Assembly: GCA_964636325.1 (NCBI GenBank) | Contig: CAZWRV010000010.1 | Coordinates: 29,072 to 93,071 of the forward strand | Direction of reading: 5' to 3' | Length of the DNA stretch: 64,000 nucleotides | From: an uncultured Victivallaceae bacterium | Lineage (GTDB): Bacteria > Verrucomicrobiota > Lentisphaeria > Victivallales > GWF2-50-93 | In this document: positions 1 to 64,000 of the stretch, in pieces | How the letters are laid out: each line of letters starts with the position of its first letter | Position numbering within the stretch: position 1 is the first letter of the stretch | Notes under the pieces: model-generated | Seen by the model: only the letters and a program-made list of their open reading frames with translations | Database searches by the model: none | What the model was told of the DNA's origin: nothing | Program-made: the position numbers and the translations under genes

Positions 1-534
1 TTGTATGTCGCAGAAGGAGGACTGTCTCCCGAACAGACGGCCTTCACGTCGTCGGCCCTGGAGCAGGCGATCATAGCCGCCGATCCAAATGCCGCCGTCC
101 CACTAGGGATGGCCAAGACCATCAACGGACAGGCCGCTGCCGCGATGCTGGCGGTTGTCGGACACGCGCCGGCGCAAGGACAAGTGAAGGACGGCATGCA
201 GGAGTTTACGATAAACCTTCCCGGCGAAGGCGGAAAACTGGTGTTCCAGATAGAGCAGGCTTCAGGGAAATGCCATGAAGTCCGTTTCAACAGCAAAGCC
301 CTTGATGCTGTGGGCCGGCCTGTGCTGGGCGTGCCGGCTTCACTACCTCCTGTCCCTTCCGGTGCCGCTAACATCGTCAAAGTCCCGCGGAACGAACTTG
401 AAGCCGCATTGACACAGGTGGTATTGCGTCAGCTTAAACTCCCCGGTGCAACTCCCTCCGATCCAACTTCAGCTTCCAATGGTACGGAAAAGCTTGCATC
501 CGACCTCGAGGCGCTCTTCAGAGGATTGAAGTGA
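1..534 (+). CDS. C-terminal part of a hypothetical protein (CDS enters from upstream of the window)
   Basis: Frame is open from position 1 to TGA at 532-534 (177 codons). Ala/Gly/Pro-rich. No motif recognised. Confidence 0.45.
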   Translation: MYVAEGGLSPEQTAFTSSALEQAIIAADPNAAVPLGMAKTINGQAAAAMLAVVGHAPAQGQVKDGMQEFTINLPGEGGKLVFQIEQASGKCHEVRFNSKALDAVGRPVLGVPASLPPVPSGAANIVKVPRNELEAALTQVVLRQLKLPGATPSDPTSASNGTEKLASDLEALFRGLK

Positions 535-565
535 AAGAGTATTTGCGGGTGTAAGCTTGAACAAC

Positions 566-788
566 CTTCCGCCTTAGTCCCTTACGGCGGTGATATGACA
601 AATGAATTTGTCAAAAAGTAGTTTGCGATCTCCGAGCGCAAAAAACAAACTTAGCGTTCCTCGTATGCGGAGTTCGCTCTTTGCGCGCGGCGCGCGCAAG
701 CTACTCTGACGCGCCGTAAGGGCGCATTATTCCCGCAGGGAAAAACTTAGTCCCTTACGGCGCGTTATGACAAATGAATTTGACCATT
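566..788. repeat. Rep-E dispersed palindromic element, copy 1 (core flanked by ~40-bp direct repeats)
   Basis: Direct repeats CTTAGTCCCTTACGGCG..ATGACAAATGAATTTG at 573-612 and 746-784 flank a core with AAAAGTAGTTTGCG..CGCAAAAAAC and CCTCGTATGCGGAGTTC..CGCAAGCTACT. Related copies at 19607-19700 and, inverted, at 31058-31325. Confidence 0.8.
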
Positions 789-842
789 CTAATTATCTCA
801 CTGATTTCGATATAGATATGAAACAATTATTGCGTCTGTTGC

Positions 843-2142
843 TCAAACCACACATGAGCTGCGCCCGAGGGTTCCGGCGTAGTAGAGCGGGATGAAATGC
901 AGGCGCTGCTCCGGTCGCCGCCCGTAAGGGCCGCTGTAAAGCACCAGGCCGTCCCCGCACGAGGGATAGGCTGACAGGGCCATGTGCAGGCTGCGTAGCT
1001 GTCCGCCGGTGCCCGACTTGACTTCGACCGGATGGACTTTGCCGTCCTGTTCCACGAGGAAATCGACTTCAGCCTGGCTGCTACGTTCTTCCCTGGACCA
1101 GTAAAAGAGCTTCCGGCGCTGTGTGACCAGAAGTTCCTGCGCCACAAACTGTTCGGCGAGCTGCCCTCGGTAGATGTCAAGAAGATCATTGTGCCGCATC
1201 TCACAATCGACCGGCAGGCCGCAGAGCCTCTGCATCAGTCCGACATCTAAAAACGCCGCTTTGAAGCGCTTGTCGCTGGCTGAAGCGCCCAGCGGCAGGC
1301 CGGGCCTGGCCGAAGGAATCTTGTGCAGTATCCGCGCCAGGCAAAGCATGTCAAACGCCTTGCGGTTGGTCTGCCCCGAATATGCATCCCCCCAGCTGGG
1401 TATATTTTATCTGCTGCCCGACGTGGCGGGCGGCGTGGAACATGACGCTGTCCAGGCAGGTCCTGTCAGCCCGGCCTGCATACTTGGCGAAATCGTCGCG
1501 GTAGGTCTTGAGAAGGTCGTCCTGGACTGCAAAGACATCGAACAAAGATCCTCCGGCCGCGGCGGCCGACACACATTCAGGAAGCCCTCCGACAAAGAGG
1601 AACCGCTTCAAGGCGTCAAGCAGCAGGCGGTGCGTCGGCTCGGGCAGCGCGGCAGGCTTCCTGCCGACGGTCTCGGCTGCAGGCTCATTGCCTGTTGCCC
1701 GCAAGTATTCCCGGAATGTCATCGGGAACATCTCCAGATAGGAAACCCGGCCTACTGGAACCGAAATCTCCGCCAGGGAGAATTCCAGCAGCGACCCTGC
1801 GGCGATGACATGCAGTTCGGGCATCTCCTCATAGAAATAGCGGAGCGCCATGACGGCCTTGGGGCAGGCCTGGATTTCGTCGAAAAAAAGCAGGGTCTCA
1901 CCGGGCCGAATCTCCTGCCTGGCAAACAACCCCAGCTGCTCCAGCAGGCCGGCCGGGGACAGATCACCGTCAAAGAGCGGCTTCAGATGAGGATGCCGTT
2001 CAAAGTCGATCTTGACAACATGAGGAAACTGTGACCTGCCGAAGCGCTCAATCGACCAGGTCTTGCCAACCTGACGGGCCCCCCGTACAATCAAAGGCTT
2101 CCTGCGGCGAAACCTTCCATTTTTCAAGCTGGGCATCAACAA
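843..2142 (-). pseudogene. AAA+ ATPase with C-terminal DUF4143 domain, split by a frameshift
   Basis: N-terminal ORF 1351-2142 has Walker A GARQVGKTW and Walker B LLFFDEIQ. C-terminal ORF 843-1349 has the DUF4143-like FLDVGL..EVDFLVE..VEVK. The two frames join sensibly (..IKYTQLGG / DAYSGQTNRKAFDMLCLARIL..) at a C6 run on the + strand at 1388-1393. Confidence 0.75.
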
Positions 2143-2394
2143 TGCGCTTCATGATAACGCTCCCCGGGTTGTGGAAAGTCAAGGTTAAAATTACGCTTAT
2201 CCTGAAGATAATCAAGCATCTGGCCGGGGAAATCAAGAGATATGCTACTCTAAGCATCTCATTTGATTCCCTTGATTCCGCAAGCATGAAGAATTATCTT
2301 CGACGGGCATGGAGAACCAAATGCCAGTAAGCAATGTCGAAGTTGAGGTCGCAGATTTCGGACCAGAGATCCCATTTGCCTAGGAGGAACTCAT

Positions 2395-3900
2395 ATGACT
2401 ACTGTTCTTGCAGCACCCGAGACGACTTCAGGAATCGCCGGCTATGCCAGCCGAGAGCTGCACCGGATTCTGCGCGAGCATCTCCGCCTGGAACTGCCGC
2501 CGGCTGTTCCAGCTTCCGGTCCCTTGCCTCGCGGACAGGATCTGGTCGTGCTCGGTACGGTTGCTCAGAATCCTGCGGCGGCAGCCTTGGTGACCGAGGG
2601 ATTTCTGCCTGAGCCCACCAAGGCGCAGGGCTACTCCATGCGCTGCGCGCCGCATCCTGCGGATCCGCAGCATTGGCTCCTCGCCATTACGGGCAGCGAT
2701 CCTGCTGGCGCCCTGTATGCGCTGCGCGATCTCGAACACTACGAGCTGGCGCACCTCCGCAGCGGCAACGGACGCCTTGCGGCGGAGCCGTTTTCACGCT
2801 GCGACCATCCCCGCCTCGAATACCGCGGCCACTGGACCTGGGGCTGCAACATGCCTGACAAGCCTGCCTGGATCGAGAACATGAGCCGATGGAAATTGAA
2901 CGAGCTCATCCACTGGGACAACTTCCCGCCGGCGGACGCGAAACGTTACGTCGTATTCGCCCACGATCGCGGTGTCCGCATCGTCTGGGGCTTCGGCTGG
3001 GGCTGGTGCCCGTCCTGGAACTTTACCCTACCGCCAGCATTCGATCATGGCCGGGGGCAGGTCGTGGAGATGTGCGCCAGCAGCGATTTCAACCGCGCTT
3101 TCTTCCGCCGCGAGATTTTGCGCAAGATCCGCGAAGACTACGCGCCCACCGGCTGCGACGGCGTCTATTTCCAGGCGTTCACCGAATGCCCAAAGTGCCA
3201 GTGCCCGATCTGCGCGGAGCGGACCATGGGGGAGCTGATGCTGGACTTCGTCAACCCGATCGTCGATGACATCAAGCGCGAGTTCCCACAGCTCTGGATT
3301 TCCTGCGGCATCCACCACGATTTCGGCGATTTTTCCTACCTGAAGGAGCTTGATCCGCGCTGCAATATCTACTGGGAGAACTGCGTATCCGGCACGAGCG
3401 TGCGCGGCGACGGCGAAGACTTCGGCTACATCTACAAGAGCATACCCTACGGCCACGGCTACAGCGCCACATGTCCGGCGGAGCCGTCCTACACCGAAAA
3501 GTCGCTTGCGGAATGGATGCAGGGCAATGCGTCAGCCTATGAAATCGCAGGCGGCCTGCCCAGCCATTACCAATACATGCGCTTCATGCAGAACTGGGGG
3601 CGCCGGTTCTTCGGCAAGCCCTCCGCGAACCGGCACGCCAGCGTGGTGGCTGATCACTCGGTCTTCTGCAGGCGCACGCCCTTTCCGCACGTGGCGCTGG
3701 CCGAAGCCCAGTGGAATCCGGATCTCGACACGCAGGCGACCGTTGACGGCATCCTGCGCTTCCTCCGTTCGTATGACGCGGTGGCGCGCGCGCCCGAGAC
3801 CGGAAAGCCCATGCGCGATCCATGCGGCAAGCCGCCATGGCTCTGCGGCCCCGGCGACGACTCGGGCGAAACCGCCGTCCGCGAAGGGCACGTGGAGTAG
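2395..3900 (+). CDS. Hypothetical glycoside-hydrolase-like protein, short paralogue of the DUF4838 protein at 14408-16849
   Basis: AGGAGG RBS lies 8 nt upstream of ATG 2395. The N-terminal GALYALRDLEHY and the central TECPKCQCPIC..FVNPIVDDIKREFP parallel GVLYGAYDLLETLG and CECPKCKAV..FVNAVATETVKEFP in the 815-aa protein. Confidence 0.7.
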   Translation: MTTVLAAPETTSGIAGYASRELHRILREHLRLELPPAVPASGPLPRGQDLVVLGTVAQNPAAAALVTEGFLPEPTKAQGYSMRCAPHPADPQHWLLAITGSDPAGALYALRDLEHYELAHLRSGNGRLAAEPFSRCDHPRLEYRGHWTWGCNMPDKPAWIENMSRWKLNELIHWDNFPPADAKRYVVFAHDRGVRIVWGFGWGWCPSWNFTLPPAFDHGRGQVVEMCASSDFNRAFFRREILRKIREDYAPTGCDGVYFQAFTECPKCQCPICAERTMGELMLDFVNPIVDDIKREFPQLWISCGIHHDFGDFSYLKELDPRCNIYWENCVSGTSVRGDGEDFGYIYKSIPYGHGYSATCPAEPSYTEKSLAEWMQGNASAYEIAGGLPSHYQYMRFMQNWGRRFFGKPSANRHASVVADHSVFCRRTPFPHVALAEAQWNPDLDTQATVDGILRFLRSYDAVARAPETGKPMRDPCGKPPWLCGPGDDSGETAVREGHVE

Positions 3901-3920
3901 CTTAATATCAATCAGTAAAT

Positions 3921-3950
3921 AAGCCGCGCTCATAGGACGCGGCTTTTTTA
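3921..3950 (+). terminator. Rho-independent terminator
   Basis: Stem AAGCCGCG (3921-3928) pairs with CGCGGCTT (3938-3945), followed by TTTT, 21 nt after the stop codon at 3900. Confidence 0.6.
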
Positions 3951-4086
3951 CTGGTTACCGGCCAGGTATTATTTCAAATATCGGCAATACTTCGCAGCGC
4001 AGTTCGATGAACTTCTCAAACCATTCCGTCTGCCGGTGCGCTTCCTTATAGGCAAGTCCCCATAATATTTCCTCAAAGGATTTTCA

Positions 4087-4135
4087 TTTCAGATTTCCTT
4101 GCGGTAAACTATTGTATGGCGCAGGAAATCTGAAA
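4087..4135. repeat. Short form of Rep-A: perfect 11-bp hairpin TCAGATTTCCT / AGGAAATCTGA
   Basis: Arms at 4089-4099 and 4123-4133 with a 23-nt loop. The hairpin ends 15 nt upstream of the TTG start of the GT4 gene. Confidence 0.7.
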
Positions 4136-4148
4136 AAGGTTTATTTTC

Positions 4149-5291
4149 TTGAAGATCTGCCATGTGATAACGCGGATGATAGTTGGCGGGGCGCAGGAGA
4201 ACACGCTTCTGACGCTGATCGGCCACATCAGGAACGGGCACGACGCGGTGCTTGTTACCGGGCCGTCGCCCGGCCCTGAGGGCGAGCTTCTGAAGAAGCG
4301 CGACGTTCCGGATCTTAAGACGGTTGTGAATCCGCATCTCGTCAGGGAGCTTAATCCAGTCGAAGATCTGAGGGCGTATTTCTCGCTGAAGAAATATTTC
4401 GCCGCGGAAAAGTTCGACGTCGTGCATACTCATAGTTCGAAGGCGGGGATCGTGGGAAGGTTCGCTGCGCGCGCCTCCGGTGTCCCGGTCGTCGTCCACA
4501 CGGTCCACGGCCAGGCGTTCCATCCCTATGAGGAGCCCTGGAAGAATTTCATGTACAAGACTGCGGAAAGGCTTGCCGCAAGGAAGTCCGACAGGATTTT
4601 CGCGGTCGCGCAGGCGATGATCGACCAGTGCGTAGCTGCGAATGTCGCAGGGCGCGAAAAGTACAAGCTAGTCTATAGCGGGATGGAGCTTGAAAACCTC
4701 CTCGAGGCGAAGCCGGACTGCGAACTTCGCAGGAAGCTCGGAATACCGGAAGGCGCGCCGGTTGTTGGTTCAATCGCAAGGCTTTTCCCGTTAAAAGGTT
4801 ACGAATATTTCGTCCCAGCGGCCGCGGAAATCGCGAAGTCGCATCCCGAGACATATTTCCTGATCCTCGGCGACGGGATCTGGATGGACAAGATCGCGAA
4901 GGAGGCAAAGGACTTGAAATTGAACTTCGTCTTCGCCGGCCTGGTGCCGCCTGGAGAAGTCTGCAGATATACGGCGTTGATGGACTTGCTCATGCACTTG
5001 TCGCTGCGCGAGGGGCTTCCGAGGGCGGTGGTGCAGGCGCTGGCGTCGGCGAAGCCGGCGATCGGCTTCGATCTCGACGGCACGCCCGAAGTGATACTCC
5101 ATGGTAAGACCGGGTTCATCGCAAGACCTGAGGACGCCAAAGAAGTTGCGAAATTCGCAGTCCGTCTGCTCGAGGATAAGAAGCTTGCAGCGGAGATGGG
5201 CGCGGCCGGCCGCAGGCTGGTCAAGGACAGGTTCGACTGGCGGACGATGGTGGGCGCCCTGGAGGAGGAATACCGACGCTTGCTCAGATGA
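4149..5291 (+). CDS. Glycosyltransferase family 4 (GT-B fold)
   Basis: The N-terminus MKICHVITRMIVGGAQEN is typical of GT4, and the C-terminal EGLPRAVVQALASAKPAI..G..E is the GT1/GT4 nucleotide-sugar motif. The TTG start is needed to include the conserved N-terminus. Confidence 0.85.
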   Translation: MKICHVITRMIVGGAQENTLLTLIGHIRNGHDAVLVTGPSPGPEGELLKKRDVPDLKTVVNPHLVRELNPVEDLRAYFSLKKYFAAEKFDVVHTHSSKAGIVGRFAARASGVPVVVHTVHGQAFHPYEEPWKNFMYKTAERLAARKSDRIFAVAQAMIDQCVAANVAGREKYKLVYSGMELENLLEAKPDCELRRKLGIPEGAPVVGSIARLFPLKGYEYFVPAAAEIAKSHPETYFLILGDGIWMDKIAKEAKDLKLNFVFAGLVPPGEVCRYTALMDLLMHLSLREGLPRAVVQALASAKPAIGFDLDGTPEVILHGKTGFIARPEDAKEVAKFAVRLLEDKKLAAEMGAAGRRLVKDRFDWRTMVGALEEEYRRLLR

Positions 5292-5384
5292 GGGGATGAA
5301 TATCCAATCAGCAGCACGGAATCTTCAATGACCGAGTATTTGCATTCTTCTCCGGCTCAACGGCTGTGAGGTGAATGTGGCATG

Positions 5385-5642
5385 CTCGATGGAGGGCGGA
5401 ATTCTATTCCGCTGCGCGGCGGGAGTTCCCGCCATCGTGACGACGGTTGAATAGAATTCAACCATCCATCCGCCGATCGGCGGATATGAAAAGGACAATC
5501 AAGTTTCAGGAGTATTCATCTGTCCGCCTCAGCGGACAGTTTTGTCGACGTGAAACTCGATGGAGGGCGAAGCTGTGCTGAGCCGCAGTTGAGCTCCCGC
5601 CTTCGTGAAGAAACTACGGCGCGGCACGTGGCTCAACCCTCC
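5385..5642. repeat. Rep-F hairpin cluster (CTCGATGGAGGGCG units, GGAGGGCGAAGC..GCTGAGCCGC / GCTCAACCCTCC arms)
   Basis: CTCGATGGAGGGCG occurs at 5385 and 5556. Inverted pairs are 5391-5412 / 5449-5470 and 5562-5586 / 5619-5642. There are extra small palindromes (CCGCCGATCGGCGG, TGTCCGCCTCAGCGGACA). A related copy lies at 50786-50859. Confidence 0.7.
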
Positions 5643-5704
5643 AGAAGACGACAAAGTTAGGGGCAAAGCAACCGACAAAGATGCCCAAGCTTCGGGAGAC
5701 GCAC

Positions 5705-6148
5705 ATGAAATATAGCGAGGCTAAGATCGGGCGGACATTTGTGATCCGCCTGGAGGACGGCGAGATAATCCACGAGTGCCTGGAGAAGTTCGCGGCTGAA
5801 AAGAAGATCGGTGCAGCGGCGCTGATAATACTTGGCGGGGCGGACAAGGGCAGCAGGCTTGTGGTCGGGCCGGAAAAGGGGAGGGCCAGGCCGGTCGTGC
5901 CCATGGAACTGGCGGTGAAGGATGTCCACGAGATTGCGGGGACCGGAACGATTTTCCCTGATGCGAACGGCAGGCCGGTCCTGCACATGCACATCGCCTG
6001 CGGAAGGAAGGGCAGGGCGGTGGCGGGCTGCGTCCGGCGGGGCGTGAAGGCATGGCATGTCGCGGAGATAGTGCTCTGCGAGCTCAAGGGCTGCAGCGCC
6101 CGCCGCACGCCGGACCCTGCGACAGGCTTCGAATTGCTGGAGCCGTAG
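5705..6148 (+). CDS. PPC (DUF296) domain protein
   Basis: MKYSEAKIGRTFVIRLEDGEII..L..F..E..I.AA.I.LGG and the later GTGTIF....P.LHMH match the PPC/DUF296 pattern. GGGAG lies 8 nt upstream of ATG 5705. The track ORF starts earlier, at 5681. Confidence 0.8.
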   Translation: MKYSEAKIGRTFVIRLEDGEIIHECLEKFAAEKKIGAAALIILGGADKGSRLVVGPEKGRARPVVPMELAVKDVHEIAGTGTIFPDANGRPVLHMHIACGRKGRAVAGCVRRGVKAWHVAEIVLCELKGCSARRTPDPATGFELLEP

Positions 6149-6151
6149 GAG

Positions 6152-6276
6152 TTTCAGATTTCCTGGCCCAAGCCCTATGGAAAGCTTAAAAACGACTGGG
6201 AAATGCCCATGTGGCTTTTCAGAGCGGGGCGCCGGAAATCTGACCTGAAATTCCTTCCGGGGATTGGTATTTCACC
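6152..6276 (+). repeat. Rep-A element (~125 bp), copy A
   Basis: TTTCAGATTTCCTGG ... GCCGGAAATCTGA ... GAAATTCCTTCCGG..GGTATTTCACC. Starts 4 nt after the stop at 6148. Aligns along its full length with 10222-10350, 11101-11226 and, inverted, 45206-45336. Confidence 0.85.
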
Positions 6277-6532
6277 ACATTTTATACTCCTTTAGCCCAA
6301 GTTCCGCGGGCAAAAAAGTCGCAAAATAGTTTTCTTCTCGGGAATCGCCGCCAGCCATGCCGACATGATATATGCAAGTCCTTGATTATCTAAATGTCTA
6401 TTTTTTATGCGCGGAAGTTGGGCTAGCTATTGATTATACCATATTAAGTTGGATACTGAGCTTTTATTGAATCACCTTTCGCTATGATAAACAAGATTTA
6501 ATATGCGCAATATTGACCATAATATGGTATAG

Positions 6533-8887
6533 TTACGGGCGAAAATTCATCCGCACCGTCAGAATAAGCAGTCCTGCCGCCAAGAGGATCAAACCGACTC
6601 TGAGGCCCGGCGGGCGATATTCGAAGATCAGCGTCATGTTCGGCGAGTCGGCGAATACGGCCATAAGACCGCCGTCGGCCTCGACTATCTCCAGTTCACC
6701 GCCCTCCTCGGCCATGCAGCGCCATCCTGGTATTTTCCAGTCGCGCACAACCACCCAGGCCGGACCTGTCGTCGAAAGCACGATCTTTCCCGGCAGTTCC
6801 TCGACGAGATGGGCCTTTGGCGAATCTGCGATTTTCACAGTTTCTTTGTAGTTCGAAGGCTTGACTGGAATGAACGGTTTGCCGCCGGCGACATGCTCCT
6901 TGGTGAAGACATCCGCGCCTGTTCCAGATGCAATTCCCCCATACGCGCCGATTCGCGGAAGCGCGTCCGTGTTTTCAAGGATTGTGAAAGCCTCGTCTCG
7001 CAGAGATATCCTGCTTCCTTCCGGAACCATGGAGTCCGGAATCGGGGGGACGGCAATATATCGGATCGAAAGGAGGTCCAGCACATATTCCGCCGGATGC
7101 CTTTCGAAGTTCATGTAGCCGATGTATTTGCGGTCCATCGCCGGCGAGAAGCCCGCGGGCGTCATCAATCCCTTTAGGGCCGGCGAATTATATTTCAGGC
7201 TCGAACATTCCGACAACTTCTGCTCGAGATATCTGTCATTCAGCTCTTCAGCCGACTTAACCGGGAATCTGAAATTCTCAGACGAGAAGATCCTCCACTG
7301 GTGCCGGTCGAAATCCGGCAGCCGGCTGTCCCATGTGGGAGTTTTTTGCACGGAACTCCATGGAATTTTCCAGTGCGACAGGCCGGAAAGGACGAGCATC
7401 TGCATAAAGGTGACCAGTGCCAGAAGCCATACTGCAGTTTTCCCGGAAAGTCTTGAGCTCCTGGAAACAAGGAAGGTTCCCGCGGCCGCGGCCAGCGAGA
7501 GGCCTAACATGAGCTCTAGCCACAGGAAAATCCGCTCGCCGTCCCAGAGCGTCCCACTAGACTGAAAGAAGAGCGTGAACTTCTTCGGAGAAACGAGGAA
7601 AACTGCGAAGATCGCAGCCGATGCCGCCGCAAGGAAGATGCAGAGACACAGCGCAGCTTTCGAGAGCTTCCTCCTGGACGGACCGGAACTGTCTGAACTG
7701 CAGAAAGATCCAAGAAAAACCGAGCCGGAAATGATAAGCCAGAAGTTCACCCAGAAGAGGATTTTTTCCGGATGGCGGAACATGCTGAAGCCCGGCAGCA
7801 GATGGTGAAGGACTCCGTAGAGCGGAGTGAGCTTGCCTAGCGCGAGCAGAAACGAAATGAGGACGGCGGCGGCAAGAAATTTCTTAGTTCCGAGCTTGGC
7901 GGTGAAAAAGAGGGCTGCCGAAAGGATCAGCGGAATGCCGATGAAGACGGAATCGGCCCAGGGATCGAGCCCGGTCTTTGAAAACGTCTCCTCCGGCCTG
8001 TAGATCCCCTGGCACCAGAGGCCGAAATCATTCCTGAGCCCGAAAAAGTTGGGGACCAGATATTCGACAAGCCGCGCCGCCGGGAATGACCACTGCTGGG
8101 CCTCGGTCAGCGGAATTCCGCCTTGACGGTAGGAGTCCATTGAGAGCATGATCGACGGCAGCAGCTGGGGCGCGGCCAGCAGCAGCGCAAGAACAACGGT
8201 CTCGGATGGCAGGAGAAGCTTTCCGAATTGGAACCGGCTGGTTCCACACATGGCCGTAAACGCATATATGCCGCCGAACGCCACTGCCATGTATGTCTCT
8301 AAGAAGTTGCCGCAGTAGAAGAGCATGGCCAGGGAGAAGACGGCAAGCAGCGACGCCCTGCGTCTCTCCTTAGCATCAGCATTGTCTTCAAGCAAAAGTA
8401 TGAGCCCCAGGAAAAAAAGCGGGATCAGCCAGCCGCACCTGTAGAAACCGTTTCCAGACATGCTCCACAAATATCCGCCGCATGAATAGGCGACTGCGCC
8501 CGCCGCGGAGGCTTGCATGCCGGCTCCGAAACCTTTCGACAGAAGCAGATACATAGCAAAAGCCGCAAGGACATAATGGATGAAGATGAACAGGCCGTAG
8601 CCCCAGGACAGAGTTCCCGCCGAAAGCAGGATATTCAAAGGATACAAGCTTCCTGCATCCATGTTGCCAAGCAGTGGCGCGCCGCAAAGGATGAATGGAT
8701 TGATGAATGGAAATATACCCTTCGAAAGCGAGGCCGGAATTAGGCTTTTCTCCGGAAACTGATAGGAAAGAGAATCGGAACAAATTACTATGTCCCCGGC
8801 CAGCAGCCCGCCATATACCGCCAAAACAGCCCCAAAAAGCAGCAGATAAGGACCGGCCGCACCTGATTTTGAAAGGAAATTCTTCAT
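6533..8887 (-). CDS. YfhO-like polytopic membrane protein (putative glycosyl/lipid-carrier transferase)
   Basis: 784 aa with more than 10 hydrophobic segments. The N-terminal region (DSLSYQFPEK..FPFINPFILCGAPLLGN) resembles the YfhO family. Has a large C-terminal non-membrane domain. Confidence 0.7.
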   Translation of the reverse strand: MKNFLSKSGAAGPYLLLFGAVLAVYGGLLAGDIVICSDSLSYQFPEKSLIPASLSKGIFPFINPFILCGAPLLGNMDAGSLYPLNILLSAGTLSWGYGLFIFIHYVLAAFAMYLLLSKGFGAGMQASAAGAVAYSCGGYLWSMSGNGFYRCGWLIPLFFLGLILLLEDNADAKERRRASLLAVFSLAMLFYCGNFLETYMAVAFGGIYAFTAMCGTSRFQFGKLLLPSETVVLALLLAAPQLLPSIMLSMDSYRQGGIPLTEAQQWSFPAARLVEYLVPNFFGLRNDFGLWCQGIYRPEETFSKTGLDPWADSVFIGIPLILSAALFFTAKLGTKKFLAAAVLISFLLALGKLTPLYGVLHHLLPGFSMFRHPEKILFWVNFWLIISGSVFLGSFCSSDSSGPSRRKLSKAALCLCIFLAAASAAIFAVFLVSPKKFTLFFQSSGTLWDGERIFLWLELMLGLSLAAAAGTFLVSRSSRLSGKTAVWLLALVTFMQMLVLSGLSHWKIPWSSVQKTPTWDSRLPDFDRHQWRIFSSENFRFPVKSAEELNDRYLEQKLSECSSLKYNSPALKGLMTPAGFSPAMDRKYIGYMNFERHPAEYVLDLLSIRYIAVPPIPDSMVPEGSRISLRDEAFTILENTDALPRIGAYGGIASGTGADVFTKEHVAGGKPFIPVKPSNYKETVKIADSPKAHLVEELPGKIVLSTTGPAWVVVRDWKIPGWRCMAEEGGELEIVEADGGLMAVFADSPNMTLIFEYRPPGLRVGLILLAAGLLILTVRMNFRP

Positions 8888-9029
8888 TTAGCTCTTTATT
8901 ATAGACGCTCTCGTTTGACCTTTTAACTCTATAAACTAGTGTTAGAGGCTTGAATTTGAAAGACCGGAGAGTAAATATCCGGCCAACCATGATTTCCTTC
9001 GCTGGATTTTTACCCCGGAGATCGCCAAT

Positions 9030-9425
9030 ATGCCTAAAACCCATGAATTGAACGGCACGGCCACGGCCGAAGTCGACTTCGAGTGCCTGAAGCAGGGCTG
9101 CACAGGGGTGGTCAAATTCAATCTGATTGACGCGGTGGGCGACGATTTCCAGGCCCTCTGCCCTGAATGCCACAGCCCATACCAGTTCGACAAGGCACTG
9201 AAGGAAAAACTGATAAAGCTCTGCGACATGATCGTCGCCATCAGGAAGGCGGAGGACATCCTTGGGGACTGTAATGTCGCGGTGACAGTTCCGGGAAGCA
9301 CCATTAAAATCCCCTACGCCCTGCTGCTCACCAGGCTGAACACAATGGTGACCCTGCAGCTCGGCGAAAGGAAAATAGATTTCCACTTCAGAGTCGAACC
9401 GTCCTCTCCGGAAACATTCAGATAA
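9030..9425 (+). CDS. Hypothetical zinc-ribbon protein
   Basis: 131 aa with Cys pairs C19..C24 and C44xxC47. The stop is 2 nt before the next gene's start. Confidence 0.55.
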   Translation: MPKTHELNGTATAEVDFECLKQGCTGVVKFNLIDAVGDDFQALCPECHSPYQFDKALKEKLIKLCDMIVAIRKAEDILGDCNVAVTVPGSTIKIPYALLLTRLNTMVTLQLGERKIDFHFRVEPSSPETFR

Positions 9426-9427
9426 GT

Positions 9428-10222
9428 ATGTCACGCATACTAAAAGCCGCCGTTGTCCAGCTAAGATCCTCGGCGGATCCAGAGGACAACTTCGGCAGGA
9501 TACTCGAATTTCTGAAAAAAACTTCCAAGGCCGGAGCAAGACTTGTCGTCCTCCCTGAAAACTGCCTCTGCCATGGCCCTCTTGAAAAGATAAGACGACA
9601 GGCCAGGACTTTGAAGCGCTGGCACTCTGAATTCATTTCAAGGCTGGAGCCATATAAATTTGCAAATTGCGCCATTGTCTGGGGTGGATTGCCGGAAAGG
9701 GCCGGCTCAAGGATTTATGATACGGCTGTTGTAAGCGATGAAAATGGGGAAATCCTAGGCTTTTACAGGAAAAAGCACCTTTTTTCATATTTTAACGGGT
9801 GCGACAATATGTCGCTATGTGAATCCGACGTATACAGCCCCGGCTCGAAAGGGTTATGCCTGAAATATTCAGGCTGGCGGATTGGAATTTCAATCTGTTT
9901 CGACCTGCGTTTCCCGAGCCTCTACCTGAACTATGGGCGCCCGGAGATTGCCGTCTGCTGTGCGGCGTTCACAGAAAAGACAGGCAAAGCCCATTGGGAA
10001 ACATTGATACGGGCCCGCGCTATTGAGAATCAATGCTATTTCCTGGCTGCAAACCAGCATGTTCCCGCCATGCTTGACTGTCCTCCCACCTATGGCCACA
10101 GCATAGTTGTCGATCCTTGGGGCGCTGTTCTGGAATGTAAAGAGGCAGGCGAAGGAATCCTCATCCATGCTCTGGGGATGGATCAGCTTGAAAATGTCCG
10201 TAACACCGTAAGAATGGTCTGA
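9428..10222 (+). CDS. Carbon-nitrogen hydrolase family protein (nitrilase/amidase superfamily)
   Basis: AAVVQL...N......L......GA.LVVLPE (catalytic Glu), YRKKHLF (Lys) and GISICFDLRFP (Cys) form the E-K-C triad pattern. Confidence 0.85.
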   Translation: MSRILKAAVVQLRSSADPEDNFGRILEFLKKTSKAGARLVVLPENCLCHGPLEKIRRQARTLKRWHSEFISRLEPYKFANCAIVWGGLPERAGSRIYDTAVVSDENGEILGFYRKKHLFSYFNGCDNMSLCESDVYSPGSKGLCLKYSGWRIGISICFDLRFPSLYLNYGRPEIAVCCAAFTEKTGKAHWETLIRARAIENQCYFLAANQHVPAMLDCPPTYGHSIVVDPWGAVLECKEAGEGILIHALGMDQLENVRNTVRMV

Positions 10223-10350
10223 AATTCAGATTTTCTGACCCGCCCACAGTGAATAGCTTAAAAAAGGCTGTAAAATGTCCATGTGGCTTTTCAGGGCGGG
10301 GAGCCGGAAATCTGAACTGAAATACCTTCCGGGAGAGGGCGGTATTTCAT
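10222..10350 (+). repeat. Rep-A element, copy B
   Basis: AAATTCAGATTTTCTG ... AGCCGGAAATCTGA ... GAAATACCTTCCGGG..GGTATTTCAT. Its first base is the last base of the TGA stop at 10220-10222. Confidence 0.85.
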
Positions 10351-10437
10351 ATAGTATTCATTTCCCACGGAACTTGACGTCTGAATTCCGGCCAGAAAAA
10401 TAATTGAAAATTTTTTCAATTTTCTGCCAGAACCCCC

Positions 10438-10466
10438 TTGAAAGGGGGGGGCGATTTTGGTAGAAT
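10438..10466 (+). promoter_or_regulatory. Sigma70-like promoter for the prepilin-type gene
   Basis: TTGAAA (10438-10443), 17-nt spacer, TAGAAT (10461-10466). AAGGAG RBS at 10509-10514, 6 nt before ATG 10521. The palindrome ATTGAAAATTTTTTCAAT just upstream (about 10403-10420) could be an operator. Confidence 0.5.
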
Positions 10467-10520
10467 GCTCTCCAGAACGCACGGATCACCGTGGAAACAA
10501 TCTAAAATAAGGAGTCAAAG

Positions 10521-11036
10521 ATGAAGAAGACTAATGGTCGCGGGTTCACACTCATTGAGCTCCTGGTCGTGATTGCGATTATCGCAATCCTGGCCGGAAT
10601 GCTTCTCCCTGCTCTGAGTGCCGCTCGTGAAAAGGCGCGCAGAATCAATTGTACGAACAACCTGAAGCAGATCGGCCTCGCCATCCGCATGTATTCGCAG
10701 GAATACGGCGAAAGGTTCCCGAATGCACCCGGCCGTTCCGGCATGGAAATGCTCCGCGCCGGCGGGTATCTTGAGAACGCCAAGATGTATACCTGCCCGT
10801 CCACAGTCGACACCATCACAGACGGCACGAACCTCCAGGTTTCTTCCGTGTCCTACATGTATGCTGCCGGCATGAACGAGTCGACATCGGTTGACAGCGC
10901 CGTCTCCAGGGACAACAACACGAACCATACCAAGTATGGCAACGTGCTCTTCGTCGACGGCCACGCCTCCGGCTACGCCGGCGCCAACTGGACCAACTCG
11001 GCCACATACCTCGGCTCATCTCTCTTCACATGGTAA
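10521..11036 (+). CDS. Prepilin-type N-terminal cleavage/methylation domain protein with H-X9-DG motif (DUF1559-like)
   Basis: [25 protein letters not shown] is the class III signal/methylation motif. The C-terminal [12 protein letters not shown] fits H-X9-DG exactly. This family is expanded in PVC bacteria. Confidence 0.9.
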
Positions 11037-11062
11037 TCTGAAGAGCGTTTGAACCCGCAGAA

Positions 11063-11091
11063 AGAGGGAAGAAATTCCCTCTTTTTTTTTG
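11063..11091 (+). terminator. Rho-independent terminator
   Basis: AGAGGGAA (11063-11070), GAAA loop, TTCCCTCT (11075-11082), then a T9 run. Confidence 0.7.
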
Positions 11092-11100
11092 TCTTTCCAG

Positions 11101-11226
11101 GATTCAGATTTCCTGGAGCGCCACCATGAAATGGTTTAAAGCGATGGGAAATGCACTTGTGGCTTTTCAGCGTTGGGCGCCGGAAATCTGAAACTGAAAT
11201 ACCTCCCCGGAGTCGGTATTTCACCG
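11101..11226 (+). repeat. Rep-A element, copy C
   Basis: GATTCAGATTTCCTGG ... GCCGGAAATCTGA ... GAAATACCTCCCCGG..GGTATTTCACC. Confidence 0.85.
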
Positions 11227-11322
11227 CATCCTTATTTTCACGGATCGGTGTATCTGTTATTGGAAAAAAACACTTTGCGCACAATCTTATAGAAAAATTC
11301 TGTGTTAGTTCTGCGGGGTGTC

Positions 11323-12522
11323 ATGAAAAATAAGTTCGACTTCATGGTGGCCGGGCATCTTTGCCTTGATCTTATTCCTGAATTCTTCGATTCGGGCTCG
11401 CGGCAGCTCGGTGAAATCCTTCATCCTGGAAAGCTTGTCAACGTCGGCAAGTGTTCCATGGGCACCGGCGGAGCCGTCTCAAACACCGGGATCGCGCTGA
11501 AGAAGCTGGGCGGAAACGTCTGCTACTGCGCCCGCGTCGGCGACGACGAATTCGGCCAGATAATAATGCAGATTCTCAGGGAATACGGCAGTTCCGCCGG
11601 CATTTCCATCTCAAAAGGTTCGGCAAGTTCCTATTCGATCGTCATAGCCGCTCCGGGCATAGACAGGGTCTTCCTCCACAATCCCGGCGCTAACGACGAG
11701 TTCAGCTCGTCCGACATAGATTTCTCGCTGGTCTCCAAATGCAAGTTCTTCCATTTTGGTTACCCAACCCTTATGAGGAGAACCATGCAGAACGAGGGGC
11801 GGGAACTGGTGAGAATCTTCAAGTCTGCGAAATCCGCGGGCGCAATCACCTCGTGCGACATGACCTTGCCCGATCCGGACTCCCCTTCGGGAAAGCAGCC
11901 CTGGCGGAAAATTCTTGGAAAACTGCTGCCGCATGTCGATATCTTCTTCCCGTCCGTGGAAGAGGTGTTTTTCATGCTTGAACCCAAGAAATTCATCGAT
12001 ATGAAAAGGAAGCACAAGGGCGCGGAACTGATACACCTGCTCAAGCCTGAGGAATATTCCGAACTTTCCAGCTCGCTGCTTTCCATGGGTGCAGCCATGA
12101 CCTCTTTGAAATGCGGTTCAAGAGGCTGGTATTTCAGGACAGGGGCAGGAGCGAGGATTTCCGCATTGGAAAAGCACTCGGGTCTGGATCTCCCTAGCTG
12201 GTCCGGCCGGGAGCTTTGGTGTCCGGCGCTCCTGCCGAAGAAAATCGCCAGCGCGACCGGGGCCGGCGACTGTTCCATCGCCGGATTCCTGAAGGCGATG
12301 AGCTGCGGACTTCCGCTGGAGAAATGCCTGAGGGTAGCAACATGCCTCGGCTGGCAGAACCTTCAGTCCTTCGACGCGGTAAGCGGCGTCCGCACCTGGG
12401 CCGAGACCCTATCCCTAGTCAAGAAAAGAATTCCAGCCATAGACGTGAAGATAGAGGCGAAATCATGGTCGCAGGACAAGGAAACAGGACTCTTCTTCGG
12501 CCCGAATGACAGCAACCGCTGA
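11323..12522 (+). CDS. PfkB-family carbohydrate kinase
   Basis: The GG..N....L..LG N-terminal motif (GTGGAVSNTGIALKKLGG) and the C-terminal TGAGD anion-hole motif (ATGAGDCSIAGF) are present. ATG 11323 is preferred over the GTG at 11302. Confidence 0.85.
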   Translation: MKNKFDFMVAGHLCLDLIPEFFDSGSRQLGEILHPGKLVNVGKCSMGTGGAVSNTGIALKKLGGNVCYCARVGDDEFGQIIMQILREYGSSAGISISKGSASSYSIVIAAPGIDRVFLHNPGANDEFSSSDIDFSLVSKCKFFHFGYPTLMRRTMQNEGRELVRIFKSAKSAGAITSCDMTLPDPDSPSGKQPWRKILGKLLPHVDIFFPSVEEVFFMLEPKKFIDMKRKHKGAELIHLLKPEEYSELSSSLLSMGAAMTSLKCGSRGWYFRTGAGARISALEKHSGLDLPSWSGRELWCPALLPKKIASATGAGDCSIAGFLKAMSCGLPLEKCLRVATCLGWQNLQSFDAVSGVRTWAETLSLVKKRIPAIDVKIEAKSWSQDKETGLFFGPNDSNR

Positions 12523-12577
12523 TCCGGTGTCTTTCACCGTTCGAGCGGCATTATTGCCGCAGCATGAGATTTAAAAT

Positions 12578-12706
12578 GGTGTCGGGTGTCAGTGTTCAGG
12601 TGTCAGCAAGAAGAAAACACATGTATAGTCTGAATTCGTGATTTTGAAATTGCTTCGAGTAAATATCCTATTTTTTTCTGACACCTGACACCCGAAACCT
12701 GATACC
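12578..12706. repeat. Rep-D element, copy 1 (GGTGTCAG-type long inverted repeat with AT-rich loop)
   Basis: Left arm GGTGTCGGGTGTCAGTGTTCAGGTGTCAG, right arm CTGACACCTGACACCCGAAACCTGATACC. Ends 50 nt upstream of ATG 12756. Second copy at 47558-47653. Confidence 0.8.
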
Positions 12707-12755
12707 GATGCTTTGAAATAAGACCATTAATTCACCTCAGATATTAAGGAGATCA

Positions 12756-13886
12756 ATGAGCTCAAAGGAAATTATTCCCTGCAGGCCAAAGTGGAAAGGC
12801 ACGATGACCGACCGCGAACGCTACAACCGCCAGATGCACTACAAGGCGGTCGACCGCTGCTTCAACCGCGAATTCGGCTACTGGCAGGAGAACTACTCCG
12901 AGTGGAAGGCCTTTGTCGAAAACGGCATTACCAGTGAATGGGAGGCCAATATATTCTTCAACTTTGACAAGGACTGCTCCGTTGGATTCCCATGGCTTCT
13001 CCCAGCCTTCGAACGGAAAGTGATCTCCGAGACCGAGAACTCGCAGACCATCGTGGACTACAACGGCCTCATCTGCGAAATCCCCAAGGACGGACACAGC
13101 ACAATCCCGCACTACATCGGCTCGTCCATACAGACGCCGGACGATTGGAAGAAGGTCAAGAAGGAACACCTTAATCCCGCCAATCCCAAAAGGAATACGG
13201 ACGTCGCCGCGCTCAAGAAACAGCATCCCGACGACCGCGACTACCCGTTGGGCGTCTGGTGCGGCTCCATGATCGGCCAGGTAAGGGATCTTCTCACCGT
13301 CGAAGGTCTCGCCTACGCCATCTACGACTATCCGGACATGGTCGAGGACATGATCGAAAACCAGTGCGTCCTGGCCGAGAACTACCTCGACGAAGTCCTT
13401 CCTCACTTCAAGTTCGACTACGCCGCCGGCTGGGAGGACATCTGCTTCAAGAACGGCCCCCTCGTGTCCGTCGAGTTCTTCAAGGAGAAGGTCGCGCCCC
13501 GCTACAAGCGCATAAACAGCAAGCTCAAGAAATACGGCATCGACATCTGGTGGATAGACTGCGACGGGGATGTGCGGCCGATCATGCCGACCTTCCTCGA
13601 ATGCGGCATCAACTGCCTATTTCCGTTCGAGGTTCTATGCTGCTGCCACCCCGGCGAACTCATGAAGGAATACGGCAAGGATCTGAGGATCATGGGGGGA
13701 GTCGACAAGACTCAGCTCGCGAAAGGCCCCAAGGCCATCACAGAATACCTCAAATCCCTCGAGCCCTGGGTCGAGCGCGGCGGCTTCATCCCCTTCTGCG
13801 ACCACAGGTGCCCGCCCGACGTCAGCTGGGAGAACTACATCTTCTACCTCGACCTCAAGGAGAAGATGTTCGGCATGAAGGCATGA
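12756..13886 (+). CDS. Uroporphyrinogen decarboxylase (URO-D) family protein, non-haem context
   Basis: 376 aa. The C-terminal half (IWWIDCDGDVRPIMPTFLECGINCLFPFE ... GGFIPFCDH) matches the URO-D / MtaA-like TIM-barrel pattern. Confidence 0.75.
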   Translation: MSSKEIIPCRPKWKGTMTDRERYNRQMHYKAVDRCFNREFGYWQENYSEWKAFVENGITSEWEANIFFNFDKDCSVGFPWLLPAFERKVISETENSQTIVDYNGLICEIPKDGHSTIPHYIGSSIQTPDDWKKVKKEHLNPANPKRNTDVAALKKQHPDDRDYPLGVWCGSMIGQVRDLLTVEGLAYAIYDYPDMVEDMIENQCVLAENYLDEVLPHFKFDYAAGWEDICFKNGPLVSVEFFKEKVAPRYKRINSKLKKYGIDIWWIDCDGDVRPIMPTFLECGINCLFPFEVLCCCHPGELMKEYGKDLRIMGGVDKTQLAKGPKAITEYLKSLEPWVERGGFIPFCDHRCPPDVSWENYIFYLDLKEKMFGMKA

Positions 13887-14380
13887 CGGCCGCCGACGGA
13901 AATGGCATGGACTCTCCCAGCTCCGGAGCGCTGGAATACAAGTCCGTCAGGAAATCCGGCTGCATGATCGCCTTTCTGATCTGCATGTCCGCCGCATCCC
14001 TGATACTGGGAGCGACCTTCTTCACCATCGGGCTTGTTTTCCCAGGAGTTTCCGGCTCCTTATCGTTAGGATTTTGCGTAAAACTGTTTCTTGCGTCATT
14101 GCTGATCGTTTCGGCGTTCGGCCTACTTACCATGCGCCGCTGGGGACGCAGGCTTGCCATTGCTGCGGCAGCCGGACAACTCGTCATGTGCATCGTCCAT
14201 ATCCTCTATTCGATCCATCAAATCGCTGCGGTTAGGGATTCCTTTTTCGAGATTCTCGGGAAAACCGGATTCTATGCCGTGTCCGCCTTAAGCATTTTCA
14301 TTGTCGCGCTGGGGCTTGTCTATCCGGCCATCCTGTTGATCCTGCTGGGAAAGAGTGAAGCAAAAACGTTTTTTAAGTGA
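13883..14380 (+). CDS. Small polytopic membrane protein, hypothetical
   Basis: ATG 13883 overlaps the preceding TGA (ATGA). About 4 hydrophobic helices. The upstream part of the track ORF 13259-14380 is an out-of-frame overlap with the URO-D gene. Confidence 0.6.
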   Translation: MTAADGNGMDSPSSGALEYKSVRKSGCMIAFLICMSAASLILGATFFTIGLVFPGVSGSLSLGFCVKLFLASLLIVSAFGLLTMRRWGRRLAIAAAAGQLVMCIVHILYSIHQIAAVRDSFFEILGKTGFYAVSALSIFIVALGLVYPAILLILLGKSEAKTFFK

Positions 14381-14407
14381 TATGATCAATAATGGAAGGG
14401 CTTGAAA

Positions 14408-16849
14408 ATGAAAACGTTCCATATTTTGCTCGCCGAGAACAGGAATCCTTTTTTCCGCGTAGCAATCCGCCCGAACGCCGCACCGGCCGAGGAGTTCGCA
14501 GCCGAAGAACTGAGACGCCATCTTCTGGACATGGCCGGCGTCGGACCGCAGCTGCGGAACCGCGAGAAGAGTCGCAGCACCTCAGACGTCAGCAGAATAT
14601 TCGTCAATGACGCTACCGCGGCCGAGGCGACGGGCATCGACGTCGCCGGCTTGAAGCTGGCTCCGGAAGCATACCATCTGCGCACATGCGGGAAGGACGT
14701 CCACATCCTCGGCGGAGGGCCGCGGGGAGTTCTGTATGGCGCCTATGATCTCCTTGAAACGCTCGGCTGCCGCTGGTTCACGCCTGAGATATCGAGGATC
14801 CCCCGTCCCGGCCGAATCGAACTGCCGCCGCTCCGCCGCACGGAGAAACCGTGCTTCGAGTTCCGCGACATGTTCGCATGGGAATGCTCCGATCCTCTTT
14901 GGTGGGCCCGCAATCGCATGAACGGCTGGTATACCCCGGTTCCGGAATACATGGGCGGACACGTCAACTATGGCCTTTTCGTCCACACGTTCGACAGGCT
15001 CGTTCCGCCGGAAGAGTTCTTCGATTCGCATCCGGAATATTTCAGCGAGGTCGAAGGTGTGCGCCGCCGGAATGGAAGCCAGCTCTGCCTGAGCAATCCG
15101 GAAGTGCTGCGAATTCTCACCGACCGCCTCCTCAAGCGCATGCGCGAGAATCCCCGCGACCGGATCTGGTCGGTCTCCCAGAACGACTGGACCGGTTACT
15201 GTGAATGCCCGAAGTGCAAGGCCGTCGCTGACGAAGAGGGTTCCCAGGCAGGTCCGATTCTGCGCTTCGTCAACGCCGTGGCAACGGAAACCGTCAAGGA
15301 ATTTCCCGAAAACCTCATAGACACCCTCGCCTACTGGTACAGCCTGGACGCTCCCCGCAAGGCCGTCCCGCACCCGAATGTCCGAGTCCGGCTCTGCTCG
15401 ATCAGATGCTGTCAGGTGCACGGCTACGGAACTTGCGACCATAAGGAGAGCGCTCGCTTCATGAAGGCGCTCAAAGGCTGGTCCCGCATCACGAAGCAGA
15501 TGTATATCTGGCACTATGCCACCAACTTCGCCAATTATCCTCTGCCGATGCCGGACTACGACGAACTCCACGCGAACATCAACCTCTACAGGAAGAAAGG
15601 CGTCTACGGAGTATTCATACAGGGAATGGGCGAGGAGGGCGGCGGCGCCGAAACCATGGCCCTTCGCGGCTATGTCGTCAGCCGTCTCCTCTGGAACCCC
15701 GACCGTCCCGTCTGGCCGATCATAGACGAATTTCTACCCGCATACTACGGCAGAGCCGCCAATTCAGTGCGCGGCTACCTTGACGCTTTTCATACCCGCC
15801 TACGGAAGGACAATTCGTTGCATTACACCCTTTACGACCCGCCGACGCATCCGCTATTCGACGAATCAACCCTTCGCAAGGCCGAGAGCTCCCTTATGAA
15901 AGGCGAGAAGCTCGTGAAGGACAAGGAACGCCTCCGCGTCCGGCTCCTGCTCCACGGCATAAGCTACGCCAGATTGGGCCGCGTCAGCGGAAGATTCTCG
16001 ATCCGGAACGGCAAGTACCACGGAGGCGCGACGCAAAAGGACCGCGCCCTCCTTGAATCCATGATCGAAGACTGGCGCACAGCCGGAATCCAGCGGATCC
16101 GCGAAGGAGCGGCTTTCGACACTACGGCAGGGATTCTACGCAACCGCATCGGAATTCATAAGGTGGAATGGCTCTCCGGCGGCGATAATTCAATCGCAGT
16201 CGTCCCGGCATTGGGCGGACGGATCATAGAATGGAACGCCCACGGCCGTCAATGGATATCACCCGCCGATCCCGATAACGCATGGAACCCATACCCCATG
16301 AACGAAGGATTCCTGGACTACGTCATACAAGGCCAGTATGGCTTCCACGGATGGTCCGAAGAGTTCAAATGCGAAAGACGCGGAAATACCATTATCCTTC
16401 GCGCTGAAATTCTAGGCTCCCTCGAGCTTCTCCGGAAGCTCTCCTTCCAAAACTGCGAACTTCGCGTAAATACGCAGCTTACAAACCGTGGAACTGCGCC
16501 GGCCTCCTGCTCGCTTGGACCGAGCCTCCACCTTTTCGTCCCTGGAGATTTCATTCTCAGCTTCAAGACGGAGGAAAGTTCGCAGTCTCTTGACGGGAAA
16601 AAGATGCCCGACGGATTTGCCAACCCAATCATCCTCGAAGGAGACAAGCTTCCTCTCGGATCCTGGCAGGTCGAGACCGATGGATTCATCGTCAGACACG
16701 GTTTCACAGGCCGGATCGAACGCGCGATCCCCGGCCGCATCAAGGACAAGGGAATTGTCGCACTGGATCTCCGCACTCCTTCTACCGATATCGGACCGAA
16801 TGCTTCACTCAATTTTGAGCAAAATATTACAATCGAGTCCAAAAGGTGA
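14408..16849 (+). CDS. DUF4838 domain protein (glycoside-hydrolase-like)
   Basis: The N-terminal GVLYGAYDLLETLGCRWF, the CECPKC Cys cluster and the overall length fit DUF4838. ATG 14408 is preferred; TTG 14402 is the alternative. Confidence 0.8.
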   Translation: MKTFHILLAENRNPFFRVAIRPNAAPAEEFAAEELRRHLLDMAGVGPQLRNREKSRSTSDVSRIFVNDATAAEATGIDVAGLKLAPEAYHLRTCGKDVHILGGGPRGVLYGAYDLLETLGCRWFTPEISRIPRPGRIELPPLRRTEKPCFEFRDMFAWECSDPLWWARNRMNGWYTPVPEYMGGHVNYGLFVHTFDRLVPPEEFFDSHPEYFSEVEGVRRRNGSQLCLSNPEVLRILTDRLLKRMRENPRDRIWSVSQNDWTGYCECPKCKAVADEEGSQAGPILRFVNAVATETVKEFPENLIDTLAYWYSLDAPRKAVPHPNVRVRLCSIRCCQVHGYGTCDHKESARFMKALKGWSRITKQMYIWHYATNFANYPLPMPDYDELHANINLYRKKGVYGVFIQGMGEEGGGAETMALRGYVVSRLLWNPDRPVWPIIDEFLPAYYGRAANSVRGYLDAFHTRLRKDNSLHYTLYDPPTHPLFDESTLRKAESSLMKGEKLVKDKERLRVRLLLHGISYARLGRVSGRFSIRNGKYHGGATQKDRALLESMIEDWRTAGIQRIREGAAFDTTAGILRNRIGIHKVEWLSGGDNSIAVVPALGGRIIEWNAHGRQWISPADPDNAWNPYPMNEGFLDYVIQGQYGFHGWSEEFKCERRGNTIILRAEILGSLELLRKLSFQNCELRVNTQLTNRGTAPASCSLGPSLHLFVPGDFILSFKTEESSQSLDGKKMPDGFANPIILEGDKLPLGSWQVETDGFIVRHGFTGRIERAIPGRIKDKGIVALDLRTPSTDIGPNASLNFEQNITIESKR

Positions 16850-16853
16850 CGCA

Positions 16854-17651
16854 ATGACCTACGAAGAACATCTGAACTTCCTCAGCCAGTTCACCGCACT
16901 TCAATTCCATTTCCTATGGAGATGGATGCGCCTCCATCCGGACGAGGATTTCCGCATGGCGCTCAGAAATAGGATCGACCTTTGCCGGAAGACCGATCCC
17001 GCCCCGAAGCACTATGACATCGCCTCCCTGGACTTCACTCGCAAGGAATGGATCGACCTAGAAAATGAAATTGCTGCTTTATACGCTGACAGAAAGAGCC
17101 GCGAATCGGCGTCAGAATTCGAGGATAAGGCCATGTCCAAGGCGGCTCCAGCAATTGCGAAATTCGCAAAGCTTACCTATGGCAGCACCGCGAAATTCGC
17201 AGAATACCAGTGCGGAAGCCTGAAATACGATCTCCCGAACAAGAATACTCCGCCGCGGGCGGCCACATTCCACATCGGCAACGCGATCGCCCCGAAAAGC
17301 ATCTTCGAGGACCGTTCCTACCTCGTGGCCTGCTTCAACGACCTGATGGACAAGACGGAAAAGGAGTTCGGGGCGGACACACTGCAGACGGACACCTGGC
17401 TCAACTCGCTCCCCAAATGGCTCGAATATTTTCCCCAGGAATGGCGCGACAACCTGACCCCGGAGAACAAGGACGTGCAGTGGCACTTCGGCTTCTGGGG
17501 CCAGTTCATCTCCGCCAAGGGCGATCTCAACATGAAATATGCCAGCATCCTGCGCGAGACCGGCCAGTTCCCGTTCTGGCCGAGAGGCTCCCGCTGCTCC
17601 TTCAAGGCCATGCGCAGACACCTTGCGAAATTCGCAGCCGGTACCCAATAG
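16854..17651 (+). CDS. Hypothetical protein
   Basis: ATG 16854 lies 5 nt after the stop at 16849. 265 aa, no motif recognised. The upstream part of the track ORF (from 16488) overlaps the DUF4838 gene out of frame. Confidence 0.6.
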   Translation: MTYEEHLNFLSQFTALQFHFLWRWMRLHPDEDFRMALRNRIDLCRKTDPAPKHYDIASLDFTRKEWIDLENEIAALYADRKSRESASEFEDKAMSKAAPAIAKFAKLTYGSTAKFAEYQCGSLKYDLPNKNTPPRAATFHIGNAIAPKSIFEDRSYLVACFNDLMDKTEKEFGADTLQTDTWLNSLPKWLEYFPQEWRDNLTPENKDVQWHFGFWGQFISAKGDLNMKYASILRETGQFPFWPRGSRCSFKAMRRHLAKFAAGTQ

Positions 17652-17891
17652 CCAATTATCAGCAAAACTTTTCTCTCACAAAGGCACGAAGTCACAAAGT
17701 GGTGAATGAATAGTTAGTCATACATATAACCGCTATAAAGCAGAATCAATGATCCATGTGTCCTTCATGTCCAAAGGCGCAAAAAAGGAATATCTGCGGC
17801 GATACCAGGACAGGCTTATGACGTTAAGATAATGGCAAATAAGGCCTTGGTCTATGTCGTTAGCACAATAACAACTTGGGAGAAGTAAGGT

Positions 17892-18212
17892 ATGGGGATC
17901 GTTCCTAGCACAAGAGACATTGCCGAAATGCCTGTTTCGAAGGAGAACTTGAGAGCGCTCTTCGAATATCTCGACCGAACCGCAATGACAGGACATGAGT
18001 GTGACCACTCCTTCTCGTTAACAAAATCATTCTTAAGGGAGAAACAACTGCCCGAAGACACAATTATGCCTTGGCTGAGCAAACATGGTGCGGGATGTGA
18101 TTGCGAAGTCATGTTCAATGTTGCAGGAGACTGGGCTGATGTTGTCGGTTATGCTGCTCCGGACGAAGAGGAGAATGGCCGCTCCCTCTCCCAAGATAAG
18201 AAGCCTTGGTGA
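17892..18212 (+). CDS. DUF2695-like small protein
   Basis: GHECDHSFSLTKSFL ... WLSKHGAGCDCEV matches the C-D-H ... G-x-C-D-C-E signature I associate with DUF2695. Sits in a clearly lower-GC stretch. Confidence 0.55.
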   Translation: MGIVPSTRDIAEMPVSKENLRALFEYLDRTAMTGHECDHSFSLTKSFLREKQLPEDTIMPWLSKHGAGCDCEVMFNVAGDWADVVGYAAPDEEENGRSLSQDKKPW

Positions 18213-18377
18213 AAATTCTGGTAGGAGCTCACAATAAAGCTAGTGTTGCTTCGCATAACATCGGGTTCGCCGGTATTGTTAAAATCCTATGGATGAGAAG
18301 ATTAGAAAACGCAAGGCTGCTTTCATGGCAGTCCCTTTCATAGCGGGCGGATCGGGAAATCTGAATACAGGCTAAGC

Positions 18378-19502
18378 TCACTCCCGCATTGCCTCGTCGG
18401 TGAAGGCGAGGCAGTTTTGGAGCGGGGTGTCGGCGAGGACGTCGTCGCTGAGGCCGAAGATGTGGCGCCAGCCGCGGGTCTCTTCGCGGATGCGGCAGAC
18501 GTCGGCGCGTACGTCGTCCGGTGTTCCCTGCAGGAGGATGTTGAGGGGCATGTTGCCCTTGGTGATGATCTTCGGGTCGAGCCGTTCACGGGCCCATTTG
18601 AGCGAGGGCAGGTTGCCGACGGGCGGTTCGGAGAGGGTTTCGAAGACGTCGGGCTTCAGATCGTTGTAAATTCCGGCCTCTAGGAGAATCTTGACTTTTC
18701 CGCACGAGTGCCATAGGATGAATCCATCCATTCCGCGCCAGATCTTGAAGATCTCCCTGGTGTCCTCGACCACATAGTTCTTGATGAAGTCGGGCGAGAC
18801 CCATTCTGTTCCGTCGACGCAGTAGAAGAGGTAGTCGAAGCCGGCCTTGCGGAGCGTGACGATCTGTTTGAGTGTGAATTCCATTGTTGCCTTGCGGAGC
18901 TCCTCGCATGCGTCCGGCCAGTCGGCCATGTGGTAGAACATGTTGTCGCGGTCGACCGAGCATATCGGGGCGCCGATCCACGTGCCCAGGACCCCCCGGC
19001 CGCCTATGGCGCGCCTGAGCTCCTGCCCCTGCGCCACAGCAGCATCCTCGTCGTAGTCGGCGCGCCGCCTTACGACCCAGGCCATCCGCCTGTAGTCCTC
19101 TTCGGTCTCTAGCATCGGTTTTATGACGTGGTTTGTGAGCTGCTGCTCGTTGACGCTTGTCAGGTCGCCGAACGGCGTGGAGATGCGTGTTTCAGTCCGT
19201 GTGACACCGTTTTCTATCGTGCTGGCGCTTTTCGGCGCGATATCCTTGTCACGGGCCGCTAAGTCTATGCCGGCGAGGAAGGACGGCGTCCAGCCGCAGG
19301 TTCCGGCCATCGCCATCTGTTCAGAGACATAATGCCAGCGGTACCCCTGCGGAAAGGGATCGGGCTCCTGGAAGGGCCAGCGGTAAGGGATGCTGAGCCG
19401 CCACGAGTCGCAGAGCGGGCTTACGAAAGGGCCGACATCTTCTCCTTTGAGCAGCGCCTGCCAGCGCTCGCGTCCGGACGACTTTACGGATGAAGCTTGC
19501 AT
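18378..19502 (-). CDS. Uroporphyrinogen decarboxylase (URO-D) family protein, second copy
   Basis: 374 aa. DGTEWVSPDF...WHSCGKV..LLE and the C-terminal GLSDDVLADTP resemble the URO-D family barrel. Divergent from the 12756 paralogue. Confidence 0.7.
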   Translation of the reverse strand: MQASSVKSSGRERWQALLKGEDVGPFVSPLCDSWRLSIPYRWPFQEPDPFPQGYRWHYVSEQMAMAGTCGWTPSFLAGIDLAARDKDIAPKSASTIENGVTRTETRISTPFGDLTSVNEQQLTNHVIKPMLETEEDYRRMAWVVRRRADYDEDAAVAQGQELRRAIGGRGVLGTWIGAPICSVDRDNMFYHMADWPDACEELRKATMEFTLKQIVTLRKAGFDYLFYCVDGTEWVSPDFIKNYVVEDTREIFKIWRGMDGFILWHSCGKVKILLEAGIYNDLKPDVFETLSEPPVGNLPSLKWARERLDPKIITKGNMPLNILLQGTPDDVRADVCRIREETRGWRHIFGLSDDVLADTPLQNCLAFTDEAMRE

Positions 19503-19606
19503 GATTTTATGTGTCTCCTGAATCTTATTTTCAGAACTTTGTCCTGAACTAAACTCGCAATCCTCCGTAGTTCAGGACAAAGTTCAGGATAAAGTTCCTT
19601 TGCCCC

Positions 19607-19700
19607 AAAAGTAGTTTGCGACATCCCTGGCGCAAAAAACAGATCATGGCCACCCTCGTATGCGGAGTTCCGATCTTTGCGCTCGGAGATCGCAAGCTAC
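19607..19700 (+). repeat. Rep-E element, copy 2 (core only)
   Basis: AAAAGTAGTTTGCGACATCCCTGGCGCAAAAAAC...CCTCGTATGCGGAGTTCCGATCTTTGCGC..CGCAAGCTACT aligns with 612-705. Confidence 0.75.
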
Positions 19701-19783
19701 TTGCGCGTCTTGCTGCGAAACTACGAACGAGCGTGCTTAGGCGTTTTGTAATTTGCTCCACTCCCTATTGGAGTTCAAGGAGC

Positions 19784-21082
19784 TCATCTGAATATCATTC
19801 TGATGATGCAGTATGCCGCGAGGTTGAACGCGACTAGGATTATGGAAGGCTTGAACAGTGTTTTTATGCTGTGTGCCAGGTCGGTCTTGAAGTGCTCGTT
19901 GGTGACTATGAGGCAGATGTGGACGGGGGAGAGAATCATTCCGACGTAACCGAATCCGTATGCCATGAAGACGGTTGAGAGGAGCATTCCCATGGTAGGA
20001 TTTTCGCCGAGCAGGCCCATGACGACGGGGAAACTTGCGCCTACGAATCCGAACGCGACGCCGGTGGTCATCCCGCATATGAAGGGGACAAGCATCATCA
20101 GGACGACCCTTGGGATGCCGAACTCGGTGATTTCGCCGCTTATCCTGCCGACGACGGGGGTGCCGTCCGGCATCCTGCCCTCTATGAAGGCGCCGTATGC
20201 GACGACGAGCAGAACCAGGCCGACCATGACGAACACTGACTTGTCGAACACTATTTTCTTCCAGACGCCGAGTCCGGCCGGCCTCTGGATCTGCAGCGTT
20301 GCCAGCGCGGCGACCAGGGCGACCGCCATCGGGGCGAACTTGCTCGCTTCCGACAGCTTCGGGAGGAAAATCCTTGCAAGGGCGTAGACCACGAGTATGG
20401 CGATTATCGGAGAGAGGAGCTTCGCCAGAGCCAAGGCCGATGCCTTGTCGAAGGGATGCTTTTCGGCATGGTCTTCAGAAGGGACCTTGCTAAGGAAGAA
20501 GAAATAGCCTATTGCGACCGATGCGAAGCTCATCGGTATCTGCAGGAGCATGAACTGCCAGGTTTCAAGCGTGGAAAGCTGGTTGGCCAGGATCACTCCG
20601 GGGTAGAGCGGCCACCAGTATTCCCAGATGTGCCGGAACCAGTAGTTCATCTGCGTCTTGAGCATAGGATCTATGCTCCTTCCCTCGTCGCAGTCGTCGA
20701 CCAGCGGCGCGGAGAAGATTGCGCCCCCGGGCATGGGAAGAAAGCCGACGATGGCGGGCAGGACGGCCATCGCCTTGCCCCTCGACAGGCGCGCCTTTAT
20801 CAGATCCACGACCGTCCTCATGCTTCCAGTGTGCGACATCAGGGCGCTCAGATACAGTATCTGGATTATCACCAGCATCAGGAGGATGGTGCCCGGCGAG
20901 ACAAACTTGTCGGCGACTAGTCGGGCGGCCGCCAAGGGGGAATATCCGATCCATAGCGCAAGCACGGCCGTCCCGGCGAAAAGCGGAAAGAACAAGGTCT
21001 TGAAGAACCTGCTCAGGACGATTATCGCCAGAAGCGAGGCCAAAACTCTGGCGAGCACGGGAATTTCAAGGAATGAAGGCAT
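19784..21082 (-). CDS. DUF401-family polytopic membrane protein (putative transporter)
   Basis: More than 10 TM segments. Start moved to ATG 21082 (MPSFLEIPVL...), because the 39 upstream codons of the track ORF cover the tandem-repeat promoter region. Confidence 0.7.
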   Translation of the reverse strand: MPSFLEIPVLARVLASLLAIIVLSRFFKTLFFPLFAGTAVLALWIGYSPLAAARLVADKFVSPGTILLMLVIIQILYLSALMSHTGSMRTVVDLIKARLSRGKAMAVLPAIVGFLPMPGGAIFSAPLVDDCDEGRSIDPMLKTQMNYWFRHIWEYWWPLYPGVILANQLSTLETWQFMLLQIPMSFASVAIGYFFFLSKVPSEDHAEKHPFDKASALALAKLLSPIIAILVVYALARIFLPKLSEASKFAPMAVALVAALATLQIQRPAGLGVWKKIVFDKSVFVMVGLVLLVVAYGAFIEGRMPDGTPVVGRISGEITEFGIPRVVLMMLVPFICGMTTGVAFGFVGASFPVVMGLLGENPTMGMLLSTVFMAYGFGYVGMILSPVHICLIVTNEHFKTDLAHSIKTLFKPSIILVAFNLAAYCIIRMIFR

Positions 21083-21210
21083 ATATTCCCAAACGGATAC
21101 CAGGTGACGGATGCCAGATTTCAGATGGCGGATTTCAGATGGCGGATACCTGAAAACGGGTGAAAAAACATAAGATTGTCGATTTTGAGGCAGTTTCAAC
21201 CGGGCAGATT

Positions 21211-21918
21211 ATGAAAATAGGAGAGGAAGATAAGGGTGGGCGGCTGAAGTGCGACTTCCACCTCCACACTTCGGACGATCCCGTGGACCATATCTGCCAC
21301 AGCTTCGAGACATTGGTTGCGAACGCTGCGGAGCTCGGATATGACGTCCTCTGCGTGACGAACCACAACGTTGTTTCGCACACCCCTGAGCATGCGAAGT
21401 TCGCGGAATCGAAGGGCATCCTCCTGATCCCCGGCGTCGAAATATACGTCAAGGGGAAACACGTGGTCATAATCAACGCCCCCAAGGAGGCCGAGAAGGT
21501 CTCGGATTTCGAGGGCTTGGGGAGCCTGAGGGCCGGGCATCCCGAAATCTTCGTCATGGCGCCGCATCCGTATTATCCGAAGGGTCACTGCCTGGGCAAG
21601 CTCCTTGACGAGCACATCGGGCTCTTCGACGGGATCGAATACTGCCATTACTACGTGAGCATCTTCAACATTTTCAATGCAAGGGCGGCGAGGACTGCGA
21701 GGAAATCCGGCAGGACGCTTGTCGGCAACTCGGACACTCACGACATGCGGCAGTTCGCTAGCACCTACTCGCTGGTTGACTCGGAAAAGGACATCTCGTC
21801 CGTCGTTTCGGCGCTCAAGCAGGGGCGGGTCGAAGTGGTCAGCTCGCCTCTCTCGATCAGAACCTGTCTGGAGCTGATCGGCCCTGTCGGGAAACAGAGG
21901 AGATATATACTCCTTTAG
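21211..21918 (+). CDS. PHP-domain metal-dependent phosphoesterase
   Basis: CDFHLHTSDD (the H-x-H motif) and VTNHN are present, with later His/Asp residues (NSDTHD). The alternative GTG start is at 21160. Confidence 0.8.
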   Translation: MKIGEEDKGGRLKCDFHLHTSDDPVDHICHSFETLVANAAELGYDVLCVTNHNVVSHTPEHAKFAESKGILLIPGVEIYVKGKHVVIINAPKEAEKVSDFEGLGSLRAGHPEIFVMAPHPYYPKGHCLGKLLDEHIGLFDGIEYCHYYVSIFNIFNARAARTARKSGRTLVGNSDTHDMRQFASTYSLVDSEKDISSVVSALKQGRVEVVSSPLSIRTCLELIGPVGKQRRYILL

Positions 21919-21985
21919 GTTGAATATGCGGCCGTCAGGAGCTATTTTTGCACAGGATTTGAAAACATAAGCTAAGGGAGTCGTT

Positions 21986-22462
21986 ATGAAGAGGATTATT
22001 TGTGCTGTGGCGGCTCTGGCGCTTTTTTCCGCGGGCCTCTGCGCCGGGGAAATCTGGCAGACCGACTTCAAGAAGGCATCCGAGGAGGCGAAGGCCGCAA
22101 AAAAGTTCATGGTTCTGGACTTTTCCGGATCCGACTGGTGCGGCTGGTGCAAAAAGCTTGACGCGGAAGTCTTCAGCACCAAGGAGTTCAAGGAATACGC
22201 AGAGAAGAACCTTGTCTGCGTTCTCCTGGATTTCCCCCGTTCAAAGGAGCAGAGCGACGAGCTGAAGAAGCAGAACAAGGAGCTCGCCGGGAAATACAAG
22301 ATCAGGGGATACCCCACGGTGCTTGTCCTCAGCCCGGACGGCGAACTTGTCGAAACCACCGGCTATCAGGACGGCGGCGGCGCCAAGTATGTGGAGTATC
22401 TGAAGGGAGTCATCGAAAAATTCCAGAAGAAGGCCGGCGAGGCTGAAAGCAAGGGTAAATAG
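21986..22462 (+). CDS. Secreted thioredoxin-fold protein
   Basis: Signal peptide MKRIICAVAALALFSAGLCAG, CGWC active site (WCGWCKKLD), and cis-Pro GYPT. Confidence 0.85.
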   Translation: MKRIICAVAALALFSAGLCAGEIWQTDFKKASEEAKAAKKFMVLDFSGSDWCGWCKKLDAEVFSTKEFKEYAEKNLVCVLLDFPRSKEQSDELKKQNKELAGKYKIRGYPTVLVLSPDGELVETTGYQDGGGAKYVEYLKGVIEKFQKKAGEAESKGK

Positions 22463-22470
22463 GCCACGGC

Positions 22471-23127
22471 ATGGCCTGGTTCAAGAAGAGATTCCGGCAG
22501 ATCAAGAAGCTTCCCGACTGGGTCTTCATGCCCCTGGTGCTGCTGGTCAAGATCATGAAGTCCTGCATGCGGACTGAGGTTCGCGATCCGTTCAATGCTG
22601 CCGATCCGGCGAAGTTCCCGTATGTCACCGTGACCTGGCACAACAGGCTGCTTTTCTTCCCGGCAATGTTTCCGTATGAAATCAGGCGGCGGACATCGGC
22701 GGTCATCAGCGCCTCCCGCGACGGCCAGTATGTGGCGGACGTCGCGAGGCTTTTCGGCCTGGAAGTCATCAGGGGCTCGTCATACAGGCGCGGGGCTGGC
22801 GCCCTCTCGGAGGCGTTCGACTATCTCGCCAGAGGCTACAACGTCAGCATCACCCCCGACGGGCCCCGCGGCCCCAAATACACCATGAGCAACGGCCCGG
22901 TCATTCTCGCAAGCAAGACCGGTTTCCCAGTCCTGCCAATCGCCGTGAACTCATCCAGTTACTGGGAGATCAAAAGCTGGGACCGGTTCAGGATACCCAA
23001 GCCCTGGGCCAAGGTCACGCTTGTCCTCGGCGAACCGATAAAAGTCCCCCCTAACCTCTCCGACGAGGACATGGAGAAGTGGCGCAAGATACTCGAGGAC
23101 AAGCTCAAGGAAGTGAGCATGGATTGA
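22471..23127 (+). CDS. DUF374 / lysophospholipid acyltransferase-like protein
   Basis: SASRDGQYVADVARLFGLEVIRGSS and ITPDGPRGP are the DUF374 signature blocks. Confidence 0.8.
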   Translation: MAWFKKRFRQIKKLPDWVFMPLVLLVKIMKSCMRTEVRDPFNAADPAKFPYVTVTWHNRLLFFPAMFPYEIRRRTSAVISASRDGQYVADVARLFGLEVIRGSSYRRGAGALSEAFDYLARGYNVSITPDGPRGPKYTMSNGPVILASKTGFPVLPIAVNSSSYWEIKSWDRFRIPKPWAKVTLVLGEPIKVPPNLSDEDMEKWRKILEDKLKEVSMD

Positions 23128-23165
23128 ACCTAATTGCCGCAGTTGAAAATATGCTTTATAAATCT

Positions 23166-26159
23166 TCATTTTCCGCAGCACTTCTTGTATTTCTTGCCGC
23201 TGCCGCATGGGCATGGCTCGTTGCGGCCGACCCTGGGGGCGTTCCTGACGAAGGTGATGTTGACATCGGCCTGCTGGCCGTCGGCCTCGGATGAAGAGGC
23301 GGTGGCCGTCTCCGCCGGCTGGGCCTGGGGGGCTTGTCCGAACTGCTCGATCTGCTCGTGCCTCTGCTGCTGGGGCATGGACGCCAGCAGCCTCTCAAAT
23401 GCGGCGAGTGTGGTGGCGGATCTGAACATGTTCATGAGGATTTCCTGATTGATCTCCTGCATGAGCTCGCTGAACATCCTGAAAGCTTCGTGCTTGTACT
23501 CGACAAGCGGATCCTTCTGAGCATAGGCCCGGAGGTTGATGGTGGAGCGCAGATGGTCCATAGCGTAGAGATGCTCCTGCCAGAGACGGTCGACGGCCTC
23601 GAGGACGATGTGCCTTTCAAGCCAGAGGAGGGACTCCGGCGCCTCAAGCTCCGCCTTTAACTTGTAGGCCGCCTCGATTTTCTTCAGGATGTTCTCGTAG
23701 AGCCTGTCCTTGTCCGGGATTCCGTTCTCGACGGCGAGCGGGAGATCCCTGTCGCTGAACCCTATCGGGAAGGTGGAGTTGAGCCAGCCGAAAAGGGCGG
23801 CCTTGTCGAAGGGGTTTTCGGAGCTGGTCTGGGCGCATGCGTCCTCGATGTGGTTGTCGATCTCCTCCTTGAGGACGTTGAAGAGATGCTCGCGGGGGGT
23901 GTCGGTCACGAGGACCTCCTTGCGGAATCCGTAGATGACCTCCCTCTGCTTGTTCATGACGTCGTCGTATTCGAGCGTCCGCTTCCTTATTGAGAAGTGG
24001 TGCTGTTCGACGCGCTTCTGCGCCGTCTCGATGGAGCGGTTGAGGAGGGGATGCTGCAGTTCCTCGCCCTCCTCGAAGCCGAACTTGCTCATGATGTTGG
24101 CTATCCTGTCGGATCCGAAGAGCCGCATCAGGTTGTCCTCCAGGGAGATGTAGAACTTTGAGGAGCCCGGGTCGCCCTGGCGCGCGCAGCGGCCGCGGAG
24201 CTGGCGGTCGATGCGGCGTGAGTCGTGCCGTTCGCTTCCGATGACGTGCAGACCGCCGAGCTCGGCCACGCCTTCGCCCAGCTTGATGTCCGTGCCGCGG
24301 CCCGCCATGTTGGTGGCGACCGTGACCGAGCCTCTCTGTCCGGCGCGCGCGACGATGTCCGCCTCATACTCGTGGTTTTTCGCGTTGAGGACGTTGTGCG
24401 GGATGTGCTCGCGCTTGAGCAGCTTGCTCAGCAGCTCGGACACTTCGACGGAGACCGTTCCGAGCAAAACCGGCTGGCCCCTCTTGTGGCATTCCTTGAC
24501 CTCGTCTATTATGGCCCTGTATTTCTCGCGCTTGGTCTTGTAGACGCTGTCGTTGGCGTCCTTGCGGACGCATGGCTTGTTGGTGGGGATGACGACGACA
24601 TCGAGCTTGTAGATCTGGTGGAATTCGCTGGCCTCCGTCTCCGCGGTGCCGGTCATGCCCGCCAGCTTCTTATACATCCTGAAGTAGTTCTGTATCGTTA
24701 TAGTGGCCAGTGTCTGTGTCTCGCGCTCGATGACGACGCCCTCCTTGGCCTCGAGGGCCTGGTGAAGGCCCTCGCTGAAGCGGCGGCCGGGCTGGAGGCG
24801 GCCCGTGTGCTCGTCGACGATGATAACCTTGTTGTCCTGGACGACGTAGTGGACGTCCTTTTCGAAGAGGCAGTATGCGCGGAGGAGCTGGGAGAGGTTG
24901 TGGAGCATCTCGCTCTTTTTGCTGAACTCCTCCTGGAACGCCTGCTTTTTCCTCACCTTCTCCTCGGGAGAGGTGGAGCGGTCTGCGTCGATCTCGTGGA
25001 GCGAAGTCAGCAGGTCGGGCAGCACGAACATTTCGGGGTTGTCGGGGCTGATGGCGTTCCTGCCCTTTTCCGTGAGGTCGGCCTCGTGATGGCGTTCGTC
25101 TATCACGAAGAAGAGCTCGGACTGCACCTGGTAGAGGAGCTGCTTCGTCTGGTCGCTTCGGACGTTGGCCTCGGTGCGTTCGAGGTTCTTGAGGACTGCG
25201 CCGTCCTCGAGCATGTGGAGGAGCTGCTTGTGGGTGGGCATGCCGAACTTCACCTGGAGCATCTTGACGTATGCGTCGTTTATCTGGTCCTCCGTGGCGT
25301 TGCTCTCCCTGCTTCCGTCGCCGATGACCTCCTTCGCCTCCGACATGAGCCTGGAACAGAGCAAGCTCTGCTTCTTGAAAAGTTCGGCGATCGGCTGCTT
25401 CAGCTTGTCGAACTGGTGTGTGGAGACGGCCACCGGGCCGGAAATGATGAGCGGGGTCCTCGCCTCGTCGATGAGGATGCTGTCCACTTCGTCCACGATG
25501 GCGTAGTAGTAGTCGCGCTGGACAAGCTGGTTCTTGCTGGTGGCCATGCCCATGTCGCGCAGGTAGTCGAAGCCGAACTCGCTGTTGGTGCCGTAGGTTA
25601 TGTCGCAGTTGTACTGCTCCCTGCGCTCGGAAGGCGACATGTCGCCCTGGATGCATCCGACGGTCAGGCCCAGGAACTTGTAGATGTTCCCCATCCACTC
25701 GGAGTCGCGCTTCGCGAGATAGTCGTTGACGGTCACAAGCTGGCAGTTCCTGCCTGAAAGCGCGTTGAGGTATAGCGGCATCGTCGCCACGAGGGTTTTG
25801 CCCTCGCCGGTGGCCATCTCGGCGATTCCGCCGCGGTGAAGGACCATGCCGCCTATGAGCTGGACGTCGAAGGGGATCATTTCCCACACCAGCTCGTGAT
25901 CGCATACCACCACTGTCCTGCCGCAGAGCCTCCGGCAGACGTTCTTCACCGCGGCGAACGCCTCCGGCAGGATTTGGTCAAGCGTCTCGCCCTTGGCGAT
26001 GCGCTCCTTGAATTCGCCGGTCTTGGCCCGGATCTGCTCGTCGGTGAGAGACTGGTATGCTTGCTCGATGCGGTTGATCTCCGCGACAATCGGGCGCATT
26101 TTCTTGACGTCGCGGTCGGACTTGGAGCCGAATATCTTTTTGAGGACTGAGGTTATCAT
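23166..26159 (-). CDS. secA: Preprotein translocase ATPase SecA
   Basis: 997 aa. MATGEGKTL Walker [30 protein letters not shown], and the C-terminal zinc motif [14 protein letters not shown]. Confidence 0.97.
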
Positions 26160-26248
26160 TTGGGTTCTTGATTAAGCATGGAGCCGGCAGAGGAACGGCT
26201 TGCTGCACGCATAAGTTCCGCGCGGGCGGAGTTCTCCGGACCGGAAGG

Positions 26249-26815
26249 TCATTTGGATCCCGGCTTCACCAGCGGGATTCCTCTGGCGCAGAGCGGGCAT
26301 GAGGCCGGTTCGTATGTGGCCAGATCAAGCCGGATCAGGCTGAAGAAAGGCACGTCGAACTTCGCGAGCCCCCCGCTGCGGTCCACGATCGTTCCGATAC
26401 CGGTCACGTCCGCGCCCATGCTTCGGGCGAGCTCCACCGACTGGCCGACGCGGCCGCCCCTGGTCACCACGTCCTCGGCCACTATTACCTTTTCACCCTT
26501 CGAAATGGTGAATCCCCTTCTCAGCACCAGGCTGTCGTTCTCCTTCTCCGCGAAAATCGCCCGTACTCCAAGCGCGCGGGCCAGCTCCTGCCCCACTATT
26601 ATCCCTCCGATCGCCGGCGACAGCACAGTGTCCGCCTTCGTCTGGGCGAACTTCGCCGACAGCGTCCTGCACAGCTTCTCCGCGAGCGCCGGATACTGCA
26701 GCACCAGCGCCGCCTGGAAATACCTGTCGCTGTGCAGGCCGCTCCTGAGCAGGAAATGCCCCTCCAAAAGGGCCTTGCTCCTAAGCAGAATGTCAATCAC
26801 CTCGTTGTCAGTCAT
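26249..26815 (-). CDS. pyrE: Orotate phosphoribosyltransferase
   Basis: GHFLLRSGLHSDRYFQ and the PRPP-binding loop VIVAEDVVTRGG. Confidence 0.9.
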   Translation of the reverse strand: MTDNEVIDILLRSKALLEGHFLLRSGLHSDRYFQAALVLQYPALAEKLCRTLSAKFAQTKADTVLSPAIGGIIVGQELARALGVRAIFAEKENDSLVLRRGFTISKGEKVIVAEDVVTRGGRVGQSVELARSMGADVTGIGTIVDRSGGLAKFDVPFFSLIRLDLATYEPASCPLCARGIPLVKPGSK

Positions 26816-26838
26816 ATCCTGTCCACTTTCAATTTTGC

Positions 26839-27026
26839 GTATGAATTCAGCAAACTACGCCCTTTTGCTGAATTCATACAGGAAGGAAAATGCAAAATCG
26901 TTCGTTTTTATGCCCAAAGCCGAGATTTTTCACGGTCCTCCACCCGTATTTGGCAGAAGCCATTTGAATTTTGCATTTTTCCCAGGTAAATATCCAGTGA
27001 AAGGGCGTAGCTCACTGAATATTTAC
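26839..27026. repeat. Composite of nested hairpin repeats (Rep-B at 26839-26879, an AAAATGCAAAAT palindrome pair, Rep-C at 26986-27026)
   Basis: GTATGAATTCAGCAAACTACGCCCTTTTGCTGAATTCATAC; GGAAAATGCAAAAT (~26886) pairs with AATTTTGCATTTTTCC (~26975); GTAAATATCCAGTGAAAGGGCGTAGCTCACTGAATATTTAC. Confidence 0.8.
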
Positions 27027-27367
27027 AATTTTGCCGACACCGGCCCGACGCCGCAGCCGGCAATCCATCTGAAAAAACGCTTTGCGGACGCTCAATATAC
27101 TCCGCTTTATAGGATTGTCTAAATATATCGAGCTTATTTTGAAAAATATCGTGTCGGGGCTATTATATGGGGGGAAGTTCTGTCTTCCTCGCAGAGCGGA
27201 TTCAGCGGAAAAAATCCCGCCGCGGCGGATTTGCCGGGTTCAAGCTCTTAATTTTTCTAAGGCGGGCTTTGCCCGCAACCCAAAATTCAATGAATTCCAT
27301 AGACACATGCACGCTTTTGTGATAGAAGTTTTTAAGAAAGTATCCTAAGGAAAGCGACCGAACCGTC

Positions 27368-27895
27368 ATGGACATGGATATTATGCGCAAAATAATTTCC
27401 CTTCTGAAGCGCCTCTCCGTGGCCGTGATCCTGCTGGTGGGCATGGCCGCCGTAGTATTCGGCATATTCAACATCCGCGCGGCCTGGGTCTGCAGCCTGT
27501 GGCCCACGGTCAAAGGCAGGATCGTCGACTCAACGCCCGCGCAGACGCGCAAGCCGGACGGCAGCAGCATTTATGTGGCGAACGTCGTCTACGAATACAC
27601 GGTCAAGGACAGCACATACTACTCCTCCAACATCTCGAACTTCGGCTACGACCTCTTTTATCCGTCGCTGTCATACTTCACCGGACAGATCAGCGACATC
27701 AAGCCGGTACTGAACAAGTATCCGGTCGACAGCGAAGTCACCGTCTATTACAATCCTAAGGACAACGACGTCTCGGTCATAGACCCCAGCCTCAAGCTGC
27801 CCGTCTTCCTTCCGCTGATTTTCGGGATACTGCTCCTTCTGATCGATTTCCACCTCGTCTACATACTCGGCATATTATCCACGAGGAAGAACTGA
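27368..27895 (+). CDS. DUF3592 membrane protein
   Basis: N-terminal TM, WPTVKGRIV...YEYTV.....Y beta-rich core, and C-terminal TM. This is the typical DUF3592 layout. Confidence 0.7.
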   Translation: MDMDIMRKIISLLKRLSVAVILLVGMAAVVFGIFNIRAAWVCSLWPTVKGRIVDSTPAQTRKPDGSSIYVANVVYEYTVKDSTYYSSNISNFGYDLFYPSLSYFTGQISDIKPVLNKYPVDSEVTVYYNPKDNDVSVIDPSLKLPVFLPLIFGILLLLIDFHLVYILGILSTRKN

Positions 27896-27953
27896 CTGGA
27901 TCGCGGAAGACATACTCATTTGGCGTCAAAATGTTAATTTTTCAGCCTAAAGG

Positions 27954-27994
27954 GTAAATATTCAGTGGAAGGGCTTAGCTCGCTGAATATTTGC
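27954..27994. repeat. Rep-C hairpin, copy 2
   Basis: GTAAATATTCAGTGGAAGGGCTTAGCTCGCTGAATATTTGC. Ends 9 nt before ATG 28004. Confidence 0.8.
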
Positions 27995-28003
27995 AGGTAT
28001 GAC

Positions 28004-28399
28004 ATGCGCTGCCCGGCATGCAGAATTGAAATGGTCGTGATAGAGCACCAGGACGTCGAGATAGACGTCTGCCACAGGTGCGGGGGAGTCTGGCTCGACG
28101 AGGGCGAGCTTGAAATATTGCTTGGCGCCGGGCAAGATGCCTCACCCTTCCACGATGCGTTGGATTCAAGCTCGGCAGGTGAGCCCGGAACAAGAAGATG
28201 CCCCGTCTGCTCGAAGAAGATGGGCAGGATTGCGATCAGGCTGGATACGCCGGTCGAAATCGACAAATGCCCAAGGAAGCACGGGCTCTGGTTCGACGAG
28301 GGGGAACTGCAGCTTGTGGCCGCTGCAAGCTTTTCAGGGGGTGCCGTAGCCGAATTTCTGAACAATACGTTGGAATGCAGATTGAAGAAAAAGCAATAG
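28004..28399 (+). CDS. Tandem zf-TFIIB-type zinc-ribbon protein
   Basis: Two copies of C-P-x-C ... C-x-x-C-x-G-x-W-(L/F)-D-x-G-E-L (MRCPAC..CHRCGGVWLDEGELE and RRCPVC..CPRKHGLWFDEGELQ). Start moved from 27965, which lies inside the Rep-C hairpin. Confidence 0.75.
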   Translation: MRCPACRIEMVVIEHQDVEIDVCHRCGGVWLDEGELEILLGAGQDASPFHDALDSSSAGEPGTRRCPVCSKKMGRIAIRLDTPVEIDKCPRKHGLWFDEGELQLVAAASFSGGAVAEFLNNTLECRLKKKQ

Positions 28400-28415
28400 C
28401 TCAAGGAGGTACTTC

Positions 28416-29000
28416 ATGACGGCAGGAGCCGGAATCGCAGGGGTCGGTCTCGTCCTCATAATCATCACGGTCGTAGCAGTGCTGGTGGTCTTATGGGCCA
28501 TCCTCACATACAACACTCTGATAGGCATGAGGAACATGGTCAGGAACGCCTGGGCCCAGATAGACGTCCAGCTCAAGCGCCGCCACGACCTCATACCCAA
28601 CCTCGTCGAGACCGTCAAGGGCTACGCAAAGCACGAGAGCGGAACCTTCGAGGCAGTAGTCAAGGCCAGAACCGCCGCCATGCAGGCGAACGGCGTCAGC
28701 GCGACCGCAAAGGCGGAAGGCGAACTCTCCGGAGTCCTCAGCAGGCTGATGGCTATCGCCGAGGCATACCCCGAACTCAAGGCCAACCAGAATTTCCTCA
28801 GCCTCCAGGAGGAGCTGTCGTCCACAGAGAACAAGATCGCCTTCTCCCGCCAAGCATACAACGACCAGGTCATGATCTACAACACCAAGACACAGATGAT
28901 ACCCTCCAACATAATCGCGGGCATTGGCGGCTTCACCCCGGAGGATCTCTTCGAGCTGAAGGACGAAGCCCAGCGCGAGGCGCCCCAGGTCAAGTTTTGA
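28416..29000 (+). CDS. lemA: LemA family protein
   Basis: N-terminal TM, then YNTLIGMRN.V.NAW.QIDVQLKRRHDLIPNLVETVKGYA.HE and AYPELKAN.NF..LQ.EL..TENKIA..R..YN. Confidence 0.9.
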   Translation: MTAGAGIAGVGLVLIIITVVAVLVVLWAILTYNTLIGMRNMVRNAWAQIDVQLKRRHDLIPNLVETVKGYAKHESGTFEAVVKARTAAMQANGVSATAKAEGELSGVLSRLMAIAEAYPELKANQNFLSLQEELSSTENKIAFSRQAYNDQVMIYNTKTQMIPSNIIAGIGGFTPEDLFELKDEAQREAPQVKF

Positions 29001-29336
29001 GCTTGCAGACCTGACTGACTCAAGCGGGAATGACTGATACTGATAGGAATTTTGATTTTTACCATCCAAAGTCCGCAGTGTTTTAGTGTCTTCACTATTA
29101 TGGCGGACTGGTCTCTCTTCTCGATGAAGGATATTTCCTCATATGTATCATTGAACATCGAGCATCGATTTAAACATTGAAAACTATTCCAAATTCTTGA
29201 ACGTCGGATGTTCGACCTGTCTGTCCTCCGTCGCTTTCCTTTGGAAGACGAACGAGGGTGTTGAGTGTTCGATGCTGTTTTATATGCACTTAAGAATATA
29301 AGCCTAAGGCAAAGACAGTAAGTAAAAATCTTAACC

Positions 29337-31037
29337 ATGCCCAAGAAATGGTATTTCCTCAAGGACGGCGCCGAACTTGGCCCGTTCAACAGCCAGGAGC
29401 TCATCCAGCTGGCCGAGGAGGACAAGCTCGGCCGCGACACGCCTGTAAAGCTTGACCTCGACGGTAAATGGCACAGGGCGTCCGAGCTGGAGGGGCTCTT
29501 CCCTACGGCACCCGCCCCGGCGGCAAACTCCGGCCAATCCGGCGCAGGCACAACAGGAAAGATGGTCGTCCCTTCCACACCGATCGTCTGCCCGCACTGC
29601 TGGGAGCATTTTTCCTACGAATCAATCCTCTATGTAGCCCGCCACCAGGATCTCAGGGGCGATCCCGTCATCGGCCCGGACGCCCAGAAGCGTTTCCTGC
29701 CGACGAAGTTCAACACCAAGGGCCACGCCATAGACGCCCGAGGCATGGAGTGCGAGGACATCGCCTGTCCGCACTGCCACCTCGAAATCCCGTATTCTGT
29801 CATAACGCTCGAATCTCTATACTTTTCGATCATCGGGGCGCCTTCAAGCGGCAAGTCATTTTTCCTTACAGCATTGATCGCCAAGCTCAGGGACAAGCTG
29901 CCACGCCACTTTGATTACAGCTTCACTGACGCCGACCCGGTCTTCAACGTTGTCGTCAACGACTACGTGCAGCGCCTCTTCGACAACGAATTCCCCGACA
30001 GCTTCGTCACGCTGCCGAAGACAGACCTCCGCGGCGACCTCTTCTCCAACCAGATTACGCTCAACGGCATGATCACGGACCTGCCCAAGCCATTCGTATT
30101 CAAGATCGAACCCTCGGGCACGCACGCCCTCCACGGGAAGCAGGCCGCCGGTCTTATCAGGAACCTGGTCTTCTACGACAACGCCGGCGAGCACATCCTG
30201 CCCGGGCAGGACAGCCCCAACAATCCCGCCACCAGGCACCTGGCCGAGTCCCACGGCATCATCTTCCTCTTCGATCCCGTACTCGACGCCGGAATGAGAC
30301 GCCTCTGCAGCTCCGGAGACCCGCAGCTCAAGGACGACTCCAAGCTCGTCAACCAGGCGGTACTATTCGCAGAAATGATCGGCAGGATCAGGAAGATGAC
30401 CGGCATGAGGGCCGGAGGCGCCTACAACAGCCCACTCATCATCGCCGTGTCCAAGTTCGACATATGGGAGAACCTCCTTCCCGACGACAATATCAGGGCC
30501 CTGGACCCTTGGTGCTACAACCCGCAGACAAGACGCAATGAACTCGACTATTGCGTCGTCGCCAACGTCTCATACCACCTCAGGGAGCTAATGCTGCAGA
30601 TCAAGCCCGACATCGTCGCGGCCGCCGAGGCGTTCTCGCCCAACGTCTTCTTCATCCCAGTCAGCGCCCTCGGCAGCAACTCCATTGAGAAGCAGGATGC
30701 CGCCCCCCCGGCTCCGGTGGAGGCCCCTAGAAAGACCGTCAGGCCGGGCGACGGCTCACCCTCCCTTTCACGCGCTTTCGGAACCAAGCCCGCCAACGTC
30801 AAGCCCGTGTGGTGCGAAACACCCATGCTCCTCCTCCTCGCGCTGAAAGGCTACTTCCCCTTGAACAAGTCATCACGGCACAAGGGCGCCGATCCCGAAA
30901 GCCATGAGTTCAGAAGGCATTTCGTCACATTGCGCTTCCCAAACCTCACGGAGGAAATAAAGCTGCCTTCCACATACTTCGGAACCACCGTATACCACAG
31001 AGAACTCAAAGCTTGGATCAATATCCCGGAAAACTGA
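29337..31037 (+). CDS. GYF_2 domain / CxxC..CxxC zinc ribbon / P-loop GTPase fusion, uncharacterised family (gene A of the candidate system)
   Basis: Residues 4-55 (KWYFLKDGAELGPFNSQEL...GKWHRASELEGLF) look like GYF_2. CPHC at aa 85-88 and CPHC at aa 144-147. G1 GAPSSGKS at nt 29835-29858, G3 DNAG at 30177-30188, G4 SKFD at 30450-30461, G5-like VSALG. No signal peptide or TM. Confidence 0.85.
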   Translation: MPKKWYFLKDGAELGPFNSQELIQLAEEDKLGRDTPVKLDLDGKWHRASELEGLFPTAPAPAANSGQSGAGTTGKMVVPSTPIVCPHCWEHFSYESILYVARHQDLRGDPVIGPDAQKRFLPTKFNTKGHAIDARGMECEDIACPHCHLEIPYSVITLESLYFSIIGAPSSGKSFFLTALIAKLRDKLPRHFDYSFTDADPVFNVVVNDYVQRLFDNEFPDSFVTLPKTDLRGDLFSNQITLNGMITDLPKPFVFKIEPSGTHALHGKQAAGLIRNLVFYDNAGEHILPGQDSPNNPATRHLAESHGIIFLFDPVLDAGMRRLCSSGDPQLKDDSKLVNQAVLFAEMIGRIRKMTGMRAGGAYNSPLIIAVSKFDIWENLLPDDNIRALDPWCYNPQTRRNELDYCVVANVSYHLRELMLQIKPDIVAAAEAFSPNVFFIPVSALGSNSIEKQDAAPPAPVEAPRKTVRPGDGSPSLSRAFGTKPANVKPVWCETPMLLLLALKGYFPLNKSSRHKGADPESHEFRRHFVTLRFPNLTEEIKLPSTYFGTTVYHRELKAWINIPEN

Positions 31038-31057
31038 GAATGGAGCTCTCACGGAGC

Positions 31058-31325
31058 GCTGGTAGCTTGCGCACGCCGTGCGCAAATGGCAGACTCTGCA
31101 TATTAGGAATGCCTGCGTTTCGTCCGCCTAGGCGGGTTCTGTTTTTTGCGCGCAGCGCGCGCAAACTACTTTTTGGCAAATTCTTTTGTTATATTCCACC
31201 ATCAGGAACTAAGTTTTTCCCTGCGGGAAAAAGGCACCCTTACGGCGCGCAGGTAGTTTGCGCGCAACGCGCGCAAACTACTTTTGGTAAAAACGTTTTC
31301 CAAGTCGCACCGTAAGGGACTAATA
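31058..31325 (-). repeat. Rep-E element, copy 3 (about 1.5 units, inverted relative to copy 1), filling the gap between genes A and B
   Basis: GGTAGCTTGCGCACGCCGTGCGCAAA, GTTTTTTGCGCGCAGCGCGCGCAAACTACTTTTTGGCAAATTC, TTTTTCCCTGCGGGAAAAA, the perfect hairpin GTAGTTTGCGCGCAACGCGCGCAAACTAC (about 31252-31280), and CCGTAAGGGACTAA. Matches the reverse complement of 566-788. Confidence 0.8.
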
Positions 31326-31374
31326 AAGACTAACGACCCTATACATGAGAGCCACATATCTGGAAATCTGACGC

Positions 31375-33927
31375 ATGCCCCAGGAACTCATACACACCTC
31401 GGCCCGCAAGGGCATAAAGGCCGGAAGCTGCGGATTCTGCACCGTGGCCTACACCGAAGGCATGGCCGCGAACCTGGTGTCGATTCTGGAGGCCTACAGC
31501 GTCTATATGCCGCTTTTCGATGTCGCCGGCGACAAGGCGCTCCTCAACCCAACGTCGTTCATCCACTACAGATGCTCGGTGGGGGCCCAGAGCCTCAGCA
31601 TCATAAGCCGCATCTCCTTCGCAGGACTCGACTACACGAACAGGTCCAACCGGGTGGCCCACCATCTCGTCCTTGACCAGGAGGACCTCCCCGCGGCAGG
31701 TCCGGCCGCATTCATACGGATTTTCGACCAGAAGTCCTACTTCGAGCGGAGCTGGGACAGGGATCCCGAACTGCTTCCGCACGGCCTCCTGAACGGCAGG
31801 GTGGCGGAGGTGAAGGAGGAGGCAATTTCCCGCTCGGGCAGGGCCTCCGCCTGGGATGAGTTCGCGGGCGATGCGGGCTGGGCGGGCGCACTCGCCGAGT
31901 CCTTCCTTGCCGACCGCACCAGGCCCTCGTTCATCGTGTTCGATCCGGAGCTGCACCGGAGCTGCGACCTCCTCCTGCTCGTCGAGGAGGCCCTGTCCTT
32001 CCTGCCGCCCCAAGAGCGCTGGCAGGTCACCTTCAACACGCACTTCTCGGCGCTCCCCCAGGGAACAAGATGCGTGTGGCGCTGCTGCACAAGGAACTCC
32101 GACGCCCTCAAGGAGGCGCGCCGCACGCCTGGCGCACTCGTCGTGGACCTTTCCGACCGCACCAGGAAGGCTGACGGCGGCACCCTTGTCCAGGCCGCAA
32201 GAACAGGGGAAATGCCGCGGCAGGAAGCGGCCGCAACCCACGTCACGCACAAGGATCTCACTCAGCTCGCGAAGGAAATCCAGAAGCTTTCCGAAAAAGA
32301 ACCGAAGGCGCGTCATGATTCCATAACGCCGGATTCCAGCATCGAAATGGATTCCGGAAGCAAAGCTGGAAGTTCTGCAAAAAGCACCGTAGGCGCCCAC
32401 TCCGGCGGAAAATCCCGGCACCGGTCCGCCGGACAGCCAGCAGGCGACCAGCGCAAATCCCATGCGGCCGCAATCTCGGCATGCGTCCTGATCCTCGCGG
32501 CAATCGCATTCTGCCTCTGGATACTCAACGAGCACAGGAAGATGCAGACGGCCCTAGCCGGAACCGGAAAAGACACTCTAGGGGAAAAACACACTACCGA
32601 ATTGCGGGAAGCCATCGAAATGCCCAAGCCAAAACTTGCCGAGCCGCCCAAGGAAGCGCCATCTAATATTGTAAAGCCTCATGGGCAAGAAAAGCCCGAA
32701 CCCCCTCCGCAGCACCCCCCGAAAGAAATAATCGAACCAGTCGTCACCGCAAAGCCCGCCAAGACTGTTGAAACGCCCAGTCATCCAGCGTCGGAAAAAC
32801 CTGAAGCTGGCGAAACACCACCAACTCCTCCTTCAAAACAACCTCCCAAACCGGCCGCAAGGCCCGGTGAAGGAATCAAAGACTTCTGGTTCCGCTGGCA
32901 GGAAGGAATCCGCGACATCGGCGACAAGGCTGAAATGCAAATCCCCGGCGTCCCGGCCGACGCCAAGATCTCAATCAAGCTGAAGGACAAATGCACAAAC
33001 GGCGCGGAAATAAAAGACAACGGCAGCCCCAGGCCCGTATTGTCCAACATCCTCGGCATGGACAAGGAGACCAGGATTCCTTTCAGAAAGGACAGCGCAT
33101 CATTCAGAATATCAAGAGACGGAATACTCACAGTCGAACTGACCGACGACGCCAGGAAGTTCAACGAACCGCAGACTCTCCTGTCGGAAAACATCAAGGA
33201 AATCGTCGCCGGCAGCATAAGCTGCTGCACCGAATACAAACCTCCGCTTCCGGACGGAACCGGCACATTCGTCAACCTGGCCACTTCAGACAGGCTCTCG
33301 AAACAGCCTGAGGAAAACTTCGACGACATCGATCTGCTCAAGTTCGAATTCAAGCCCGGCAAGATCGACAAGGCGGTCCTCGACAGAACGGACGGCTTCG
33401 CCTTCAGGCTCAGACTCGGTAGCACCGTCTTCCCCAGGACAACACTGTCCCTTCAGGATATTCACGCCCTGCTGCCCCCACCGGACACAGCCCCTCCGGG
33501 AAAGGAAATCCCCGAATTCAAGGATATTTCAAGCTCCAGGAAGTCATTGATCTCGAAGGCCGCGGAAATCTACACGGAACTTAACATCCCCGAGGCCGCA
33601 CGAAAATCTTTCCTGATCCCGGAGGAGACTGTAGGGCAGCTTGTCGAAAAAAAGCTGGAGGACACCGATAAAATGCCCGATAAGACAAACGGTGAAAAGG
33701 ACATAAAGAACCAGAAGATCACGTCGCTTAACAAAATCAGAAATGAGAAATGGCCGAAATACGCCGAAGCCAGGGACGAATACCTCTCCGGCAGGGCACA
33801 TTTCCTCAAGGCTCTCCCAGACCGTGTAAAAGACTTCCTCTCGGAGAGGCTCCCCGACTTCAGGCTCGAAATCATCGAGCGGAAAGACAAGGAGGAAATA
33901 CTCCACAAGACCGTGGTGTTCGAATGA
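31375..33927 (+). CDS. Bitopic membrane protein: GAP1-N-like N-terminal domain, one TM, Pro-rich linker, C-terminal ectodomain (gene B)
   Basis: The N-terminus MPQELIHTSARKGIKAGSCGFCTVAYTEGM follows the (Q/E)L-x-(H/Y)TS...G...G..GF......T.G pattern I recall for GTPase-associated protein 1 N-domains. TM at nt ~32464-32529. Pro-rich tract at nt 32622-32868. Confidence 0.8.
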   Translation: MPQELIHTSARKGIKAGSCGFCTVAYTEGMAANLVSILEAYSVYMPLFDVAGDKALLNPTSFIHYRCSVGAQSLSIISRISFAGLDYTNRSNRVAHHLVLDQEDLPAAGPAAFIRIFDQKSYFERSWDRDPELLPHGLLNGRVAEVKEEAISRSGRASAWDEFAGDAGWAGALAESFLADRTRPSFIVFDPELHRSCDLLLLVEEALSFLPPQERWQVTFNTHFSALPQGTRCVWRCCTRNSDALKEARRTPGALVVDLSDRTRKADGGTLVQAARTGEMPRQEAAATHVTHKDLTQLAKEIQKLSEKEPKARHDSITPDSSIEMDSGSKAGSSAKSTVGAHSGGKSRHRSAGQPAGDQRKSHAAAISACVLILAAIAFCLWILNEHRKMQTALAGTGKDTLGEKHTTELREAIEMPKPKLAEPPKEAPSNIVKPHGQEKPEPPPQHPPKEIIEPVVTAKPAKTVETPSHPASEKPEAGETPPTPPSKQPPKPAARPGEGIKDFWFRWQEGIRDIGDKAEMQIPGVPADAKISIKLKDKCTNGAEIKDNGSPRPVLSNILGMDKETRIPFRKDSASFRISRDGILTVELTDDARKFNEPQTLLSENIKEIVAGSISCCTEYKPPLPDGTGTFVNLATSDRLSKQPEENFDDIDLLKFEFKPGKIDKAVLDRTDGFAFRLRLGSTVFPRTTLSLQDIHALLPPPDTAPPGKEIPEFKDISSSRKSLISKAAEIYTELNIPEAARKSFLIPEETVGQLVEKKLEDTDKMPDKTNGEKDIKNQKITSLNKIRNEKWPKYAEARDEYLSGRAHFLKALPDRVKDFLSERLPDFRLEIIERKDKEEILHKTVVFE

Positions 33928-35051
33928 GATTTATGATCAAGCAGGCTTTTTTTTGGGGAACCGCCGCCGTCCTTCTAACGGCGGCGCCGCCGGTGCGCTG
34001 CGCGGAGGACGCCCCCGCCCCTGCCGCTCCCATGGAGGCGGCCCAGGAAACACCCGCCCCGGAAGCAGCCACATCATTCTGGGTTCTCTACAGAAGCGCG
34101 ATTTCAAAGGACAAGAAGTCTTACCGGATCCCCTTGGGCAAGGCCCGGCCCGGCGCAGCGATCGACGTCGTCATGGATATCCCGGACAGCAGCAAGGGGT
34201 TGGTCGGCCGCCCCGACAAGGAGTCCGTTGTCATATACAGCCTTTCAGGATATGACGAGTTAAGGGCCCCGCAGAAAAAGCCAAGGTTCACCATCAGATG
34301 CGGCGAACGGCAGATAATTATCGAGCGCACCGGAGAGCCCAAGTCGTTGGCGCCCTCTCCCGAACTTGCGGACATCACGCATTTCATCGTCGACGGCGTC
34401 ACATACCCCGCCAGCTTCGACGGCAAGCCTTTCAGCGAGGCGGAAGCCGCATGCGCCAGTTCCTTGTCCTCGAAGAAGCTCAACCTTGTCATCCGATACG
34501 AGTTTACGCCCGCCGACAGGATCGCCGGAGTTAACAACCCCGAAAAGTTCGACTTTCATCTGACGAACAGGTTCGACAGGGTTCTCTGCAAGCAGACGCA
34601 TGCCGGGGCGGACTCCGTCTCCTTCACCTGCGATTCCAAGCAGTTCCGCTACATCGAAGAGGCAAAACCGATCATCCAGGAGCTCGACAAGGAATTGGAC
34701 GAGCTCAGGGCAAAGATCACCTATGAGGCTGGAGACTCCAAGGAGATATCCAGGCTGCTCGATTCCCCAGCCGAACTCAAGGCGTATGCGGCGAGGCTCA
34801 AGGGAAAAAAGAACCCCGACTCAAACCAGTATCTCAAAGACCTGATCGACGAATACTGCGCAAAACTCGCCGCCTCCCAGGACAAGGTTGCGGACAGGCT
34901 CGGCGAAAACAACCAGATCGGCAGTCTCGCCCAGGCTTTGAAAAAAGATGTTGAAGATATAAGATTGCAGATCATCAGGAAGTCGGACGGAAAAATCATG
35001 AAGACCGTGGGCGTCCGCGTCGACGCCGCCAATGAACGGCCAGGGAAATGA
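33924..35051 (+). CDS. Secreted protein, paralogous to the gene B ectodomain (gene C)
   Basis: ATG 33924 overlaps the gene B stop (ATGA). Signal-peptide-like MRFMIKQAFFWGTAAVLLTAAPPVRCAED. Shares KF(D/E)F...D(R/K)(V/A)L and the tail D(I/F)RL(Q/E)II..K...KTV with gene B. Confidence 0.75.
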   Translation: MRFMIKQAFFWGTAAVLLTAAPPVRCAEDAPAPAAPMEAAQETPAPEAATSFWVLYRSAISKDKKSYRIPLGKARPGAAIDVVMDIPDSSKGLVGRPDKESVVIYSLSGYDELRAPQKKPRFTIRCGERQIIIERTGEPKSLAPSPELADITHFIVDGVTYPASFDGKPFSEAEAACASSLSSKKLNLVIRYEFTPADRIAGVNNPEKFDFHLTNRFDRVLCKQTHAGADSVSFTCDSKQFRYIEEAKPIIQELDKELDELRAKITYEAGDSKEISRLLDSPAELKAYAARLKGKKNPDSNQYLKDLIDEYCAKLAASQDKVADRLGENNQIGSLAQALKKDVEDIRLQIIRKSDGKIMKTVGVRVDAANERPGK

Positions 35052-38000
35052 GCCAGATGAAAGAAATCGTCGCCGAAATCCTCAAGTTCATAGGCGCTTC
35101 CGTCCAGACGGACACCAAGGAGATGCGCTCTGCCGCAGCCGGCTTCGCGAAGGCCTGCGAGGATGTCAATTCCCGCCTGGCGAAATCCGCGGAACTTCTG
35201 CGGAAGGACGAAAGACAGGAGGCCGTGGACCTCGCCGAGGCCGATCCGCCCCTCGCCGCAACCTTCGAACTTCTGGACTCAGTCCCTAGGGCGACATGGC
35301 TCGACCTCTGCAGGCTCTACGGCTGGCCCCTGCCTCCGGAACTTCACCGTGAATTGATGGAGACCGTGAAGGCTGCGGTCGCCAGGCACAGGCTGCTCAA
35401 ACCGCTCGAGGACGAATACCGCAGGGCGATCCACACCGGAACACTGCAGGACAAGGTCGCCGTACTCAGGAAGCTGCGCAAGATCGACCCCGCCGACAAA
35501 GGCTGGGAACAGTCCCAGAAGGACTTCGAAAAACTATGGATCGCCGAGCTTGTCGCGGCCGCGAAGTCCGCTATCGCATCTAACGACGAGGACTCCCTCA
35601 AAAGGATTGATTCAATACTGTCATCCCCGGAGTGGCTGCTTAGGCCCGACCCCGGGGATTCCCAGGACATCGACTCCAAGCTGAAGGAGTTCAGGATCGG
35701 CCACCTCAAGGAAAAGGCCGGAGTAATCATCAAGGACATCGCCTCCGCATACGGCCTGTTCGACCTGGACCGCCTCAACAACGCCCTCTCCAGGTGGGAC
35801 CTCATTGCCGAAGACAGAGAATTCGCTCCCTCCGAAACAGACCTCCAGCAGGTCAGGGAGGCCAGGGAATGGGCGGCCATAAAGAACAAGGAGGAGTCAT
35901 CCAAGAGGGAATTCCAAAATCTTCTGGAATCTATCCAGCAGATGTTCGACACCGACGAACAAGAGTTCCACAGGATCGACAACGCATACAGCAAGCTGCG
36001 CCAGTTCGAACGCGAAATTCCTGACATCATCGAAACCAGATACCGCAACGCGAAGGCGGAACACGAAGTCTCCATGGCCCGCGCCTTCAAGATCAGGCTT
36101 GCGGTCTTCGCAGCCTTGACAATCGCCGCCGTAGCCGCCGCGGTGTTCCTTGTCAACCAGAGGATTCGGCACAACAGGCACGCTGAATGGTCCAGGCAGA
36201 TCGGCAGCGCGGTAGAAGCCGGAAAACTCGACGAGGCGCTCAAGCTCTTCGACTCCATGAACTCCTCTTTCCCGAACATGGCGTCCGACCCGAAATTTGT
36301 CTCCCTCAGGAAAAGCTTAGACGGTCTCCTCGTCAAGCGGGATGCCGACCGGGCCCGCCTCAAGATCCTGCGGGGCGAACTTGAAAAGGCCGCCGCGGAC
36401 GGATTCCAATCAGACATCCCCGTGGAGGAGAAGATCCGCGAGGCAGAGCCGCTCGCCGACGCACCCGATGATACGCTAGCGTTGAAGAGGATCAAGGACG
36501 CTTGGCAGGAAAACCTCGCCGCCAGGCAGAGGCAGCGCGAAACCGAATTCCTTAAAAAGGTGGAGGCGCTCGAAGCGGTCTACGAACAGGCCGCCGCCAC
36601 CGACGCCAAGGCCGACCCCGCGGCATTCTCCTCCCTCATGAAAAAATACGAGAAGGAGGCCGACGCCATGGCGGAGTATTCCACAATCGCCAAGGACGTC
36701 TACGAGCCGAAGGCGGCGATGATGAAAAAGCGGCTCCAAACCCTTGTCAAAATATTCCAGGATGCCATGAAGGAACGCAAGGACTACGAAGCCGATCTCA
36801 AGCAGATCCACTCCGACATCAGGACCATCGCCGACTTCAAGGCATCCCTCGAAAGGTTCTCCGAAAGATACCCCGAATACCCCAACAGCGCCGACATCAG
36901 CCAGGTCCTCGGCTATATGAAGCACTACCTTGCCGCGGCGGCGCTCAAGGAGTTCATGCCGGCCACCGAAATGAAGCAGGACAAGATGGGCGCATTCAGC
37001 GACCTCGCCAAAATGATCGACTCGGCGTCCCCGTGGAGCCCCGACTTCCCCGACTTCCTGAAATATTACTGCCGCCTCCAGGACAGCGCCCCAGGATTCA
37101 AGGCCGCCTTCGAGGAACTTGCAAGAGCCCCGCTCATCAACTACTATTCCATCATGGCCAGGAGCCAGGACGGCGGCGCAGTCGAGATGATTTCCGAGGA
37201 GGAGCCGAAAATCAAGCCCAGCGGCACCGCCGACGGCAAGCCCATGCGCGAAATCTCAGTCCTCAGAATCATGAGCAGTAGCGACATCTCAGGCGTCTAC
37301 TGGTATCTCCAGGAAAACCCCTCCGGCAGATGGGACGCCAGATGCGGCGGCAAGATACTTCTGAAAAACCTCGAGATCGAAGACCTGCCGCACATCACCG
37401 CGAAAATACAGTCCTACACAAAACTCTCCGCCCTCTTCAAGGAGGCCGCGGCCGCAGGCCCGCTCCGCTTCGAAACTCAGGTCCTCGACATCATCGACGA
37501 AATCAAGGTCTCCACGGGCAACCCTTACAGGAGGCTCATCCTCCTGAAACACGTCATGGGCCAGGCAGAAAAAATATCGTGGTCTCTCTCCCCGGCCTTC
37601 GGAAGGCGCCTAGCCGAAATCCAGGACTTCATGGCCTCGTTCGGCGCCGGCTACGACTATTTCAACATGCCTCAGAAGGACGTTGCAAAAGTTACGCAGT
37701 TCTTGAAGGATCTTCCGGACATGAGGCCCGAAGCGGAGGCTTCCCTTGTCGGACGCGACGCAATCCTCGCCGCCCTGGACAGGTCCGTCGACTTCATGGG
37801 GATAGTCAAGGCCGACGGCGACGAGAAAAGCGCCGCCGCCAGGAAGATGAAATTCTCCGGGGAGCTCTGGGCCCTCAGGAAGGACAGCTCCGGCAAGTTC
37901 CGCTTCCACATCGTCGGAAACGTCAAGGACGGCGCCTCCATGCTCGACCCCGCCGAAACAAAATCGCTGTCCGACTGCGAACCCCTCTTCGCCCCGACCG

Positions 38001-38122
38001 ACGGCAAAAGGACCCTCGGCCTCGCCGCCGAGCTCCAGAGGCAGGCGGCCAAGACCGGCGCCGCAATCGCATGGCCGCAATGCTGGCCGGTCAACGGCAT
38101 CCCCGCAGAACCAAAGCGTTAG
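35048..38122 (+). CDS. 1024-aa bitopic, largely alpha-helical protein (gene D), no recognisable domain
   Basis: ATG 35048 overlaps the gene C stop (ATGA). Single TM at nt ~36097-36156 (LAVFAALTIAAVAAAVFLV) separates a ~350-aa N-terminal part from a ~650-aa C-terminal part. Confidence 0.8.
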   Translation: MSQMKEIVAEILKFIGASVQTDTKEMRSAAAGFAKACEDVNSRLAKSAELLRKDERQEAVDLAEADPPLAATFELLDSVPRATWLDLCRLYGWPLPPELHRELMETVKAAVARHRLLKPLEDEYRRAIHTGTLQDKVAVLRKLRKIDPADKGWEQSQKDFEKLWIAELVAAAKSAIASNDEDSLKRIDSILSSPEWLLRPDPGDSQDIDSKLKEFRIGHLKEKAGVIIKDIASAYGLFDLDRLNNALSRWDLIAEDREFAPSETDLQQVREAREWAAIKNKEESSKREFQNLLESIQQMFDTDEQEFHRIDNAYSKLRQFEREIPDIIETRYRNAKAEHEVSMARAFKIRLAVFAALTIAAVAAAVFLVNQRIRHNRHAEWSRQIGSAVEAGKLDEALKLFDSMNSSFPNMASDPKFVSLRKSLDGLLVKRDADRARLKILRGELEKAAADGFQSDIPVEEKIREAEPLADAPDDTLALKRIKDAWQENLAARQRQRETEFLKKVEALEAVYEQAAATDAKADPAAFSSLMKKYEKEADAMAEYSTIAKDVYEPKAAMMKKRLQTLVKIFQDAMKERKDYEADLKQIHSDIRTIADFKASLERFSERYPEYPNSADISQVLGYMKHYLAAAALKEFMPATEMKQDKMGAFSDLAKMIDSASPWSPDFPDFLKYYCRLQDSAPGFKAAFEELARAPLINYYSIMARSQDGGAVEMISEEEPKIKPSGTADGKPMREISVLRIMSSSDISGVYWYLQENPSGRWDARCGGKILLKNLEIEDLPHITAKIQSYTKLSALFKEAAAAGPLRFETQVLDIIDEIKVSTGNPYRRLILLKHVMGQAEKISWSLSPAFGRRLAEIQDFMASFGAGYDYFNMPQKDVAKVTQFLKDLPDMRPEAEASLVGRDAILAALDRSVDFMGIVKADGDEKSAAARKMKFSGELWALRKDSSGKFRFHIVGNVKDGASMLDPAETKSLSDCEPLFAPTDGKRTLGLAAELQRQAAKTGAAIAWPQCWPVNGIPAEPKR

Positions 38123-38154
38123 GAGAAATCATTAGTACCGATAAACAGTCCTAA

Positions 38155-39069
38155 ATGTACTACCTCAGGGAAAACGGCAAGATACACGGGCCCTTCACCG
38201 CCGAAAGGATGAAGGAGCTGGCGGCGTCCGGAAGGATTTCGCGGCAGACAGAGGTCTCCGACGACAGGACAGTCTGGAAGCTGGCGGACTGCTACTCCGA
38301 ACTCTTTCCGGAAAAGAAGCACGCGGCCCCCCCCTCTCTTCCAAAAACTCCAAAGATTGCATCCAAGGAACCTAAGGTGGAGGAAAAAAACGCAGAACCG
38401 GAAGTCATACGCCTTGACCTGCCGGACTTCACACGCCCGGCAAGAGACGTGAAAGTCTCCCCGCCCGACCCGCCGGACATGGAACTCCCGCGAGAAAGCG
38501 CCTTCCGGAAATTGCTTTTCCTGGAAATCGCCTGGGATCCGATGGAGTCCATTCCGGAAATCTACTCCGCGCTCGGGGATAACGGCGCTTTGAAGACGGG
38601 CATTGCGTTGATTGTCCTATCGGCACTATCAGTATTCGCCGCCCTTGAACTTGCGGCCCGCAGCGGCAACCTCGGAATCAACGCAGGCCATTTCGGAATG
38701 GCCTTCTTCTCCTTCATCTCCCTCGGAGGACTTCTCGTATCCTGCTTCATCGTCCGGAAATTCCTGGGGGAAAAAGGCGAAGGCGGCTCCGGCGGGGACT
38801 GCCTAACTGCAGGCTCGGGCGCAATCCTGCTCTCGATCGCACTCCTGATCTCGGCGCTGACGGCCTGGGACGGCGCGTTCTTCCAGCGGTTCGGCGCGAT
38901 CATTTCCGCCGGCGCCGTCCTTTATGCGGCATGCTCAATGGTTTTCTGCATCTTCACCGGATGCACAAGAATCTCACGCATACCGCGCTCCGTCGGACCA
39001 GTCGCCGTCCCCCTCATAATCGCCGCCACCGCGATCACCGCAGGCCTCGCCGCAAAATTCCTCCTCTGA
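38155..39069 (+). CDS. GYF_2 domain protein with C-terminal multi-pass (about 5 TM) membrane domain (gene E)
   Basis: MYYLRENGKIHGPFTAERMKELAASGRISRQTEVSDDRTVWKLADCYSELF looks like GYF_2. It is followed by a Pro/Lys-rich linker, then hydrophobic segments from nt ~38590 to the end (Yip1-like by eye, unverified). Confidence 0.8.
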   Translation: MYYLRENGKIHGPFTAERMKELAASGRISRQTEVSDDRTVWKLADCYSELFPEKKHAAPPSLPKTPKIASKEPKVEEKNAEPEVIRLDLPDFTRPARDVKVSPPDPPDMELPRESAFRKLLFLEIAWDPMESIPEIYSALGDNGALKTGIALIVLSALSVFAALELAARSGNLGINAGHFGMAFFSFISLGGLLVSCFIVRKFLGEKGEGGSGGDCLTAGSGAILLSIALLISALTAWDGAFFQRFGAIISAGAVLYAACSMVFCIFTGCTRISRIPRSVGPVAVPLIIAATAITAGLAAKFLL

Positions 39070-39520
39070 AATTCGAACATATTAATCGCGATCTTTCTCG
39101 CTATCTTCGTCGCCTTCCGGAGGGTTGAATTCTATCCTGTGCCGCTTTCACTTTTAACTCGGCGTATTGGGCAAAACACGGCACAGGAGTGCCGTAAAAC
39201 AAAGCGCAACAGGAGTTGCGCACTCCAAGGTCAGGCGATACCTGACAAAAACTGAGGATATATTCAACAATGTCGTAACATGAATTCATATATAGATATG
39301 CGCGGATATACTTTGTCTAAACTCGAGTGCGCAAGCTTGCTTGCGTCTTATTTTCGACAAGCTTGCTTGTCAAGCATCGGAGAGAGCTCCGCTGTAAAAA
39401 GCTGAAGCACCCGCCTTCGCATGGCTACGGCACGGCACAGAGGTTCAGCACACTCCAAAGTTCATCGTCGGCAAAACTGACGTCGTCGGTGTTGTTCTCA
39501 GTGTGCAGCATCGAAAAACG

Positions 39521-39561
39521 GTATGAATCCAGCAAACTACGCCATTTTGCTGAATTCATAC
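39521..39561. repeat. Rep-B hairpin, copy 2
   Basis: GTATGAATCCAGCAAACTACGCCATTTTGCTGAATTCATAC. Confidence 0.8.
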
Positions 39562-39744
39562 TCCCGCGCGGTACGATGACCGTCATACGCGCCGGCGTCT
39601 GGCACCCATGCCCCGTTCACCCCGAACGGCAAGCCGCTCAACACCCTCGTCGTGCTGCCGGAACGCACATAGGCCAATGACTGTGTCGTCAAGGATCACG
39701 AAGTTTATCGTTCAAAAAAGCAGCCCAGCCAGATTAAGAACTTT

Positions 39745-41802
39745 CTATTTGGGCTCATGATCAATTATTGCCATTCCGAACGGAAACTGGACATCGGCAA
39801 GTTTCCTTACTTCTGCGTTGGAGGCGGAAATTCTTACAATCTCATTTTTATCGCAGTCTCCGGCCAGAATATCTCCAGTCCTTGGGTCTGCTATTAGCGC
39901 CCTCGCCGGATATGGAGCGGGCACGGGCGGCAGTACGATCTTCTTTTCCACGTCGATCGGGCACATTGTCCACTTCGCCGTGTCGACATTTGAAATCTGG
40001 CCTTTGCCGTCCTTGAAGAATGCCGAACCGTATTCGCTGGTCTTGATTTTTCCTGCGATCTCCCACTTCTGCAGGTCGATGCAGATGGTGATGTCGCGGG
40101 TCGCGGCGAGAAGAGTTTTTCCGTCCTGGGCGAGGATTACGGCCTCGCCGAGGTTTTTGATCGGAAGCGTCCGGCGGATCCTTCGGCCTGGAAGATCTAT
40201 TTCGCTCACGCTCGATCCGAAGAAGTTGGCGGTCCAGGCTGTTTCGCCGTCTCCGGACAGCGCGATTGAGCCGGGATAGACGTCGCCCAGCTCGATCGTT
40301 CCAGTCTTTTTAAATGTCGGAATGGAAATGACGTCGAGCCTTCCTGATCCTTCGCATGCCACATAAAGTTCCTTCAGCTTCGGGTTGTATGCCAGGCCCA
40401 TGGGATGGTGCCCGACTGCGGCGGAGGCGGCAAGCTTCCCGGTCTCCAGCGAGAATGCGTATACTGTGTTTTCCGTGAAAGATGATACCGCCACCCATGG
40501 CCCGGTGTCTTTTCCGTCGGCCGTAGAGGAGACGGGATTGTATTTCGGGTATGCAACCGGCGGCATTCCGGCAATGGCCTTGTAGAACTGCAGGTCGGCA
40601 GGCTCCTGGGTGCGCGCGGCGTCCTGCTCGGAGAATCCGAGCGCCCGCAGTAGAGCCAGCGCGTATAGGCGCCCGCCTTCCATATTGGGATGCCATTGGT
40701 TCGCCATCGTCGTTTTACGGTCGATGCCGGCGCGGGTGAAGGCGCCGAAGACGTCCGCGCACGGACAGTCCATCTCATTCGCAAGACCAATAATCGCGCC
40801 GGATTCCAACGCCATAGTTGCGTCGAACCCCCTAGCGCGGTCGGGGGTGTGGAAATATTTGCCGTCGGGATCCGGACCGGGCGTCATGCCGGACGGGGTA
40901 GCGCACAACACCTTGATGCCGGAGCCCTTGAGCCGAGTGATGATCTCCCGGTAGTTTTTGATGAATTCGTCGGGTGCGATGTGGACTGCGTCGTTGACGC
41001 CGAAGGCGATGACCGCCCACTGCGGCCTGAGGGCGATCACGTCCAGATCGAGGCGCTCAAGGCCTTCCATTGTCCGGTTGAGGGCGATTCCGGAATTGAC
41101 TACGGTGAACGATTCGCCGGGATATGCCTTCTGAAGAAGCCGGACGAAATGCCGCGCATAGAACCCTTCGTCCGTGATGGAGTCGCCCAGGAGGACTATC
41201 GTGTCGCCGCCTTTAAGCAGGAGTTTCCGGTCATCCTTGCGGGCTGGGGACTGCGGCCCGGAATCCGCCGGGACTTCCTCGACGCGGACGGCGTCTATCT
41301 TCACATTGTGGCCTACGAGCTTCTCGGTGACGCGGTTCATGTCGCGCATCCGCTGGTCGGGATGGAAGCGGAACTCGAGCGTGTGCTTGCCTGCGGCGAG
41401 TTTGAAAGGACCCTGCTCATGGCAGACGTGAGGATTTTCATCGGGAGCAACTACCCGCCTCGACAAGACCGGAACCGGCTCGCCGCCGTCAATCGCCATC
41501 GAATATCTCGAGTAGTTCCTGCTTCCGGATCCCGGACCTTGGATTACAACACGGTAGAGGCCGTCCTTTGCCACATTGAACTCATACGCCGCGTGGAAGA
41601 ACGGCTCCCCGGCCGGCGAAGGCTCGGCCGACTTGAACGTCAAAGCCTTTTTCGCGGCGCAGGCCGTCACGTTCGGTATATTCGACCTGGTCACATTCCC
41701 CAAATCCACTTCGACAGCTCCGCTGTCATCACATAAAATGCCTGATGAAGCGCACATGAACACTATGATCGACATATATGACGCCCTTTCAAAGATATTC
41801 AT
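39745..41802 (-). CDS. Secreted multidomain protein: N-terminal beta-sandwich (CBM-like), SGNH/GDSL hydrolase, C-terminal YVTN-type beta-propeller
   Basis: Start moved to ATG 41802 (MNIFERASYMSIIVFMCASSG signal peptide). SGNH block I LLGDSITDEG, block III FGVNDA, block V-like NQWHPN. The C-terminal repeats resemble lactonase/YVTN propeller blades. Confidence 0.75.
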   Translation of the reverse strand: MNIFERASYMSIIVFMCASSGILCDDSGAVEVDLGNVTRSNIPNVTACAAKKALTFKSAEPSPAGEPFFHAAYEFNVAKDGLYRVVIQGPGSGSRNYSRYSMAIDGGEPVPVLSRRVVAPDENPHVCHEQGPFKLAAGKHTLEFRFHPDQRMRDMNRVTEKLVGHNVKIDAVRVEEVPADSGPQSPARKDDRKLLLKGGDTIVLLGDSITDEGFYARHFVRLLQKAYPGESFTVVNSGIALNRTMEGLERLDLDVIALRPQWAVIAFGVNDAVHIAPDEFIKNYREIITRLKGSGIKVLCATPSGMTPGPDPDGKYFHTPDRARGFDATMALESGAIIGLANEMDCPCADVFGAFTRAGIDRKTTMANQWHPNMEGGRLYALALLRALGFSEQDAARTQEPADLQFYKAIAGMPPVAYPKYNPVSSTADGKDTGPWVAVSSFTENTVYAFSLETGKLAASAAVGHHPMGLAYNPKLKELYVACEGSGRLDVISIPTFKKTGTIELGDVYPGSIALSGDGETAWTANFFGSSVSEIDLPGRRIRRTLPIKNLGEAVILAQDGKTLLAATRDITICIDLQKWEIAGKIKTSEYGSAFFKDGKGQISNVDTAKWTMCPIDVEKKIVLPPVPAPYPARALIADPRTGDILAGDCDKNEIVRISASNAEVRKLADVQFPFGMAIIDHEPK

Positions 41803-41992
41803 GACGGAAGTCCATCCTTCGCTTAACCCACTTTTGGAGAGGCGATTGCCCGATAATCTAGGCAGCATTGACAGATATTTCCAAGATATTAGCGATAAAA
41901 ATCGGCGGGTATGGACTATTTTCATGCTGGCTGTATAGTGAAAACAGAACGCAAATTAGAGGGGAATAAGGGAAAAAAGTTTAGTCGCATTA

Positions 41993-43027
41993 GTGAGAAT
42001 AGAAGCTCAAAAGCTCCACATCCTCGACGCGGGCGAAGACGTCCTCGCAAAATGGGTTGCGGACAACCGCGAGCCTAAGTTCCGCGCGAAGCAGATACGC
42101 GAATGGATTTTCAATCGGCTCGAACTGCGTCCTGAAAAAATGAGCAGCCTGCCGGCTCCGCTCAGAACCAAGCTCGCGGAGGCGTTCGTCTTCATGTCCT
42201 CGTCGGTGCTGGAGGCTCAGGAATCGGACGGCACAAGCAAGCTCCTCGTCGGGCTTGCGGACTCCAGCAGGGTCGAATGCGTGATAATCCCCTCTCAGGA
42301 CCGCACCGCCTTCTGCCTCAGCACGCAGGTCGGGTGCCCGGTGCGGTGCCGCTTCTGCGCCAGCGGTGCGGAGGGCTTCGTCCGCAACCTGGAGTACTAC
42401 GAGATACTCGAGCAGTTCTACCACTGCTGCAATTCCTCCGACGGCAGGCCGGACAACATAGTGTTCATGGGCGTCGGCGAGCCGCTTGCGAACTTCGCAA
42501 ACTTCATGAGGGCGGTCAGGACGCTCTGCTCGCCGGACGGCATCGGAATGTCCCCGAGGAAGATCACTGTCTCCACCAGCGGATTCGTCCCTGCGATGAG
42601 GAAACTTGCTGCCGAGGATCTGAGCCTGAACCTCGCCGTCTCGCTCCACGCCCCCGACGACGAGACCAGGCGGAAACTTATTCCCGACAAGTTCCGTTGG
42701 CCCGTCGAGGAAATCGCCAGGGAATGCATCCACTACTTGAAGACGACTGGGAGGATCGTGACGCTTGAATATGTCCTTATCGCCGGAATAAACGACTCAT
42801 TGAGCCACGCACGCAGGCTTGCGGAATTCGCAAGACGATGCAGGGCCAAGGTCAACCTCATCGCCTACAACGAATCCGGTTCCGCCGGATTCAAGGCACC
42901 CACGTCCGCCTCGTTGAACAAGTTCAAGCAGGCCGTCGCCGACGGCGGCGCCGCATGCACATGCCGCGCAAGCAGGGGCGGCGGCATCAACGCCGCCTGC
43001 GGCCAGCTGCGCTCAGGCCGCGCCTGA
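41993..43027 (+). CDS. rlmN: 23S rRNA/tRNA adenine-C2 methyltransferase RlmN (radical SAM)
   Basis: FRAKQIREW N-terminal motif, radical-SAM CPVRCRFCASG, and the C-terminal conserved Cys (AACGQL). GTG start. Confidence 0.9.
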   Translation: MRIEAQKLHILDAGEDVLAKWVADNREPKFRAKQIREWIFNRLELRPEKMSSLPAPLRTKLAEAFVFMSSSVLEAQESDGTSKLLVGLADSSRVECVIIPSQDRTAFCLSTQVGCPVRCRFCASGAEGFVRNLEYYEILEQFYHCCNSSDGRPDNIVFMGVGEPLANFANFMRAVRTLCSPDGIGMSPRKITVSTSGFVPAMRKLAAEDLSLNLAVSLHAPDDETRRKLIPDKFRWPVEEIARECIHYLKTTGRIVTLEYVLIAGINDSLSHARRLAEFARRCRAKVNLIAYNESGSAGFKAPTSASLNKFKQAVADGGAACTCRASRGGGINAACGQLRSGRA

Positions 43028-43028
43028 A

Positions 43029-43122
43029 CTTTCAGATTTTATAATCGGTATGAATGCTTGCTATGTAGGATATGGAACGGGGCGTCCCACACAGGCATGC
43101 CGTCAACCCATAAAATCTGAAT
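43029..43122 (+). repeat. Rep-A variant (TCAGATTTTAT ... ATAAAATCTGA inverted termini)
   Basis: Starts 2 nt after the rlmN stop. The termini are related to the Rep-A TCAGATTTCC/GGAAATCTGA, but the interior differs. Confidence 0.6.
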
Positions 43123-43278
43123 TGAAAATCCGCCTTGCGTCAGGAATTTTCCTCCGGTATTATGCCCACAACTTTTATTTTTGACGGGAGGCAGATATAA
43201 TACTATTCAAGCGCAAGGATTGTTTTTTAAATGCAACTGCGGAGTGAAATCAGTTTTTTGTAAAATGGATGGTAAGTC

Positions 43279-43824
43279 ATGAAGGATATGATCAAAAAGC
43301 TTCTGGTCGAACTTGGGGAGGATCCGAAGCGCGAAGGATTGCGGGACACGCCGCGGCGCGTCGAGGAGAGCCTGCGTTTCCTCACGCAGGGCTACCGTCA
43401 GGACGTCAAGAAGATCATCAATAACGCCGTCTTCGAGGACGACCAGTGCGACGACATGATCATTTTGAAGGACATCGAGTTCTACAGCCTCTGCGAGCAC
43501 CACATGCTCCCTTTCTACGGCAAATGCCACATCGGCTACATCCCGGACGGCAGAATATTCGGTGTCAGCAAGCTCGCACGGCTCGTCGACTGCTTCGCGC
43601 GCCGCCTCCAAATCCAGGAACGGCTGACGCATCAGATCGCGAAGACCATCCTCGACGCGGTCAGGCCTGAGGGTGTCGGCGTCGTCATGGAGGCCGAGCA
43701 CATGTGCATGACCATGCGAGGCGTCGAGAAGCAGGAGTCGCTCATGGTCACTTCCGCCATGCTCGGCAGCTTCCGCAAGGAGGCCGCCACCCGGAACGAA
43801 TTCCTCCGCCTCATCGGGAAATGA
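43279..43824 (+). CDS. folE: GTP cyclohydrolase I
   Basis: EDP.REGL.DTP.R, SLCEHHMLPF.G..HIGYIP, and RLQIQERLT. Confidence 0.93.
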   Translation: MKDMIKKLLVELGEDPKREGLRDTPRRVEESLRFLTQGYRQDVKKIINNAVFEDDQCDDMIILKDIEFYSLCEHHMLPFYGKCHIGYIPDGRIFGVSKLARLVDCFARRLQIQERLTHQIAKTILDAVRPEGVGVVMEAEHMCMTMRGVEKQESLMVTSAMLGSFRKEAATRNEFLRLIGK

Positions 43825-43831
43825 TTTTTAG

Positions 43832-43863
43832 CCAAAAAAGCACAGATTTTATTATTTGTGCTT
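43832..43863 (-). terminator. Hairpin terminator between convergent genes (better T-run on the minus strand)
   Basis: AAGCACA (43838-43844) pairs with TGTGCTT (43857-43863). The A6 run at 43834-43839 becomes the U-tract on the minus strand. Confidence 0.4.
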
Positions 43864-43906
43864 CTTGTAATAATATCCGTCATCTTCTTGTTTTTCTGCA
43901 CTTTCT

Positions 43907-44092
43907 TCATGCTGCCGCCTCGATAAGTTCCTCTATGTCGGCAGCTGAAGCATACTTAAAGACGGAATTCCCGTTCATCCGGCGCTTGTTGCGGACTGCT
44001 TCGTAGCGGATCCGGCCGCCGCTCAGTATTTCGCCGGGGAAGCGTCCGGCGCCGCACTTCCGGATCTGGCGCCTGCCAAGAAGGCGCATCAC
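43907..44092 (-). CDS. Small basic hypothetical protein (weakly supported)
   Basis: 61-codon ORF, 49 nt downstream of and co-oriented with the TraB/GumN gene. No motif recognised. Confidence 0.3.
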   Translation of the reverse strand: MMRLLGRRQIRKCGAGRFPGEILSGGRIRYEAVRNKRRMNGNSVFKYASAADIEELIEAAA

Positions 44093-44141
44093 CGCGGAAC
44101 CGTATCCTGTCGAGACATCTGATTGCGCCGAACACCTTTTT

Positions 44142-45056
44142 CTAGACTCCGGCCGGTTCGATGCAGCAGCCCTTTGCTTCGAGGAGGTACTGGACTCCGT
44201 TTTCGCCGGCGAGGTGGCCGGCGCCGACCGCGGCGAATACGCTTTCCCGGTGCATGCGTTCGAAAAGCCTGTCGCAGAAGATTTGGTTCCTGGCCGAGAG
44301 GAGTCTTTCCAGATATTTCTCCCTCAGATCCTCGGAGATGGAGCTTTGCCTGCCGAGGAAGCGCCGCATCATGGAGGGGATGTCATTCCGCATATAGTCT
44401 TCCAGGATAAGCCAGGTAGTCTTGTAGCCGTCCTCGGCCTCTGCGATGGCTTCCTTAAGAAGCGCGATCTGCTCGGGGATTGTGAACGACTCTAGCGTTC
44501 CGATCTGTTCCCGCGGGGTTTCGAGTCCGCGGACAGGCTTGCGGAGAAGCTTGGCCTTCCGGTAGAGGATCGTGTCGAGAGTGATGTCGTAATCCCTTTT
44601 CGGATATGAGATGAGCAGGAGGGCGGCCCAGGGTCTGCATCTGTCGAGGAAGTTTTCAGGAATCGGAACATCGAAGGATGCGGCGGCGGCGGCCAGCCTC
44701 GAGAAGAGTTCTGCTCCGATGACATCGCTCAGCGTCTCCCCATCCGGCAGACTCATGCCTCCCGAGAGTTCTGCCCTGTTTTGCGCGTCCGGCTCCATCT
44801 CGCAGCAGAATGCGTCGCATGAGTCAATGGCGTCCAAGACGGCCCGGGGTATCTCCTCGAACCTTCTGTCGGGGATGTGTATCGTCCCGAAAAGCCAGGA
44901 GGCTTTTCCTCCGAAGCCGACCTTCCAGAACAGCGGGTCGGAGTCGGCCCTTCCCTGTTCATCATATTCCATAATTTTCACCTGAGGCATCAATCCGGAT
45001 TTTCCCGACTCGCTTGCCATGAGCATGCAAAGAGCGATTGGAATTGTTCCTGTCAC
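44142..45056 (-). CDS. TraB/GumN family protein
   Basis: WLFGTIHI (GTIH motif), E-rich central block and the C-terminal AAVGAGHLAGENGV are hallmarks of TraB/GumN. Confidence 0.85.
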   Translation of the reverse strand: MTGTIPIALCMLMASESGKSGLMPQVKIMEYDEQGRADSDPLFWKVGFGGKASWLFGTIHIPDRRFEEIPRAVLDAIDSCDAFCCEMEPDAQNRAELSGGMSLPDGETLSDVIGAELFSRLAAAAASFDVPIPENFLDRCRPWAALLLISYPKRDYDITLDTILYRKAKLLRKPVRGLETPREQIGTLESFTIPEQIALLKEAIAEAEDGYKTTWLILEDYMRNDIPSMMRRFLGRQSSISEDLREKYLERLLSARNQIFCDRLFERMHRESVFAAVGAGHLAGENGVQYLLEAKGCCIEPAGV

Positions 45057-45084
45057 CTGTCAGTGGCGCGCGCCGGAAATCCGA

Positions 45085-45118
45085 ATATGAATTCAGCGAA
45101 AGTTTGCTGAATTCATAC
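45085..45118. repeat. Rep-B hairpin, copy 3
   Basis: ATATGAATTCAGCGAAAGTTTGCTGAATTCATAC, preceded by a partial Rep-A terminus GCCGGAAATCCGA (45072-45084). Confidence 0.75.
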
Positions 45119-45205
45119 GGTATTGGAGCTTGTTTTTGCCATAGTTAAAGCTAGATTTTAAGTTTTCCAAATCCAGACATCCTGATCCGTGGAAAATTAA
45201 AATGC

Positions 45206-45336
45206 GGTGAAATACCCGACCCCCCCCCGGAAGGTATTTCAGTTCAGATTTCCGGTGTCACGGCCTGGAAAGCCGCATGGGCATTTCCCAGCCGTTTTTG
45301 GGTTTTTCATAGTGGGCGGACCAGGAAATCTGAAAT
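45206..45336 (-). repeat. Rep-A element, copy D (inverted)
   Basis: GGTGAAATACCC..CCGGAAGGTATTTCAGTTCAGATTTCCGG ... CCAGGAAATCTGAAAT. Its reverse complement aligns with copies A-C. Ends 21 nt before ATG 45357. Confidence 0.85.
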
Positions 45337-45356
45337 TAATTCACGGTGCAGACGCC

Positions 45357-46562
45357 ATGGGCCGGACTATGAAGGATTTCAAGAAGCTCGAGGAGATGAA
45401 CAGCAGGTTCGTCCTGCAGACCTACGCCTATTCGCCGAAGATCATGTTTGTGAAGGGGCGCGGGGTGCACCTTACCGATTCGGCGGGGAGGAAGTATCTG
45501 GACTTCGCCTCGGGCATAAGCGTATGCAACCTCGGGCACTGCCATCCCGCCGTGACGAAGGCGATAAAGAAACAATGCTCGCGGCTGGTTCACGTCTCCA
45601 ACCTATATTTGAACGACAGGCAGCCGGAGCTGGCGGCGAAGCTGGTGGCGCGCGGATTCGACGGCGCGGCCTTCTTCTGCAACAGCGGCGCCGAGGCCAA
45701 CGAGGGGCTGATAAAGCTCGCCAGGAAATGGGGTTCGGCGTCCGGCAGATATGAGATAATCGCCATGGAGGACTCATTCCACGGCAGGACGCTCGCGACT
45801 CTCGCCGCGACGGGACGTTCGAAATACAGGGATGGATTCCAGCCGGACGTGCCGGGCTTCGTGCACGTGCCGTTCAACGACTTTGACGCGCTGGCTTCAA
45901 AGATAGGGCCGAAGACATGCGCGGTCATCCTCGAACCTGTCCAGGGCGAAGGGGGCGTGATACCGGCGAACCAGGAATATCTCGCGAAGGTCCGGCGGCT
46001 CTGCGACGAGAAGGACATCCTACTCCTATTCGACGAGGTGCAGTGCGGAATGGGACGGACAGGGACTTTCTACGCTTGGCAGGGCTACGGCGTCGAACCG
46101 GACGCGTTCTCGCTTGCCAAGGCACTGGGGAACGGCTTCCCTATCGGCGCTTTCGTGGTCCGGCGCAAGCTTGAGAAGGTGCTCACGGCAGGCACGCACG
46201 CGAGCACCTTCGGCGGGACGGCGCTGGCATGCGCCGCGGCATCAGCGGTGCTGGACGTATTCGACGAGGAGGGGATACTGGACAACTGTGCAAAACAGGG
46301 CAGGTACCTGAAGGAAAAGATGCTCGATCTGGCCTCCCGCTTCAAATGCATCAGGGAGGTCAGGGGCAAGGGCCTGATGATCGGGCTGGTTCTCGACGTG
46401 CCTGCAGGGGATGTCAGAAAGGCGGCCGGCTGCGAAGGGCTCCTCGTGCTCACAGCCGGGGAGAACGTCCTGAGGCTGCTTCCGCCCCTCATTGTAAAGG
46501 CAAAGCACATCGACAGGGCGGCCGCGATACTGGAGAAATGTCTTAAGGGCAACGGAGGCTGA
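45357..46562 (+). CDS. argD: Acetylornithine aminotransferase (class III PLP aminotransferase)
   Basis: DF.SGI.V.NLGH.HP, SGAEANE, the DEVQ.GMGRTG Lys region, and SLAKALGNG. Immediately precedes argF. Start moved from 45207, because the upstream part of the ORF is the Rep-A copy. Confidence 0.88.
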   Translation: MGRTMKDFKKLEEMNSRFVLQTYAYSPKIMFVKGRGVHLTDSAGRKYLDFASGISVCNLGHCHPAVTKAIKKQCSRLVHVSNLYLNDRQPELAAKLVARGFDGAAFFCNSGAEANEGLIKLARKWGSASGRYEIIAMEDSFHGRTLATLAATGRSKYRDGFQPDVPGFVHVPFNDFDALASKIGPKTCAVILEPVQGEGGVIPANQEYLAKVRRLCDEKDILLLFDEVQCGMGRTGTFYAWQGYGVEPDAFSLAKALGNGFPIGAFVVRRKLEKVLTAGTHASTFGGTALACAAASAVLDVFDEEGILDNCAKQGRYLKEKMLDLASRFKCIREVRGKGLMIGLVLDVPAGDVRKAAGCEGLLVLTAGENVLRLLPPLIVKAKHIDRAAAILEKCLKGNGG

Positions 46563-46565
46563 AGC

Positions 46566-47477
46566 ATGCAGAAGGATCTATTGACTGTAGAGGAGATTTC
46601 GCGGCAGGACCTCTCGCGCATTTTCAGGCTCGCCTCGAAGATGAAGGAGCAGCGGTCCTCGTTCCGCAAGAAGCCTCTCGCCGGCAAGAGCGTCGGCATG
46701 ATCTTCTCCAAGTCCTCGACAAGGACGCGCGTGTCCTTCGAGGTCGGCATCAGGGAGCTCGGCGGCTTCAGCATCTTCCTGGACCAGAACGACCTGCAGC
46801 TCGGCCGCGGCGAGACTATCCATGACACGGCGATGGTCCTGAGCAGGTATCTCCACGCGGTGGTCATCCGGACCTTCAAACACGAGGACGTGATGGACTT
46901 CGCGAAGTTCGCGAACATACCCGTGATCAACGCGCTCACCGACAGGTTCCATCCGTGCCAAATCCTCACAGACCTCTTCACGATATACGAATACAGCGAG
47001 AGGCTCGAAGGCATAAAGGTGGCCTACCTGGGCGACTGCGCCAACAACACGTCCAACTCGCTCATCCTGGCCGCCAAGCTGGCCGGCATCGAGCTGAGGC
47101 TGTCGTCGCCCGAGCTCTACAAGCCCGAGAAGTCCATCATGGATAACGACAGCATCGGAAGCGGCAGCGTAACCTGGACTCCCGACCCCGTCAAGGCCGT
47201 CGAGGACGCCGACTATATATACACCGACGTGTGGGTCAGCATGGGCTTCGAAAAGGAGACCAAGCACAGGCTGGTCTCGCTGCGGCCATACCAGGTCAAC
47301 TCCAAGATCGTCGCCGCCGCAGGCCCGGGCGTGCGGATTATGCACTGCCTCCCGGCGCGCAGGGGCGAAGAAATCACGGACGAAGTCCTGGACAGCCACA
47401 ACTCCATCGTCTTCGACCAGGCCGAGAACCGCCTTCATGTCCAGAAGGCTATCCTAACCCTCCTCCTCCAGGAATGA
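46566..47477 (+). CDS. argF: Ornithine carbamoyltransferase
   Basis: STRTRVSFE, HPCQILTD, DVWVSMG, HCLPA. Confidence 0.9.
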   Translation: MQKDLLTVEEISRQDLSRIFRLASKMKEQRSSFRKKPLAGKSVGMIFSKSSTRTRVSFEVGIRELGGFSIFLDQNDLQLGRGETIHDTAMVLSRYLHAVVIRTFKHEDVMDFAKFANIPVINALTDRFHPCQILTDLFTIYEYSERLEGIKVAYLGDCANNTSNSLILAAKLAGIELRLSSPELYKPEKSIMDNDSIGSGSVTWTPDPVKAVEDADYIYTDVWVSMGFEKETKHRLVSLRPYQVNSKIVAAAGPGVRIMHCLPARRGEEITDEVLDSHNSIVFDQAENRLHVQKAILTLLLQE

Positions 47478-47557
47478 CTTAGGGAAGGCGGAGCGCGATT
47501 CAGGAACCGGTGGACAGCAGCATGCGGCCGAGTATGACCATTAAATGAGCAAATTTT

Positions 47558-47653
47558 GGTGGAGTCCAGGTGTCAGTGTTCAGGTGTCAGGAGTATGAAA
47601 AAACTGTCATCTCTCGTTTTTTCTAATTTTGCTGAAACCTGACACCCGACACC
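47558..47653. repeat. Rep-D element, copy 2
   Basis: GGTGGAGTCCAGGTGTCAGTGTTCAGGTGTCAGG ... CTGAAACCTGACACCCGACACC with an AT-rich loop. Ends 94 nt upstream of ATG 47747. Confidence 0.8.
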
Positions 47654-47746
47654 TTGGATGCAAAACTTAGTTTTGCAATTACTTCAGCCAATAACTAATA
47701 ACCAACAACCTCAATTAATATTGCAAAACTTGAGACAGGGGATTGA

Positions 47747-50218
47747 ATGAGCGAAAACAAAGTGATCAGCAAGAAGGATTTGAAGGATTTGTTCATACGC
47801 CATCTGGTCAGGTCTCTCGCGAAGAGGCCGGACCGTGCCACGAACCTGGACCGCTACCAGGCGCTGGCGCTGGCGGTGCGCGACCTGATGGTCGAAAGAT
47901 GGATACAGACCCAGGTCGTCTACGAGGACGTGGTGCCGCGGTGCATATGCTACATATCTCTCGAATACATGATGGGGCGCGCGCTTGGCAACACGATGAT
48001 CAACCTCGGCATCTACAAGACCGCCGAGGAGATGGTAAAGGATCTCGGGTTCGACATCGGGGAGTTCGAGGACATGGAGATTGACGCGGGGCTGGGCAAC
48101 GGCGGCCTAGGGAGGCTCGCCGCCTGCTACCTGGACTCGATGGCGACGATGGATCTGCCGGCGCTCGGCTACGGCATCCGCTACGACTACGGGATTTTCC
48201 GCCAGAGGATCGAGGAGGGCTACCAGATCGAGGAGCCCGACAGCTGGCTGCGCCAGGGCAACCCATGGGAGGTTCGCCGTCCCGACAGGGCCCGCATCGT
48301 GCAGTTCTACGGACGGACCGTCAAGGGCCGCAGCGGCAGGAAGTTCCAGAAGGACTGGGTCGACACGCAGAAGGTGCAGGCCATGCCCTTCGACACGCCC
48401 ATCCCCGGCTACGGGACCAACAACGTGAACACCCTCAGGCTGTGGACTGCAAGGTCTCTCTACGAGATCAACCTGAGCAGCTTCAACAGCGGCGACTACG
48501 TGAACGCCAACCTCGACGCCACGCTGACAGAGAACATAACCAAGATCCTATATCCGAACGACAACAACTACGAGGGAAAGGAGCTGCGCCTCAAGCAGCA
48601 GTATTTCCTCGTGTCCGCCACCCTCCAGGACATCATACACAGGTTCAAGATGGGCGGCGGAAAGATAAGCAAGTTCGACGAGAAGATCGCCATACAGCTC
48701 AACGACACGCATCCGGCCCTCGCAATACCCGAGCTCATGAGGCTGCTCGTGGACGAGGAGGGGCTGGAGTGGGACGAGGCCTGGCAGATCTGCGTCAAGA
48801 CCTTCGCCTACACCAACCATACCCTCATGAGCGAGGCACTGGAAAAATGGCCGATCCCCATGATGCAGAAGCTGCTGCCCCGCCATGTCGAGATCATCTA
48901 CGACATCAACGAGCAGTTCCTCCGCAGGATAGCCAACAAGTATCCCGGCGACCTGGAACGACTCGGCCGCATGTCAATCATCGAGGAGGGCGACGGCAAG
49001 CAGGCCAGGATGGCGTATCTGGCCGTCGTCGGCAGCGGCAGGATCAACGGTGTCGCCGAACTGCACACCGAACTTCTCAAGAAGGGCCTATTCAAGGACT
49101 TCTACGACTACTACCCATACAAGTTCGTCAATGTCACCAACGGGATCACCCCGAGGCGCTGGCTGCTCCAGGCCAACCCGGAACTCGCCGCCCTCGTAAC
49201 CTCGCAGATCGGCGGTGGATGGATCAAGAACCTGGACGAGCTCAAGAAGATACAGGCCCTATGTGACGACGAGGCATTCCAGAGGAAGGCCGACAAGATA
49301 AAGCTGGAAAACAAGGCCCGCCTCGCCGCATACGTCAAGGAAAGCCTCGGCGTGAAGCTGGATCCCGCCTCCATATTCGACGTGCAGGTCAAGAGGCTCC
49401 ACGAATACAAGCGGCAGCTCCTCAACATCCTGCATATCATAGCATTGTACATGGATCTCAAGCAGGGCCAGTCGTCCTCGAAGGTTCCCCCTAGGACATT
49501 CATATTCGGCGCGAAGGCCGCACCCGGATACTACATGGCGAAGATGATCATCAAGCTCATCAATTCCGTAGCGGACGTCATCAACAGCGACGAGGACATA
49601 GACAACAGGCTTAAGGTCGTCTTCATCCCCAACTACGGGGTCTCGCTCGCCGAAAAGATAATTCCGGCCGCGGACGTGTCAGAGCAGATCTCACTTGCGG
49701 GGACGGAGGCGTCCGGAACGGGCAACATGAAGTTCGCGCTCAACGGCGCGCTGACCATCGGTACCATGGACGGCGCCAACATCGAGATTTGCGACGCCGT
49801 GGGAGAGGACAACATATTCATCTTCGGAATGCGCGTCGACGAGGTCAACGCCCTCCGGGCGCGCGGTTACAGGCCGGACGACTTCCTCGACAAGATACCG
49901 GCCCTCAAACGAGCCATCGAACTCATCAAGTGCGGATTCTTCGCCCCGGACACCCCGGCACTCTTCAATCCGATAATAGAAAGCATGAAGACCGACTACT
50001 ACATGTGCTGCGCCGATTTCGAGTCGTATTGTCTCCGGCAGAAGGACGTGGAGAAGACTTTCGTGGACCGCAAGGCATGGATGAGGAAGTCCATCATCAA
50101 CATCGCAAACATGGGCAGGTTTTCCAGCGACAGGGCGATCGGCGAATACGCATCTAAAATTTGGAAGCTCAAGCCGCTCCCGGTCAACGGCCACGGCAAC
50201 GGAGTCACATGGAACTGA
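47747..50218 (+). CDS. glgP: Glycogen/alpha-glucan phosphorylase
   Basis: 823 aa. GLGNGGLGRLAAC and the PLP-Lys region EASGTGNMKFALNGALTIGTMDGANIEI. Confidence 0.95.
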   Translation: MSENKVISKKDLKDLFIRHLVRSLAKRPDRATNLDRYQALALAVRDLMVERWIQTQVVYEDVVPRCICYISLEYMMGRALGNTMINLGIYKTAEEMVKDLGFDIGEFEDMEIDAGLGNGGLGRLAACYLDSMATMDLPALGYGIRYDYGIFRQRIEEGYQIEEPDSWLRQGNPWEVRRPDRARIVQFYGRTVKGRSGRKFQKDWVDTQKVQAMPFDTPIPGYGTNNVNTLRLWTARSLYEINLSSFNSGDYVNANLDATLTENITKILYPNDNNYEGKELRLKQQYFLVSATLQDIIHRFKMGGGKISKFDEKIAIQLNDTHPALAIPELMRLLVDEEGLEWDEAWQICVKTFAYTNHTLMSEALEKWPIPMMQKLLPRHVEIIYDINEQFLRRIANKYPGDLERLGRMSIIEEGDGKQARMAYLAVVGSGRINGVAELHTELLKKGLFKDFYDYYPYKFVNVTNGITPRRWLLQANPELAALVTSQIGGGWIKNLDELKKIQALCDDEAFQRKADKIKLENKARLAAYVKESLGVKLDPASIFDVQVKRLHEYKRQLLNILHIIALYMDLKQGQSSSKVPPRTFIFGAKAAPGYYMAKMIIKLINSVADVINSDEDIDNRLKVVFIPNYGVSLAEKIIPAADVSEQISLAGTEASGTGNMKFALNGALTIGTMDGANIEICDAVGEDNIFIFGMRVDEVNALRARGYRPDDFLDKIPALKRAIELIKCGFFAPDTPALFNPIIESMKTDYYMCCADFESYCLRQKDVEKTFVDRKAWMRKSIINIANMGRFSSDRAIGEYASKIWKLKPLPVNGHGNGVTWN

Positions 50219-50664
50219 ACAAGATGAACAACTCCGACACACCACCAAGGAAGAAGATAATATACCTGAGCGGGCCGATCATGGACGAGCACGAGGGCGC
50301 GGCCAGGGCCTGGCGAGAAGAGGCCGCAAGGCTTCTCAGGCCCGGCTTCAGGCTCCTCGACCCGATGCGCCGCAAGTTCAAGGACAGGGAGGTAGACAGC
50401 GCCAACGAGATCGTGGAGTTCGACCTCCAGGACGTCCGCGACGCCGACATCATCCTCGTCAACTATTCCAAGGCCAGCATCGGCACCAGCATGGAGATAT
50501 TCTACGCCTCATACGACCTGGGGAAGTTCGTCGTCGCATTCTCCCCCTTCACGTTCAAGGACTGCAGCCCGTGGATGGTCCGCTTCTGCACCAAGATCCT
50601 CCCCTCCCTCGAGGACGCTTGCGAATACATCAAGACCCATTTCGGCGGCCCGGACGAGAGATAG
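50209..50664 (+). CDS. Nucleoside 2-deoxyribosyltransferase-like protein
   Basis: IYLSGPI, DADIILVN and GTSMEIFYA (catalytic Glu context). ATG 50209 overlaps the glgP 3' end by 10 nt. Alternative ATG at 50224. Confidence 0.65.
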   Translation: MELNKMNNSDTPPRKKIIYLSGPIMDEHEGAARAWREEAARLLRPGFRLLDPMRRKFKDREVDSANEIVEFDLQDVRDADIILVNYSKASIGTSMEIFYASYDLGKFVVAFSPFTFKDCSPWMVRFCTKILPSLEDACEYIKTHFGGPDER

Positions 50665-50785
50665 ACGGCAATTATCAATGATCAATTAACAATCTTCAAT
50701 GGGATGAGGTTCGAGTATCGGCAGTTCGAAATTTCCTGTTGCACATCGGATATGCGATTTTTCCCAATAGGGCCAATTTCAAGAT

Positions 50786-50859
50786 GCGGTTGAGCACGGC
50801 TCAACCCTCCGCAGTTTGTTCATCTTCAGTGCGCGGAGGGCGAAGCCGGGCTGAGCCGC
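50786..50859. repeat. Rep-F hairpin, second locus
   Basis: GCGGTTGAGCACGGCTCAACCCTCCGC ... GCGGAGGGCGAAGCCGGGCTGAGCCGC (27-nt imperfect inverted arms). Related to 5562-5642 in the opposite arm order. Confidence 0.7.
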
Positions 50860-50893
50860 ATTCTGAGTTTAAATTATCTCAAAGGACTGACTT

Positions 50894-51337
50894 ATGGATA
50901 AGGCTGTCGTCAAAGTAAAGATGCTCGAAGGGACGGACGATCTCAGGCCGGCGAAGGCGCACCACGACGACGCGGCCTTCGACCTCCGCGCCCGCGTAGA
51001 CATGGATCTCAGCCCCGGCGAGCCGCACCTGGTTCCGACCGGCGTCTTCATGGAGCTCCCTATCGGCTACGAGGCGCAGGTGCGCCCGCGCAGCGGCCTC
51101 GCACTCAAGCACGCGCTCACCGTCCTCAACTCCCCGGGCACCATCGACGCAGGTTACCGCGGCGAAGTGTCCGTCATCCTCCTCAACGCCGGCAAAAGCC
51201 CGTATTCCGTCAAGAGGGGCGACCGTATCGCGCAGATGGTCATCAGCAAACTGCCCGACGTCGACATGGTCTTCACCGACTCCCTCGCCGAATCCAAGCG
51301 CGGAACCGGGGGGTTCGGAAGCACAGGGAAGAAGTGA
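50894..51337 (+). CDS. dut: dUTP diphosphatase
   Basis: AAFDL.A, PRSG, GTIDAGYRGE and RGTGGFGSTG motifs. Confidence 0.92.
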   Translation: MDKAVVKVKMLEGTDDLRPAKAHHDDAAFDLRARVDMDLSPGEPHLVPTGVFMELPIGYEAQVRPRSGLALKHALTVLNSPGTIDAGYRGEVSVILLNAGKSPYSVKRGDRIAQMVISKLPDVDMVFTDSLAESKRGTGGFGSTGKK

Positions 51338-51386
51338 GTAACGAAAGCGCCACCCCTGGGAGCGCCGAGCACCAGCTCGGCTATAT

Positions 51387-51641
51387 ATGCTCCTTTATGC
51401 TGAAAATTTTCAGCCTAAAGGAGTATACCTTCCCGATAAGCGCGGCGAGTCCATGCAGATAATCGAGGAGGCAGTACGCCTTCACGATGTCGAGTTTGAA
51501 CTCCGTATCGGGAACAGGAAGCCTCGCGAAGCATATCTTGCGCCCTACAGGAAAAGGCTTGAATGCGCCGTCTCCGGGAACTATCTGCGTATTCGCATTC
51601 CGGAACTTGACGGCTATGCCGTGGCCGTGGTGGAGTTCTGA
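51387..51641 (+). CDS. Possible small ORF or gene remnant (weak)
   Basis: 84-codon ORF whose end (GNYLRIRIPELDGYAVAVVEF) looks like the last beta-strands of a glycoside-hydrolase C-terminal sandwich. Its first codons lie inside a hairpin (51388-51421), and an antisense ORF of similar length exists. Confidence 0.25.
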   Translation: MLLYAENFQPKGVYLPDKRGESMQIIEEAVRLHDVEFELRIGNRKPREAYLAPYRKRLECAVSGNYLRIRIPELDGYAVAVVEF

Positions 51642-51733
51642 GCGTCCCATCATTGAATTTTCGACGAACTCTGATACTTTGACGCGCTGACACTCTGACA
51701 CTTTACTTACGGCTCCGCCGGACAGGAGATACC

Positions 51734-52885
51734 ATGAAGAACAGCTACAGATGGAAGGAGATGAGGGAGAAGAAGGCCTTTCTGGCGCTCGAGGACGGGA
51801 CTGTGCTGCGCGGATATTCCGTGGGCGCGCCCGTCGACAGGGAGGGCGAGGTCGTATTCAACACGGGAATGGCCGGCTACCAGGAAATCCTGAGCGATCC
51901 GTCATACGCCGGACAGTTCGTGACCATGACATATCCTGAGATCGGGAGCTACGGCGTGAACGTGGAGGACATGGAGTCGCGCCAGCTTTTCCTAAACGGA
52001 TTCATAATCCACGAACCCAACGAGGAAAGCTGCTGGCGTTCGACCGAGCCTCTTCTGTCGATGCTCAAGAAGGCGCACATCCCGTGCATCGCCGGGATAG
52101 ACACGCGCGCACTGACCAGCAAGCTGAGGAACACCGGCACCTTGAAAGGGTTCATGTGCTGCACCGGCAGGCTCGAACCCGCCAAGGCGGTTGCAAGGGC
52201 GAAGTCGTGGGAAGGCCTGGACAACCAGGACTACGCCGCCAAGGTCTCCTGCAGGAAGCCATACAAGTGGGATCCGGACGGCAAGCTGTCCTCCTCATGG
52301 GGCATAGCCGACAAGCTGCCGCCGCTCAAGTTCAAGGTCGCCGCATACGACTTCGGCATCAAATGGAACATTCTGAGGTCCATGCGCCTGCACGGGATGG
52401 ACGTGAAGGTCTATCCCGCCAAGACCAAACCTCAGGATATCCTGAAGACTAAGCCGGACGGCGTCTTCTTCTCCAACGGGCCCGCGGATCCGGCGGCTGT
52501 CTCATACGCCATCGACGCCGCCAAAAAATTGATCGGCAAGGTTCCGGTGATGGGCATCTGCCTCGGACACCAGCTGCTCGGGATAGCATGCGGCGGCAGG
52601 ACATACAGGCTGAAGTTCGGCCACCACGGCTGCAACCACCCCGTCAAGAATCTGGAGACGGGCAAAATCGAAATCACCTCCCAGAACCACAACTTCGCCG
52701 TGGCTGAAAAAGACATGCCCTCCTGCCTTGAGGTAACTCACGTCAACCTCAACGACATGACCGTCGAAGGCTTCAGGCACAGATCCGAGCCGATGTTCGC
52801 GGTGCAGTACCACCCCGAGGCGGCCCCCGGCCCGCACGACCCCTTCTACCTCTTCGGCAGTTTCAAGGAGCTGATGTCGCGCTGA
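51734..52885 (+). CDS. carA: Carbamoyl-phosphate synthase small (glutaminase) subunit
   Basis: LALEDGTVLRG, TYPEIGSYG, the GATase triad GICLGHQLL, and HHG.NHPV. Alternative start at ATG 51761. Confidence 0.93.
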   Translation: MKNSYRWKEMREKKAFLALEDGTVLRGYSVGAPVDREGEVVFNTGMAGYQEILSDPSYAGQFVTMTYPEIGSYGVNVEDMESRQLFLNGFIIHEPNEESCWRSTEPLLSMLKKAHIPCIAGIDTRALTSKLRNTGTLKGFMCCTGRLEPAKAVARAKSWEGLDNQDYAAKVSCRKPYKWDPDGKLSSSWGIADKLPPLKFKVAAYDFGIKWNILRSMRLHGMDVKVYPAKTKPQDILKTKPDGVFFSNGPADPAAVSYAIDAAKKLIGKVPVMGICLGHQLLGIACGGRTYRLKFGHHGCNHPVKNLETGKIEITSQNHNFAVAEKDMPSCLEVTHVNLNDMTVEGFRHRSEPMFAVQYHPEAAPGPHDPFYLFGSFKELMSR

Positions 52886-52909
52886 TGGAAACATGAAACT
52901 GTCTTTCAA

Positions 52910-55108
52910 ATGCACTCCCTGCGCGCACTTCTGAATTCCTGCCCGTCTCTTCCGATAGCCTGCGGGGTGCTGTCGGGGATATTGCCGTATGCGACCGCCC
53001 CCGGCGGTTTCAGATGGCAGCCTCTCATGTTCACCGCCGCCGGGCTGAGCTTCCTGGCATTCTTTTCCCGAAAGGATGCGCTGAAATTCGCCGCAGGAGC
53101 CATTCTCTCCTGGCTGCTTACGCTTCACTGCCTTAACCCCTCCGCTGCGAATTTCGCGGCGATGATTCCGGGCTCCGCCTGCGGCGCTGAGATCGAGGCG
53201 GTCGTACGGGACGCAGGCTGCGCCGACGAGAAGCTCCTCTGGCTGGCGCCTCCCGCGGGGGTCATGGCGGAAGTCTCAAGGATGCGGTATGCGGACTCGA
53301 GCACTTGGATGGACGTCTCCGGCAGGACCATCTTATTCCTGCCCAGGGGCGCGCCGCATCCGTCATACGGGCGCAAGTTCAGTATGGAAGGCGCCTTCAT
53401 GGAACCCGACACGGCTCTTTTCCCCGGCGACTTCAACTACAGAAACTATCTGCTCGCCAACGGTATACGCATGATATTCAGGGCGGAGAAATGCGAGGCC
53501 GCCGGAACCTCTCCCGGCCCTGTAGGCCATGCACTCCGCATCAGGGATTTCCTTCTCGGGAAGATGACGGAATATGTATCGGACGACGGCAACAAGGCGC
53601 TCCTTGCCGGCATATTCTTCGGATGCAGGCAGGGTTCGGGAGGTGAAAACCGCCGGATATTCCTGCTCAGCGGGACGATACACATAATGGCGGTCAGCGG
53701 CTTCAACATAGGGATGCTCGCGGTGCTCTTCTTCTGGCTCCTGCGATGGATGCCGTTCACCTCCAGGCACCTGGCGGTTCCGTTCCTGCTCATGGCGTAT
53801 GTGGTGATGACAGGAATGCAGCCGTCGGCGGTCAGGGCGCTGATGATGATCGGAATATGGTCGTTCCAAAGGGCCTTCTTCTACCATACGTCGCCTCTCA
53901 ACGCGGTCTTCCTGGCGGCCTCGCTGATCATGCTATGGAACCCCATGGCGGTTCTCGACTCGGGCTTCCAGTTCTCGTTCATCGTCACCGGCTTCCTCAT
54001 AGTCTCATGGAGGAACGCGCTTGAGTGGCTTGGCTTCTTCGCGGAGAGGACACGATGGGTTCCATGGAAATGCCTCTCCACTCAGGAGATACTGAAGCTC
54101 AAGCTGTCGCGGCTCTTCCTTTCAGCACTCTTCACGACCGTATGCGCTTGGCTGGCCAGCGCCGGCCTGAGCCTTTACAACCAGGGGATATTCATCCCGG
54201 AGGCGCTGCTGAGCAACTTCGCCATCGTTCCGTCGGTGTGGATGATATTCACGCTTGCGATGGCGGACGCGCTGCTGTTCTGGCTGCCGTGGATATCTCC
54301 GCTGCTCGGATCTATGATGGAGCTTCTGCTGTCGTTCACAAAGGAGGCCTGCGTCCTGACAGCCGGACTTGACACACGCAAGTTCCTCCCCCAGCCGGGT
54401 GTTATCAGCGTACTGCTGTTCTACGCTTCCCTGGCGGCCGCGGCCGGCGCCAGAAGCATGCGTGTTTTAACGGCCTCCGTCATCCTGCTCGGAGCGGTGA
54501 TCTGCTCATGGTATTTGCAGACGGCGTTCCGAAAACCTTCCGTGGCCGTGGTCTACGGCGGCGACGCCGGAATCCCATGCATCGCCATATATCCCCCCAG
54601 CGGTGGTGCGGCCGCCGTCGCAAACATCCCGTCCAAGGCCGCCGCCCGCGCCGTCGTCAACAGCGCCCTGAGAAGAGGCATAGCCGAGGTAGGGACACTT
54701 GCGATCGCCGGAGCATCGAAGGAATACTGCGCCGGCGCGCCAGCCCTCTTTTCAGGGCTCGAAACGAGGATGCTGCTGTTGCCCGAATCATATAGGAGAA
54801 GCGCGTCATGCCGCCGGACGGCGGATCTTGCCTTCGAGGAGTCCTGTGAGACTCGGCTGATTCCGCAGAAGTCCGACGGCACATATGCCACGCCTGAATA
54901 CGCCTGCGGAGCTTCCGTGGCGTCCAAGCCCGGCTGCTTTTCAATCTCATACAAGAAACACAGCTTTGCGGCGTCGGTAAAATGTAACACGGAAAGTTCC
55001 GGGATATGCAATATCGAAATTGAAAGTCCGGGAAGCGCGAATATCAGTATTGAACTTAAGCCCTCGAACAGAATGCTCTTCAAGGAAGTCGGCCTGGGGG
55101 GGCGCTGA
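52910..55108 (+). CDS. comEC: ComEC/Rec2-family competence membrane protein (no obvious C-terminal metallo-beta-lactamase motif seen)
   Basis: Polytopic, with the DUF4131-like N-terminus and the core block LLSGTIHIMAVSGFNIGML typical of ComEC. Confidence 0.8.
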   Translation: MHSLRALLNSCPSLPIACGVLSGILPYATAPGGFRWQPLMFTAAGLSFLAFFSRKDALKFAAGAILSWLLTLHCLNPSAANFAAMIPGSACGAEIEAVVRDAGCADEKLLWLAPPAGVMAEVSRMRYADSSTWMDVSGRTILFLPRGAPHPSYGRKFSMEGAFMEPDTALFPGDFNYRNYLLANGIRMIFRAEKCEAAGTSPGPVGHALRIRDFLLGKMTEYVSDDGNKALLAGIFFGCRQGSGGENRRIFLLSGTIHIMAVSGFNIGMLAVLFFWLLRWMPFTSRHLAVPFLLMAYVVMTGMQPSAVRALMMIGIWSFQRAFFYHTSPLNAVFLAASLIMLWNPMAVLDSGFQFSFIVTGFLIVSWRNALEWLGFFAERTRWVPWKCLSTQEILKLKLSRLFLSALFTTVCAWLASAGLSLYNQGIFIPEALLSNFAIVPSVWMIFTLAMADALLFWLPWISPLLGSMMELLLSFTKEACVLTAGLDTRKFLPQPGVISVLLFYASLAAAAGARSMRVLTASVILLGAVICSWYLQTAFRKPSVAVVYGGDAGIPCIAIYPPSGGAAAVANIPSKAAARAVVNSALRRGIAEVGTLAIAGASKEYCAGAPALFSGLETRMLLLPESYRRSASCRRTADLAFEESCETRLIPQKSDGTYATPEYACGASVASKPGCFSISYKKHSFAASVKCNTESSGICNIEIESPGSANISIELKPSNRMLFKEVGLGGR

Positions 55109-55111
55109 AGA

Positions 55112-55152
55112 GTAAACATTCAGTGAAAGGGCGCAGTTCACTGAATATTTAC
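55112..55152. repeat. Rep-C hairpin, copy 3
   Basis: GTAAACATTCAGTGAAAGGGCGCAGTTCACTGAATATTTAC, starting 4 nt after the comEC stop. Confidence 0.8.
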
Positions 55153-55605
55153 CTGGGCTCCACCTATGAGGCCGTGAACGTCTGGATATTCTGCGTCGTA
55201 TGGCCGCTGTTCACAGTAATGCCCGTCGGAATAATCGCATGGCAGTTTTTCGTAATTCGGAAGCTGAGGAGCAAGGGCTAAAAAAAGACCGGATACTTCC
55301 TGATCCAGCCCTTGCAGTCACTGTCTGAACAAGCTGCGGAGCAATCAGCCCGACAGTATCCTTGCGAGCAGCACTATGACCAGCCCGCAAAACAGCAGGC
55401 TGATCACCTTCGATAAACCAGACTTCCGCCTGGCCATGTCGTCCGTCTTCAACCCCGTCACGAACTCGCCGAAGAACGGCCAGGCCGAGGCCAGCAGCAG
55501 TATGAACACGGGCAGCGAAGCCCACGAGTCGCAGGCGATCAGCGCCCAGACAAGCAGTCCGAGCGCAACAACGGCATACGCGGCTCAGGATGTCTGAAAT
55601 TTCCG

Positions 55606-58600
55606 TTACGAATCCAGGACTTCCCGGACTTTGGCGTGGAGGGATTCGGCGGTGAAAGGTTTCTGGAGGAAGTGGGTTCCTGCCTCCATTATTCCGCGCT
55701 GGGCGATGAGATCCCTTTCGTAGCCTGACATGAAGAGTATCTTGATGCGGGGTCTTTTTGCGCGGATCCGCTCATAAAGTTCTCTGCCGCTGATCAAAGG
55801 CATGATGACGTCCGTGATGAGCATGTCGACATGCTCCGACGACTTTTCGAAGAACTGAAGACATTCCTCCGGCCTTGCGAAGCAGATGACCTTGAACTTG
55901 AGGTTTTCAAGGATGAGCTTTGCGATGTTCATCACCATCTCGTTGTCCTCGACTATGGCGATGGTTTCTCCGCCGGAGTCCGGCCTTGGTGCGGGAGCGG
56001 GCTGCGCGGCCGGAACCTTCTCTACCTGCTGAGTCGCCGGGAAATATATCTTGAAGGAGCTTCCCTTGCCTAGCTCGGAGAAGACCTTGATCTGTCCGGC
56101 ATGCTGTTTGACGATGCCGTAGACTGTCGAAAGGCCGAGGCCGGTGCCCTTGCCGATCGCCTTCGTCGTGAAGAATGGTTCGAAGATGTGGTCCATGACC
56201 GCCTTGTCCATGCCGTGGCCTGTGTCTGAGACCGTCATGCAAGTATAGTCGCCCGGCACCAGGTCCTGGAAGTCTGCGGAGTCCTTGTCCTCCAGCCTTG
56301 TGTTTTCCAGCGTGAATTTCAGCGTGCCGCCATTCGGCATTGCGTCCTGTGCATTTATTGCGAGGTTGATGACGATCTGCTCGATCTGGCCGATGTCGGC
56401 CTTGACGGGCCTGATGCCGTCGGGCAGGTCGAACTCGATCCTGATGTCCTCCCTGATGGTGCGCTTTATTATCTTGGAGATTTTCTTGATGACGTCCTTG
56501 AGATTTACGGTCTTGAGATCGAGCATCTGCTTTCTTCCGAACGCGAGGAGCTGGCGCGTGAGATCCTTGGCGCTTTCGGCGGCGCTCTTCATCTGCTCTA
56601 TCTGTGCGCGGCGCGGATCGTCCTGGGGCAGGTCCATGCGGAGTATGTCGGCGTAGCCGAGGATGGGGGTGAGGAGGTTGTTGAAGTCGTGTGCGATTCC
56701 GCCTGCGAGCCTTCCGACCGACTCCATCTTCTGAGCCTGATGGAGCTGCTCTTCGAGCCTGAGGCGTTCCTCCTCGGAGAGCTTGCGTTCGGTTATGTCG
56801 CTGACGATGTGGACCGCGCCCCTGATACTGGTGTTTTCTCCGAGTATGGGATCCGCCTTTACTTGGAACCATCTTTCGCCTATCTTCAGTTCCTGCGATT
56901 CCTTCTGCCTTGTCGAGATCATCCTGAGGACGGGGCATTGCGGGACGGGCTCCTTCGTCCCGTGGACGATTTCCCAGCAGTGTTTCCCGGCGAGCTGCGA
57001 GGATTCCATGCCGGCGAAGGCGGCCATGGCCTTGTTGCATCGGACGATCCTGAATTCGCTGTCGAGGAGGCAGACGGCGTCGCTTACGGCGTCGAACGTG
57101 GAGGTCCATTCCTTTGCCGCCGCCTCGAGCGCCATTTCGGTCTTCCTTCTGCCGGTGATGTCGTTGAAGATGGTGGCGAACCTGCCCTTCTCGGGGGAGA
57201 AGGCCCTGATCTCGAAAAACTTGTTCAGCGGCGCGGAATATTGCTCGAAGAATACCGGTTCTTCCGAGAGGGCCACTTTGCCATACCGTTCAATCCATGA
57301 TTCCTCCAGATCCGGAATAAGTTCCTTGGCGGTCCTTCCGATTACGTTTTTTGATTTCATCCCGGTGAGCTGTTCAAACGCTTCGTTGACCGCCAGGAAA
57401 CGGTAGTCGACGGGCGTCCCCTTCTCGTCGCAGATGATCTCGTGAAGTGCGAAGCCGCTCATCATCTCATGAAAGAGCTGGCGATACTGGCTCTGCCCTT
57501 CGGCGAGGGTCTTGTGGATGTGGGAAGACGCTAGGAGCGCAACGACGATTGCGGCGAGCAGGCCTATGAAGAGGGCGTGATACGGAGCCATGGAGGCGTT
57601 CATTGACAGGAAATGGCGTGTGGGGCATACCGTAAGCATCCATTCGCGTCCGCCGAACGGAATCTTATGTGTCAACGCCATGCCTCTTGAGATCGTGCTG
57701 TTGTTGATCGAGGAGTAAAGGACTTTCATCTCTTCGCCTCGTTTGCCGAGGTCGGCGAGTTCAACCGCCATCTCGTTCCAGTCTGCCGTGCTGACCAGGC
57801 GCGAGAATATGTCCTTGAATATGAATGTTCCGGCCGCATATCCCTGAAGGGCCGAGACGCGGTCCGCAGCCGTCTCCATCGGGCGATCCTTAGTATATAC
57901 CGGCTGGAGAAACATGAACCCGCCTGAAGAAGGCTTTTCCTGGGGGATGCGGGCTCCGATTACGGCCGTCTGCCGCCCGTTTGTGGCCGCCTCGGCCAGG
58001 GCGGCCTTGATCTTGTCGTCGGAGGCGAGGTCGTATCCAGCCATGATCCCGTTGCCGGCGGCGGGTTCGAAATAGAAGACGGGATAATACTCGTCCTGCC
58101 GAGGGGAAGGCGCGAGGGTTCCGCCGTCGGCCAGGCAGGTGAAACGGCAGGGGGTGCCCAAGTCTTCCGAAAGCTCCTTCTCATATTTCTCCCTGGCGTC
58201 GTCGGCCACGCGCGGAATCCATATGATGTTCTGGATGCTGTTGTTGTCCGTCAGTATGCTGGACGTGAAGGTTCGGAACTCGCTTCTGGAGACGAACTGG
58301 CTTGAGTCGAAGAAGCTGACGAGCGATCTGACGTCGTTTTCCATGTTGCTGAGTTCCTTTTCGAGAGCGAGCTTGAGCGGTATTGCCTCCATCCTTTCGA
58401 AGCTTTGCATCTGCTGGATATGCCCGATTTTCCTGGCTATGTGGAAAAGTATAAGCGACATGGCAATCCCTACGACGGTGATAAGGGCGACGACGGCGGT
58501 ATGTCTTCTTGTCCATCCGATGCCTCCGATTCCGCCGCGCGGCTTCAGCCTTTGCTGCATTAGATGGAAGAACGCCGTAAGCATGACGGCGACGATGAAA

Positions 58601-59448
58601 AAGAAGATCATCGCCATGGATATTTCCCGTGCGGCCTGGGTTGTAATGTCGCGCCTGCAGGTTGTCGAGAGCGTGAACAGCGGACTCCCGTCCAGATCCA
58701 GGGCGGTCCAACTGACCTTGAAAAGCGAGCCGCCGATGTCTTCGACGAGGTATTTCTGATCTATGAAGATGCGGTTACCCCGGGCGCTTTCGGTTCCGTC
58801 GTCCGGACTGGTGGTGGAAAAGGCCAGGTCGGCCGTTCCAGTCTTATAGGATATTTCGTCTATGAGCTGTTTGTCCACGAGCCTGCCCATGAGGACTGCG
58901 CCGAGGATAGGCCCTTCGCCATTGGTGGTGAGGATGGGGTTCGATGAAACGATCAAAGGTCCGTGCTCCGTGGCGATTATCCCCGACACCTGGGACTGCG
59001 GCGCGGGCAGCCAGAGCATTTTTGTGAAGCCGCCTTGGACTTTTCCGGAGAGATCCTTGAAGTTGAGGCTCTTGGGAATGGCCGGGTCATAGCCATGAAA
59101 ATGCAGAATGTCTCCTTGGATTTCGGCGATGCAAACGAAGCTGATGCGGTTGTTCTCGAGCATCGTGTCGCTGAAGTTGGACTTGATGAAGGCGGAGTTC
59201 CTGTCCTTCACGAATCCATATGCGTCGTCCCAGAGCCCCCAGTCGTGGCATATCGATGAAATCCTGGCCTTCTCGCTTTCGATTGCGGCGGCGCAGCGCG
59301 CCATAGGTTCGGTCGCTCGCCGCCGTTCGATCTCCTCGAAGGATCTGTAGACGGTGAGCCTCATTACGGCGAACGCCGCGGCGGAGACCGTCCCCAGCCA
59401 GGCAAACAAGAGGAGCATCCGGTAGATCAGACTGGCTCTGCCATGCAT
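55606..59448 (-). CDS. Hybrid sensor histidine kinase/response regulator with CHASE4-like and CHASE-like sensor domains and two PAS domains
   Basis: ATG 59448 has GGAGG 8 nt upstream; the track start TTG 59523 is less likely. Two TM-bounded extracytoplasmic regions (WGLWDDAY.. CHASE4-like; YYPVFYFEP.. CHASE-like). H-box GGIAHDFNNLLT, HATPase DTGHGMD/GTGLGLS, and receiver MLITDVIMP. Confidence 0.88.
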   Translation of the reverse strand: MHGRASLIYRMLLLFAWLGTVSAAAFAVMRLTVYRSFEEIERRRATEPMARCAAAIESEKARISSICHDWGLWDDAYGFVKDRNSAFIKSNFSDTMLENNRISFVCIAEIQGDILHFHGYDPAIPKSLNFKDLSGKVQGGFTKMLWLPAPQSQVSGIIATEHGPLIVSSNPILTTNGEGPILGAVLMGRLVDKQLIDEISYKTGTADLAFSTTSPDDGTESARGNRIFIDQKYLVEDIGGSLFKVSWTALDLDGSPLFTLSTTCRRDITTQAAREISMAMIFFFIVAVMLTAFFHLMQQRLKPRGGIGGIGWTRRHTAVVALITVVGIAMSLILFHIARKIGHIQQMQSFERMEAIPLKLALEKELSNMENDVRSLVSFFDSSQFVSRSEFRTFTSSILTDNNSIQNIIWIPRVADDAREKYEKELSEDLGTPCRFTCLADGGTLAPSPRQDEYYPVFYFEPAAGNGIMAGYDLASDDKIKAALAEAATNGRQTAVIGARIPQEKPSSGGFMFLQPVYTKDRPMETAADRVSALQGYAAGTFIFKDIFSRLVSTADWNEMAVELADLGKRGEEMKVLYSSINNSTISRGMALTHKIPFGGREWMLTVCPTRHFLSMNASMAPYHALFIGLLAAIVVALLASSHIHKTLAEGQSQYRQLFHEMMSGFALHEIICDEKGTPVDYRFLAVNEAFEQLTGMKSKNVIGRTAKELIPDLEESWIERYGKVALSEEPVFFEQYSAPLNKFFEIRAFSPEKGRFATIFNDITGRRKTEMALEAAAKEWTSTFDAVSDAVCLLDSEFRIVRCNKAMAAFAGMESSQLAGKHCWEIVHGTKEPVPQCPVLRMISTRQKESQELKIGERWFQVKADPILGENTSIRGAVHIVSDITERKLSEEERLRLEEQLHQAQKMESVGRLAGGIAHDFNNLLTPILGYADILRMDLPQDDPRRAQIEQMKSAAESAKDLTRQLLAFGRKQMLDLKTVNLKDVIKKISKIIKRTIREDIRIEFDLPDGIRPVKADIGQIEQIVINLAINAQDAMPNGGTLKFTLENTRLEDKDSADFQDLVPGDYTCMTVSDTGHGMDKAVMDHIFEPFFTTKAIGKGTGLGLSTVYGIVKQHAGQIKVFSELGKGSSFKIYFPATQQVEKVPAAQPAPAPRPDSGGETIAIVEDNEMVMNIAKLILENLKFKVICFARPEECLQFFEKSSEHVDMLITDVIMPLISGRELYERIRAKRPRIKILFMSGYERDLIAQRGIMEAGTHFLQKPFTAESLHAKVREVLDS

Positions 59449-59519
59449 GACAGCCTCCGGGAGATAAGGATAGGATATGAGCTTCAGCCTTTGGAAATAT
59501 ATAGCCGCGCCGAGTTTTG

Positions 59520-60569
59520 TCAAACGGATTTATCGGGCGCCGGCGCCGTGGATTTTTTCGCGCCCTTGAGGAGTATGGAAGGTTTCTTCTCGATCTCAGC
59601 CTCTAGGAGCTTCAGGTCGGTCTTCAGGCTGGCGAAGTCCCTGTATCTGTTGTCCGGCTTGCGGGCTATCATCTTGTCGATGAGCGAGACGATCCTGTGG
59701 TGGCAGCCCTTGATCAGGCTCTTGACGCTGAGTATCCTGAACGAGCTGACATGCTTCGTGATGAGGTCGTTTATCTCGGACTCGGTGTAGTACGGCCTTC
59801 CCTTCAGCATGTGGAAGAGGATCATGCCCAGGCTGTATATTTCGCTGTATTCGCCCTCCGACGCGCCGACTATCCTTTCCGGCGGGACGTAGAACGGCGA
59901 TCCTTCGAACTCGTCCGGGACGACCGTGCGGCTCAGCGCCTCCTCCTTAGGGATGCAGAGGCCGTAGTCGAACATCTTCACCATGCCCTTCTTCTCCAGC
60001 ATGATGTTCTCCGGCTTGAGATCCCTGTAGAGGTATCCCTTCGAGCATATGTGCATCTCCGCCTCGACGATCTGCATGATGATCGATATCGCCCTCTTCT
60101 CGGAGATGTGCCCCTTCCTTCCGATGTAGTCGTCCAGCCTCTCCCCGTCGATGAACGGAGTGACGATGTAGTATTCGTTGCCTTCGCAGCCGTATTCGAT
60201 GATGCTGAGGAGGTTGGGATGGTCCCCCACGACCGTCCCCACCCTGCCTTCCCTGAGGAGGCTTTCGGCATAGACGGAGTCCTTCTTCTTAGCCTTCTGC
60301 ACGAGCTTGACGGCGAACTTCTCCTGCCTGCTGTCGATGTTGCGCGCCTTGAACACGTGGCCCACCCCGCCGCCGCCGATGGGTTTGTAGAGGACATAGT
60401 CCTTGATCCTGGCGGGGAAGAAGATTCTGGTGCCGCAGCGCGGGCATGGGCTCACTTCGAGGACGTGCGCGGGGTTGCTGAACTCCAGGAAGCAGAACGG
60501 ACAGCGGACTACCCCGCGGGAATAGAATTTCAGGTCGGCTACTTTTATTTCGTCCATCTGCCGGGGCAC
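59520..60569 (-). CDS. Hanks-type Ser/Thr protein kinase with N-terminal double CxxC zinc ribbon
   Basis: CPFC..CPRC, Gly-loop IGGGGVGHV, FAVKLV Lys, catalytic loop YRDLKPEN, DYG (DFG variant) and PPE (APE variant). GTG 60569 or ATG 60557. Confidence 0.88.
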   Translation of the reverse strand: MPRQMDEIKVADLKFYSRGVVRCPFCFLEFSNPAHVLEVSPCPRCGTRIFFPARIKDYVLYKPIGGGGVGHVFKARNIDSRQEKFAVKLVQKAKKKDSVYAESLLREGRVGTVVGDHPNLLSIIEYGCEGNEYYIVTPFIDGERLDDYIGRKGHISEKRAISIIMQIVEAEMHICSKGYLYRDLKPENIMLEKKGMVKMFDYGLCIPKEEALSRTVVPDEFEGSPFYVPPERIVGASEGEYSEIYSLGMILFHMLKGRPYYTESEINDLITKHVSSFRILSVKSLIKGCHHRIVSLIDKMIARKPDNRYRDFASLKTDLKLLEAEIEKKPSILLKGAKKSTAPAPDKSV

Positions 60570-60670
60570 ACCTTTCCTTGTGTTAAAACGGCTTGAAAAA
60601 TGACGATATTTCTTTTAAGAACATATACTCGCGGCGAAACCATTTCAATAGAGGCTGTTTCAAAATTGCC

Positions 60671-62047
60671 CTAGTCCAGCTTGGGCTTAACGGGATACTT
60701 GCCGGTGAAGCATGCGTGGCAGTAGTTCTTGGGATCCGAATTCCTGACGCATGACAGCATCCCGTCGAGCGAGAGGTATTCGAGGCTGTCCGCCCCGATC
60801 TTCCGGGCGATCTCCTTGACGGATGAGCTGTTTGCGATGAGCTCCTCGGCGCGGGGGAAGTCTATTCCGTAGAAGCAGGGCTGGATGTGCGGGGGGCAGC
60901 TTATGCGCATATGGACCTCCTTCGCGCCGTTCTCGCGGAGCGTCCTTACCCGCTCGGTGCTGGTGTTGCCCCTCACGATGCTGTCCTCGACGAGGCATAT
61001 CCTTCTTCCCTCGATTGCCTCGCGGATCGGGTTGAGCTTGAGGTTCACCGCGGCCTTCCTGTCGGCCTGGCTGGGCCTTATGAAGGTCCTGCCCACGTAG
61101 TGGTTCCTCATTATGCCGAGCTCGAACGGGATGCCAGACGCCTCGGAATAGCCAAGGGCGGCATACATCCCGCTGTCGGGGACGGGGACGATGAGGTCAG
61201 CCTCCACGGGGTGCTCCTGGGCTAGCCTTTTGCCGAAGCTCTTCCTTGTCCCGAACACGCTTTCCCCGAAGACCCTGCTGTCGGGCCGCGCGAAGTAGAT
61301 CAGCTCGAAGATGCAGTGCGCCTTCTTCGGCGAATATGATATGATGCGGCTCTGCGGCTCGCCGCCGGACGCGATCTGGACGATTTCGCCAGGCTCCACC
61401 TCGCGCTCGTATTTCGCGCCGACCATGTCGATGGCGCATGTCTCGGAGGCGAAGACGTAGGAGTCTCCCAGCCTGGCCATCGAAAGGGGCCTGAATCCGA
61501 ACGGGTCGCGCGCCACTGCGAGGCCGGCCTCGCAGAGGGCCACGATGGAATAGGCTCCCTCGGCGTTCTTCAACGCGTATTCCAGAGCCTCCCACGGCTC
61601 GGTGCCCGGCTGGTGGTGCCTGGCGGCAATGTGCAGGAGTATCTCGGTGTCCATGTCCCCCTGGAAAATCGAACCCTTGTTCTTGAGGTGCCTGCGCCAG
61701 TGCTCGGCGTTCGACAGGGTTCCGTTGTGGGCGAGCGCAAGATACCATTTGTCGAAGTCGACGGCGAACGGCTGGGCGTTCGAGATGTCGGACTTACCGG
61801 CGGTGCTGTATCTGACATGGCCTATTGCGGTTGTACCCCGGGCCTCCCTGAGCTCCCTGGGAAGCTTCGGGAATACTTCCGCAACAAGCCCCATCCCCTT
61901 GTGCAGCGTGCACTTGCCGCCGCCCAGCACGAAGATACCGGCGCTCTCCTGGCCGCGGTGCTGCAGGGAGAAAAGGCCCAGCCTCGTTATCTCAGCTGCC
62001 TCCGGATGGTTCGCGACCGCAAATATGCCGCATGATTCCTTCAGCAT
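60671..62047 (-). CDS. purF: Amidophosphoribosyltransferase
   Basis: N-terminal ..CGIFAV (Ntn Cys), the PRPP loop LVEDSIVRGNT, and the C-terminal Cys cluster CHACFTGKYP. Confidence 0.93.
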   Translation of the reverse strand: MLKESCGIFAVANHPEAAEITRLGLFSLQHRGQESAGIFVLGGGKCTLHKGMGLVAEVFPKLPRELREARGTTAIGHVRYSTAGKSDISNAQPFAVDFDKWYLALAHNGTLSNAEHWRRHLKNKGSIFQGDMDTEILLHIAARHHQPGTEPWEALEYALKNAEGAYSIVALCEAGLAVARDPFGFRPLSMARLGDSYVFASETCAIDMVGAKYEREVEPGEIVQIASGGEPQSRIISYSPKKAHCIFELIYFARPDSRVFGESVFGTRKSFGKRLAQEHPVEADLIVPVPDSGMYAALGYSEASGIPFELGIMRNHYVGRTFIRPSQADRKAAVNLKLNPIREAIEGRRICLVEDSIVRGNTSTERVRTLRENGAKEVHMRISCPPHIQPCFYGIDFPRAEELIANSSSVKEIARKIGADSLEYLSLDGMLSCVRNSDPKNYCHACFTGKYPVKPKLD

Positions 62048-62199
62048 GATAAACCTCGTATGGTTGTGGAAAGAGAAAGCTTTACGATAAGATGAAGCGG
62101 ATGATTTTCAAGCCTCCCGCAAATTATTGCGCTCCGAGCTTGCAAGTGGCATCTGCAAATGTTAGAATTCGATGTTTTTCGAATCGGGTTTATTGCGGC

Positions 62200-64000
62200 A
62201 TGACGGCGGCAGGCATACAGGCCAGGAACAGGATGATGCAAGGGAAAAAGGAAATTAAAGGAACAGCGGGCAAGGCAGGGCAGACCGACTTCTGCTCGAA
62301 TTCCTTGCTGGACAACATGCCCTTCCCCTGCATTCTCGTGGGGGCGGGAGGGCTGATCAGGGCTTTCAACAGATCCGCTGCGGAGCTCTACAGGAGGATA
62401 TCAAGGTGCGCTCTGAAATGTGATGCGCCAGCCGAGAACTTAATCCCCGCGGACAGCCGCGCGCAATTTAAAAAGCTTCTGGCCAAGGCTTTCGCCGGCG
62501 AACGGACAGAGGAGGAAATACAGGTAGGCAACAAAGGTAAGGCCCAGTATTACAAGAGGCAGTTCATGCCCGTCATAGCCGACGACGGCAGAGTCACCGG
62601 CGTATATGTCTGCCATTCGGAGATAACCGGGCAGAAGAGCTTCCAGAACAGGCTCATGACCGAAAGGAACCAGCTCCTTGCCATATTCGACAGCATAGAC
62701 GAGCCCATCTACGTGGCCGATCCCAAAACCTACATGGTCCTATACGCCAACAACGCCGCTATCTCCGCCTTCGGAGAGATCATAAGCAAGAAGTGCTACA
62801 GGGCGTTGCAGAACCTGTCCAAGCCCTGCAGCTTCTGCACCAACAAGCTCATCTTCGGCAAATACAAGGGAGGCACCTACACCTGGGAATTCCAGAACAG
62901 GAAGAACAAACGGTGGTACCGCTGCATCGACAAGGCCATCACCTGGACCGACGGAAGCCTCGTCCGCTACGAGATGGCGGTGGACATAAGCGAGCTCAAG
63001 AAGGCGGAGGAGGGGCTGCGCCTCAGCAGGGAAAGATACCAGAAGCTGTTCGACAACATGAGCTTGTGCGTGGCCGTCTACGAGGCGGCGGACAACGGCA
63101 GGGATTTTATCATCAGGGAATTCAACAAGGCGGCCGCCAGGACCGAGAACGTCAGGGCCGCGGACATCGTCGGCAAAAACGTCCTCGAAGTCTTCCCCGG
63201 CATAAAGGAGATCGGTCTCCTGGACGTCTTCAGGAAGGTATGGCGGACCGGGGAGCCGGCCCACCACCCCTTGTCCTTGTACCGGGACGGGAGGATCGAA
63301 GGCTGGCGCGAGAACTTCGTATACAGGCTCTCGGACAGGGAGATTGTCTCGGTCTACAGCGACCAGACCGAGCGGAAGAAGCTGGAGGAGGAGCTAGTCA
63401 GAACCCAGCGCCTCGAGTCGCTCGGCCAGCTCGCAGGAGGCATAGCCCACGACTTCAACAACATCCTCACGGTGATACTCGGAACCGTCTCCCTCGCGGA
63501 AATGTATTCCCCCCCCGACAAGGCTATGGCCGAGGCGCTCACTACGATAAGCTCCGCCTGCGAGAAGGCCAAGAAGATCACCAATTCCCTCCTGACCTTT
63601 TCCAAGGGCGGTACACCGGTCAGAAGGCCCGTCGAACTCAGGGGGATTGTGGAAAACGCCGCAAAGTCGGTCCTCCACGGCACCGACATCCGTCTCAAGC
63701 TGGACTTCCCGGAATCCCTCCCCCTCATCCTTGCCGACGAGATGCAGATGACGCAGGTCTTCAGCAACCTCCTCACGAATTCCAGATCCGCCATGCCCGG
63801 CGGAGGCGAGATCGAAATCTCCGCCCGCGAGACGGCCTCCGGCGGACGGAAGAAGGGCAAGCTTCCGCTTGCGAAGGGCCGATACGTCTGCGTATCAGTC
63901 GCCGACACCGGCATAGGAATACGGAAGGAGGATCTGCCGAGGATTTACGACCCCTATTTCACCACCAAGGGCAAGGGCTGCGGCCTCGGGCTTTCCGTAT
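62200..64000 (+). CDS. Multi-PAS sensor histidine kinase, 3'-truncated by the window edge
   Basis: Absent from the supplied ORF track because no stop occurs before 64000. My translation is open from ATG 62200 (alternatives ATG 62233/62236). PAS-like segments (one has a Cys cluster CYRAL..CSFC). H-box GGIAHDFNNILT, N-box FSNLLTNSRSAMP, G-boxes DTGIGI and GCGLGLS. Confidence 0.8.
   Translation, partial: MTAAGIQARNRMMQGKKEIKGTAGKAGQTDFCSNSLLDNMPFPCILVGAGGLIRAFNRSAAELYRRISRCALKCDAPAENLIPADSRAQFKKLLAKAFAGERTEEEIQVGNKGKAQYYKRQFMPVIADDGRVTGVYVCHSEITGQKSFQNRLMTERNQLLAIFDSIDEPIYVADPKTYMVLYANNAAISAFGEIISKKCYRALQNLSKPCSFCTNKLIFGKYKGGTYTWEFQNRKNKRWYRCIDKAITWTDGSLVRYEMAVDISELKKAEEGLRLSRERYQKLFDNMSLCVAVYEAADNGRDFIIREFNKAAARTENVRAADIVGKNVLEVFPGIKEIGLLDVFRKVWRTGEPAHHPLSLYRDGRIEGWRENFVYRLSDREIVSVYSDQTERKKLEEELVRTQRLESLGQLAGGIAHDFNNILTVILGTVSLAEMYSPPDKAMAEALTTISSACEKAKKITNSLLTFSKGGTPVRRPVELRGIVENAAKSVLHGTDIRLKLDFPESLPLILADEMQMTQVFSNLLTNSRSAMPGGGEIEISARETASGGRKKGKLPLAKGRYVCVSVADTGIGIRKEDLPRIYDPYFTTKGKGCGLGLSV

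Follow-up and report, generated by a model that had tools for sequence, protein, structure and literature searches.

A membrane-anchored GAP1-N2 protein and its probable partner GTPase in a conserved five-gene module

For the gene at 31375-33927 on the forward strand of the window (the whole stretch of 64,000 nucleotides analysed here), hereafter gene B, the best explanation as a whole, and one that we consider very likely, is that its product belongs to the N2 type of the known GAP1 family and is anchored in the membrane, the gene standing second in a conserved five-gene module (genes A to E) as the partner of the adjoining GTPase, with a regulatory mechanism that we infer. GAP1 was defined computationally in 2020 and described as the constant partner of DO-GTPases in GTPase-centric systems (Kaur, Burroughs, Iyer and Aravind, eLife 2020, PMC7159879; here and below, the accessible sections of that paper), and a literature search turned up no experimental study of a GAP1 system. 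Gene B is a further member of this known family. It adds one unannotated protein to a large family, for which a phmmer search gave 3188 cluster representatives (50% identity clusters) at E <= 1e-3. The predicted GAP1 fold, the paralogy of gene C and the place of gene D as a core partner go beyond the literature found, including the accessible sections of Kaur et al. The features of the locus are the following.

29337-31037 (+): gene A, 566-aa DO-GTPase2-type GTPase with GYF_2, zinc ribbons, G domain and C-terminal beta-rich region (Pfam, AF2, Foldseek)
29349-29498 (+): GYF_2 domain of gene A, aa 5-54 (Pfam PF14237, 33.4 bits against a cut-off of 25.8, E 3.8e-8)
29583-29786 (+): zinc-ribbon region of gene A, aa ~83-150 (C85, C88, C144 and C147 invariant)
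29814-30686 (+): G domain of gene A, aa ~160-450 (conserved G motifs)
31038-31374 (no strand): A-B spacer with palindromic repeats and terminator-like hairpins (RNA fold z-score -5.7)
31375-33927 (+): gene B, 850-aa membrane-anchored GAP1, N2 type (ORF, Pfam, homologues, TM prediction)
31378-31773 (+): GAP1-N2 domain of gene B, aa 2-133 (Pfam PF20013)
31762-32214 (+): GAP1-M domain of gene B, structural limits aa ~130-280 (Pfam PF20014, AF2 model)
32215-32463 (+): disordered cytoplasmic linker of gene B, aa 281-363 (pLDDT 45-63)
32464-32535 (+): TM helix of gene B, aa ~364-387 (Kyte-Doolittle maximum 2.76)
32536-32874 (+): proline-rich stalk of gene B on the outer side, aa 388-500 (sequence)
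32875-33924 (+): fast-evolving extracytoplasmic domain of gene B, aa 501-850 (identity drop, paralogy to gene C)
33924-35051 (+): gene C, 375 aa, N-terminal signal-like segment, paralogue of the gene B outside domain (hhalign)
35048-38122 (+): gene D, 1024-aa single-TM protein of an unnamed family, TM at aa 346-373, 36083-36166 (TM prediction, synteny)
38155-39069 (+): gene E, 304 aa, GYF_2, proline-rich linker and five TM segments (Pfam, hydrophobicity)

GAP1 domains and membrane anchor of gene B

The original prediction had recognised a GAP1-N domain in a peptide that is indeed the start of the 850-aa reading frame of gene B, and had proposed hmmscan against the GAP1 models as a check. When this was run, both models scored far over their cut-offs: GAP1-N2 matched aa 2-133 (E 7.3e-20, 71.8 bits against a cut-off of 24), which gives the type as N2, and GAP1-M matched aa 162-260 (31858-32154; E 1.2e-10, 42 bits against a cut-off of 24). 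The same Pfam scan gave no GAP1-N1 match. Both models also matched all 20 of the close homologues scanned and are present in nearly all of 117 gene B homologues. For the third globular domain, GAP1-C, no further GAP1 model matched gene B or the 20 homologues, in a Pfam copy that may hold no GAP1-C model. NCBIfam gave no matches, and the PDB held no relative of gene B by sequence, the GAP1 profile matching there through its low-complexity linker alone.

Across 116 aligned sequences of the gene B family, T8, G20 and V24 are invariant, and E4, L5, S9, G13, G17, F21, C22, T23, A25, E39, S42 and Y44 are conserved in at least 90%; the motif spacing given for GAP1 proteins in the original prediction agrees with this alignment. 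Further conserved residues of GAP1-N2 are S78-R79, D86-x3-R90-x-N92 and H96-H97, in addition to G20-F-C-T-V, and those of GAP1-M are W160, G-D-A-G-W at 165-169, E205, R215-W216 and R236.

After aa 280 the protein continues into a disordered linker, then the TM helix and then the outside domain. The GAP1 region had originally been drawn as ~365 aa; its folded part ends at about aa 280, and because aa 281-363 are a disordered linker, the GAP1 domains account for ~280 of these residues. The TM helix had been located correctly (32464-32535 here, 32464-32529 before), but it had also been taken as a departure from the family, and this did not hold. A TM helix followed by an outside domain is usual for the family, since one or more hydrophobic segments are predicted in 114 of the 117 homologues, mostly beginning at aa ~305-380 and nearly always right after GAP1-M, and since the accessible sections of Kaur et al. 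(PMC7159879) describe GAP1 proteins extended C-terminally by a TM helix and an outside domain. The extracytoplasmic domain gave no Pfam match in gene B or in the 20 close homologues scanned. Compared with the orthologue at a related locus (L003), N2 and M are 52-59% identical, the linker 19%, the stalk 23% and the outside domain ~30%; for the modules as a whole, cytoplasmic parts are 45-70% identical to their L003 orthologues and outside parts 29-34%.

The partner GTPase and the conserved locus

A GTPase gene upstream of gene B had been predicted as well, and gene A bears this out, with all G motifs present and an upstream position in 68 of the 83 related loci, which were found with an alignment of 20 sequences. 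Its conserved motifs are G167-x4-G172-K173-S174, T229, K373-x-D375 and S443-A-L, its Walker B carries a glutamate (D281-N-A-G-E285), and the four zinc-ribbon cysteines, together with H103 and H148, are invariant in 94 sequences. According to the accessible sections of Kaur et al. (PMC7159879), N-terminal zinc ribbons are typical of these GTPases and the Walker-B glutamate defines DO-GTPases. The Pfam DO-GTPase2 score of gene A is 24.4 bits, under its cut-off of 27; PF19993 is recorded for many gene A homologues, which carry GYF_2, FHA or a Ser/Thr kinase at the N-terminal position. Searches against PDB sequences gave no match. The AF2 model (pLDDT 92) retrieved TRAFAC GTPases with Foldseek (EF-Tu, Rheb, Rac, Era, atlastin), which places gene A as a large TRAFAC GTPase with zinc ribbons and no special closeness to Rab, Rag or Arf.

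Genes A and B are separated by 337 nt of structured DNA, where close relatives have 23-76 nt. Copies related to its repeats lie at ~574-764 and ~19605-19643 of the window, and Rfam found nothing in 27000-40000. This spacer is probably an inserted repeat element, outside the system.

Downstream, the start of gene C overlaps the stop of gene B, and the start of gene D the stop of gene C (ATGA in both cases). Profile comparison with hhalign relates gene C to the outside domain of gene B (probability 94.8%, E 5.3e-8, 200 columns), while plain BLASTP between the two was not significant (E 0.23); in a control comparison, the gene D family was unrelated to either. Gene C would be a secreted copy of that domain, and its counterparts elsewhere are likewise paralogues of the outside domain of their local GAP1, in secreted or anchored form. 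Gene D, a single-TM protein of ~1000 residues, belongs to the conserved core: 63 of the 83 loci have it downstream of GAP1. It has no Pfam match, its 44 homologues gave scattered chance matches alone, and a protein-homologue search returned only gene D itself. Gene E, detected in 26 of the 83 loci, has a GYF_2 match (E 3.8e-8, Pfam) and five hydrophobic segments, so that TM segments are predicted in genes B, D and E. No match to fn3 or another beta-sandwich family was obtained for the gene B outside domain, C, D or the 44 gene D homologues, with HMMs that may miss very divergent repeats.

The five-gene module is conserved in Lentisphaerota and Planctomycetota, with single matches labelled Verrucomicrobiota. 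A role in biological conflict, that is in defence, is a published hypothesis for the GAP1 family, and the locus could also be read in a different manner, as a resident machine for envelope, membrane organisation or signalling, in which the GTPase and a longin-like partner organise membrane proteins. We regard this as unlikely, though deserving of attention. It is compatible with the Pfam results, in which none of genes A to E shows a toxin domain or an enzymatic effector domain, with the lack of any credible defence-system match in PADLOC, with the housekeeping genes on the flanks (SecA, a phosphoribosyltransferase and RlmN, with no defence island), with a four-gene core A-B-D-E kept across Lentisphaerota and Planctomycetota, and with the nearest structural analogues of gene B, which are regulators of trafficking or assembly and not toxins. 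It fits less well with outside parts that diverge much faster than cytoplasmic parts, with outside-domain copies duplicated within loci and with two systems in some genomes (for example loci L028 and L041 on one contig); fast divergence, duplication and multiple systems are arms-race features in the accessible sections of Kaur et al. (PMC7159879).

Predicted fold and a possible mechanism

The AF2 model of gene B has pLDDT above 95 for aa 1-280. In GAP1-N2 (pLDDT 97-98) it places strands at 3-10 and 20-27, a helix at 32-40, strands at 61-69, 72-85 and 91-100, and a helix at 110-119, a predicted beta-beta-alpha-beta-beta-beta-alpha order as in longin domains. The following region, aa 132-277, alternates strands and helices and is predicted to be an alpha/beta domain. 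With this model, the top Foldseek match in the PDB is TagF (9t0n, probability 0.98), and other top matches are FLCN, DENND10 (0.97), DENND1A bound to Rab35 (0.96) and FNIP2; GATOR1 complex chains, sedlin and P. aeruginosa TagF are also found. The scores are weak (E ~1e-3, TM-scores 0.2-0.34, high rmsd), and for DENND1A, DENND10 and FLCN the matches run over both domains with probabilities of 0.85-0.97 but TM-scores of 0.22-0.34. The C-terminal all-helical d-DENN domain is absent from gene B in the AF2 model, where aa 281-360 are predicted disordered and the TM helix follows. Taken together, the model suggests that the cytoplasmic part of gene B is longin-like plus alpha/beta, like known GTPase regulators, which hints at how GAP1 may work. 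The literature search found no published link of GAP1 to longin, DENN or TagF.

PAS/LOV domains are listed among the Foldseek matches too, several of them with probabilities of 0.1-0.5, and longin and PAS share a fold (PMC3521125), so that GAP1-N2 could conceivably be a PAS-like small-molecule sensor that resembles longin by shared fold only. This appears very improbable, given that the higher-probability matches, extending over both domains (250-390 columns), are TagF and longin-DENN proteins, and that the conserved residues sit in strands and hairpin loops.

The resemblance to TagF raises a further alternative, namely that GAP1-N2/M works as TagF does, as a checkpoint protein that holds a GYF- or FHA-bearing partner through a D-x3-R loop and does not directly alter the nucleotide cycle of the GTPase. 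TagF has an N-terminal alpha+beta domain and a C-terminal alpha/beta domain, carries a functional S-x-D-x3-R loop that binds Fha, and works together with Fha, PpkA and PppA. In GAP1-N2, D86-x3-R90 has the same spacing as the TagF loop at about the same position, its two residues are conserved in 116/116 and 114/116 sequences, and a permissive hhalign run aligns it with that loop. Furthermore, TagF is the best structural match, and some homologous GTPases carry a fused FHA or kinase module. Against such a function, hhalign of 41 GAP1 N-terminal regions with 20 TagF sequences, taken from the supplement of bioRxiv 10.64898/2025.12.08.692957, gave no significant match (1.4% probability over the full module; 0.2% and E 0.26 for the N domains alone), and GAP1 is strictly coupled to a GTPase gene, at times fused to the GTPase, while TagF is not known to have a dedicated GTPase. 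We therefore consider this alternative improbable, if less so than a PAS-like sensor. Because the profile comparison was not significant, membership of GAP1-N2/M in the TagF family was dropped and none is claimed. The TagF HMM had no match within the 64-kb window, there are no T6SS genes in or beside the operon, and no annotated TagF genes lie beside plasmid hcp genes in the four regions examined.

Returning to gene B as a regulator of its neighbour, we hypothesise that the GAP1-N2/M module binds the adjoining GTPase (gene A) and may set or read its nucleotide state, as a GAP, a GEF or a platform. With its tether across the membrane to an outside domain that varies, the module could pass an event sensed outside the cytoplasm by B, C and D to a GTP switch inside. 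The targets of this switch would be the membrane partners D and E, whose recruitment may run through the two GYF_2 domains and the proline-rich linker of gene E. GAP1 may thus be a longin-like, TagF-like regulator of the adjoining GTPase, tethered to a variable outside domain, a testable idea for which we offer R79, D86, R90, N92, H96 and H97 for mutation.

A more tentative proposal, which we would put at somewhat under even chances, is that GAP1-N2/M, T6SS TagF and the eukaryotic longin-DENN regulators are versions of one two-domain module that regulates GTPases or assemblies. On this view, GAP1 would be the bacterial version, one that has stayed beside its own GTPase and is connected across the membrane to a rapidly evolving receptor outside, further copies of which are encoded nearby as spares. 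If so, the DO-GTPase/GAP1 systems would gain a mechanism, that of a receptor-coupled GAP or GEF with R79, D86 and R90 as candidate catalytic or contact residues, and TagF and the DENN-type proteins would gain a bacterial relative. If the structural link holds, it would join three literatures that do not cite one another, those on conflict systems, on T6SS regulation and on eukaryotic DENN/FLCN regulators.

Comparison with known systems

T6SS TagF (PDB 9t0n, 6iz8/2qnu) shares with gene B the order of an alpha+beta and then an alpha/beta domain, predicted in the case of gene B, and is tied, like GAP1, to FHA, kinase and PP2C signalling modules. Unlike gene B, it is soluble and encoded in T6SS clusters, and unlike GAP1 it is not known to regulate any GTPase. 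Longin-DENN regulators (FLCN-FNIP, DENND1A/10, GATOR1 subunits, TRAPP sedlin) recur among the best structural matches to gene B and have, as is predicted for gene B, a longin-like and then an alpha/beta domain and a dedicated GTPase, the DENN core being an alpha/beta sandwich of five strands. They differ in having a d-DENN domain, and they show no sequence similarity to gene B and TM-scores of only 0.2-0.34. MglB, the GAP of the bacterial small GTPase MglA, is unlike gene B a small soluble Roadblock dimer with no second domain, membrane anchor or variable outside domain, and it is absent from the best 50 Foldseek matches to the gene B model. The MglA-MglB pair, a bacterial GTPase encoded beside a regulator of longin-related fold (PMC3521125), nevertheless resembles genes A and B as predicted here.

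The closest likeness is to the DO-GTPase systems of the GAP1-N2 type (PF20013, PF20014, PF19993), in which the GAP1-N2/M gene likewise directly follows that of a zinc-ribbon GTPase whose Walker B carries a glutamate, and GAP1 likewise runs on at its C terminus into a TM helix and an outside domain. The accessible sections of Kaur et al. (PMC7159879) describe, in planctomycetes, a GYF and TM-rich protein in the operon, comparable to gene E, and a range that includes planctomycetes and verrucomicrobia; Lentisphaerota, the probable host group here, are not named in them. Relative to the systems of those sections, the present locus has no GAP1-C and no protein of fast-evolving FNIII repeats detectable by Pfam, it has one GTPase and not two, the GTPase itself carries a fused GYF_2 domain, and in gene E GYF_2 is single, not paired. 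Gene D (~1000 aa) and gene C, the outside-domain paralogue, have no counterpart mentioned there. The locus reveals two parts of the module beyond what those sections contain, namely outside-domain copies that arose by duplication and a conserved membrane partner of ~1000 aa.

A membrane-anchored GAP1 protein beside its GTPase

We found that gene B adds a new member to the known GAP1 protein family and lies within a five-gene operon flanked by housekeeping genes.

Operon genes and parts of gene B (residues count along each protein)
29337-31037, + strand: gene A, GTPase of 566 aa, directly upstream of gene B
31038-31374: A-B spacer, 337 nt, strongly structured (z -5.7)
31375-33927, + strand: gene B, 850-aa ORF, N terminus MPQELIHTSARKGIKAGSCGFCTVAYTEGM
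Gene B residues 2-133: GAP1-N2 (PF20013), Pfam E 7.3e-20, 71.8 bits, cut-off 24
Gene B residues 162-260: GAP1-M (PF20014), Pfam E 1.2e-10, 42 bits, cut-off 24
32464-32535: single, strong hydrophobic segment, gene B residues ~364-387
33924-35051, + strand: gene C, signal-like N terminus, start overlapping the gene B stop as ATGA
35048-38122, + strand: gene D, 1024 aa, one TM helix (residues 346-373), start overlapping the gene C stop as ATGA
38155-39069, + strand: gene E, GYF_2, proline-rich linker and five TM segments

The original prediction had likened the N-terminal ~365 aa of gene B to GAP1-N, and the Pfam matches above cut-off confirm this as type N2, with no Pfam match to GAP1-N1; the folded GAP1 domains are confined to residues 1-280, however, and residues 281-363 form a weakly conserved linker predicted to be disordered. 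The motif spacing given in that prediction holds across 116 aligned family sequences, in which T8, G20 and V24 are invariant and E4, L5, S9, G13, G17, F21, C22, T23, A25, E39, S42 and Y44 are conserved at 90% or above. The start codon is correct, since 110 of the 116 share its methionine (M-x-x-E-L-x-Y-T-S). The hydrophobic segment lies where a TM helix had been placed, but the membrane-anchored form, thought to be unusual, is typical of the branch: at least one such segment is predicted in 114 of 117 homologues, usually starting at residues ~305-380, and the layout is described by Kaur et al. (eLife 2020, PMC7159879). Nearly all these homologues carry PF20013 and PF20014 and most have 750-900 aa; residues 1-285 alone retrieved 3188 proteins by phmmer (E <= 1e-3, among 1.84 billion cluster representatives).

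The GTPase expected directly upstream is borne out by the complete G-motif set of gene A (GxPxSGKS 167-174, T229, D-N-A-G-E 281-285, K-x-D 373-375, S-A-L 443-445), which follows an N-terminal Pfam GYF_2 domain and conserved CxxC pairs at 85-88 and 144-147. Kaur et al. define DO-GTPases by a glutamate after the Walker-B glycine; gene A scores 24.4 bits against Pfam DO-GTPase2, slightly below the cut-off of 27, and many of its homologues carry PF19993. Its AlphaFold model (pLDDT 92) matches TRAFAC GTPases broadly (EF-Tu, Rheb, Rac, Era, atlastin, G-alpha), no single family being specially close among the structure matches. Gene A homologues differ in their N-terminal module, which can be GYF_2 (29337-29520 in the window), FHA plus Yop-YscD_cpl, or a Ser/Thr protein kinase (variation seen in P0126, P0151, P0152, P0206 and P0227), and such swaps suggest different peptide- or phosphopeptide-based inputs into the same switch.

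Within the A-B spacer, a 13-bp hairpin (GTAGTTTGCGCGC/GCGCGCAAACTAC) pairs perfectly, and two further hairpins resemble terminators, with T runs behind them. Because related copies occur elsewhere in the window (~574-764 and ~19605-19643), the spacer has the look of a palindromic repeat element of dispersed type. It could divide the operon in two or attenuate transcription through it; in close relatives the gap between the two genes is only 23-76 nt. Just 5' of gene A, at 27368-29000, three small same-strand genes encode a DUF3592 membrane protein, a protein with two TFIIB-type zinc ribbons and LemA. A connection with the system is unlikely, because the two closest loci (L002 and L003) have a different gene immediately upstream of the GTPase.

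Predicted fold and the likeness to TagF

An AlphaFold2 model of gene B, built on the 116-sequence alignment, has pLDDT 91-98 across residues 1-280. GAP1-N2 is predicted to follow the longin order, beta(3-10), beta(20-27), alpha(32-40), beta(61-69), beta(72-85), beta(91-100), alpha(110-119), and GAP1-M (132-277) alternates strands and helices. Its best Foldseek matches among PDB structures are the T6SS accessory protein TagF from Acinetobacter baylyi (9t0n; E 6.9e-4, probability 0.98, 253 columns), DENND10 (8p0v_M; probability 0.97), DENND1A with Rab35 (6ekk_B; probability 0.96, TM-score 0.34), FLCN (6nzd_H), FNIP2, ~365-residue chains from GATOR1 complexes, sedlin and P. aeruginosa TagF (6iz8). 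PAS and LOV domains also appeared, at lower probability; otherwise the best matches are GTPase regulators or platforms, or TagF. The scores are modest (TM-scores 0.2-0.34, large rmsd), so the predicted likeness of the GAP1 module to TagF and longin/DENN-type proteins is a supported structural resemblance, not membership. A DENN module combines a longin domain with a five-stranded alpha/beta sandwich (PMC3521125), and TagF has an alpha+beta N domain and an alpha/beta C domain 'with no homology to ... other characterized proteins'.

Mutagenesis showed that TagF depends on its loops G-K, D-F and S79-x-D81-x3-R85 to bind Fha and to repress T6SS (PMC5995506). Conserved GAP1-N2 residues occur in the same succession as these loops and lie close to their positions (T8-S9, G20-F21, D86-x3-R90-x-N92), D86 and N92 being present in 116/116 sequences and R90 in 114/116. 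A permissive alignment pairs P-G-S-x-G-F with P-S-R-G-D-F and D-Y-T-x-R with D-x-S-G-R. Homology is nevertheless unproven, because profile comparison with 20 TagF sequences (supplement of bioRxiv 10.64898/2025.12.08.692957) was not significant, either for the whole module (probability 1.4%) or for the N domains alone (probability 0.2%, E 0.26), with shallow profiles and no secondary-structure term. A further parallel lies in the partners: Fha, PpkA and PppA are the proteins that TagF works with, in GTPase homologues an FHA or Ser/Thr-kinase module can replace GYF_2, and kinase and PP2C partners are reported for these GTPase systems by Kaur et al.

Conserved partners and divergence across the membrane

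With one genome taken per species, the nearest relatives come from MAGs that bear the labels Victivallis, Victivallaceae and Lentisphaeria, and many Planctomycetota come next; the window thus probably derives from a Lentisphaerota genome. The GTPase precedes GAP1 in 68 of 83 loci, an E-like GYF protein is present in 26, and the two closest loci have the identical five-gene set. Gene D seems to belong to the core of the systems in this branch, because a homologue follows GAP1 in 63 of the 83. Its family (~1000 aa, single TM) has no Pfam match in 44 members, and a word-indexed homologue search returned gene D alone.

Gene C and the gene B outside domain (the extracytoplasmic C-terminal domain) are paralogues by profile comparison (hhalign probability 94.8%, E 5.3e-8, 200 columns), which found nothing between the gene D family and either of them. 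In other loci too, the one or more genes that separate GAP1 from D encode copies of the local outside domain, either secreted or anchored by the N terminus; these copies could be partners of the receptor domain or a stock of variants.

Outside-domain copies in related loci (identity to the local GAP1 outside domain)
L005 (6810-8420): one copy, 66%, E 2e-100
L030 (4812-6137): one copy, 37%, E 2e-69
L023 (12656-18468): three tandem copies, 61%, 28% and 33%, E 1e-178, 7e-48 and 2e-50
L003: one copy, 26%, E 7e-6

GAP1-N2/M, the GTPase, gene D residues 1-345 and both GYF_2 domains are predicted to be cytoplasmic; the C-terminal half of gene B, gene C and the last 650 residues of gene D are predicted to lie outside. 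Identity to the L003 orthologues tracks the membrane side, the outside parts changing faster.

Identity of window proteins to their L003 orthologues
Gene A, zinc-ribbon region / G domain: 70% / 61%
Gene B, GAP1-N2 / GAP1-M: 59% / 52%
Gene D, cytoplasmic part: 45%
Gene D, periplasmic part: 34%
Gene C: 32%
Gene B, outside domain: 30%

Some genomes or MAGs hold two GAP1-N2 loci (L028 and L041, both on contig CAVZRC010000003.1; L013 and L033; L026 and L073), so these systems can be paralogous inside one organism. One locus in a MAG labelled Syntrophus aciditrophicus (L076, DYLD01000046.1) has the GTPase (41% identical to that of the window), GAP1, a C-position gene, D (29% identical, full length) and E; its placement could reflect horizontal transfer or a binning error.

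A possible switch and described systems

We hypothesise that GAP1-N2/M acts by binding the GTPase, whose nucleotide state it would control or read, that binding at the variable outside domains would alter this control, and that the GTP switch would act on gene D and/or the five-TM gene E protein. The GYF_2 domains may tether parts via proline-rich segments such as the gene E linker. The output may be a normal envelope function or the defensive one that Kaur et al. propose for GAP1/DO-GTPase systems; Pfam recognised no toxin domain in the operon genes, and PADLOC gave no match. The literature searched yielded no later papers on GAP1 or DO-GTPases.

The present analysis adds the predicted TagF-like, longin-like GAP1 fold, the outside-domain copies and the conserved partner D. 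Compared with the systems in the available sections of Kaur et al., neither GAP1-C in gene B nor an FNIII-repeat protein in the operon is detectable by Pfam, in the window or in the homologues scanned. Those sections do not name Lentisphaerota among the hosts, and gene C and its counterpart copies elsewhere are absent from them. In the window's branch, D is a conserved core partner, a feature that differs from or is absent in that account, and in the window GYF_2 forms part of the GTPase protein itself.
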